This document shows, piece by piece, positions 1 to 64,000 of a stretch of 64,000 nucleotides of DNA (its first letter is position 1; every line of letters begins with the position of its first letter). The stretch lies in NCBI RefSeq assembly GCF_036321535.1, contig NC_087445.1, forward strand, positions 46,748,001 through 46,812,000, in the 5' to 3' direction. This DNA comes from Camelus dromedarius. Lineage: Eukaryota. The notes beneath the pieces were generated by a model. That model saw only the letters and a list, made by a program, of their open reading frames with translations, searched no databases and was not told the origin of the DNA. The position numbers and the translations under genes are program-made.

Positions 1-419
1 ATTGACTGTTTATAATTCATAATGTAGAAAAAAGCAAATTTAAGTGGTGACTCAAGTAATTGTAAATATAGTCCCTGGTACTAAAGTAAAAATTATGTGA
101 AAATAATTTGCATACGTTAATCAGTATATAGCAAGAAAGCCAGGGCTGGAGAAGGCCCAGTGGTTGGACAGTGTAATCATAACCCAAAGCACCAGGGCTC
201 AGGGGTGACAGCAATCAGAATTGTTGGTGTTCTACAACTGGTGACAAATATCTCCACTTTAGGAGGGGTTAAGAACTCCACTCTCCATAGAGTTGGCTTT
301 GTAAGCATAACTTTTTTTTTTTTTTTTCCACATAACTTTTGACTGCTCTGCGTGTCAGGCTGTGAGGAGGAGGGGTAGGGAGGGCAGGGGAGTTCCAGGG
401 ACCATCTCAGGAGAATAAC

Positions 420-3400
420 CTGTGCAGCTGCCTCGGTGAAGCCACAGAGCGCCTTGGAGGCTGTGGCGATGGCCTCCCCAAACTCTGGCAGATTTCCGTT
501 CTTGGCATTTTGGGAGATGCCAGTCATGGCCTCACCCAGCACCTGAGGAACAGAGGGTATCAGGAGAGTCAGATCCTTCCTCAGAGGGGTAGGGCAGCCC
601 CTAGTTAGTTTCCTCTTCCTGCCCTCTGCCCTCCTGGATTCCTGGCTACACCTACCTTTGAGTTTTCCATGACACTGTCCAGGCAGCCAAAGTAGGACAT
701 GTCATTGATGGGCTGGACTGGGTTCTCTAGGAGTTCCCGGACTGTCTGTGTAGGGCGGGGGTTGACGTGAGATCCGAGACATCCCTTCACCCCAAACCCA
801 GAACACCTTCCTCAACCTCAACCCCATTTGGCCTGCCAGAGCCTACCTCCAATTCCCGCAGGGCATTGTCACACTCTTTCTGGCCTGGCGCCTGCTGGGT
901 GCACATGGTGATGAGCTGGTTGATGCTGTCGGTCACTGCCCTGGGAGGAAAAGGAAGTCAAGTGAATGGGTGCCTAGGTCATCATTTCTGCATCCTGTAC
1001 ACATGGGAAGTCTCCAGCTGTTTCTCTTTTGTCTATAATTACTCCTAAGCCAGGGACTTCTCATGAAATTCCCCCTCCTCAATCTCTTCAACATTCTAGG
1101 GCTGGGCTTCCTAGCTTCTGCTTACCGGGCAGCTGCAGCCAGCTGACTCTTGAGGTTGGGGGAAGCAGGGTCTGTGGACAGGGCCTTAGCGGCCAGAAGA
1201 AGTTTGCTTGAAGACATGGAGATGCCCTTCAAGTTGGACACGACCTGGGCACGGTCCTCCTGGCTCTGTTGTAGGTGAGAAGGTCAACACATTGTCCGAT
1301 CCTTTCTTATTTGTCTCTAAAAGGGGCCTCTGTCCCAGACACTCAAGTACTGCTAGAGACTGGGGAGGGGAGGGAGCCAGGGGCCGGACAGGACTCCATG
1401 GTCACACAGATGCCTCCAGTCTGACCCGTGAACTACACCCTGTGCCTCTTCATACCGGAGCCTGTCCTGCNNNNNNNNNNNNNNNNNNNNNNNNNNNNNN
1501 NNNNNNNNNNNNNNNNNNNNNNNNNNNNNNNNNNNNNNNNNNNNNNNNNNNNNNNNNNNNNNNNNNNNNNNNNNNNNNNNNNNNNNNNNNNNNNNNNNNN
1601 NNNNNNNNNNGCCGGCTCTGAGCTTCTTGAAAAGTCCCAGTGCTGGGGGGAAGCTGCATGGTCAGAGGGGAAGTCAGGTGTAAGAATGGGAAAGGATGTG
1701 AGGGAGAGTCTGGTAAAGGAGGGCTGGTAGGTGTGCGCAGAGCCTGGGCTCAGTGAAGGGGGGTACATCTGGGAAGTTGGGGTCAAGGAGAGGTCCAGAA
1801 GTAGGAGGAGGAGCTTGGAATTCTTCATCCCCTAGGTTCCCCCCTCACCCCGCCCCTCTACCGAGTCACTTAGGAGTCGCTTGCTGGCATCTCCCACTGC
1901 TCTCAGGGCATTGTCCACATCGCGCTGGCCAGGCAGGCAGCTGACACAACGGTTCAGGGCCTGGGTCACTGCTTTGGCCACCTGAGGTAGGAAAGGAGAT
2001 GGGGGTTGCCAAAACGGAAATAGTTGGGAGATCCCCTCCTCCACTCATGGGACATGGGAGCCTCTGAAAGTGAAAGCAGAAAGGGGGGGTGTTGTAGCTG
2101 AACAGGCTGCAGTCAGGGTATCAAGTGATGGTGTCCAAACTTCCCCAAATGTGGTGTTTAGCGCAGCCCCTTCCTCAGTCTAGCTGAGACGCTTATACTA
2201 AGACTGAGAGAAGGAAGGGTAGAATCCAGAGAGGAGCTGTCACTGCAGATGAGATTCTCTCCAGGCAGGGTGGGCCTTCTGCTGGGATCTGGGAGAGAGG
2301 GTGTAAGTGGCCCCGTCCCAATACCTGACCTGGGCAAGCCTCTGCTGGCTCTCAGGGTCCCCCGGATGGCCAGCTGCCTTTTTCGCCTCCTCGATGAGGC
2401 TGCTGGCCTTGTCCAGTACATCACTCGCTGTGTCGAGCACGATGGCTTGCACCGCAGGGTCTGATGTCAGGGCAGCTACACCCCTGGCAGCTTGGGCCAA
2501 GGACCGCAGCCCACCTGCCACATCTCGAGCTGCAATACCTGGGGTAGGAGACGAGGAGAGAGGAAGGAAGGGAGAAGGTACCCTCACCGTCAGGCCTTGA
2601 TGCTGGCTGTTTCCTGTCAGCCCCATCCCTTACCCAGCTCCTATTCCCCCATCCTCCTCACCACATGCCCCATTCCTGGCCCTGCCCACGTACCTGCATA
2701 ATTCTCATTGCCCTGGGCAACCTCTCCCAGGAGCTGGGCGATTGCGGAGCTCACTGCTTTGGTGCTGTTGCCCAGGTCCTGGGCACATTTCTCCATCTAG
2801 AGATGAAGGGGGAGACTCAGGGGCACAGATGCAGAAGGAATGGGGAAGATGGAACTTGAGAAGCTACTTGGGGACAGCTGGCAGTTTAAGTGATGTTCTG
2901 GGCAGCTCTGGGGCACAGGTGGGAAGGAAGACTTCAGGGTTTGAGTAAGAATGAGGTCTTATGAATACGTACTGTCTCCCCAGGTAGGGGTTTCAGCTTG
3001 CCATCTCGAGCTGCTGCCTTCACTTCCTGCAGGTCTCTCTCTAGATTCTGGACCACACTCAGAGCAGAATCCATCTCCAAAGGCCCACATGCTTCCTGAG
3101 CCTACAAAGATATGGGGTTTGAGGTGTAGGAGGTACAGCTGTATCTCACTGATGCCTCAGGTTGCACAGTTATCCACTTTAGGGTATTCTGCACAGATGC
3201 TCCATGACCCCAGGGCTCCACTCTCAACTTCCAAAGCAGCGAGTCAGCTCCCATACCTTCTGGGCAGCGGTACGGAGTTCAGCCAATGCGGTGCCAAGGT
3301 TTTTAGCACACTGACTCAGCTGCATGGCCGAAGCCTGGTCCTGAATTGTTGGCACGGAGGCCTTCGCAGCTGCCACCATCTTCCCACCTGGCTGTTGGGG

Positions 3401-6400
3401 AACAGGAGGGTAGATGAAGCGTATCTTATGCCCTCACTGGAGCTCAGTACTGGGGAAGAGGCTATTGGCAGAGAGTTAATCTGATTAAATATTAGAGGTC
3501 TTAGAAGAGTGGGAAGGGCCTGGGCTGAGACGTGGGCGGAGGATGCCTTGCCTGCAGGAAGCTCTGGCTGGCAGCAATGAGGGCTAGCTGAGCACTGGGA
3601 CTGTCAGGCTGGGCTTGGCTCCCTCGGACGCCCTGCACCAGCAGTGGAATCTGCTCTGCCACAGCCTGTAGGTGAAAATGTTATAAGAGCCACTTCCCCA
3701 CAGACTGGGGGAAAGTCCCCCTCCTCCCACACTTCCTCCCGCCCCCGTACACTTCCTGGAGTCTCACCTTGCAGCTCTGCACCAGCAGGGGCTGGGGACC
3801 AGCAGAGGCCTTGGGGGTGGAGGCTGCATGTTGGGCCGCAGCGATGGTCTGTGTAGCTGAGGCTGCAGCCTGCTTGGCTGCGTGCTTTAAGGACAGAATA
3901 GTGATGACCAGCCCCAGGCATTCCTGTACCCTGTCCCTGGCTTATCCTGCCCACACTATCCCTCAAAGAAATATTAACGGATGCTCTCTCCGCACGTCCT
4001 TCCCGGTTTCCTTCCTCCCACAGCACCTACACTGCTGTATTTCCCAGCCTCACCTCCAGGCGCTGCACGAGCTTTTTCTTGATGGCATTCTGCGCAGCTG
4101 CATTGGTCGCCATGCGGAGACCCTCAGCTGCCTCCCGCAGCCTCTGCTGCTGCTCCTCACTGTCAGGGTGGGCGGCTGCTCCCTGAGAGGTGGCGAGAGG
4201 GACAGTTATCACCCAGCATCCCTGTGGACCCTAAATAAGCTTTTCTCTGACCCCTCCAGACTCAGACTTATTTTCCTGAAGTCACTTCTATCCCCACTGG
4301 AAGGTAATCATGGCTGGGATGAGTTGCCTGAAATGGGCAAGTGGGGAGCCTCAGGAGGCCCTGGCTTCCCTTTGGGATGCTGAAATCCCTTCCTTAGGTG
4401 GAATTATTCCTGCTTCCCCTTTTTGGGGAAGAGGCCATGTTTCTTCTCCTACTCCCCAAAACATACCACCAACAAATGGGGGTGAGCAGGGCTCCCTGGG
4501 ACAAGGAGGATGCAGTTTACAGCAGGGATCTCAGGGATACCAAAGCAGGGGCCCTGGTGACTCCTGCAAACTGAAGAGCCCCCAAGCCCAGGGGCATCTT
4601 CCTGACAGTCTTCTGCACCCTTACACCCCTATGGCCCATTGCTTTGTCTTTCTCTGTTCTGCTAGCAGCAGACCCCTGGAACTGAAAGCCTATGTGCTTT
4701 CACAGGAGACCAGGAAGCAGAGGGATCCAGGAAGCAGGCAAGTGGTGGCAGCAGAGTAGGGAAGAGGGAATAGCAGGCCTCGGACTTAGAAGAAGAAAAA
4801 GGTACAGTTTCCTGTCAGTGAGGACTCTGGGAGTCACACTGGCTGGAAGCCTGGCACCATCCACCACCGCCTAGGGGAGCATGTACTTCCTCAGTGCTCC
4901 TATGTTTGTTCTTCTGTATCTTCTGCTTTTCCTGAGTCCCTCCCATCAGACGAGGATGACCCATCTGGACCTTTCTGCTTCCCTGCAGGGCCCGGTCTGG
5001 GGGTCTGCACAGAAGGATCTGTACCTTGGCAGCCTCCACCATCTTGGCTGTGGCATCGGCCAGGATCTTGGCGGCGCTTAATAGCTTGCGGGAATTCTCC
5101 AGGTCACTCTCCCCCTCAGCATCAGCCTTGATGGCATTGACCAGGTCAGAGGTGGCTTGGGCTAGGATGCGGGCCTGTCGCACCATCTCACCTGGGAGCA
5201 CAGGCACAGTCAGGGAAGGAAGCCAGAGACACTGAGGGTGTCAGGAGTTGGGGAAGACAAGGCAGACAGGGCTTGTGGGGACAGTAAGGAGACATGAAAG
5301 TTCTCTGAGTGATTTCCCTGGAGTTATTATTTTCTGAGTTTAGGCTCTCAGAAAGGAATAAATTTCCTGGTGGGCTTTGATGAAGGGAAAGACAGTCTCC
5401 AGTGGGTATTTTCAGCAGTCTTGAGAGGATGAGAATCTTTGTGAAGGATTTGGGGGGTGAGGGAGTGGGGTGGGCATGGCAGTCTCTTAATAATGCCTCT
5501 TTCCATCTATTTTTGTGTATACTTTGGTATGTTTTTTAAATGCACCAAAGAAGGCAGAGATTATATTCCTGCTTTGCAGATGGGGAACCAGAAGTTTCAG
5601 AGATTAAACACCCAGCATACTGGGCCTCGAGGAACCTCACTGGGGTTCTCTGTCTTCTTGAAAGGGTGGGGGCTGTCCTTACCAGCATCACCCATGGAGC
5701 TAAAGATGTTCTCGGTGACAGTGAGGATGGTGTCAGTGGCCTGGTCATAACGGCCAGCAGGCCCAGCCCCTGTGGCGTGGGCCCTCACATGCTGCAGCAG
5801 CTCATTCAGGGCCTGCGTGACGGCTGTGGCTGCCGCTCCTACCCCCCGCAACAGCTGCCCATCTTCTGTGGCTGCCTGGGAGGCGGACACACAGCCTTCC
5901 ACGGCTTTGGCCACAAGTCGTCCGGCTTCCACCAGTTGCTCTTGGCAAACGGGGGAGCTGATTGTAGGTGCCACCACCTGTGGGCAAACTGAGTTTCAGA
6001 GATGTAGGCGAGAGAAATGAGTTGTGAGGTGAAGTGTTTGTGGCGTTCACAGTAGTTGTTAGGCTGCGGAGTGAGGCCTCCGGGGTCAAAGAAATGAAGT
6101 GAGAAGCTCTTGTGTCCGTGGTAGCAACACCACTCGGCACAGGCTGGAGAAGCTTTCGGGGCTCACCTTGGTACAGGCCACCAGCTGGGAGGTGGACAGG
6201 GCACACTGTGTTGCTGCAGCAATAACCTGGGTCTGAAGCCCCGAGTCCTCGGTCCGCTGGGCCACACTCTTGGCCTTGAGGACCAGGGCAGCTGCAGCAC
6301 TTGCCACGGCCTTGGCTAGTTGCATGAGCACGTCCTGTGAGAAAACAGCAGTCAGCATGGCCTGGAATCGGGATTGGGCCTGGGATCCATGGACCCTTCT

Positions 6401-9400
6401 CGGACGCATAAGCTGTTTCATTATTCCCACTGACTCCAATCACAGAGCAGTATGTACAGAGCAACCAGAACCTACCCCAAGCCCCTGCCTCGAGCACCGA
6501 GTAGGACAGAACCTACACCGAGGAACAAACCCACACCAAGAGAAACAGAGCCTACACCAAAGGGAGAAATGCGTGAGGCGGATACACTCGGACCGCGCTG
6601 GGGAGGGAGGGCAGCGCTGTTACAATGGGATGGAGGGAGGAGGTACCTCTTGGGGTCCCGCCTACCCCCTCAGCTTCTTTTCTCCATTTCTTCTCAATCT
6701 TGGTTGGAAACAGTCACCCTGGAGTCTTGAGAACAAGTCCCTGTACTACTCTCCACAACCCCATTTTCTCAAGTCCTGCCTGTGGCTGCCTCCCCAGCTC
6801 CTGGCATGTTCTGCTCCCCCAGGGGGACAGGGGAGGGGGCAGAAGCGAGTGTATGCGGCTCAGAGAGAACAAAGCTGGGAAGGCCCAGGCCAGAGGCCGT
6901 TACCGTGGGGGGATCGGGGGGAGATCGAACCCCAGCCCCTCTGGGTGCACATATCTGTGTAGGAAATCCAGGATGACAAGTCAGCTGAGGAAACTGAGGG
7001 ATCAAGATGCCCTCAAGTTAGGGTGAGGGCTACATATGGGGAAGACAGAGAAAGAGGACAGGCAGCTAAAAAATATCACCAATAAGGGCCAAGGGTAAAC
7101 TAGTTGGTTAAGTTTGGATTCAGGGTTTCTGAATTCTCATCCCCAAAAAAGGGACTAGAGGTTCCCAGTGTCATCTCCTGGAAACAGAGGTTCAGGATGG
7201 TCTGAGGGGTCAATTTATAGTAGCAGGACTAGGAGCTGGATTCAGGATCAGAGACTACCTCCTAGAAACTGGGGTTCTGGGGGTTGGGTAAGTCACCAAC
7301 CTGGAAGTGGGGGTCAGTATCGCTTTCCCCAATTTGCTGCAACAGCTCCCCACTGGCCTGGCCCACGTTCCCAGCTGCTTGCAGCAGGTTCTGACGGGGC
7401 TGTGGAGAGTGGACACCAGTCAGAAGCTGCCCAGTCCCTACCCATGGGTCCTACATGCCCGTGGGTCTCACACTCCCATCACGCAACTTGGACTGGCCTC
7501 TCCTCCTTGGGCTTGAACCCGCTCTCCTCCCTAGTGCCAGCCCCATGGGCCCTGACCTCAGCGCTGGCCGGCTGGGCACTGCGCAGCAGTTCTGACACTG
7601 CCCCCGCCAGGCCCTTGGCTGCCTGCAGCAGGGGCCGGCCACTGCTGCCCTCGTCCTCCAGCAGGGCAGCCAGAAGCTTCACGCCGCGGGACATCTCCGT
7701 CAGGTTGGAGGAGATTGTGGTGACTGCACAGCCAACTGCAGTATAGTCTGTCTCTGCAGGGTCCCCTGGGGGAGGAGGAGGAAGAGGAGCAAGTGTGAGG
7801 GACAGAGCAGGCTAGACGGGGGGCTGGGAGGAGCACAGTCATAGGCAGTTAGTCACACACATGTCCTGAGTGAGACGTACACACACAGTCCCTTCCATGA
7901 GTCAAGGTGCAGTCACACTGAGCGTCACACTCATGCTTGCACACGCTCACCTTCCGCTTCCCCCACATGCCCCCAAAGTTTGGCATCGGCCTACCTGCTG
8001 TCAGGTTCACCACGGAGGCAGTACCAGCTGTGATGGCGTCTACCTGGGAGTGGATTTCATGCTTTGATTCATCCATCTTGTTCTTACGCCAGGCCTTCGA
8101 GGCCTGAGAGAAAGAGAAACAAACCTCAGGGTCCCTTCTGCTCCAGTCAACCCAACCCTGTTCCATGGAGTCCCAGCTGCAGTACTGTCGGCCTGTCCTC
8201 CATCCCATACTCACAGCATCCTGGCCCAGAGGGGGCAGAGTGTCAAAGTCATCCAGAGTGGCCTGGGCAGCCTGCACAGCCTGCATGCTGGAGTTGATAG
8301 TTCCAGTGAGCGCCTGCTGGGCTGACGTCTACCAGACAGAGGAGGAACAGGGAACACTTAGAGGAAAGAGAAGGTAAAAGAGAGCCTGGGCCCAAGGAGC
8401 AGAATACACACAGGGACATGGGAAAAGACTGCCAACTCCTGGCTAGGCCCAGCCGAGTGGGGGCCATGGGGGCGCTCTTACCAGAGGAGGCATGTGTCCT
8501 CGGTGCATCTGGCCACTGGTAATCTGCTGCTGGGCAGGTGGCATGCTGCCCACCTGGAAATTCTCAGGACCAGAGGCTCCAGAGCGCATGATGGCAGGCA
8601 GGGCCACGGAGCCGTGCTCCACCTTCCCCACCCGGTTATACTGCTGCTGAAGGACCGTTGACCTAGAGAGGGGACGTATTGGGAGCACTCCAAGGACTGC
8701 CTCCTCCTGTCCCCTTCCCTCCCTGCTCTACCACCTCTGCAGGCCCTGTGGTCTGGGGGTGCGTGAGGTCACATTACAGCCTGCGACTAGGTAAAGAACC
8801 ATCCTGAGGACTCCCCACCCCTCACACTCCTTGGAGTCATGCCTTGCCTTCCCTGCCCCAGAGGGATGAGGTCAGCCCAGCTCTACTTCCTACTTTTTGG
8901 GGGAGACCGAGTCCTCCAGCATAGTAGACTCCTCATCTCCCTCCAGTCCAAAGTGATCCTTGCTTTTTTTCTGTAGGGAGAAAAAAAGAACAAGAGTTAA
9001 AGAAGAGGGAAGTGGAAAACAGCCTCTTCTTTCCCCAGTCAGCCACTCTCCAGAACCTGGATTCCCATTTCTAAAGGATTGGCTTGGGGAGAAGGAGAAG
9101 GCGAGGCAGGCAGTGCTCACCTTCTTAAGGATGATATCGATGTAGCCAGCAATGAGCTGTGCAATCTGCTCCCCCTCGGTCGTCTGTACTGAGTAGTAGC
9201 CATCCTGGTAGTCCCCAAAATCCTAGGGGGACAAGGTGGGGGTTCAGTGGGAAAGCCTGAATCCACCCAGGACAGAAAAGGGCGGGGTGGGTGCCCAAGG
9301 CTGGGCTGATGAGGGTGGCCTCCCACGCCAAGGAAGAAGTCTACCTTTCTTCAATCTCCTAATTCTTTATTTTTCTTGAAGGGAAATACTTTATTTTCAA

Positions 9401-12400
9401 GCAGTGATCTTTATGCTACACAGTTTCAAATAAGCCATTTAGGAAATCTCTCTTCTCTCACCCTGATAATAAAATTGGAAGGACATATTTTTCATTAATG
9501 ATCACAGTTGAGGATTAGCATTAGTATCCAAAAGGGGAAACCACCTTTACAGATTTCTCTTTCTCAGTGGGGCACTTCCTCAAGGTGGGATCAGTTTTCA
9601 ATTTATAAAACCAAAACACAAAGCCAGAGGGGGGAACTACCATAAGTAGCTGCTGCTGAAAGAGGGGAGGCTTATTTTTCTTTCTATCTCTTTTTTCCTT
9701 CCCTCTCCCCAAGATTCCTGTGATCTCAGCTTGCTGGTTAGTTTTGTTCTGTTGATTTTAAAGAATGTTTCATTTAAGTTACCCTCATTCTCCAGGAGAA
9801 AATTTCTCCTCTATTCTAACCTCCAGGTTCCTGCAATAGTTCCAAAGTTCTCCTTTTTACTGGAGCCACATTCAGCGCACCTACCCGTGGAGGAGGGGAA
9901 GACCTCTGCAGCTGCCCTGTCTCAAAACTCCAAAGCCCTTTCTCCCTGAGCACCCCCCGCTCACCAGGGTGAAGCTCTTGGGAGAGGCAGCCCAGCGTTT
10001 GATGTTTGTGAGGTTCCATTCCTGGATCACCTCTTTGGTCTTCTCATCCACTCGCATCACACACTCCTTAGTGATGCCCAGAAGCCTGGGCACCAGCTTG
10101 TTTTTTCCTTTCATCTTTTCCTGTGAGGTAGAGGCCGTCGCTGGTGTTACTGGTCAGGGGATCAGATCTAGACCACAGAGGGGTGCTGAGATGGGCAGGA
10201 GAGCTAAACCAGGGTGTGTCTCTGGATGGACCTAGGACAAGGCCATGCTAGGATAAAGGGAAAGGGAGGGAAAACGCAGGATAGGGAGGGGAGTGGTGGT
10301 GGAGGACTGACAACCAGGCAAGTTTTCACAAGGAAGAGAATGGGACTCATCGGGAACGATGGGAAATGTGACCAAGGGCAGGGTCAGAGACCTTCGGAGA
10401 GGAAAGGGAAAGAGCGGAAATAAGAGAGGGCAGGGAAAAGGGTCCATGACTCACCTTAACCAGGAAGAAGGAGACGCCGTACGTCTTGAGGGAACGGGCT
10501 AGCTTCACGTAGCGTACCTTGGCCTCGATCTCACTCATCTGTCCACAGTTCTTGTGTGCCTTCAAATATGAAATGGGTAAAGGTTTGGCAAAATGTGGGA
10601 AGAATGATATCAAAGACGAAGAGTTAAGATGGGATGTCAACTATAATGGGAGAATATTACGGGAACATGGAAAGGTTAGGGAGTGCAGGCTATGAGAAAT
10701 GAGAGGGTGCCGGGACGGGGCTGACAAGGGCTCTGCAGAAGCAAGGATTCAAGAAGCGAGGGATGTAGTTAAGGAACTTGCAGACATTCTGGAGACATGA
10801 ATGGACAGGTAGGAAGTGGAAGGTCAAATAGAAGGCCTCTTGGGCTGAGGATTCAGAGTGGGGATAACACCTTCCGTTTGTACAAAGATATACCCCTCAC
10901 AGTGATTTCAGGTGTGCTATCTCATTTGACCCCCTATCAACCCTACGCAGTGCAGGTATCATTATCCCATGTTAGAGATAAAGAGAAGAAAACAAGAATA
11001 TTGAACTGAATTCCACAGCATATGCAGTGATGCAGCTGAGACTAGAAGCCCAGGTCTTCTGCTTTCTTGGCACAGGAGAGGTGGGGGAACAGCCTGGCAG
11101 GCAGAAGCGGGGTAGGGGTGACAGTGAGGGGGCGGGGTCCATTTAGTCAGCAGGATTAAACAACAAAGTTCCCGGGTCATCCCAAACACCTGCCCCTATC
11201 CCCATTCACCTGGAAGATTTTACGCTCTCCCTTCTGCTTCACATACTCCTTGGGCAGGAAGTCCTTCAGGCTACACCAGAAAAGGGAGGGTCAGCATGTA
11301 GCGGACAGCATCAGGGACATGTGGGCCATGGACTGTGGGTCTAGGGGGTGAGGAAGTGTCTAGGACAGTGTTACACAGTGTTATCTTTGGGGAGAAGGAA
11401 GACTCAAGGAAACAGAGCCTGGAATGCCCTGTAATCAAGATGACTTAGCATTTGCTCTTGAATGCAGCCTGTGTCTCTCCCTGCAGGGAAACAGACTGAG
11501 GGAACTTGACTTGGAGGCTCATTCCCTGAGGAAAAAAGGGTCTCGAGCACGATTTCAGGGAACCAAGATCAGAAGGAGCTCACTAGAGGGACAACCATGC
11601 TTGTAAGAAGCTGAGAAAGCCACACCAAACTCTACGTATTCTGAGAAATACCAGTGGATGAGACCTGTGAGATTTTTGAGATCTGATGTTCCCTGTGATG
11701 AAAATGGACCCTGTTTCCCTCTGGCTACCATGGTAAAATTCTTCAGAGAATCTCAAAAAAATTAAATGCTTATTTCAGAGGTAGGGGGCAGGAGCAGGGA
11801 ATCTGAAAGACATTGATATTCCACATGGGGCCAGGGAGGAGACAAATGGATGATGGACACTGAAAAGGTACCCATGTGGGTCAGACCCTGGTACCTTGAA
11901 AGAGGAAATAAGGGAAGGCCTGGGATGGAGACAGGCCCTCTGGGGTCACAATGGGAGGGAGTCCTGAGCCCTGACAGGGCACAGAATGGGGGTCACTCAC
12001 TCAAGGAAGCCGGCTTTGTGCTTCTGCTCATTGTGGGGCCCAAACTGGATCTGGCATTGGAAGCCAGCAAATTCACAGGCCTTGTCGAAGGAGACAGGGT
12101 GGGAGCCATTCAGGATGTCGTCTCGTGCCTTGGGAGCACAGCGAAAGAAGGCCAGTGTTGTGGGGGGTGCAGGGATACTCCTCAGTGTGCTTCTGCCCCT
12201 CCTCACCCCCCTCACCCCAGGCAAGTCCTTTGCACACCTGCACATAAAGAAGGTTAAGCTGGACAGGGTCCCGGGAGTCCACATTCTGGTCTGAGTAGAA
12301 GAACTTCCTCCGGAGCAGAAGCGTCTCGTGCTCCTCCACTCCCTGTTCCCTCAGTGTCCGGCCATGGTCCAGCCAGTTCACTGGGACACAGAGAGTCCCC

Positions 12401-13750
12401 TCAGTGTCAAACCCCCCCACCCCGGCCCCTGCGCCATCTAGCCTCTGGCTTTTTGTTTATTTCCCACCTTCTCTCACTAATATGTAAGTTCCGTGAGTGT
12501 ACGGTTTTATTACTGATGCACCCCAGTGTTTGCCAGTGCCTGGTAAAAGCAAGCGCTCTACAAATAATGCACAAACTGCTGCCCCTGCCACCCTAATTGT
12601 TTCTAATGCCCTCTCCTGTTCATTTCTGCTTACACTCATCATCTGTGTGCAATTTCTGCTTCAGTTTCTCCATCTTCTTTTCATCTCGCAGCAGTGTCTT
12701 GTCCTTTCGTAAGGTCCCTGTCACCTCCTCCTTTTTCTCCTCCATGAGCTCTCGAACCAGAGAGTATTCATCATGGTTGGTGATGCCTGGGGTAGAGGGG
12801 TGGATGGGTTGGCAGCATCCCAGACACCGCACTCACTTCCTCTGGCAGAGCTTGGGCCTCCCTGCCAAGCCTTCAGCCCTGCCAGCCCCTTACCAATGCG
12901 GGCACAGATGGTCATGAGCATGTCGGTGACAGTCTTAGAGTCATCTACCATGACAGTCTTCACAGTGCCGTCCAGCATACGGATCTTCAAGGGCCTCTGT
13001 TTCTTCCTGTACTCCATGGTGTCCTGTTGGGGCAAGAATAGAAGGTAGGGGCCCACTTTAAACTAAAGCTATTACTTCCCTTTTAAGCAGCCACAAGGGA
13101 GAAAAGTAGATTACTAAAAGGAAGACTATGGTGGCTCACTTGAAAGCTACGACTGCCTGGAGTGGAAAGAAAGCATGGGAGAGGTCAGAGACAACAGATG
13201 TGGGTGCTGAAAACAGGAGGAGGAAGGGGGGAAGTGACGGGAGAAGATGTTGGTGGTCCTTGATGAAGTGATACTCACCCCATTTCGGAGCATGTAGTAA
13301 TCCAAAGCTTTCCCGGCCTCCAGCCATATACCCTTTTTGGGGTCATCATCTGACAGAAATAGCCCAAAGTCGCTGGCTGAAAGAGAGGATGGATCATCTC
13401 AGACTTATAGGGGCCCTAATGTGGCTGAGTGGCTGTACCATTACCCCTTATTATTTCCCCAGTGGCCCTGGGCCTAAAGGGGAGAGAGGGAACCAAGAAG
13501 CACAGACCTGAGGGATGAGTAGCCTTGGGGGACAACAGGGTGATTTCCCAAGGCCAAAAGCCTGGGGATGAGAAAGGACCAAGGAACTCCCGCCCCAGCC
13601 ACCTGGGCAGTCTGACTCACGGGGGCCAGCCAGGGCCTCTGGGATCCGCTCACGGATGATGCGACAGGCGTCGTACACCATGGTGGACGGCTCGAACTGC
13701 ATCGTCTTCACCACATTCCCAATGCTGATCTTCAGCGAAAGTGCAACCAT
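420..13750 (-). CDS. TLN1: Talin-1, coding exons 2-33 (FERM head and N-terminal part of the rod); gene continues beyond the left edge
   Basis: Starts MVALSLKISIGNVVKTMQFEPS (ATG 13750, GCCACCATGG context). Exons in transcript order: 13621-13750, 13279-13376, 12894-13023, 12634-12786, 12238-12380, 12001-12128, 11210-11270, 10455-10559, 9965-10120, 9121-9222, 8894-8970, 8482-8662, 8215-8328, 7995-8103, 7557-7765, 7301-7399, 6167-6334, 5683-5977, 5025-5191, 4054-4182, 3768-3884, 3552-3665, 3257-3391, 2973-3101, 2694-2796, 2330-2538, 1862-1981, 1456-1653 (part N), 1126-1265, 847-940, 656-745, 420-542. Phases join into one frame; all GT-AG except one GC-AG. Confidence 0.99.
1471..1610. other. N run (140 nt) inside TLN1 exon 29
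   Basis: Both flanks are coding and in frame; exon totals 198 nt = 66 codons as in talin-1. Confidence 0.95.
6904..6954 (-). CDS. TLN1: TLN1 alternative cassette exon 17b, 17 aa ICAPRGAGVRSPPDPPT
   Basis: 51 nt, CAG acceptor (6955-6957), ACG|GTAACG donor, phase 0/0, no stop. Summed upstream CDS is 1995 nt, so insertion follows Gln665, matching the human exon 17b as I recall it. Confidence 0.9.
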
Positions 13751-14462
13751 GGTGGCAGCTTCTCCTCTCCAGCCTGGCTACACCTGGTCCGTGGCATCGG
13801 GGCATTAGAATACACCCTCACTGGAGGAGATGGGCCCCCCCCAGATGGAGCCCCAGGAAAGGGATCCACCAAAGCAGGTAAGAATGAGGTTGTTTTTGTT
13901 TTATTTAATAATTTCAAAGAGTGAAAGACGAGTTTTATCAAGAGGACCAGTCCTAACTATCTAAGACATCTGAAGGAGAGGCTGGTCTGCAAGGTACAAA
14001 AGCAGGTCTGAAACACAGTGTTACCTGAGGACACTGCCCTGCTCCCAGCACTGGAACATGTGCCTCCCTTCTTTCTTCCAAGTGTTTCTTTCTTACCCCT
14101 TGGGTCCCTGCTCATCTCCTTTCTCAGCCCTGCCTCTGCCCTGTTTTCATCTTTCCTCATTCAGTCTTTTTCTCTTTTTGTCTCTTACTAAGTCCTGCTG
14201 GCTTCTCTCTGTCTGGGATTTCTAGAGCTCTGCCCTGACTCATATGACCTTCCCTCTTACACAAGGCACAAGCCTCTTTTTCTGCAGAATGAAGACGTTA
14301 TATTAGATAATCCCCAAGGGCTCTTGAGGCCTGCAAACACTGAACACTGACTCTAGCTAGTCTGGCAGGGAGGCCAAATACTGACTGTTCAAGCCATCCA
14401 GGCTCACTTGTCTCCACTTTCCTCTAACCTGACATGCTGGGGGCCTCCCAGAGGAGCTTGGC

Positions 14463-14472
14463 CCTTATTTGG
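14463..14472. promoter_or_regulatory. CArG box (SRF site) in TLN1 intron 1
   Basis: CCTTATTTGG, perfect CC(A/T)6GG. Confidence 0.55.
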
Positions 14473-15999
14473 CTTCCCCAGCAGTCAAGCTAGAATTATG
14501 ATTTTCTAATGCACGAGGATCTCAGAAATAGTCTAGTCAACTTTTCAATTTTGCAGAAGGGGAATCAGACCGGGTGTGGTGTGTGTGTGTTTCAAGGCAG
14601 GTCAGAGAAGACCCCAGTCCTTCTAACACAGTCTTTGTTCCTTCTGAGTCACCAAGTTAGTACTAAGTCCTCACCGTTAACTCTTATGCTCTCTCCTCTT
14701 CAGTAAGTCCTTCGCAAACCTTGCCCTCTATCTCAGCTGCCTCCGCTGATAGTATTTTCAGAGCAGCCAGGGATACTAGTACCACACAGCCCTCCCTCCA
14801 CCCTCCCCCACCCTCCAGCACCACTCAGTGGAGGCAGCAGGTGGCGCACAGTGCACAAGACAAGTCTGCCCGGCAGCTGATGATGTGACCCGGCTCCATA
14901 CAGGGATTGGTGCCCCTGACCTAAGAGCATGAGCAAATCCAGACTGCCCAGTCCCCTCTAGGCAAACTGCTAGCCCTGAGGGGGGAAAAGCAGGACTAGG
15001 GGTAAGGTTGGAAGCAGAGACGGGGATGTTAGGAAACAGAAGGCAGTTGAAAACCAGGGAAGTTTCGAAGGAGTGTGTTTTGGGAGGATGAAGAGATTAG
15101 AAGTGATTGAAAATCTAGGTAGAAAGAGACAGGAGGCAGATGAGGGAAAGGTCTGGATCAGGGGTCTGATACACCATTTCCAACCTTATAAATAACCTAG
15201 AGTCTCAAAAATTAAGAAACCACTTGCCCTCTATCTTTACTCCCAGCACCCCCAGTGACAAGTCTCTGTCCCCCTCCCCATTCCTGGGGCATTTCTCCCA
15301 ATAGCTGGACAGACCTGGCTGTCGGGTCGCTGGTAGGCTGGAGGGTCTGCGAAGCTGAGGGCACAATGAAAAGATCTGGCACCCTAAGCTGAAACTGCAT
15401 GTCTCCCCCCATTTCCTGTGGACATATGGACACCCCCTTCTTCCTCAAGCACGGAAACCTCTGGTGAGACCCCGATAAGGGAGTTGAGTCATGGCCACCC
15501 TCACTTTCAGCTTGGCCCTGAGTGGACATCCACATGGCTACAAGAGAGTGGGGGAGGAGAGGGGACTGAGGAGTGAATTGGGTGTAACTATAGAACAGAA
15601 TCAGGCCCCTGAAGTATGGTGAGAAGCTAGGCAATTCCTGTTCTGGCCTGAGAATTTTGCTCCCCTTTCCATCATGTTTTATGGAACAGCAACAATGCCC
15701 CCCCATGTCCCCCTCCCAGAGAACTCCTCCTCCCTCAAGACATTCCTGAGATGCATTCCAGAAGAGTTGGGCAATTGGAGGGGGGGGAATGGAGGACAGG
15801 AGGTCAAATCCCAGCAAGGAATGGAATGTAAGTGTACTGGGGGTAAGGAATTAGGGGTTCATAGAGAATATAGTCCGAGCAGATACCTACAAAGGGAGCT
15901 GCAGAAAGATAGGGAGTTACAGAGAGGAACAAAGGAGAGAGAAAGCTGAAGATAGAGTCAGATAGTAAGAGGGTTGGGGGAGTAACGCTCACTCTGTTA

Positions 16000-16009
16000 C
16001 CAAATTTGG
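16000..16009. promoter_or_regulatory. CArG box (SRF site) in TLN1 intron 1
   Basis: CCAAATTTGG, perfect palindromic CC(A/T)6GG. Confidence 0.55.
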
Positions 16010-16769
16010 CCTCTGAGTCTGTAACCGCGGGGAGTGGGGGAGGGTTGTGGGTGAGACTGACATATCCGGCCTCAGGCTGCTGGAGGCTCATTTAGGGCTG
16101 GACTGGGCAGCTGAAGGGCTGGACCTGACTTCCCCCAACACAGTCCTTCCCCACCTACATCCTTACACATGCATTCTCCCTAAATGTACCCCAGCTTATG
16201 CACAGAGCTCTTTCCTCCAAAAGTACTTGCAGTGTCTCTACATACACATGATCTCAAACACACAGCCCCTACACGGATCCATCACAACCACGTTATCTTC
16301 CTGAAAAGACTATCCCGTGTACACAGCTTCCCCATAAATACCTCTATTGGCAAACACACAAAACATTTGGCCCTAACATCTCTCCTCCCATTACTATCCA
16401 GTGAGTACTTTTGAGGGCCTATTGTGGGGAAGGCCCTTGGCCAAACTCTCAGTGGCTGGGAACGAAGAAGAGCCCTAGCCTCTGCCCTCAAGGGGCTCCC
16501 TGCCCTCCAGGGGCTCCCAGTCAACAGAGTGGATAAACCACTATAGAGTTATGACAGAGGCAGGATGTGGTGGTTAAGAGGCAAGCGGTACGTGCTCATG
16601 GGAGAGATCCCTTTAGTTTAGGGAAAGGGGACTAAAATGTCTCCATGCAAAGTGTCATTTGAAGTTAGGATTTTTAAAAATAAAGATAATAAAAAAGAAC
16701 AATAATCTGTCTTTTACTGACTATACGTCAAAGGCTTAGTGTACATTTTTCATTTAATCCTTATAACCC

Positions 16770-16930
16770 TGCAAGTTAGGTGTCGTTATTTCCATTTTTC
16801 CAGATTAGGAAACTGAGGCTCAACGAAGTTAAACACTTATTCAAGTACTTGTCCAAAGTCACATAGCTAATAAGTTGTGAAGCCAGGATCCGAACCCAGG
16901 TTTCTCTGACTCCAAAGCCCAAGCTCTCTC
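16770..16930 (-). mobile_element. MIR SINE
   Basis: Core motifs ATTTTTCCAGATTAGGAAACTGAGGCTC, CTTGTCCAAAGTCACATAGCTAATAAG, GAACCCAGG...CTGACTCCAAAGCCC. Confidence 0.85.
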
Positions 16931-16969
16931 CACTGTGCCAGCCAGCCAGCCGCCAGTCAGCCAGAGATG

Positions 16970-18460
16970 AGTCAAGGGCAGCATTCCAGGCAGACAGAAG
17001 TGCATAAGCAAAGGTGGAGAAGCAGGAAATCATGGAAGAGCATTCAGGGAAGTGAGTAGGCAGGCTGGTTGAAGCACAGAGTACCTGCAAGTGAGCAGCG
17101 ATGAGGAAGTCAAGGTTAGGATGGGACGGTAGGAGAGGACTCGAGGAGTATGCAGAATTTCACCATCCGGAGGGCAACAGGAGGCCAAGGGGGGCTTTGG
17201 GCAGGGAAAGGACATAACCAGAACTAGCCTGTAGGAAAATAACTCTGGCAGCTACCTTGGAGATTGCATTAGTACAAGTGAGAGGTAATGAAGGTGGAGT
17301 TAGAACAGTGAAAAGGAGAGTGTCTCTCATTAGAAATTTTAAGAGGTAGAACTGACAAGACCTGATGATAGTCTGTCCTGTCATCCCTCAGGAACCAGGG
17401 CCCAAAGTCAGGGTGGGGTCCCATAGCTTCCAGTCATTAGCAGCCATTCAGAGTGGCTAGAGCAGCTTGAGTTTAGGTAAGAAACTGGGAAGAGGGGGAA
17501 AGAAAGGATCAGGTGTTGCTGAGAATGTGAAGATGAGGCTGTGGTTAGGGGGTGTGGTCAGTAACCAAGTAGGTGCACAAGGGATAGGGTTAATGACTGT
17601 ATCAGGCTGGAAATGGGGAAGACAGTGTAGAGAAAGGCTGGGGAAGATAACAGTAGGAAAAATACAGATATAATTAGTCACTGGATGGGGCCGGAGAAAG
17701 AGGAAGAATAATTATGTGCACAGTGGCTAAGACAGGGAATGACAGAGTGAGGTCAGAGGCCAGGTTAGGCTGCAGGAGGTTGTGAAGAGATGGGGCTGTG
17801 GTCAGTGGCTAAATTAGACTGGGATGGCGGGGAGGAGACTGAAGGGATATTAGCAGTGTCTAAGTAAAGATGGAGTTGAGGGGGATGGGATGCAGCCAGA
17901 GGCTGGATCAAGCTGGGGAGGGGATAGTGTTGCGGTCAGTGCCAGGGTCAGGCTGGGAGTGAAATGGGGGCGTGGTCAGTGGCCTGGCTGGGCGTGGGAT
18001 CAGCAAGACCCAGTTTCCTCTTTGGTTCTCATTTCCTCTTTTCTGTTTGGGGGTGGGGGAAGGGGATCTATAACTGGATCAAGAAATTAAGGAGGTTTAG
18101 AATCAGGGAATGGCACATAGCAGGGACCTCAGGGACTTGGAAGTTGTGGTGGGCTAGGGGTGGGGTATTCAGCAGATGACCAGAATGTATGCAGGTGAAT
18201 GAGCAGGTGAAAATGGTGAGTGCTTTAAAATGATGGGAAAGCTCAGATTTGTGCGAGGTTAAATTAAGACGGCATGTGTGGATTAAGGGGTGGGAAGGGA
18301 GGTAGAATTGAGGCTGAGAACGAATGGTTTAAGGTGAACAGCATGGGAGAGCCAAATGCAAGGAAAGTAGTATGTAAGGGGTGAGGCAGGGAGGGTGTGC
18401 AATGCAGGGCCAGGGAGGAGAGTTGGAGAAGAGGGCTTAATTTCTAGGGAATGAGGGAAA
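16970..18460 (-). mobile_element. Degenerate L2 LINE fragments in TLN1 intron 1
   Basis: Purine-rich L2-antisense pattern (CATTCCAGGCAGA.AG, GGAAAATAACTCTGGCAGC, GGAGATTGC...CAAGTGAGAGGTAATG). Boundaries approximate. Confidence 0.65.
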
Positions 18461-19499
18461 TAGGAGGCAGCAGGGCTGAATTTTCAGAGGATTAAGCCAT
18501 CCCACTTTCGTATGGCAACAGTGTTTCCTTGGTCAGCTTCCCCTTAATCACCAGTCCCTTCTCCCCTAGGCAGTCCTCCACTTATGACTAGGCCATGTAT
18601 ACCTCCCCAGTCCCTAACCCTTTCCCACCTCCTATCTGGTAAACAGCGTGGTCCAAGAGCCCCTGCCCCTCAACTGTGGTGGCCACAGCAAGAGCCTTGG
18701 CCTTAGAGAATAGAAGGAAGAAGCTGGAATCCCAGATGTCCGCAATTCTATCTGAAGCTCAGAACCCTAGCCTGAAATTAGTTTGTCATTTCTCTGGGCC
18801 ACAAAAGCCCCCGTGACTACGCAGGAATAACATTCCTCACAAAACAAGGGCATCTACCTATTGCTAATGTGTTAAACTTTACCTGCCCAAGATCAACTAC
18901 CCTGACCTCAACTACAACCGCTAAAACTGTCCCTAATTCCTAATATTAACCCCGATCCTAATTTGTCTCCTGATTCCCAGTACTGGCTTTGACATTTATC
19001 CCTTTCCTAGCAGACACTTGTATCGAATCCCTGACCCCTAATTTTGATCTAATTTTACCTTTAGCACCAAATCTCGACCTTAATCCTAAATCTTGACCCC
19101 CTAAACCTAAATAATGCTCATTTGTCACTTGATTCCTGATTCACCTCTTCACTGTTTATCCCTAATACTAGCTATGCCAACGTTCTCTAATCCTTAAAAC
19201 TGGACTTCTAACCTAATTCCTGTTGCTGATCCTTAACCTGACCCTGAACTCTCTGACTTATGTTGGCCATCCTAGAAAAGAAAGTAATGCCCTCAATCCA
19301 AACTTCACCTACACAAAACAAACCTGACTCACACTAATAACTCTAAAGTTTAACCCCAGCTTTATAACTCCTAAAGTTAACCTTAACTGCTAAAATAACT
19401 CCACCTAATTCCCAACTCACCCAATTCGTTTCTACCCACATAACCGCTATCAGCTAACCTCAAAGCCGATCCCCGCCCTGCCACCCCACTTTTCACCCT

Positions 19500-20620
19500 C
19501 CCCCAAACCTATCTCAGATAGAGGACGGCTCCGAGGAAGGGTCTGGCTCCCGCAAAACGGCCTATGTAACTCCGAGCCCCAGCCGAGATACACTGGACGC
19601 TGACCTCTCCAACAGGACCCGAAGCAGGAGACGCAGTAGAGTCAGGGGCCCCGCCCGCCCGCCCGCCTCCCGGGCCTGGCCTCGCAGCCCCACCCTGAAG
19701 CCCCAGCTCGGCCCGGTCCGGCCTACCTGCGCTGCCCGGCTCTGTGCCCCGCCCGCCGGCCGCTAACCCGCTGCTTCTCCGGGTGGCTCTGGGGCTACGG
19801 CCTCGCCCTCCCTTCGACACTCTCTCGGCCACTTCCGTCCCGGGAACGTCCCCCACCCGCGGGCGGCGCCCTGGGCCGGCGCTCTATGGTCGCGGGGACT
19901 GCAGGAAGCTACTCTGGCCCCAGCTCTCGATGCTCGTGAGCCCGCCGCCCACCGGCAGCCCCTCCCCGGCAGGAAGCGAGGGTGCGGCGCAATCCGGAGA
20001 AAACGTTCGAACTGCGCCCGAGTTCCCTTTTAGGCTCTAAGCTTTCCTTTTTCTAGCCCGGGGCGAAGGTGGAGCCTCCTCCCCAGAATGCCCGCCCCGG
20101 GGTGTGAGCGGCGGCAGGGACGTCCCCTCTATTTGCATAGAGCCCGGGACGTGGCGCCGACCGCGGCGCTTCCGCGTCAGGAGGACTCCAAGTCCCGGGA
20201 TGCCTCGCGGGTAAGTGCGTCACTTGTGTTGTGTTGGAAGTTGCGGATAACTTGGAGTCTGGGTGGTGGGTCCGGTTTGTGAGCCACAGCTAGCTGCTCT
20301 GAGGAGAACCCGCTAAAGAGCGAGCGGATAGGTAGGGGCCGATCGACGGCCGGTGGGGGCGTCGTGCGTGGGATTTGGGAATGGGGCCGGGTGGAGGGTT
20401 CAACTCCTGGGTTACTGCTCATCTTTGCCGCAGATGTCTCATACGGAGCTGGCGTTGGACCCAGGTGATCATGACCTGCTGGACTTCCTGCTCGAGGAAA
20501 GCGGAGGTTTGGGGGCGGCGCCCGACGAGGCCCTTGAGGCTTCCCTGGATTGGGAGCTGCCGTTTTCTGAGGTGGGTGGGGGCTCTGAGTCGGGCAGGCG
20601 CGGGGCGGGGTAGGGGGGCG
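19500..20620. promoter_or_regulatory. CpG island / bidirectional promoter TLN1-CREB3
   Basis: Very high GC and CpG density between head-to-head genes; GC boxes, ETS site, octamer ATTTGCAT 20131-20138, GACGTGG and CGTCA motifs around 20148-20222. Confidence 0.9.
19727..19850 (-). other. TLN1: TLN1 non-coding exon 1 (5' end approximate)
   Basis: CAG|GTAGGC donor at 19726 inside the CpG island; exon 2 begins at 13783 with 33 nt of UTR; ETS motif CGGAAGT at 19831-19837. Confidence 0.7.
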
Positions 20621-23600
20621 TCCCTGTGGCTGGGGGTGGTGATAGGTAAAGGCCTGTCGGTTTGAACCCTGTGCAGGCACTGAACAATTGGGACATAGAG
20701 GATTTCCTAAGCTCCCTGTCGAGCCCCCCACCATCGTTGAACGTTCTCAGCAATTCTCGCCGCTGTCTTGTCCACCACGATCACACCTATTCTCTCCCAC
20801 AGGAGCATGTGTCCATAGATCTAGGTGAGTCTGAAATAAGTGAAGTTTTGGGGGAAGAGAGGTCTCATGGGCCTGGCTATTCATACTTTCTATTTTGCAG
20901 AGATTGAGAGCTATGGAAAAGAGGGGGCGCAGATGATTCCACTTTCTGTGGAAGAGCCAGCAGAGCAGGTACTTGACTTGATTTACAAGATTATTCCCAC
21001 ATTCCACGGGTTCGGGCAGGATTCCTCATTCCTTTCCGACATCCCCTTGCAACTCTGCTGCCCACCTTTCCGAAACCCCAGGAGATTGCTGGGCTAATAC
21101 TGACAGATGAGGAGAAGAGGCTATTGGACAAGGAGGGACTTACTCTGCCTGGGACACTTCCTCTCACTAAGGTAAGACTCCCATTGGAGAAGCAGAAGCT
21201 GGAGGTGGGTTGTGAGTCCCAAGTAGGCCAATTCTGTTAATTTTATATCAGTAACTTGAAAAAGGACTAAAGTGAGAGATTAGCAAATCAGCTGCTAGTT
21301 GGAAGCTGGAGCACATAGTTCATATGCCGGATGGAAAGGGCAGATCCTAGTTTTGTAGGGCTTGTGCACATTTTGGTGTTCTCTTTAAAAGAATTCAAAA
21401 TTATCAGTGTAATATTAGTTAAGAATTTGGAAGGTACCATAGAAGCAAGGGGCCCTGACACAGATTTCACTGGTTTCACACTAATCCACCTATAGCTGAA
21501 TGGTAAAATTGAGTTTTAGAGTTCATCAAGGCTGGACTATCTAGTATAACAAGGATAAATGTAAAATCCTGAGTTTTAAGTTTCAAGCAATGGGTGGCAG
21601 CTTCACATGTGCAGTATTGTGATACTGTGATGAAATCAATTGTTTGTTGACAGAAAGGTTAAGAGAATTTTAATTTCTTCATAGTACAAGATGAGTCAAC
21701 ATGTGATATGACTACTAAAAAAGTGAATGAGGTTTGGAAGCTGTGTCAGTAGATGCCTAGTATCTAATAGTGTCATCTCTAGAAGGGTAGTAACCATCTT
21801 GCTCTCCTTTATACTGGACAAAACACATTAGTGTTCAAATTTGAGCCCAGATCTTTGACAGATATTAAGACGGTGAAGTCCATCCTGAGGAGAGAAGATG
21901 ATGACTTAAAAATTTTGGCTAAATTTTTTTTTTAACTCTGAAAAAAAAAAAAAGGTGTGCTTTAAAATGGCTAAAGATCTTTTTTCTATATGGCCTCAGA
22001 GATTGGGTGCTAGGTAAATCTAGTAGGTGGAAATAATAAAGGCAGATGTTGGCTCATGATAAGGAAGTCTTTTTTTTTTTAATTAATAGAATTACTAAAG
22101 TGGTCTGGCTTCTGAGGGCATTAATGCTTGGTCCTTGGAAGCATTCAGACAGAAGCAGAGTGCCTATTGGTCAGGGAAGCTGTAGGAGTTTCCACATTGG
22201 GAAGATTGAACTCAGTTGCCTTCAAACTCTTTGATCTAATGTTCCTCTGATGATACCCCTTTTCCCTTCTCTCAGATGGAGGAACAAGTTCTGAAACGGG
22301 TGCGGAGGAAGATTCGAAACAAAAAGTCTGCTCAAGAGAGCCGCAGGAAGAAGAAGGTGTATGTGGGGGGTTTAGAGAGTAGGTATGTAGGGTAGAGGGA
22401 CTCGGGGGTGGTGGTGGGGAAACAGGTCATTGGAAGGGTTAGGTTTTTGAAGGGAGGATACAGGCTGTATCCCCACATCCCTGTTATTCCCCCAGGGTCT
22501 TGAAATACACAGCCCAGAATCTGGAGCTACAGAACAGAGTCCAGCTCCTGGAAGAACAGAATCTGTAAGCAACTCTTCAACATCAGTCTTTTCTCATCCT
22601 TCCCACTTAATACTGTCTCACTCTTTCCCCTGCTCCATACTTCATTTCTGACTGGGTAGCTTCCCCATGTGAGGTCTGATGCTTGGCCTTTAGTGGGTCT
22701 CTAGTTCCAAGAGGCTCACAGTAATGGGGAATAAATTCACAAATAATTATGGATATGTATCAAGAAAGAGAAAGGATGGAGTAAGAAAGACCTTTTGTGG
22801 CAGATGGCATTTGATAGTGATAGGATTCTGGGGTGGGTGGAGAGCATTCTAGGCAGAGAGAACACAGCACAGTCTAGTCCAGCCGGAACCTAACATAGGT
22901 GAGTTGGGCCAGAAGGCAGAGAATGTAGAATCCCTGGTGAGGATTCTGTGTGGAGCAGGAGAACCACTGAAGGTGTTTGCAAAAGGAGTTTAAGTCAGGG
23001 CAGGGCAGAGGGTGTGTGTTTGTTTTAATGAGGAACTTCAGGCATTTTGTTTACAGAGAGGAAGAGATCACTTGCAAAAATAGGTCAGAAAGTAAAAGAG
23101 AGGATCCAGTGCACAGATGGAGAGGGTGGCTTAACAGGATGGTTTTGTTGTATGTTATGTCAGGGTGCCAGGCCAGAGCCTGGTCACTGCCCCCCTCTCT
23201 CCCCCTAGGTCCCTTTTGGATCAGCTGAGGAGACTCCAGGCCATGGTGATTCAGACAGCAGACAAAGCCAGCAGCAGCAGTACCTGTGTCTTGGTGAGGA
23301 TGGAGAGATTCTTTCCTCAGGTGGCATAGGGACAGGGGTACAATCCAGAGCCTTTATCTCTTTTTTTCCTGTGCTCCAGGTCCTGCTGTTCTCCTTCTGT
23401 CTTCTCTTCATGCCTGCTATGTACTCCTCTAACACAAGGCAGAACCTGCCAGCTGAGCACAGAGGTGAGAGGCTTGAGCATGCCATTAAGGGAGGGCTAG
23501 GGCAGAACCCAGCCTGCCCCTGAACAGTCTTTGTCTCCTCAGTGTTGTCCCGCCAGCTTCGTGCCCTCCCCAGCGAGGACCCTCACCAGCTGGAGCTGCC

Positions 23601-23859
23601 TGCCCTGCAGTCAGAGGTACCAAAGGACAACTCAGATCACAAATTCCAGGCTCCTAGCAACTCTTGCTGCCTGTTCTACCGCATGTCTCAGGTTCCTGGT
23701 GCAGAGTGTTCCCTGAAGTTGCCACTGCTTGACCATTTCTCAAAGTCCTCCTGCCCAGGTCCTATCTTACCCCTGCATGCAAATGTCACGAGAGAGGGAG
23801 GATGGCTCCCTAGCTGTAGCCCCATGTCTGTTATCTTGCAGGGCAGATACTCAGGCTAG
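20434..23859 (+). CDS. CREB3: CREB3 / Luman / LZIP, ER-membrane bZIP transcription factor, 368 aa
   Basis: Exons 20434-20571, 20677-20824, 20901-20968, 21082-21171, 22276-22382, 22496-22564, 23209-23293, 23380-23464, 23543-23859 (1107 nt). HCF-binding motif DHTY, basic region [21 protein letters not shown], leucine zipper, [18 protein letters not shown]1P-type site RQLR, C-terminus LQGRYSG. Confidence 0.98.
21490..22235 (+). mobile_element. CR1/L3 LINE 3' fragment in CREB3 intron 4
   Basis: AACAAGGATAAATGTAAAATCCTG, GATGAGTCAACA.GTGATATGACT.CTAAAAAAG, CCTTGGAAGCATTCAGACAGA typical of decayed CR1 RT end. Confidence 0.7.
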
Positions 23860-24008
23860 ATGTGAGGATTTGGGGTTCCTCAGCCAGACACTGGTGCCCC
23901 CAGTCCAGGTTCAAAGGAAAAGGAATGGGAGAGGGCTAGCCTCAGGTCTTGAGCCCTGTCAGGAAGCCTCAGGATCAAACACACTACACTTACTGGTTTT
24001 CTGGGTCT

Positions 24009-24014
24009 TTTATT
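24009..24014 (-). terminator. Poly(A) signal of GBA2
   Basis: TTTATT on + (AATAAA on -) ~320 nt past the GBA2 stop. Confidence 0.7.
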
Positions 24015-24138
24015 TGTACCCACGTATGTCTGCCACCCCATGAATGGGCCTGGGAGAATCAATCACGCATTCACCCCATGAATGGACCTGGGACCTCCTT
24101 GAGCATTTCATGCAGTGAGGGGATGGGGTGAAGAAAGA

Positions 24139-24144
24139 AATAAA
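24139..24144 (+). terminator. Poly(A) signal of CREB3
   Basis: First AATAAA downstream of the stop at 23859. Confidence 0.75.
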
Positions 24145-24332
24145 TAAGTGATTCTGATGCTTGGGGTACCCTCAACCCCTCTCTGCTGGCGCCTTTGGGT
24201 GAGGAGAAGGGAAGGCATGATTGTCCTGGTGGCTCAGGGCTGCAGGAGACTGGGTGGGGTTGGGGTGGTGGAGGAGGAAAGGCCGGGCTGGAGGCTGAGC
24301 TGTTAGTGCCTCCTTCCCACAGTTCAGAGGGC

Positions 24333-34760
<10,428 letters not shown>

Positions 34761-34849
34761 GACCTCGATAGTTTCGGGTCCCGAGCTTTCTGGTGCAAAG
34801 TATCTGGTCAGCCAAGCCCAGATGCAGGCGCCGACTGTTGTTAGGTGCC

Positions 34850-35650
34850 GTCTCGGAGGGCCGGCCTCTTGGGAAAGGGGAGGTGAGCTGGTGTCTCCGT
34901 GGATCCGGGAAGCTGTTGCTGCTGCGGCGGCGGCGACAGCAATGAAGCTGCCAGGAGCTCCCCCTCGGTGTTCTCTCTGGGTTCTGGGCGGGAAGGATCG
35001 GGCCTCGTCGTCATTGGGCCGTGGTGATTAGCTGGCCCGGGCAAAGGGCGACTGGGCCCGCAGAGAGGGGAGGAGTTCCCCGGGACCAGCCCGCCAGGCA
35101 CCGCCCCCAGGACCAGCCTGGCAGTTGGCGGCAGCCTCGGCCCCGTCCCCCGGCCGCGGAGCCAGGCCCCCCAGGGTCCCGCCGGCCGGTGTCCGGGGCA
35201 GGCCCCGCACCCGGGTGCCGGCCCGTGGGAAGGTGACCCAGGGCGGCGGCACCACTCGAGCCCCTTCCGGCCCAGCCGGCCGGGCGCTTCCGGTCGGAAG
35301 GGGCTCGAAGAAGGGGGGCCGAGGGAAGTCCCGCCTCTGCCGCGGCCGCAGCCACGCACTTAGCCCGGGCCCGGAGGGGCGGGCGGCGGAGGGCCTCGGT
35401 GCACCGAGCCCCCAGATTTCGACCGTGCGAGGTGTCCGGGCTGGGGAGCGAGGTGACGGGCGGCTGTGACCCTGGACTGGGACGTGGAACCTTGAGGGAA
35501 GAGGGGCGGAGGCGACCGGGGGGTTCCGGAGGGTTTAGGGGGAATGACCCGGCGCGTGGAGGGGCGGGGGGCTGGGCCCCGGAGCTACGCCCTCCACCTA
35601 GGCAGTACCGAGTCAGCTGTCACCGTACCTCCCTTCCGCCTTCCCGCGCC
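34850..35650. promoter_or_regulatory. CpG island / bidirectional promoter GBA2-RGP1
   Basis: CpG-dense block between head-to-head genes; inverted pair of ETS cores CTTCCG-GT-CGGAAG at 35287-35300; GC boxes. Confidence 0.88.
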
Positions 35651-35796
35651 CCAAATCTGGACGCTTCCCTTTGACACCGGGGTTCTGACCGCCCATTTCC
35701 TCGGTCCTCACCCCTAGGCTCGCCTGAGACACCCCTCCCTGCCGTGGTACTGACCTCTGACACCTGTTTCCTTCTAGATCCGATTCCGGAGCTGCC

Positions 35797-38700
35797 ATGA
35801 TTGAAGTGGTAGCGGAGCTGAGCAGAGGTCCTGTGTTTCTGGCGGGGGAGGCGCTGGAGTGTGTGGTGACTGTCACCAACCCCCTGCCTCCCACTGCCAC
35901 TTCTGCATCAAGGTGGGAATGCTGGTACTGAAAAAGGTGGTCCTTCTGGGAGGAAGCCTGGTGTCTATAGTGCTGAGCCAGAGCTCAGATTGTCCTGTGG
36001 CTACATCACCACTTTCTTGCTCATTGTGCTCTCATTGTAGGAAAGGGCTATTTAACAGATGTGGGTGACATAGCCCCCCACTCTCCTTTCCTCTCTCCTC
36101 CCCCATTCTGCCTTTTACCCTCAAGGTACGTATCTTTGTTTAATGGTTTGTCTTTGGGGTTCTGGATTCTCTGATCCCGAAGACCGCCACCTCACTGTGT
36201 TGGTCTTCTCAGACAGTGTGGTAGAGTGTGTGGGAGAGCATTTGTGAAGTCAGGAACTCTCTTCTGATGTCCGCTTTTCCTCCTCTCATAGCGAGGCTCT
36301 GGCCTGGGCCAGTGCCCAAATCCACTGCCAGTTCCATGCCAGTGAGAGTCGAGTAGCACTGCCTCCCCCAGACTCCAGTCAGCCAGATGTCCAGCCTGAG
36401 AGCCAGACTGTCTTCCTACCACACCGAGGTTAGAAATGGGACATTTGGAGGGGTTTGGAATCATTGCTAGCCAAGGGTGAAGTTGTCAAATTGTTCTGGA
36501 GGGTCGTTATGGTCTCTGTCCCATTGGGGATGTGGGGGAGTGTAATTGTTGCTTTAGGGGCATAAAACTGTTCCTATCTCACAATAAAAAAAGATGAGTA
36601 GCTTAGTTTGGGTTGCCCTTTGTTGGCAGTGCTTACTGCCCCCACTAGCTGTGCCAGCCTACTCCAGTACTAGACAATGGGATCATTAAATTGCAGTCTT
36701 TCTTATCTTTTTTAGGTGAGAGGGGTCAGTGTATCCTTTCCACTCCACCAAAAATCCTGTTCTGTGACCTGAGGCTAGACCCTGGAGAGTCCAAATCATG
36801 TGAGTGACTGCTCCTGACCCCTGGATTGCCTTCTAAGGCTCCTGGAGGGAGGACTTCTCTGGCTGCTTCTNNNNNNNNNNNNNNNNNNNNNNNNNNNNNN
36901 NNNNNNNNNNNNNNNNNNNNNNNNNNNNNNNNNNNNNNNNNNNNNNNNNNNNNNNNNNNNNNNNNNNNNNNNNNNNNNNNNNNNNNNNNNNNNNNNNNNN
37001 NNNNNNNNNNCTTTACTCAGGGTCCCTCTGAGGGTTCTTGTGCTGACTGGTAAGTAAGGGTTCTGGGAACGAAGTGCAGGGGAAGAGCCTCCCCCAAGCA
37101 GAAATGACCTTTAGAGGGCTAGTGAAGGGCTGGAGGGAAGCTTCCTGGTCTTAGTGAAGGTGTGAGGGAGTTGGGGAGAGAGGGTTCTGGAGAATAGATG
37201 AGATGTGTACCTCGGCCATGGCTTCCCTTACCATTTCAGCCCTCTTAGGAGGGAGTCTAAAACCCTAATCTCTACTCTTTTTGCTGTTCCCTCTCACTAC
37301 CTCTCCACTCATTCTCTTTCTAGGCCTTCAAGATGTCCGGTTTCCCCAGGATGAGGCTGTAGCCCCATCCAGTCCATTCTTGGAGGAGGATGAAGGTGGG
37401 AAGAAGGATTCATGGCTTGCTGAGCTCGCTGGGGAGCGCCTCATGGCTGCCACATCGTGTCGCAGCCTCCGTGAGAATCTTTTCAGAATTGCCCCTCCCC
37501 ATCCTTCCCTCACAGTATTCCTGTCTTGGAGACAGATTCTCCTAACTGATACGTATTTCTGAGGATCTACCGATATCTCACCCCAGATTGAAAAGAAAAG
37601 CCCCACCTTTTGGCCTATGGCTTCTAGCCTAAGACATTCCCCAGCGTGGACTCCAGGCTAACAGTGTCCCATTCTCCCCAGATCTGTATAATATCAGTGA
37701 TGGCCGAGGAAAAGTTGGGACATTTGGCATCTTCAAATCTGTATACAGACTCGGCGAGGACGTGGTGGGGACCTTAAACTTAGGGGAAGGAACTGTAGCT
37801 TGTTTGCAGGTAAGAAGGGAGAGTGGCTTTTGAGGAATGAGGCCTGGAAGGAGAGGGCCTGCATAAAGAGGGCTGGGATGTAGAAGTGGGTAGTGGGGTC
37901 CCTTGGAGTCCCTCTGGTAAGCCAGCTTTGATGTTGGGGTGCCCTCTCACCTGGAGTCAGCACTTCCCAGTGCCTGCTAACACATATTTCTCTCCCAGTT
38001 TTCAGTAAGCTTACAGACCGAGGAGCAGGTACAGCCTGAGTACCAGCGGCGCCGCGGGGCAGGGGGTGCCCCCTCTGTGTCTCATGTCACTCATGCCCGG
38101 CACCAGGAGTCCTGCCTCCATACAACCAGAACCAGCTTCTCCCTCCCCATCCCTCTCAGCTCCACCCCAGGCTTCTGCACAGCCGTTGGTGAGCCCCTGA
38201 CCATTACTTGGGGTGGGGTTGAGGGGAGTGAAATGCTGTGTTTACATAGAGTATAATAATGGACTGATTCCTAACACACTCTAGACATACCCACACTAGG
38301 CCCACGACCCTTAACATTCTCTCAGACCTTCAGCCTGTTTCCTAGGTGCGCTGACACCCACACTCTTTAACAGCTTTGCAGATCTTCCCTACCCCCTCCA
38401 CTGGGACACTGTGATGCACTGATCTCTGATTCCCGAGCTTGTTTACTTCAAGCTACCAAGTACTGACTGTCCCACACTTGGGTTATTAGGCGTTTGCTGC
38501 TGCTATCTTATCGTCACATTTCCCATTAGCACACTAAATTTCTTCAGAGAAACCGTTGTTCCTAGCTCCGCCCCATGACCTCTCCCCCTCTTTCTGAATA
38601 CAAGTTTTTGTTTGTTTGTTTGTTTTTTCATTTACTAACCACATTAGCTTTTACTCCTGGATTCTAATGCTTCTAACTCTGCCTTTATCCTTTTTTCCAC

Positions 38701-38926
38701 AGTATCCCTGAAGTGGCGTTTGCATTTTGAATTTGTAACATCCCGAGAACCAGGTTTGGTGCTCCTACCTCCCATGGAACAGCCTGAGCCTGTCACTTGG
38801 ACAGGGCCTGAGCAAGTGCCTGTAGACACCTTCAGCTGGGACCTCCCCATCAAGGTGCTGCCTACAAGCCCTACCCTGGCCTCATATGCAGCCCCAGGGC
38901 CCAGCACCAGCACCATAACCATCTGA
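35797..38926 (+). CDS. RGP1: RGP1, RAB6A GEF complex partner (RIC1-RGP1), 391 aa
   Basis: [22 protein letters not shown]...PSTSTITI. Exons 35797-35912, 36292-36428, 36716-36799, ~36900-37049 (acceptor in N run, inferred), 37324-37470, 37682-37809, 37999-38188, 38703-38926; total 1176 nt. Confidence 0.97.
36871..37010. other. N run (140 nt) covering the acceptor and most of RGP1 exon 5
   Basis: Coding frame emerges as ...[12 protein letters not shown]|GTAAGT. Confidence 0.9.
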
Positions 38927-39066
38927 AACTGGCCCACCGTGGCACTGCTTTCTTCAGGATACTGAGAACTCAGCACCTGGACTCCAGTAGGGCCCATTTT
39001 TTTTTCCACCTGGGGTTCAATGTCATAGACAATGAGAGGCAGGCTTTCAGCTGTAGCATTAACTTA

Positions 39067-39081
39067 TTTATTCAGAATAAA
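39067..39081. terminator. Back-to-back poly(A) signals of MSMP (-, 39067-39072) and RGP1 (+, 39076-39081)
   Basis: TTTATTC-A-GAATAAA, a perfect 7-bp inverted repeat with AATAAA on each strand, just past both stop codons. Confidence 0.8.
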
Positions 39082-39154
39082 TTGGCAGCTGCTAGTGGTT
39101 TCCCTGGAAGTGGCAGCAGTAGTGGGCAGTCAGCAGAAGGGGGATCAGTTGAGT

Positions 39155-40125
39155 TTAGCTGGAGTGGGGAGCAGGAGCCGCAGGAACAGGGGTGTTAGCT
39201 GAGCCCCACTCTGGGTCGGGCCCTCCCCCTTTGCAGGGCAGCCGGGGGTCAGATTTCTGTACCAGGGAGAACTGGCAGGTTCCTGCCTCCTGACGTACCT
39301 CACACCCAGCCGGGAAATCGATAGGATGCTGGGACCTGGGGAACCAAAGGATGAGGAAGAAGTCAGAACAGTGAAGGTCCACCTTTATCCCTGCGCCACA
39401 TCCCCCCTCTACTGGCATTCCTCCCACATCTTCCCCTAGTGCCCCCTTTTCCCCCTAGCTGAGCACTTGCCTACCATAGATGGATTTTTTTCATTTCATA
39501 GCAGGAATATTTTCCCTCTAGATCCACCCCTTCTTCCTTCACTTTGTAGCCTGAAGCCTTCTCTCTCACATTCTTATTGGTACCTTCTGGTTCGGCCAGC
39601 CTCATACTGCTATTCTGTTCACTCTCACATCACAGCAATCTAGTTACTTGCTGGCCAGCTCTCAGCTACTCTGTCAGAGCCATCCTCTCTGGCCATCTTT
39701 GGTCACTCACGTGTCACAGCAGCCCACACCGACGGGATGCAGACAGGTGCAATGGAAACAGTCCTTGCGGAGCCAAGATTCACCCAGGGTGAAATATTTA
39801 CCTTCATAGTGGCAGGGGGCTAGGGAAGAAGAGAAAATGTTAGTGTGTTGGAGTAGGAGGGAATAAGTGCACACTGCTCCCACATTTAGTCTCTCCTGCT
39901 TCCCAGCTGGAGGGGGCTGGGTTTTCTGACATAGGATTGTCTTTGAGCCTCCCTCCTCCCAGTGCCCTCTGCTCCTTGTCCTTCCCTAATGCCTCACCCA
40001 GCTTTACCTTGAGCTTGGAAGTAGCACTTGCTGTGGACTCCTGGGTGCTGGAGGAGCAGAGACATCACCAAGCAGATGATCCCCCAGCCGCCCAGTATCC
40101 CCTTAGTCTGTCCAGCCCAGAGCAT
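39155..40125 (-). CDS. MSMP: Prostate-associated microseminoprotein (PSMP), secreted, 135 aa from first in-frame ATG
   Basis: Exons 40008-40125, 39711-39819, 39155-39335. Signal peptide [32 protein letters not shown], then Cys-rich [43 protein letters not shown]...[27 protein letters not shown]. Confidence 0.96.
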
Positions 40126-40294
40126 CCTTAGGGTGCAGCCTTTCAGACCCTTCTTGGCTTCTTTTCAGGCTCCTCTGGTCTTGTCTCCTTGGCTTTTCTT
40201 TGTTTCTCACCTTGAATCTTAGCTTCTGTCTTTCTCTACTGGGCTCCTGTCTCACACCATCTCCGTGCCCTCTGCTCTTGCAGTCTTGGGGATG

Positions 40295-40300
40295 TTTATA
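40295..40300 (-). promoter_or_regulatory. TATA box of MSMP
   Basis: TATAAA on - strand ~170 nt upstream of the ATG. Confidence 0.6.
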
Positions 40301-40563
40301 AAGTGAGGACCCTGGCCCCCTGCTGAGTGGAGCTGGAAAAGCTGTAACTCTGTTTCCTGAGGTGAGGGCATGAAAACAAGAGGTCTAGCTTTAACAAGCT
40401 GTGAGAGCTGATTCATGCCCCCACACAGCTAGGGAGGGGGGGTGGTCATGGAAGGGGCACTGGACTGGGCACTTCCCCAGCAAGGAGGTAGGAGGGGTGA
40501 GGGCCCCCAGGTGGTCCCCAGAGCTCTTCCCTGACCTGGAGAGAAGGAAGCATTCCACCATCT

Positions 40564-40750
40564 NNNNNNNNNNNNNNNNNNNNNNNNNNNNNNNNNNNNN
40601 NNNNNNNNNNNNNNNNNNNNNNNNNNNNNNNNNNNNNNNNNNNNNNNNNNNNNNNNNNNNNNNNNNNNNNNNNNNNNNNNNNNNNNNNNNNNNNNNNNNN
40701 NNNNNNNNNNNNNNNNNNNNNNNNNNNNNNNNNNNNNNNNNNNNNNNNNN
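40564..40750. other. N run (187 nt) upstream of MSMP
   Basis: Not within any exon of the five recognised genes. Confidence 0.95.
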
Positions 40751-41119
40751 CCCAGCCAAACCAAGGAGATGCAGTAGGGTGCGACAGCCAGAGGCTCCAG
40801 GAGAGCGAACAGGCACCTGGAGTGGAGAATGTTTCTCTTAGACCCTAGCACAGGGTCTGCTTGAAGTATCCTAGAGACATGACTGCCCCTCAGAGATTGG
40901 AGGGAGTGGGGCAGGGGTCTCTTTTTTACAGACATCTTAGAAATAGATTATCCATTGTTCATCACCACAAACATACAGCAGATATAAGATCGCCCCATAT
41001 CTGGGGATGATTCTTTCAAAGAAGAACATCTCTAAATGCCCTAGAGAATGAGAATTTAGGAACATATCCTTTGAGATCCTCTTTGGGGCTTCCTACAGGT
41101 TCTGGAGAAACCCCAGATG

Positions 41120-41335
41120 GGTGATTAAGAGTATAGGTTGTAGAGTCAAGATTACTTGGATTCAGATCCTGACTCCACTTAAAAGCTGTGTGACCTTGGG
41201 CAAGTTAGCTTACCTCTGAACCTGTTTCCTTATCTATAAATTGGAATAGTAACACTAACTCATATGGTTGTCAAGAGGATTAAATGAGATAATGAATGTG
41301 ATGTTCCTAGCACAGTCCCTGGCACACAGCCCTCA
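41120..41335 (+). mobile_element. MIR SINE
   Basis: TGGATTCAGATCCTGACTCCACTT..AGCTGTGTGACCTTGGGCAAGTTA...GTTTCCTTATCTATAAA...GAGGATTAAATGAGATAATG. Confidence 0.9.
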
Positions 41336-42779
41336 GAAAAGAATGACTAGTGTGGTTGGTGCTGAAGCTCAGAGACAAAATGAGTAGATGTTCCTTTCTT
41401 TGAATGATGCTGAGCAGCTCTGTGTGCACAGCTGAGGGCTTCTGTTGGGGCTGCTATCTCCTGGCACAGACTTCTGCCCCCTTCATACTTATGCTCCATG
41501 TCATCCCTACCACCTCCGTCAAAAACTACCTCCAGGAACATTTTGGTTTTGGTCCTTGTATCCTTGAAATTCTATATGTCTGCTTTGAGAATTGTTGCTG
41601 ACTTTCCCTAGGTCAGCACCCTCACTTCTACCCTGGGAAGAGGTATCATTTTATCATCCTCCAGCTAACCTTAGGACTTCTGCTTTTTCTCATTAGGATT
41701 CTGATCCATTTCTTCCCATCTCCACTCGTGAACTCTCAAGGTCTCCTGACCAGTCTGATGCTGGCCATCTCTTTGGTACTAATTGCCCTTGGCAAACTGG
41801 ATTTCTCCCACTTTTCCACATTCTAAAGACCCCTGTTGCAGCTGTTCTGCTCCTACTCACAGGGCCACTTTCGCATTTATTCTATTTTTACTTCTAAGTC
41901 TCCAGTTCCATTTACTCCAAGATTACCACTCCTGGTCACCCCGTGGATCAGCTACAACTACTTCTGGCTGACTTTTTTAGAGGGCTACTCTTTCTCTCAT
42001 TTCCTCACCATTCCTAAAGAGCTTCATCAGTCCACCTCAAACTCTCCATCTGTCCTCTTCCAAGAAGACAGTTCAAGTGGCTGGAGATGCAAACTCTATT
42101 GCACCTCCAATCTAGTCAGGTCTGATACCCTTTCCATTTCAGAGGAGCACCAAGAGGAAAAAGAAAACTCATGGAGGGAGCAGGGTGCCCTGATGTAGGT
42201 TGGTGTGGGCGGGGGCATGGCCTTGGACTGCTTTCTTGGCTGGAGCAGGTGAATTAGAACATCTGACCAGCATACGGACCCAAAAGTCTTGTCAGTGGTC
42301 ACTAGCTCTGCTGCTGCTTTTATGGAAGCACCAGCTGACACCCTGATGTCTGGACCATAGACTACTTTCTACTCCTGCAACCTGGAGTAGGGAGTAGGGA
42401 GACACGAGTAGGGAGCTAGAGAGCTTGAAGGTGGTGGTGGTGATGCTGTAGGCAGAGGGGCCCGGTGGGGATTGGTGTGCGTAAGGTCACAGGACCAGAG
42501 AGGTGAGAGCCGCCTGTAATGAAGATGAGGTGGGCACACAGGGGTAGGAGTAGGGGGCTTCTGGAAAGGAAGGATAGGGTGGACCCTGGAGCCCTCTCCC
42601 AGAAGTTGGTGGGGGTGGGCGGCAGGGAGCTGTTGGTTGTGCTCGCTTCTTGCAAGCCTGCCGGCGTACACACTCCTGTGTGCATCTGTGTAACTTACTG
42701 GGCCCGGAGGCCACTGTTGTGGTTGCTGTGTGTGTACGTGTGTGCATGGGGTGGTTGAGGGTGTCAATGGTCAGGGTCC

Positions 42780-43450
42780 TACTCCGTGATGCCTAGGGCA
42801 CCGCCGTTGGGGATGCCAGTTGTGGGGGGCGCGGCGGTTGGCGCGCGGGGTGGGAGGGGGCGGCTGGCACGCGCTGCCCCCGCGGGGACAGAAAAACATC
42901 CGCCGGAGGCCCAGCTGGGCGGCGCTCCAAGCGCGCCAGGCAGGTGCGCACAGTGAGGACGGGGAGGAAGTGAGAGCATTCCGACCCCCCAGCCGCCGGC
43001 CCTCCGGTGAGTCACCGCCTACCCCCGCCCGCCGCCGGGGCCGGATAGGCGGGACCGGCGGCAGCGGCGGGGAGATTTGGGGGCCAGAGCCCCGAGGGGC
43101 AGCCAGGCGCGGGTAGCCCGGGAAGGGTCGTGGAAACGCCCGAGAGAGTTGAGAGAAGGGGCCCCTGAGGGGTCGGGTCCAGGTTTCGCCCCGGGGGAAA
43201 CTCCTTATAGACGCGGACCGCAGAGCTTGTGACTGCACCCGGGCGAGCCGCGGGGCAACGCGGGTCGAAGGGAGAGGGGTGGGGCAAAGCCGAGAGTCGA
43301 GAGTCGGGTTGAGAGGCCCAGAAACGGGAGGAAGGAGTGCAGGGCTACGGAGCGAGAGCGCGGTTGGCTGGAGTGCCGGCCCGTGGCCCCGCGCCAGGGT
43401 AGGCCTGGGCGAGCCAGAGCCTTGGGTGGAAGGAGGCTCACACCGAGGTA
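42780..43450. promoter_or_regulatory. Orphan CpG island, probable promoter
   Basis: Dense CpG/GC block with no intact coding gene attached; splice donors facing away on both sides. Confidence 0.75.
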
Positions 43451-43999
43451 GGAAGGGGAAAATGGCCAGTCCCCAGAGATAAGGTCTGTCCAGAGTCCAG
43501 TGCGCTGTCAGAGTGAGGGGTAGGTTAGAAAGCAGCGGGGCCTTAGGGCTCCTTGGGTACAGTTGTGGCTAGGTCACTAAAGGCTTTGAATGCCGAGCGA
43601 TAAATTCGGATTTGGCCTCGCAGGTGTGGTTTCTAAGCGGGAAGAGTAGTGAGGAGCTTAAAGGCAAGGATACCTGGGTCTCGCAATGCTGCCTGCCATT
43701 CGGTCTTTGCCAAAGGATTAGGCTTTGATCTGGTTTTTATAGTCACTTAAAATTGTATGACTACATTTATCAAACAACTTGAGTAATTTTGTTGAATTTT
43801 AAAAAATAGAAAAGTTGAAAAGTCTGATTCAATATTTGATTTAAAACCCAAAGTGAGGCTATCAAGACCCGTTACATATGAATTGAGTGTTTTCCTTTGT
43901 CTTCCTTTTGCGCTGTTTTCCCCTCGCTGATATAGGGAAATTCTGTGTTGTTAATGCCTTGGTTCTACAGTTCTACTTTTCCTCATCATCACCTTGTGG

Positions 44000-44001
<2 letters not shown>

Positions 44002-44028
<27 letters not shown>
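44002..44028. repeat. Poly-T tract (27 nt)
   Basis: Read directly. Confidence 0.9.
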
Positions 44029-44035
<7 letters not shown>

Positions 44036-46287
44036 CTTCTTTTCTTTGCTGCCCTTTAACTTGCCCTATGTATCCTAAATCAAGTAAAACATTTTTGGGG
44101 ATGCGGGTATTGGGCTATAATATACAAAGACAAGTAAGTAACTTAAACTTTACCACTATGTTAGGTTACTTATTATCTTCTGTGGACATGTATGTAACTA
44201 TAAAGTTTCTATATTTACTCTGTGGCTGATAGAGACAGCTAAAGCTGTTTTTCACGACAGTATTTCTATAAACATAGCAATTTATTAGTCTGATTTCTCT
44301 TCTAAAATTAATTCTACAGTGGTATTTGGTACTTGTCTCAGAAACTGACACTAATTCTGTCATCTTTTAAATTTATTATTTTGGGCCAAAGGCAATTGCA
44401 AGGATGAGGATTGTTACAACTCATTTTAAAGATCCTTAAACTTTGCATTTACCTTTGCCCCAAACAAGAAAATCTGGGTCAGTTAATTTTTTAAAAAGAA
44501 AATAATTTCCTACTTTGGGCCCTTGTGCTTTCTCATATGCTGTTTCAGCCCCAGCCCTATCTTACTCCCAGTGGCCTTTGCCTTCATTCCTTCTTTGCTC
44601 AGCTGGGCATCTTTAGAGGAAAACTTCACACCAACTTCCTCTACTATAAATTCTCTCCCTCCCCTCAACTCTACACTTCACTTTGCCAACATATACCACT
44701 ACTTCTTCACTGATTTAAAAAAAAAAACAAAACAAAACCCTTCAGCCCTTTCTGGCTCTTTTCCTTCTTTAACAGTCTCTCGTTTAAATCTTCTCTTTTT
44801 CTTCCTTTCTGTTTGGTAAGACCTCATATTTTTTAAAGGTTAGGCTTTATTTATTCTGCACAACCCACTTCTATCTTCCTTCTTCTTCTATTACCTTTTT
44901 CTTATTCTGGACTGTTTGTAAACTCTGTTATGCTTGCTGTCACCAAGCTGCAGCTTTCACCTTGTGATTAAACATTTTTCCTCTAGATAGAGCAAAACAT
45001 GCTTATGTTTCCATTATTTTTCCTGCAATAAAAAAAGTTTTCAAAGTTTTCACATCTACTTCAGTCTCTTCTTCCAACATTTTGCATCCAGAAGCATGAT
45101 ATAGCCATTATTGTCAAGTCCATTGAGTGACCACTTAAGCTTGGTGTTGTGCTAGGCACTCTGTAGTGCATTTCATAATCCCGGTGCCAGATTCCTAAAT
45201 GCTTACCAACAATAGATGTCTCACGTGTGTATGTATGAATGTTCTCATGTACACCTACACACGAAAGTGCACAGATAATCGAACCATAAGTCAATATATG
45301 AATATATATTCAATATATTATAATCAAGCCAGGTACATTTTGAGGTGGAAGGTGAAGATGGTTAAATTCATAGCTAGGATGGAAGGTTAAGAGACAATAT
45401 CCTCTGGCTTTCTGTATCCAGACGAGAAGGATGAGAGGACAGAGTCATTCCCGCCGAGTTAAAGAAACCTCATGAAGAAGGCTGAGTTTCAGGAGTTGAG
45501 AGAGATGACTTGTAAGACTGGTGAATGGCAGGAGGATGGGTTGGAGGGGCCAGAGTCCCAAGAACATACAGTTACTATACCCAGACAGTATTTTCTCTGG
45601 CAAAGAATATGAAAGATTTTATGGTTATAGTGCTGATTTCAACTATAGTGAAGTTTCCATTGATAGCCCATATTGAAGTTTTCCTACCTTGTCTCTGCAC
45701 CATTGGAATCATTCTTACCCAATTTTTCTTAAAAAATTTTTTTTCTGCTTACAAATTGCTGCACTCACAGTTGCCCCCACCACTAATAATTAACCCTCAA
45801 CTAACCACCATTAATTTTTACTGAATTCCGTATCTACTTACACACTTTAATTTTTCCTGCCTGCTCTACAGTCTCTTTGTGGTGGTAGACTTTTAAAATT
45901 CTATTTATGATTCACTTTTAGCTCATTTATAAATTGCTCTTTTTTTTTTTTAATTGTAGACTCAGAACTAGATATTGAAAAGACATCTAGTTCTTCATGA
46001 TCTCTGAAAGATGGTCAAGTGGGTCTTTGCTTGACTGTCTCTCCTGGATGGAAGGGATTTCTGCCACATGCAGTGGAGGCTGCCCATTCTACTGTTATCT
46101 GGCTTTAGGTACTAGAGGGTTGTTCAGCTGAAATCTGCGTAGCTATAGCATCTCATTTTTCCCCTTAGTTCTGCTCTTTGAAACAATATGGGAGAAATCT
46201 ACTTGTTTTTCAATGTGGCAGCTCTTTAAAGATTTGGAAAAGCGTTTGTTTTTTGTTAGCTATTTACCTAAGTTTTTTTTTTTACTC

Positions 46288-46480
46288 CAGCACTGTCCAA
46301 AACAACTTCCTGTGATGATAGAAATGCTCCCTGCCTGTCCCGTTTAATCAGTAGCCACTAGACACATGTGGCTATTGAGCACTTGAAATGTGGCTCGTGT
46401 GACTGAGGAATGGAATTTTAAATTTTAGTTAACTTAAGTTAATTTAAATGTAAATAACCAGATGAGGTAAGTGGCTCTTG
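46288..46480 (+). mobile_element. MER3-like hAT-Charlie DNA transposon relic
   Basis: CAGCACTGTCCAA...GTAGCCACTAGACACATGTGGCTATTGAGCACTTGAAATGTGGCT.GTGTGACTGAGGAA. Confidence 0.85.
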
Positions 46481-47589
46481 TGTTGGTGCAGCTCTAAACT
46501 CTGGGAGTCAGTACATTGTCCCCTGGCTGTCTTTTGTCTGCTCCAGCAATCTTATGGTCACTTTAACCATGGTAAAAACATGTGTAACTGGGCTCTTGAT
46601 CTGTCTGGAGTCCAGTCTTACATGTTGTCACAATTAGGGAAAAAAAAAAATCCCACAAACCCAGCCCCTAAAGCCCTTATGAGTAATGCCAGTCTTTGTT
46701 GGAAGTTTCTTAGAAGGGGTAGAAGATGAAGGTTATATCTCATCTCCATATCTAAGCAAAACTTATAAAAAATCCCTCATTTAATCTCTTTCCCTAAGAG
46801 TCTCTAACGTTCCCCCTCCCTTCTCTTTTCCCTTCCTCCTCAGAAGCATCTTTCCCCCTCCTCTCTGAGCCTTACTCCTCCATGCTCTTTGACCACCGCC
46901 TCTGAGCATCCTTCTCCTTGGAGGATTCTTGGGTAGCTCCTCTTCCCCCAATTCCCCTACCCTTTCGTTATCTCTGCTCAGTAAAACCAAGGAACTTTTT
47001 CTGGACCCATCTTTCTTAGGGGGTGATTAGGGCTAGAATTTCATAAATGATTATTTTTTTCCTTTCTCACGTAATTCCTGACCTCCTCTGAGTCCTCTCA
47101 ATTTCTTATCATTGCCAGAGTCTCTGTTTAGCACTCTTGCAGAAGCAGCTCTAATGTATTCTTTTCATTCCAGATCTATTCTTGGCAAATCCTAAAGATA
47201 CTTCTTCACAGTTCCCTTATCCATTTTCTTTCATTATTGTTTTTCTTATTTGGGCGTATATGTTATTTTAATAGGTTTATCTTCTCTTCACTAGTCCTCT
47301 GCATGTGGGTGGGCTGCATCCACCAAGGAAGCAGCATTCATTTCCCACGATTTTACCCAGTGCTTCATCCTTCTTTGAGTCCTCTCTTGGCTCACCATTG
47401 TTGTCCATACCTACCTCCCTTTGTTGTTTGTTGTTCTCATCTCCTTTTATTCATATATTTAATAACATTCACTATTAAAAAATCATTTTGAGGGTCTCAA
47501 ATTATTTCCAGGGGACCTCATCTAAGACTCTGTACTGTGACCCAAGAGTGTGTGGATCTCTGTGGATTGAGGGTGATGGGGTTGAGGGG

Positions 47590-47811
47590 CAGAATATCCT
47601 CTCAACCATGGCACCAACGTTCTGGTCTGGATAATCCTTTGTTGCAGGGGGCAGTCCTTTGCAATGTAGGATGTTTAGCAGCATCCCTGGCCTCTACCTA
47701 CTAGATGTCAGAGGTACCCTCTCAGTTGTGACAACCCAGAATGTCTCTAGACATTGCCACATGTCCTCTGGAGGGGAAATCTCACCCCAACCCCTGCATT
47801 CAGAACTACTG
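47590..47811 (-). mobile_element. MER20 hAT-Charlie DNA transposon relic
   Basis: GTAGGATGTTTAGCAGCATCCCTGGCCTCTACC.ACTAGATG...GTTGTGACAACC..AATGTCTC.AGACATTGCC. Confidence 0.9.
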
Positions 47812-47909
47812 TGCTATAATATCAGCTTTCTGAAATTGACAGGTAGTTACACTTTTTCTCCCCAACTGCTGATTTGTTTTCAAAAGTGTGATCTTTGTCT
47901 TACTTCGTA

Positions 47910-48060
47910 GGAGGTAGCTTCTTAAAATTGCAGGTTTCTGAGCCCATCCTACACCTACTGAATCAGAAATGCTAGAAGCAGTATCTGGAAACTGATTTTT
48001 ATAAGATAGCAGCCCCCCTCCCCAACCTGGTAATTCTTATGCCCTAGGGTTGACCCTCCT
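47910..48060. mobile_element. MER5-like DNA transposon relic
   Basis: GCCCATCCTACACCTACTGAATCAGAAA...GGTAATTCTTATGC. Confidence 0.7.
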
Positions 48061-48834
48061 GTGGCATAACTGCTGCATTACCCACATTTTTTCCTGCGAG
48101 TCTTCCTGGTGCTCCAGCTTTGCTTCCGCTCTTGGCCCTATGATGCCAACACAAATAGGGAGGCCTCAGGTTACTAGGACAACCGGGGCACAGGAAACCA
48201 TAAAGGCTCAGCACTCCCACTGGCATCACAGACGAGTTGTGCCAGCTCGCTTTCTCCTTTGGGACTCAGTCATACTTCCTATTCCCCATCCCCAAATTAT
48301 CCAGACTGGAAGATACCCAGGCCCAAGCCATAGACCCTGATTTTGCAGCTCTGGTGATGGAATATGGAATGGTGAGATGAGGAATGGCAAACGAAGCCCC
48401 CTGAGAGCTGATGAGATTACAAGCCTGGAGTCAGGGTGCTTCCATTAATTTATACTACTTATACTTGCTTCATTGGACCTTGAATCTTGGATCTTTTTGG
48501 ATCCCTGGCTAGATGTTTTTACAATTTGCTATCCGTTAAAAGATTTAGCAATCTACTTCTGACTGGGAGCAGCTAATTTTCACCAGGAAAATATTAGTTA
48601 CCAGATAATGAATTTGGGTTCTGTTTACATTTTATTATAAAGCTAGTCATTTTTCTTAAGGAAGATCATCTGATTTGGTTAAGTCTTTAAAGCCATGAAT
48701 AAGTGCAGATCTGCTTGTACTCAGATGCATGAAAAATGTTGAATTGATCCAAAACTGGAGCAGGCCACCTCCATGGAACGTTCCTGGCAGGTCAGAGCAA
48801 GAGAGAATAAGGGGTGGGGTGGGGAGTAAAGTAG

Positions 48835-49100
48835 ACTTGATAGCTCTTTTCAAACAGTTGAAGGACTGTCCTGTAGAAGAGGGGTTAGATTTACTTGATT
48901 TAGCTCCAGAAGGTGGAATAGGGACCTTTATTCCAGATGACAGTGGTGGAGGACAAATTTTGACTTATTAAGGAAAGAATATTTGAATAGTTAGAGGACC
49001 TCAAGTTGGAATGAGCTGAACTGTTAGACAGTGAATTATTTGTGACTGTGTTGTTTATATAGAGGTTAGATTATCATTTGCACAAGGGTTGGATGAGATT
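48835..49100 (+). mobile_element. CR1/L3 LINE 3' fragment
   Basis: ATAGCTCTTTTCAAACAGTTGAAGGACTGTCCTGTAGAAGAGGGGTTAGATTT...TAAGGAAAGAATATTT. Confidence 0.75.
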
Positions 49101-51024
49101 TTTGGACATTAAATTGTGTTTGACCTATAAGGAGAAACAGGCAAATTTTTTGGAAGTCAATTCACCCTTTCTGTTATATGATTCTGTGGTAGCTTTTATA
49201 GTGTTACTATTTTCCTAGGCACCTCTACCAAGTTTACCCCATTAAGTCATTGAATATTAAGAGTTGGTAGTAGAGTCTTTAGAGAGTTCTCAAATGTTGT
49301 ACCCGAGTCCTCTGTTGATTCCTCAAGAATGATGCAGAGGTAGTTGAGAAATATAATGAAGGATATCTGGGGCACTGAGCAATCTTGCTTTTTTTTTTCC
49401 TCCTGGGGGTGGGGGTTCTGCTGAAACCCAAACCAAACCAAAAAACCCTTAAGGACCCTGATATTTCAGATTCTTCATTTATTGACAGGAAAACTGATAT
49501 ATGGAGCAGGGAAGTGTCTTGCCAAAGATCGTACAGCTAATAAGTTTCAGAGTTGGAATTCAGATCTAGCTCCTCTAATTCCAATCATTTGTTTCTTCCA
49601 CTCTACTAGTTTACCTTCTTATAATTTGGTAAAAGTTTTCTTTCCACTTTTCAGGCCACCAGTATAATCCATAATTTTATTTCTTTGGATCCACTATTCT
49701 CTATTAGCCACTGAACTCTCCCTGCTGTCCAATCTCTGTTTCTTCTGGTTTATGTTATATACACTGTTACCACGTTATTCCTCATCAAACATTGTCTTCA
49801 GCATGAGATTTCCCTGCTGAAGAACCTTCTCCCTATTGCCTGTAAGAACTTTACAGCTTGACGCATAGTTAGCATTTTTGGATCCTTATTCTACTAACTG
49901 AATTTGAGCCCATTCTGTTATGGGTAATAAATGGGCTACGGAATGGTGAGATTAACTGAGTCCTCCCTACCCCTGGACTACAACTTTGACAGGATTTTTG
50001 TGTATCCAGTTTTAATCAGGGATGATAAGATACAAAAGAAATAGAAGATCGCAGCTCATAAAAAGCAAGTTGTATTACAATAAGTATAATATAATCCAAT
50101 TTATATGACACATACTTGTATTTTTTAAAAACTAGAATGAGATGTATAGAAACTGGGGGAAAAAAACCCACACCAAACTGATAATAGACATTAACTTTGA
50201 TGAGGGGGATTTAGAAAGGGTGGGGGACTGGGGAGGAAGGAGGGAACTTAAAATACTTAATTCTCCACTGAGGAGAGCCTCCCAGGATAGAAGGGAAGCC
50301 TAAAGAACCAGGCTTGGAACTCATAAGAGAAAGAACTGCTCAACTGTCTTGCCTGCACCACTGCAAGCCGTTTCTTTGCCTTTTGGATCACTCTTTGAAA
50401 GAACTGAAGTCCCACGAGATTATTTGACTGGTCAAGCTTAAATTAAGGGCCATCTATGGCTCTATCAGGAAAGGATCTAGAGGAAGGAACCCCTAGGAAA
50501 ACTCCTTGGTTTCTGTTGAGTGAGAGCAAACATTTGATTTTACTCTCCCAACAAGGCTGTGCACAGTGTGAGAGAGTTAAATGCCTGAAAGGACATCAGA
50601 GTACTCTTAGGATCCTGGGAACTAGAAATGACAAATTGGCTTCATCACCCCTCCCATCTACACTTGGATCCTGGGCTTTTCTTTTCTTTTGGTCCAACCA
50701 AGCCCTCGGTGTGGTTTTAACATTTACTAGGGATTGAGGAGCAACAAATTAAGGGGATTGGGGAGGGGAGAAGTGTAAGGCAGGGCAGGGAGGGAGGGCA
50801 GTTAGCAGGTTTTACTTTGCTTTCTCCCTTTCCTGTGCTTGTACAGAAAGCCTTTTCAGTCCCTGACAGTTAAAAAAATGATCATAATAAATATTTGTGA
50901 ATTGGATTACAAGTAAAAACCATATCCATCTGGCTTTTCTTACAACCTGTTCCTCTGATGGTGGAGCTATTCTTCCCCTGTGCCATAAAGAGTGTGGCCA
51001 GGGAGACATTTCTGCTCATCTCCC

Positions 51025-51026
<2 letters not shown>

Positions 51027-51082
<56 letters not shown>

Positions 51083-51090
51083 CGCGCGTG
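51027..51090. repeat. Compound microsatellite (TG)24(CG)7TG
   Basis: Read directly from sequence. Confidence 0.98.
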
Positions 51091-51524
51091 CCTGCCAGCA
51101 TACATGCCAGATTATCTTCTGACCTTTTTGGAAGGTCCAGACCCCAGTCAGAGTATGTACCAGAAGTACTTTGTTTTCTGACAGTGGGAATTCTTCACTT
51201 TTGAAGCATTAACCTTCTGATAAAAAATACCTTTCTCCAATTCTCATCATAGCTTAGGCATGCTTTTTAAAAAGTTAACTTGGGTTAATCACCAGAGGAT
51301 GTGCAAATTCACACTCTTAACTTCTGTGACTTGGAAAAGAATTTCCCTCACCTACTCTGTTTCCACTGGGCAGAGAATCCATTCCTTTGATATGTTTCAG
51401 AAGGCTGATGGATCAGGAATGATCCTGTACTACCAATGAACCAACCAACTTCTGTAAGGATTTGTCTGCCAGCCACTATTGGTAACAAAAAAGACTTTTA
51501 AATAACCCTTTAACTGTTGCAAAA

Positions 51525-52720
51525 TGATTTATTTTTTCAACTGCATTGAAATAGAATTTACATAAAAGACAATGCACACACTTTAAGGGTACAATTCAGT
51601 GAGTTTGACAGATGTTTACACCAGAGTAATCTCCGCAGTCAATATATAGAACAGTTCTGTCACCCTCCCCAAATCCCCCTGTTACCCTTTGCAGTCAGTC
51701 TCTGACCACCCCACCCCAGACATTCAATGATCAGATTTCTATCACTGTAAATTAATTTTGCCTACTATAGAGCTTCATATAAATGGACTCATACAGTATT
51801 ACCCTGTGTATGGCTTCTTTAATTCAGTATTGTTTCGATATCCATTTATGTTTTTGTGTATATCAATAGTTCACCTTTTTTATTATTGAGTAGTATTTCA
51901 TAGTTGGATATACCACAATTAGTTTATCCATTCATCTGTTGATGGAAATTTAGGTTGTTTTCCACTTTTTGGAAGCTCCTGTGAACACTCACATATAAGT
52001 CTTTGTGGACATGTGTTTGAATTTTTCTTGGATAAATACCTAGGAGTGAAATCTTAGGTCCTGTGATATGGGAATGTTTAATTGCCAAACTTTTCCAAAG
52101 TGGCTGTACAATTTTACATTTACCGGCATTGTGTGAGAGTTCCAGAGTCCAGCATGCCCATCAGTACTTGGTATTGTCAGTTTTTAAAAATCATTCTAGT
52201 AGGTGTGTCGTGGTATCTCATTATGGTTTTAATTTGCATTTCCCCACAATTAATGACACTGAACACTTTTTCATGTGCCTATTTTTCCATCAATATCTCT
52301 TGGTGAAGTCTCTTTAAATTTTTTGCCCATTTGAAAAATTGGAGTGTTTGATTTCTTCTTATTGCATTGTAAGAGTTCTTTATATGGTCTTGTTACTGTG
52401 TTATGAGAGTTCTTTATATATTCTGGATACAAGTCCTTTGTGAGTTTATGAATTGAAAATATTTCCCCCTTAATCAGTGGCTTGCCTTTTTATTTTCTTT
52501 ATGGTGTCTTTTGAAGAACAGAAGTTTTAAATTTTGATGAAGTCTAATTTCTTACTTTTTTTTCTTGTGTAGTTAGCGTTTTTTTGTGCCCTGCATAAGG
52601 AATCTTTGCTTATACCGAAGTCACAAAGATTTTTCTCTATCTGAAAGTTTTATAGTTTTAACATTTACATTTAGATCTTTTTATGTTTATGATCCATTTT
52701 GATCACTTCTTTAACTTTGT
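51525..52720 (-). mobile_element. L1 (L1MB-like) 3' portion
   Basis: Antisense L1 3'UTR/ORF2 end: TTTATCCATTCATCTGTTGATGG, GGATAAATACCTAGGAGTG, TTTTCCAAAGTGGCTGTACAATTTTACATT, GGTATCTCATTATGGTTTTAATTTGCATTTCC. Confidence 0.92.
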
Positions 52721-52859
52721 CCTCACTGCACAACAGATGCAGTAGGAAAGCAAGAATCTGAAATAAAGATGATACCTCTCTCAAAAACAGATATATTGTA
52801 GGACAAAAATATTAACCTTTTTTTCTGTGTATTATTGTCCTCATCTAACATTAAGTGTT

Positions 52860-52990
52860 GACTATTCATTAGTGAAATACATATCATCACCTGCTGTGAA
52901 CCAGGCACTGGAGATTCAGTAATGAACATATTAGACAATGTCCTTGCTTCATGGAGCCTACATTTTAGTGGGAGAGGTTGTGTTTTAGTG
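52860..52990 (-). mobile_element. L2 3' end fragment
   Basis: ACCTGCTGTGAACCAGGCACTGGAGATTCAG...TCCTTGCTTCATGGAGCCTACATTTTAGTGGG. Confidence 0.75.
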
Positions 52991-54859
52991 AGCATCCATT
53001 GTATGCATGGCAAAAATCAAGAAAATATTATTGCCTCTACCTGTGATTCCTCAATTGAAGGAAGTATTTCAAATCCTTGGAGTACTTAATCTTATTGTAC
53101 AATAGAGCAGGAACGTCCTACAAAGGGGCACTGATTTGTAGAACGAAGGGACTCTTGGGCTGCATACAGGCAGCTATAATGCAATATGGGAAATGGTATA
53201 GCGGCACAGGATGGAAAATCAGAGTAAGTGGTCTCATGCTCCCGTTACTGCTGAGATATAGTGACCAGACTTAATACTCTTGTCCTTGATTTAAGCAAAA
53301 CAGTTTGTTTTGTCTCCAGTCCTGTTTTTGGTATCTTTTCCCCAAAAGAGTTTACTGATGGTATCTTCAGAGAACCCTTAGATCTCTTTCATGATAGTCA
53401 GAGAATGAGATATCTTATCTTTCCTCAAAACCAGTCATGGTTTGTGCCAATGATACACCATTCTTCAAATCACTTCTTGTATCAGTAATAAGTGCTATTT
53501 ACTATTAACATTTATAACCTAGTACTAATATCGAAAAACCAGATAATGAGTGGTGTTAATTCAGAGCAGGATGAGACCACTATGGCTTAGATTGACCTTC
53601 ATGGAAGAAATAAAGCTTTAACTAGTTCTGAAAGGTAAGTAGGGTTTTGGTGGATAATAAATAAGGAGAGCAGATTAATTTGGATTAGTGGGTTTGAGAA
53701 AGAAGAGATTAAGGACCAGCATATACCCCATTCATGGTGTAACTCCCCTCTCATCTGTTCATAGCAGATGTCATTAGTCCATCATGGCACTCATTCTTGC
53801 TGAGCCTGGCAAGACTGGAACTAGGTAAGAGGAAAATAAATGTAGGCATTCAATGGAGAGATAATTTCAAAGAGGCATCAGTGAGACTTCATGAAAATGT
53901 CTGACCCTGGAGGTCAGGATGTGGGGCCTTTCCCATGTGCAACAGAGACTGTGAAGTGTTTCTGTTGCATCTATGCTGACAATACAAGCATCTGAGGGGT
54001 GTGATAGTCACCACCAGACTCAGAAAGACAGTGCTGGGGAAGGCAGTGCAATTTTTTCTGCCAGAGGGCGCCACTCAGGCAGTTTTTAGGCTGGGAGAGA
54101 ACCTTGGACCCTTGAGTTAACACAAGCTGTGAAGTTGGCCCTGTTGCCAGCAGAGTCAGCAGCAAACAGGGGCAAAGGAACTTTGCTCTGAAGATCTAGG
54201 GAACCAGAGGACCACCTGCTCAAGGAGTTCAACTCTTACTTGCTGCTAAGAAATCCCCTTCCCCTCGTCCATCCAGCTCTGCCTCCAGGTAGGGAAGCAG
54301 GGGGAGAGGTAGCTATCTGAGAGACCAAGCACTTTTTATTCAAGAGAGTCTGAGCAGTACCTTAAAGACTGTTTAAATGATCAGATTTCACTATATTAAA
54401 CTGGTTTGAGGACTTCTGACGGATGGGGTTTTCAGCAACTGTGATGATGTACAAGACCATCATGTGAGTAAAAGGTGCCAGTCGGCTCATCCACCACCTT
54501 GGACGAGGCAAGGCAGGACTGGATGTGGAATGATGCAGGCCTGTGTCCCTGTTTCCCAGGGGGCCGATTGGGCCCATCTGAGGTAGGTTAGGATAGATGC
54601 CAGGGGCATGTCACCCAGCTGAGCAGGTAGCTCAGTGCACTCAGCTGCAAGGGGACTGCTTACCCTTGTATCACCAGTGTCCCAGCACTGGTTGCACCCA
54701 TCAGCAAGGGAGAACCATCCTGGAACACATCCACCTGGCCCTGTCAAACCTGTGGGGACAGATTCTTGTGACCTGCTGTTTCCCTTGGCATCCACCTTTC
54801 AGTTGTCCTCACCTTGAGGAACCCATTTTTTGAGGAGCCATCCAGATGACTTGGATTTT

Positions 54860-55980
54860 GTCATTTACTCATTTTTCTTATTTATTCTCATATTAATTGA
54901 GTCTGTTATGCCATATACTGTCGTAGGCACTGAGAATACAGCATTTTGTTGGGATGAGGGAATAAACACAAATAAATATAATGACGTTTGAGCAATATTA
55001 AATTTGAAAAATAGTACCGAGAAAATAGAGAGTATTATTGGAATACAATGTGTATTGGGGGGGACCTTGTCTATAAAAGTAGTGATGTTAACACTTACCT
55101 TAAGAATGATTTTGAGGTGATCAGGTGAAAGATGGGAAGAATGCTTCAGGCAGAGGGAACAGTATTGCAAGGGTGATAGATATAAAAGGAATGAAAGAAG
55201 TTCAGTGTATCTGGAGCCTAGAGAGGGACCGGAGGGATGTGATGTGAGACGAGGCTGAAGAGGTAGGCAGGGGCCAGATCATGGAGCACTTTGAAATCCA
55301 TGATAAGGTGTTCATAGTTCATCCCTACCAAGGGAAGGCCATTCAAGTGTTTTACTCAGAGGAATGACTTTGCCAGCACTGCATTTTGGCTGTTTATTAT
55401 AGGCAGTAGATGGGGAGGGTAAACACATGATGCTGGGAGACAAGTTAAGGGACTGTTTACATTAGTCCAGGTGAAAGATGATGGTGGTTTGGACTACATA
55501 GGGCAGAGGTAGTGGAGAAGTGGATGGCATATTTTGGAAGAATATCCAGCAAGACATGGATGTGGAGAGTAAGGGAGATGGAGAATTCAAGGATGACTCA
55601 AGTTTTTGGTTTGAACATGTGGGTGGATGGTGGTGTCATTTACTGAGTAAGAGAATATTAGGGTGGGAAGCTATTTTCAGGGAAAATCACATGCCAGGTT
55701 TTGGACATTGGAGTTTGAAGTGCTTACAAGTCTATCAAGTGAAGACATCCAGTAGGCAATTGGATATATTAATTTAGAGCTGAATTACCAGCTGGACTGG
55801 TAATTCATTCTTGGCATATAGAAGCGGTTATTGGAATCATGGTTATAGATAGAATTGTAGACAGAGAGTTGAGCAGAGATAATCTGGAGTAGAGCCTCAA
55901 GAAGCACCAGTCACCCCAATGGACAGGTAGAACGGGAAGGACTGATAGAGAACTGCCAGGTGGTTGGAGGGAACACAGAA
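54860..55980 (-). mobile_element. L2 LINE
   Basis: L2 3' end at ~54860 then CAGGCAGAGGGAACAG, GGGGCCAGATCATGGAG, CCAGGTGAAAGATGATGGTGG.TTGGAC, CAAGGATGACTC.AGTTTT, CCAGTAGGCAATTGGATAT. Confidence 0.92.
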
Positions 55981-57539
55981 GGTGTATCACTACAGTTTGC
56001 TGTGGAGATGTACCAGAGCATTTGGCTGGACTCCTGATGGTGCTGAAGTTACCTATAATGTTTGATGGGGTGGGTGGCCTTCAGAGGACCAGAGGAGCAA
56101 ACCTGGAACTCCCAGCCTGCCTTGAGTATCTCTCTAGTAACACGGCAGCCTTCTGCCTTCAAATCTGAAGAAGCCTGGACTCCAGGAGGTAACAGGGGCT
56201 CAGAGGAAGGAAATGGTTCCCCATGGATGTATTATGTTCAAGGCTCTGCCTTTAACCTAGCGAGATTCAGTAGGATCAGAGTGAATCCCCGTCTATGGAC
56301 ATGAACCATCCCACAGATTTTGTTGTATTCTTATCACTCCCTAGAAGCATATCCTCATCTCTTTTTTCCCCTGCCTTTGCCACTCTGATTCGGAAGCCCA
56401 GTTAGTTCCCCTTGGTTCTTGACCTCTGATTTAGCTTGGCTAGCTCCCCCTTTCTGAGGAGTGACTTCCACATATACATACTTCTAATAACCCTTCTGCT
56501 TGGCTGGCCCAGAAGCTGCCTCCTTATGCACCAATAAGCAGTCACCACAGAGCACAGCCCAGTTTTATAGGCCTAGATAAGTATAGATGCTTCCTCTGCC
56601 CCCTCTAGAGGTGTTCATGGCTCTTAGCCTTGGAATTTCTGTTCTCTTCAATCATCTCCTTCTCTTCTGTTTTGCTTGTCAGAAGCATATTCATTAGCTA
56701 GATGTTAAGGCTGGTTCTACCTTTCAGGGACGCTTGGCTTTTAGAGCTATTATCCTAGTCTAGTATCTGGGCCTAGTCTCACTCATGGTCTTAGGGCTTT
56801 TGATGACTTTTCCTACTGAGTAATATTCTGTGGAGGTTTCTACCACATGCTTTCTTTCCTGCCAGGATTAGTCAGAAATTAGCCCCAAATTGCCATCTTC
56901 CTATTCCAAAAGTCAACTCTATGTTCCATGTATTGGGTCTGAGGGAGGCTTGTAGCCCTTAGCTTATTTTGGGACCTATGATTAACATACCCTGGGTCTA
57001 AATAATGAAGTTGCAAGTCCAGTGGTGGTTTGCAATTTCTATATAGAAGCTTAAGGGCAGAAATCTGATTGGGAGGGGAGGGAGTCAGAAGATTTGTCTT
57101 GAAGTTGAGTGTGAGTTATGTGATTAGCTGACCAGGACTGACCACCAGAAAAATAAACACAAAGATATGATTAATAAAAATACATACTTTGTTCGTAGAA
57201 GTTAGTTTAACAAATGTAGAATCTCTGGCCTTTAAAAAAACCTTTTGTTGACTAGTTATTTCATTTACTTAGTTTCTTCCTTCCCCAAAGTATGATACCA
57301 TTAACCAGTGAATTTTAAATGCATGCTTTGCTGACTTTTTCTATTTATTTTTATTTAGTTTACTTTATGTGAAGGGGGAGGGAGTTCACTGCCACTGATG
57401 CCAACAACTCTTCCTCATATCCTCCACGCAGTCTTTTCCTTGGTGAGTTGTACTGTAAAATTCTAATCATTACTGTTGTGCAATATCAAAATGCCTTATT
57501 TATGTAGCAATTGCAGCACACTTGTCCACACCCAGGGAA

Positions 57540-57780
57540 ACAAGGTGATGTTCCACCTGAAATTATTTCCACTGAGGTGATAGATGATGCCATGATTGTG
57601 GATGAACTCACTGAGGAAATGAGTATAGGAAGAAGGATGCAGAAAGCTGAGGACCAGAGCGTGGGAGAGGGGAAGGCTACATTTCAGAGGAGGAAGAGGA
57701 TCTGCACCACACTGAGCAATGAGCAGACGCTGAGATGGAAGGATGACTAGGAGAATGAGCTGTGGTTGAAGCCATGGTAA
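57540..57780 (-). mobile_element. L2 fragment
   Basis: GAGGTGATAGATGATGCCATGATTGTGGATGAACTCACT...GGACCAGAGC. Confidence 0.6.
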
Positions 57781-58129
57781 GAAGAAGGTGATGGCCAATA
57801 GTGTGTTTGAAGAATAAGGGAGGGACTTGCTGTCATCTGTAAAGTAGGAACTTCCTCATCTCCATCATTTATAAAAATTTTACACTAGATTATTCAATTC
57901 TATTCAACAAGTATTTATTGTGCTGAATCCTAACTGTGGTGGAGTTGTATAAAAGAGGTACAAATTGTTTCAAAGTAATTTGTCTTTATAAACGAATATA
58001 CCAGTAATTTATACATAAAATCTCTATCAGTTTTGACTGGTATATTTATTAAATGGAAACCACAGACCTATTTCAGTGACATTTAAAAAACATATTTTGG
58101 TATCCTTTCATTCCTGTGATGCCTTTTTT

Positions 58130-58680
58130 TTTTAAACCCTTATGTAGTTTTTTTCTTACTATAAAATAGTACATAATCATTAAAAATACATTTATACATA
58201 AAATTATAACTCATCTTAGCCCCAAAAGATAGCCATCCTCAATATTTTGATTTCTACCATTCCAGATTTCTACTATGTGTGTCTGTGTGTGTGTGTATGT
58301 GTGTTTAATAAAACTGGACTTATTCCATACATTTTTCAATTTTGTTTCCATTTAATAATGTATGGTGAACAATCTTTGATACCGTACATCTCTTGAAACA
58401 ATGTTTAGTGGGCTGCTTGGATTTTAATATATGAGTGTAACCTAATTTAATTATACAATGTCCTATTACTAGAAACTTAGATCTTCCCTAATTTTTCAAT
58501 ATTATAAACAGTGCTATGTTAAGTATCTTTGAAGCGAAATCTATGATTGTTTTCTTCATCTAAATTCTTGAAGTGGAATTGATGGGTTAATGGTAAAAAC
58601 ACTTTAAAGGCTTTGGTGGAAATTGCCAGGTTGCTCTCTAAAGCTGTAACAGATTGTGCTCCTGCTAGCAGTACATGTCC
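58130..58680 (-). mobile_element. Old L1 (L1ME/MD-like) 3' fragment
   Basis: AT-rich antisense L1 3' pattern, AATTCTTGAAGTGGAATTGATGGGT, ATTGCCAGGTTGCTCTC. Confidence 0.6.
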
Positions 58681-58939
58681 TTGCCCTTCCCCAAGTTATC
58701 CTGAGGATGGGGAAGTAGGAAGTCCATAATGCTCCTTTCTCTCTCTTTCCCCCAAACTCTTTTTCTCTCCTCTCCTGTGTTCTTTGGGGGAAAGAGGAAA
58801 ACCACTTCTGTCTCTTCATTCCTCCGTATAACTCAGTCTGTATTCACACCAATAGCAGTGAACTCTGAATTAGAAATTTTGGAATCAGGGTCTTTGTTCT
58901 CGGTAGCGGTCAATTCATTTTTGGTTTCACTGCCACGTT

Positions 58940-59120
58940 TCCGGCCAGGAAAACAGAAATCACTCTAAGTATTTAAATTAGAGGGAATTTCATCCAGAGA
59001 ATTAGCTATAAAAGTGAAGGAAGAGCTGGGAAGCCACTCAAGGGAAGGCGAGGCAATCCAGAGATCAGCAACAGCTGAAGGAACAAAGGTAAGTTAGAAG
59101 CTGGAACTTTGGAGCGCCAG
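58940..59120. mobile_element. MaLR (MLT1-like) LTR fragment
   Basis: CAGGAAAACAGAAATCACTCTAAGTATTT...GAGGGAATTT...GGAAGAGCTG resembles old MLT1 LTR ends. Confidence 0.5.
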
Positions 59121-59410
59121 CCCGAGGGCAGCTGCAGTCACAGGGGACACGCGATTTCTATCGGAGATGCTGGCCTAGGCGGAGGGACACAAGGAGGTCC
59201 TCTGGCTCCGGCGTCCCTCTGACTTCCATTCTTCGTCGGTGCCTCTCGTTGACTGAATTCAGCAGGGACTCAGGGGGCCCAGGGCGCGGTCTGTGAGTGT
59301 CAGCCTCACTGGAGAGGAAGAGGAGCGGATCTGATAAGAACAAGGTCGCGGACTGACGGGTGGGTAGGGCCAGTGGGAGGGGAGGGAGCACGTGATCGCT
59401 CTGCTGCGTA
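59110..59410 (+). promoter_or_regulatory. CpG-enriched putative promoter/enhancer with first-exon-type donor
   Basis: Local CpG enrichment; TGATAA 59332-59337, TGACG 59354-59358, CACGTG 59389-59394, donor GTAAGC at 59408. Confidence 0.5.
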
Positions 59411-59881
59411 AGCTGGCTTTTGTCTCTTTCTAGTTAGTCCACTTCTTAAGGGTGGGTGAGGCAGGGAACTATGTTCTGACTTTTATTTTTGTGTCCTTTA
59501 AAAGCCTCTCATAAATATTGTTTACATTGAACCCAATTTAACGGTTTCTCAGCTCTCTTTTAGTCGTGTATCACTGACCGGCTCCCCTCGGAATTTTTAG
59601 TGAGATGAAACATTTGAAAACCTTTGCACAGATGGTGGGCAACCTTCCCTGCCCTTTTTGCTAGACAGTTTAGTTACTCTCAGTAGCTGATGGGAGGTGT
59701 TCTCAGCTGCCATTTGGTGGGAGAGGCTAGCGTCACATTACTGCTCCAGTTTTCTCTCTCGGGGACCTAGCAGGTGTTTGAGGACAACGACTGTCTCATC
59801 TACTCACATGGAGTCTTTGTAGTCATTTATAGCACATCTGTTGTTTTTAGAGCCTTATTTTCATCCAAATATGTGTGTATG

Positions 59882-60060
59882 TACAGTCGACCCTTGAACA
59901 ATGTGGGGGTTAGGGGCGCCGAACCTCCAGACAGTTCAAAATTTGTGTATAACTTTACAATTGACCCTCCATATGTGGTTCTCTTCTGGAGATTCAACCA
60001 ACTGTGTAGTACTACAGTACCTATTTAAGTGAAAAAAAAAAATCCACATATAAGTGGATA
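59882..60060. mobile_element. TcMar-Tigger-derived MITE
   Basis: TA target then CAGTCGACCCTTGAACAA.GTGGGGGTTAGGGGCGCCGA; ends AAAAATCCACATATAAGTGGA. Confidence 0.8.
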
Positions 60061-62959
60061 TCATGGCAAGATACTGAAAAATGGGTTAAATAGTGTTAAA
60101 CAATTAGAATAGTTTGGATTAAACATTTCATCTGGCATGAAATGTTTCTGGGTATATGCATGTCTGATCTTCCAGAATTTGCTTTATCTGCATGAATACT
60201 CCTCCTTCCTCCTACATATACAACAATGAACTCTTACCTTCCTGCTTGCTTTCTATTAGCCTATGACTTGTTAATCTCGGGTCCTGCCCCCTTCGAGGGT
60301 CTCAGGAGATCCTGGGTCCATGTGTCTCTGATTTATATGCAAAATTTTGTATGTAGTATATGTGTGGTGTGCCTTTTGTGGGGGCAGGGGTGGGGAGAGA
60401 AAGTGTTTCATCCTGTGTTCTATCCCCAGTCTGTTTCTGTCTTCTTTCTTTATTCTGCCTGAACCTTCAGCTCCTGATTCTTTCCCTCATTCAGAAGATG
60501 ACTTAGCCTCTTCATTTAGGAATGCAGTTGAGCCCCTTGTTTCATACAACCTTTCCTTCACTTCAGCATGTTGTAGAAGATACAGAGTTGAAGTTTTCCT
60601 ATTGTCCTGGATTTGGTGACTTGGGTCCAAAAATGAGGACAGAGAAAGTAAGTACCACACATTCTGGAGAGAGTTGCTAATGATTGGGGACATTCACCCT
60701 TTCGGAGGCTTACAAGGAAGTAGTAGATGGCCCTGGTACCTCACACCACTAACCACCCGTCCCTCATCACCCTACCTCATTCCCAGTCAATGTAAGGTAT
60801 AAAATGACTCAAGGAGGGAGTCATGAGCTTAGTAGGGAGTATTTTCCCCTCCTTTTGCCTCCCAAACCAAGCAAGAAGATATCAAAGAGAGTCTACATGA
60901 AAGAGAGACCACTTTCTCCTTCCCTACTTAGACTGTCTATTTGGACAGTGGACTTGTTTAGCTCTGCATTTATCTGAGAAGAGGAAAGGCAACTGGAAGT
61001 GGAAGGACAGAGAGTGGGTTAGTGGTGGAATAGCCTGTATTCTTTCTGTTTGGCTGAGTAAGGATATACGAGTTTCTTGTGGTCACAGGGACACTGAGGA
61101 AGACAGCTGAGCTTGAGCCATCTTGCTGGTAGCCTATGCCAGAGGCTGCCTGCTGGAGTTAGGAGGGTTAAAGGAAATGACCTGGAGTAAGATTGTCTAC
61201 ATTAAGTCACAAATCAGCTGGGAGGACCCATGGGACTTTCTACAGAACACGCACAAGTGCCCCATAAGAGATCCAGCATTTTCACATCTGCCAAACATCC
61301 ACAGCCAACAGTGGTTTGTGATAACAACTACCTTGTTTTAAAGTAAGTATTTACTTTTCTGTCTATTCCACTAGGTCATGTATTTTATGAAAGAAGGAAT
61401 GTTATCTTGTTAATCAAGGTACTTCAACACTGGCAATACATTTTAGATGTCAAATACCCTGAGTTCTGCATGATTTTCAAATGTTCCACCAAACATTAGT
61501 ATAGAGTGTCCATACATAAGGAAATCTCATCTGTTATTACCTATCCTAACACGGTATTTAATTTAGTATTTTTTTAATGGAATGGCTTCTCTTAAATCCT
61601 AATTTACTCATTCCTTATAATTTGGTGCAAACATCTGAGCACTTCCATAAGTCTTCTGTCATAGTCTTGTACAATCATTTATGTATTGAAATACCTATTA
61701 ATTTATTGTAAGTTATTGTTCTTTATTTCTCTTTTCTATTAGAGTTAGGACATTTTATTGATGTTTTGAAATTACGTGTATAGATATCTTGTATTATCTA
61801 TGAGTTTCATTTTAGGTTAGTAAAGGTGCTGTTATTTAAAATATTTATTGGAAGAAAGGAGGCTTAGGTCTGATAGCATCGAGAGTCACTGTGTAGCCAT
61901 TGGTTTTCAAAGTGCTGTTTCGAGCCACAGAGCTCAAACGTTTTACTCATGGGTGCCCTGAAATAATAATACCTACCGCACCACAGTTTTACGTTGAAAT
62001 CTAACATTTATTATCCACACTTATATTTATATATTGTTAATAAGAGATAGAAAATATTAATCATTTTATAAATTGAAATAAGCTAAGGATTGACTATAAT
62101 GTTAAAAAAAATTCATGATGACTTGATAAAGTAGACTTTTAACTGTCTTATTGAATAAAAGCACACCAAAACCAAAATCAGTTACTTAATTTTTTATCCA
62201 TGGGTTTTATTCAGTGTATCTCCATATTTTGGTGGCCTATAAAACTTTCCAGTTAGATTTTGTTTGTTTGTTTGAAGTCATGTTATTGAGGTATAATTTA
62301 TATACAGTGAAATTCAACTTAAATGTGTACCCCAGTTACTTTTAAAAGGAAATATATCACAAACGTATTTTCCTTTGGCTATACCAATGTAGAGAATCCC
62401 AGCATAGCTACTAACCACTCCATTTCCAATGCCAGGTTTACCCTTAACAGAAGTATGTATACGGTGAGAAAGGCAGGAAGTCCCATTAGTTTAAGGCACC
62501 TTGATTAATCTTTCAATGTTTCCCTAGACCAATATCTTCATTTATAGATCCCTTTGTTACGGGCCCCAGTTTTACACTCTAGAACAATTCATCATAGTAA
62601 GGTTTGGCAGGGGCAAGGGACATGACTTTCTTTTTTAAAGTAGGGGAAGGACTGTGTGAGCACAAGCGCATTCTTGGGCAGATCAGTTTTAGGAAAGAGT
62701 ACATGTGGAAGACGAGGGTCTAGAAAGGGATTCCCCTGAAACCATCTGTACATACATGGCTCTTGGAAAATCCCCCTGTCCGAGGGCTGCTGCCCAGAGG
62801 TTCAAGGCTCAGGAGCTCTGTCTGAGAGGTACGAAGGGCAGGGGACGTGGGTTTGTGGGCTCACCTCCGCTACTTCATCTGAAACAGCTGGGCTTCTTTT
62901 CTGTTCCACTTTAAACTTTTGTTTGAAGGGAGCGTTTTGCTGCTAAAAATAACAATTTG

Positions 62960-63640
62960 AAAAACACAGCATCCATGGGGAACCATTTAAGAGGTTCAAG
63001 CAGGGAAGTGACACAATTAAGTTTTTGTTTCAAAAGATCACTCTGGCACCTAAACATATCATCGTGGAGGATGGATTTGAGGCAGGTGAGATTCGAGGCC
63101 CAGAGACTTGTCACAGAGGCTGTTGAAACAATCCGAAGGAAAATTTGTAAGAACTAGCAATTCTCGGCTCCATCCCAGAGCATCAGTATCCCCTTTAGAT
63201 GGAGCAGGGGCTTCATGGATTGCAAATCCCCATCCAGCTGCCTCTCAGTTTGCATTTCCTGGATGGCCCTGGAGGGCCTTTGCCTCTGTGACCCCTGCCT
63301 TAGGGAATTTTTGACTCTTTCCTCCTCACCTGTAGATCCTGTCTACCACCAAATCCTGTTGTTTCTTCCTTCAAATTATCTCATATTTGTTTCTCTCTCT
63401 CAGTTACTGTGCCACTGTCTTAGACCAGCCACTTAACATTTCATACTTAGATTTTTTCCAGGAGCCTCTTAACCTATCTCCTGCTTTCAATCTGTCTGCC
63501 AACCAATCCTACATTGCCACTGTAGCTACTCGTATTGTTTTCCATGACATATTGCAGCCATGCAAAGAGAGTACAGTTCTGTCAAATTTTGCTTCAGATT
63601 TCTCCTCCTCTTCCAGTCTTTGGCTTCTCTAGAAAATTCT
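62960..63640. mobile_element. Two degenerate L2 fragments in opposite orientations
   Basis: GGGAACCATTTAAGAGGTT.AAGCAGGGAAGTGAC...AAAAGATCACTCTGGC (antisense) and CACCAAATCCTGTTG.TT...CTCCTGCTTTCAATCT (sense). Confidence 0.6.
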
Positions 63641-64000
63641 AAGTAAAACAGAAGATTAAAATGGGGATTAATACATTTCCATTCTCTAGAAACTTGTTTA
63701 GATCTAGATCATTTTCCTTTGCTTCTTTTTATCTGAGATATTTGTAAATTGAGCAGGACCTAAAAAGTGAGGGAACACATGCCACTTTTTTTTCAGTGAG
63801 ATTTTGTGAAGTGAGTAGAATTTTAAATAGAGTGGAGAAGGAAATATAACCAAGGATATTATATCTGGGACTTCATGGTATCAGATGCTCCCAAAGGGTG
63901 GTAAGTTATTACTGGGAATGGTAGTAATGGTGAAGGGTGGGACTAGGAACATAGGGAAGCAGTATACCAACCTGAGAAAAGAGGCCAAGCGTAGACAAGC

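What the first reader, a model, noticed from the sequence alone, without database searches (positions are those of the whole stretch)
6904..6954. Intact talin-1 cassette exon 17b in an apparently non-primate mammal
Seen: clean 51-nt in-frame exon (ICAPRGAGVRSPPDPPT) with canonical splice sites in intron 17, inserting right after Gln665 between rod domains R1 and R2. Established (from memory): a 51-nt exon 17b at this position was described in human as a previously unannotated, cancer-enriched exon that lowers the force needed to open R1-R2 and raises vinculin binding. Preserved length, phase and near-identical peptide argue it is an old, selected mechanosensitivity switch, likely missing from this species' annotation. 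The two differences from my recollection of the human peptide are Ser to Pro.
Basis: partly seen in the sequence, partly recalled or inferred. Interest (0 to 1): 0.7.

Follow-up and report, generated by a model that had tools for sequence, protein, structure and literature searches.

The report
Talin-1 exon 17b, ordinary ortholog
The 51-base stretch is the real counterpart of the known talin-1 cassette exon 17b, but this exon is already annotated in many mammals, birds, reptiles and amphibians, so finding it intact here is expected rather than new.

Summary
Observation confirmed. On the minus strand, 6954..6904 is a 51-nt open exon (ICAPRGAGVRSPPDPPT). It is flanked by AG and GTAACG. It lies between TLN1 exon 17 (7399..7301, residues 633-665, ends at Gln665) and exon 18 (6334..6167), in phase 0.

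The shape alone is not above chance: the 966-nt intron holds 52 AG/open/GT candidates, five of them exactly 51 nt. Orthology is what identifies this one.

- The same 51-nt exon with the same splice sites is present in ten other genomic TLN1 loci: sheep, elephant, dunnart, echidna, chicken, lizard and four unnamed.
- 126 of the talin-1 proteins I fetched carry a 17-residue insert right after Gln665. They include horse and dugong (peptide identical to this one), whales, sheep, mouse, marsupials, birds, reptiles and amphibians.
- Uninterrupted (spliced) contigs that include the exon exist for mouse and sheep.

The exon is therefore old (tetrapod-wide) and already widely annotated.

Within mammals pN/pS is about 1, so selection acts on length, frame and RNA elements more than on the peptide.

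By-product: two conserved intron islands downstream of the exon pair into a long-range RNA stem kept from mammals to birds.

The parts
7301..7399 (-). TLN1 exon 17 (talin-1 residues 633-665, ends with Gln665; donor GTTGGT)
   Evidence: 33/33 identical to PDB 6R9T residues 633-665 and to 1SJ8.
6955..6990 (-). Acceptor region of exon 17b: interrupted pyrimidine tract plus AG. The block CTGACTTGTCATCCTGGATTTCC is conserved in placentals, and the GGATT(T)CCCATG(C/T)AG core is shared with birds.
6904..6954 (-). Cassette exon 17b: 51 nt, phase 0-0, encodes ICAPRGAGVRSPPDPPT
   Evidence: Orthologous 51-nt exons with AG/GT in 10 other genomic loci. Annotated 17-aa inserts.
6904..6924 (-). C-rich 3' half of the exon (two C6 runs in TCTCCCCCCGATCCCCCCACG), conserved at all codon positions. 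Candidate poly-C (PCBP1-type) element; this is an inference.
   Evidence: Sequence. Conservation irrespective of codon position. PCBP1/SMAD3 dependence of 17b skipping in human cells (paper).
6898..6903 (-). Weak donor of 17b: ACG|GTAACG, with no G at +5. The weakness is conserved (GTAACG/GTAATG in therians, GTAAAG in echidna and lizard, GTAAAA in birds).
6846..6862 (-). Proximal arm of a conserved long-range intronic RNA stem (5'-TGAGCCGCATACACTCG), 42-58 nt after the 17b donor
   Evidence: the repeat finder (I2); RNAalifold; arm table.
6574..6590 (-). Distal arm of the same stem (5'-CGAGTGTATCCGCCTCA), 255 nt further 3'
   Evidence: It is the most conserved element of the distal intron, down to marsupial, monotreme and birds.
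6495..6558 (-). GU-rich tandem repeats of about 21 nt (TTGGTGTAGG-type) directly 3' of the distal arm. Candidate intronic splicing enhancer; this is an inference.
   Evidence: TRF; alignment.
6167..6334 (-). TLN1 exon 18 (starts Asp666, DVLMQLAK...; donor GTGAGC at 6166).

Best explanation
Window 6954..6904 (minus strand) is this species' ortholog of the known TLN1 cassette exon 17b.

When the exon is included, it adds 17 proline/serine/glycine-rich residues directly after Gln665, at the start of the first helix of rod bundle R2. Together with residues 658-665, the insert forms a disordered linker of about 23 residues between R1 and R2. In human talin-1 this loosens the R1-R2 packing, lowers the force needed to unfold both bundles, and changes vinculin binding and adhesion dynamics. 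That effect was shown experimentally for human and is inferred here.

The exon is alternative because both of its splice sites are weak and kept weak. Inclusion is probably set by conserved RNA elements: a C-rich tract inside the exon, a conserved 80 nt just after the donor, and a long-range intronic stem that would bring a GU-rich repeat close to the donor. The roles of these elements are inferred.

The exon is not lineage-specific. It is a tetrapod-wide module of fixed length that is already widely annotated.
For: Position, phase and splice sites:
-.

Orthology at DNA level:
- The exon is 51 nt with AG/GT in sheep, elephant, dunnart, echidna, chicken, lizard and four unnamed loci.
- The 111-nt core is 91-95% identical where the rest of the intron is 73-89%.
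- Invariant columns in six placentals: exon 0.73 and the next 80 nt 0.79, against 0.38-0.42 for the rest of the intron.

Protein models:
- 126 of the fetched talin-1 proteins have a 17-aa insert exactly after ...DP[HR]FQ, giving 53 distinct peptides. Kept positions are I/M1, R5 (49 of 53), D/E14 (48), P15 (43) and T17 (49).
- Horse and dugong have the identical peptide.

Expression elsewhere:
- The mouse 2558-aa form is encoded without interruption on at least 24 assembled contigs of 5-20 kb.
- The sheep form is on an 8142-nt contig whose exon equals the sheep genomic exon.
- A skipping-form cDNA contig also exists, L011.

Fold:
- AlphaFold2 model of R1-R2 with the identical insert (dugong row, 20-sequence alignment).
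- It shows nine helices, with pLDDT below 50 and no secondary structure over model residues 177-198.
- R1 helix 5 ends at model residue 176 and R2 helix 1 starts at 200.

Human function:
- (force figures and insert site).
Against: - The RNA runs that hold the region also hold the intron words, which says nothing about splicing.
- I fetched no human 17b sequence, so identity with the human exon rests on intron, length, phase, insertion site and the chain of mammalian models.
- Within mammals pN/pS is about 0.97 with no third-position excess. A codon-level signature of protein selection is therefore absent in this small sample.
- The mechanical effect has been measured only for the human insert.
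Confidence: 0.9

Rival explanations
1. The block is a conserved intronic RNA regulatory element, and the peptide is a passenger. Selection preserves nucleotide sequence, length and frame, so that inclusion is harmless or simply adds a spacer. It does not preserve any residue-specific function of the 17 amino acids.
For: - pN/pS is about 1 in mammals, and variable sites fall evenly on codon positions.
- The flanking intron is as conserved as the exon or more so.
- The C-rich tract is conserved at all codon positions.
- The insert is predicted to be disordered.
Against: - Length is fixed at 17 codons from salamander and caecilians to mammals, while the surrounding intron has many indels.
- R5, D/E14, P15 and T17 persist across about 350 My although mammal and bird exons share only 25-28 of 51 bases.
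- Spliced transcripts exist.
- This rival concerns what is selected, not whether the exon is real.
Confidence: 0.3
2. The exon is intact in this species but no longer used. It would be a silent relic kept by the short time since loss, or by the overlapping RNA elements.
For: No inclusion evidence for this species could be obtained.
Against: - Both splice sites, the frame, the flanks and both stem arms are identical or nearly identical to those of species where the exon is annotated or seen in transcripts.
- The peptide is identical to that of horse and dugong.
Confidence: 0.05
3. It is a chance pseudo-exon: an open 51-nt stretch that happens to sit between an AG and a GT.
For: Such patterns are common. 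There are 52 candidates in this intron, five of them 51 nt.
Against: Only this candidate is conserved in position, length and sequence across all loci examined, and it matches the annotated isoforms.
Confidence: 0.01

Closest known systems
Human TLN1 exon 17b (Gallego-Paez et al. 2023, J Cell Biol, PMC9997659; ENST00000706939, UniProt A0A1S5UZ07)
   Same: It lies in the intron between exons 17 and 18, is 51 nt, and gives an in-frame 17-residue insert directly after Gln665 at the start of R2 helix 1. The insert is predicted to be unstructured.
   Different: Different species. The residue-level comparison with the human peptide was not made here. Tissue pattern, TGF-beta/SMAD3/PCBP1 control and the force effect are known only for human.
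RefSeq/UniProt 'talin-1 isoform X1' models of 2558 aa (e.g. horse A0A9L0SC76, sheep XP_042099198.1, mouse XP_006537833.1, elephant XP_049751268.1, right whale XP_061056252.1)
   Same: Same insert site and length. The horse and dugong peptides are identical to this one, and the whale peptide differs at one residue.
   Different: None of substance. These models show that the exon is already annotated in many non-primate mammals.
CD44 variable-exon switch in epithelial-mesenchymal transition (SMAD3-PCBP1; ESRP1 versus hnRNPM on GU-rich intron motifs). Recalled from memory, except that the 17b paper cites the SMAD3/PCBP1 data set.
   Same: Works-like only. The exon is included at baseline and skipped after TGF-beta/EGF through SMAD3 and PCBP1. 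Here there is a C-rich tract in the exon and GU-rich repeats downstream.
   Different: No binding of any factor to these elements has been shown. The motif assignment is inference.
'RNA bridges': conserved long-range intronic stems that bring distal splicing-factor sites next to alternative exons (described for RBFOX targets; recalled from memory)
   Same: Two conserved complementary intron segments lie 186-476 nt apart just downstream of a regulated cassette exon, with a repeat motif next to the distal arm.
   Different: No UGCAUG motif is involved. Function is untested. The duplex energy in mammals is not exceptional for this GC-rich intron.

Membership tests
TLN1 cassette exon 17b | Lies in the TLN1 intron between exon 17 (ending Gln665) and exon 18 (starting Asp666) | tested here: met
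   the flanking exons match talin-1 residues 633-665, and the next large exon matches 6R9T positions 723-819. The protein start MVALSLK... is at about 13750.
TLN1 cassette exon 17b | 51 nt, phase 0-0, no stop, canonical AG...GT | tested here: met
TLN1 cassette exon 17b | Orthologous to the exon annotated at this site in other mammals | tested here: met
   DNA alignments; annotated inserts.
TLN1 cassette exon 17b | Sequence alignment to the human exon itself (chr9:35718356-35718406) | not tested
   No human 17b sequence was fetched, and the paper text held here does not print the peptide. Inferred from site, length and the mammalian series.
TLN1 cassette exon 17b | Included in mature mRNA of this species as an alternative (cassette) exon | not testable with these tools
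Inclusion is shown for mouse and sheep and skipping by the L011 cDNA.
TLN1 cassette exon 17b | Insert extends the R1-R2 linker as a mostly unstructured segment and shortens R2 helix 1 | tested here: met
   AlphaFold2 on R1-R2 with the identical insert (dugong row): no secondary structure and pLDDT below 50 at model residues 177-198, and helices on either side are intact. This is a prediction, not a measurement.
TLN1 cassette exon 17b | Lowers R1/R2 unfolding force and alters vinculin binding | not testable with these tools
   Known from human recombinant protein only.
Conserved long-range intronic RNA stem ('RNA bridge' type) | Two complementary segments conserved across species, with changes that keep pairing | tested here: met
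   - The repeat finder finds the pair independently in camel, elephant, rodent-like L018, dunnart, echidna, chicken and bird L014.
- RNAalifold recovers 15 pairs.
- G-C changes to A-U in both birds and U-A to C-G in echidna.
- There are wobble-compatible one-sided changes in sheep and birds.
- Breaks are few.
- The lizard has a different-sequence stem at the matching place.
Conserved long-range intronic RNA stem ('RNA bridge' type) | Stability above background, and an effect on splicing | tested here: inconclusive
   - Duplex dG is about -20 kcal/mol in placentals and echidna (-16 in sheep). That falls in the best 1.5-17% of window pairs of the same intron.
- Dunnart, birds and lizard fall in the best 0.1-0.2%.

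The most novel reading that the evidence does not exclude
Exon 17b is an ancient, fixed-length (17-codon) linker module of talin-1 kept across tetrapods. Length-variable counterparts may exist at the same site in ray-finned fishes.

Its regulated inclusion may depend on a conserved long-range RNA stem in the downstream intron (window 6862..6846 pairing with 6590..6574). The stem would place a GU-rich repeat next to the weak donor. Neither the depth of conservation nor this RNA structure appears in the papers I could search.
Probability: 0.5. Interest if true: 0.5.

Novelty: already known. Interest (0 to 1): 0.25.

Why it matters
For the finding as given, little. It confirms that a published and widely annotated alternative exon is intact in one more mammal.

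Two by-products could be useful to talin and splicing researchers.

First, the cassette is not a primate or cancer curiosity. It is a tetrapod-wide module with a fixed length. This suggests that what is selected is a two-state R1-R2 linker (short or long), more than the exact peptide.

Second, the exon comes with a conserved set of RNA elements that can be tested in a minigene:
- weak splice sites;
- a C-rich exon half;
- a conserved block after the donor;
- a stem kept from mammals to birds;
- GU-rich repeats.

These give concrete handles on how the switch is regulated, which the 2023 paper says is largely unknown.

Tried and rejected
Queries from this exon stopped at 6239, and protein searches were scored on regions that end before the matching residues.
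- tblastn with the camel peptide against the bird locus L014 gave only a weak off-target hit, and I first thought birds lacked the exon. That was wrong. The annotated bird peptides led to the true 51-nt exon at L014:587-637.
- An alignment of an amphioxus talin with 23 short window exon translations was misaligned by MAFFT and was abandoned. The spliced contig L011 served as a long query instead.
- TLN2 of the same genome (G000:C5): intron 17 (3867 nt) has no convincing counterpart. There was no significant tblastn hit. None of the TLN1 flank motifs is present. The single pattern match (VDYLRVWSLCVKKTELKT) lacks a donor and sits in AT-rich sequence. I did not search for annotated TLN2 isoforms with an insert.
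This is weak evidence because the seeds are recalled and four N runs are masked.
- Alligator genomic DNA: no record for that exact protein.
- The bacterial promoter/terminator scan is irrelevant for a mammalian intron. It only pointed to a small hairpin.
Full report
**What is in the window.** On the minus strand the sequence reads ...tttcctacacAG | ATATGTGCACCC...CCCCCCACG | GTAACGgcc.
- The 51 bases 6954..6904 translate without a stop to ICAPRGAGVRSPPDPPT.
- The exon upstream, 7399..7301, encodes PRQNLLQAAGNVGQASGELLQQIGESDTDPHFQ. This is identical to residues 633-665 of full-length talin-1 in PDB 6R9T and to 1SJ8.
- The exon downstream starts at 6334 with DVLMQLAK and ends at 6167 before GTGAGC.
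- The next large exon (5977..5684) matches talin-1 structures at E 7e-55.
- The talin start MVALSLKISIGNVVK lies near 13750.

The gene is therefore TLN1, the intron is intron 17, and the candidate exon is in phase 0 on both sides, directly after Gln665.

**Is the pattern more than chance?** By itself, no.
- The 966-nt intron contains 52 stretches of the form AG, open frame of 27-99 nt in the right phase, GT. Five of them are exactly 51 nt.
- The case rests on comparison with other species.

**DNA comparison.** I collected genomic TLN1 loci through proteins of the neighbouring exon and through annotated isoforms.
- The 51-nt exon with AG and GT is present in all ten other genomic loci examined: sheep, elephant, a dunnart, echidna, chicken, a wall lizard, a second bird (L014) and three unnamed mammals (L006, L007, L018 group).
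- The rodent-like L018 group aligns to this window at 73% over the intron but at 91-92% over the 111 nt centred on the exon.
- In six placentals the fraction of invariant columns is 0.73 for the exon, 0.79 for the 80 nt after it and 0.53 for the 60 nt before it. The rest of the intron is at 0.38-0.42.
- One low-coverage metagenome contig (L009) has TT instead of GT at the donor. Its sister contigs from the same study have GT.

**Annotated proteins.** A spliced TLN1 contig (L011) gave a query long enough to reach full-length talins. A second search centred on the insert returned many 'talin-1 isoform X1' models.
- Of the talin-1 proteins fetched, 126 have a 17-residue insert exactly between ...DP[HR]FQ and D/E-x-LMQLAK, and 118 have none.

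Peptides by group:

| Group | Peptide |
|---|---|
| Horse, dugong (identical to this window) | ICAPRGAGVRSPPDPPT |
| Whales | ICAPRGAGVPSPPDPPT |
| Sheep | ICAPGGAGFPSPPEPPT |
| Mouse | MCVPRGAGAPSSPDSPT |
| Marsupials | MFAPRGSGVR(L/F)PPDPPT |
| Echidna | MSVRRGSGAPSPPTPPT |
| Many birds | IPESRRAWILPASDPKT |
| Rattlesnakes | IVESRRLRILSSPDAKT |
| Alligator | IVASRCARTLPTSDPKT |
| Axolotl | ITGTRGTRSILPSDRNT |

- Rabbit, elephant, tenrec, deer, a bat, marmot and ground squirrel differ from the window peptide at one to four residues.
- Frogs have 18 residues.
- A gar, a piranha and a turbot model carry inserts of other lengths at the same site.
- Across 53 distinct 17-mers the kept positions are I/M1, R5 (49), S/P13, D/E14 (48), P15 (43), K/P16 and T17 (49).
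- The 2023 paper reports annotation in four primates and Ensembl's view that the exon is constrained in mammals. The public models go much deeper than that, and they show that the exon is routinely annotated outside primates.

**Expression.** I could not test this species.
- Indirect evidence from other species is good. The mouse 2558-aa protein is encoded without interruption on at least 24 assembled contigs of 5-20 kb from independent runs.
- The sheep isoform is on an 8142-nt contig whose exon is base-for-base the sheep genomic exon.
- The chicken isoform is also carried by contigs of transcript size.
- L011 is a skipping-form transcript.
- Both forms exist, as expected for a cassette exon.

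**What is selected.**
- Pairwise Nei-Gojobori counts over eight mammals give pS 0.141 and pN 0.137, a ratio of 0.97. Variable sites fall 5, 6 and 8 on codon positions 1, 2 and 3.
- In mammals the exon is therefore conserved as nucleotide sequence, not specifically as codons.
- Camel and bird exons share only 25-28 of 51 bases, yet length, frame, splice sites and a handful of residues persist.
- My reading: the strong constraints are the 51-nt length, the open frame and RNA-level splicing elements, with weaker constraint on a few residues.
- The donor is weak and stays weak: ACG|GTAACG here, GTAATG in sheep and dunnart, GTAAAG in echidna and lizard, GTAAAA in birds. None has G at +5.
- The 3' half of the exon is two C6 runs. 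The paper shows that TGF-beta/EGF-induced skipping needs SMAD3 and the poly-C binding protein PCBP1. A PCBP1 site in the exon would explain conservation at all codon positions, but this is inference.

**Protein consequence.** I ran AlphaFold2 on R1-R2 (residues 482-807 with insert). The first row was dugong, whose insert is identical to this window's, in an alignment of 20 vertebrate sequences.
- The model has nine helices and a mean pLDDT of 79.
- There is no secondary structure and pLDDT is below 50 over model residues 177-198. This covers talin residues 658-665 plus most of the insert.
- R1 helix 5 ends at model residue 176 and R2 helix 1 starts at 200.
- This agrees with the published human model: an unstructured, lengthened R1-R2 linker and a shortened first R2 helix.
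- The mechanical consequence is taken from the human experiments and is not tested here. Unfolding peaks of R2 and R1 fell to about 13 and 21 pN, and cells expressing the 17b form had altered adhesions.

**By-product: a conserved long-range RNA stem.** The two most conserved intron islands downstream of the exon are complementary.
- The arms are 6862..6846 (5'-TGAGCCGCATACACTCG) and 6590..6574 (5'-CGAGTGTATCCGCCTCA). They are 255 nt apart and form 15 of 17 pairs.
- The repeat finder finds the same pair independently in elephant, the L018 group, dunnart, echidna, chicken and bird L014.
- On an alignment of the whole interval from ten species, RNAalifold closes the interval with this stem.
- Of 15 pairs, six never vary.
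- One pair is G-C in mammals and A-U in both birds.
- One pair is U-A in most mammals and dunnart, U-G in L006 and C-G in echidna.
- Four pairs show one-sided changes that keep pairing (sheep C-G to U-G and U-A to U-G; birds A-U to G-U and C-G to U-G).
- Three pairs break in some species.
- The lizard lacks the sequence motif. Its strongest inverted repeat (21 nt, 86%, L041:9062-9082 with 9387-9407) sits at the matching place and shares the ATGC..TCGG / CCGA..GCAT core.
- Caveats apply. Duplex energy in placentals and echidna (about -20 kcal/mol, -16 in sheep) is only in the best 1.5-17% of window pairs of the same GC-rich intron. Dunnart, birds and lizard are in the best 0.1-0.2%. The species are few and related.
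- Directly 3' of the distal arm lie GU-rich repeats of about 21 nt (6558..6495). The stem would bring them to within about 60 nt of the weak donor.
- I found no paper on this. Genome-wide catalogues of such structures may list it.

**Paralog.** TLN2 of the same genome shows no counterpart in its 3.9-kb intron 17. I did not search TLN2 annotations, so the age relative to the TLN1/TLN2 split stays open.

**Species.**
- Intron identity is highest to L007 (0.90, whale-type peptide) and sheep (0.83), then a bat-like locus and elephant (0.80).
- Earlier agents of this scan call the genome camel. My data fit an artiodactyl but do not name it.

**Verdict.** The claim of age is right and understated. 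The hint of novelty or missing annotation is not supported. As a finding it is ordinary. The tetrapod-wide fixed length and the conserved RNA stem are modest new leads.

Noticed in passing
window 6846-6862 and 6574-6590 (minus strand); also L039:7460-7476/7731-7747, L040:9622-9638/9878-9894, L032:9111-9130/9573-9592, L014:774-793/1270-1289: Two conserved intron islands downstream of exon 17b are complementary. They form a long-range stem kept from mammals to birds, with some pairing-preserving changes.
   Followed up: yes
window 6495-6558 (minus strand): GU-rich tandem repeats of about 21 nt (TTGGTGTAGG-type), moderately conserved in mammals, directly 3' of the distal stem arm. Possible splicing-enhancer site.
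   Followed up: partly
window 6875-6888 (minus strand): Small hairpin CTGGG-CCTT-CCCAG, 15 nt after the 17b donor, inside the block that is invariant in placentals.
   Followed up: no
L011 (metagenome-collection contig ERZ786672 NODE-19, 8394 nt): A spliced, full-length-type TLN1 transcript lacking exon 17b sits in a metagenome assembly. Its protein has DVLMQLAK like this window.
   Followed up: partly
proteins P0405 (gar), P0414 (piranha), P0413 (turbot), P0401/P0402/P0408/P0380 (frogs): Fish talin-1 models carry inserts of 22, 18 and 11 residues at the same site, and frogs carry 18. The piranha insert starts ISFI, like the caecilian ISAI. The cassette may predate tetrapods.
   Followed up: no
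G000:C5:5508279-5512145 (TLN2 intron 17; loci L003-L005): No 17b-like exon was found in the paralog TLN2 of the same genome by peptide, pattern or flank-motif search.
   Followed up: partly
proteins P0434, P0435 (mouse isoforms X1, X2; 2627 and 2610 aa) and P0300 (horse model, 2441 aa): The mouse models carry a 69-residue N-terminal extension. The horse UniProt model with the identical 17b peptide lacks about 117 residues of R1. These could be further isoforms or model errors.
   Followed up: no
window 1471-1610, 28534-28665, 36871-37010, 40564-40750: Four N runs of 132-187 bases.
   Followed up: no
L009:132-242: One low-coverage contig of the L007 species shows TT instead of GT at the 17b donor, plus one more exon change. 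This is either a sequencing error or a polymorphism that would kill the exon.
   Followed up: no
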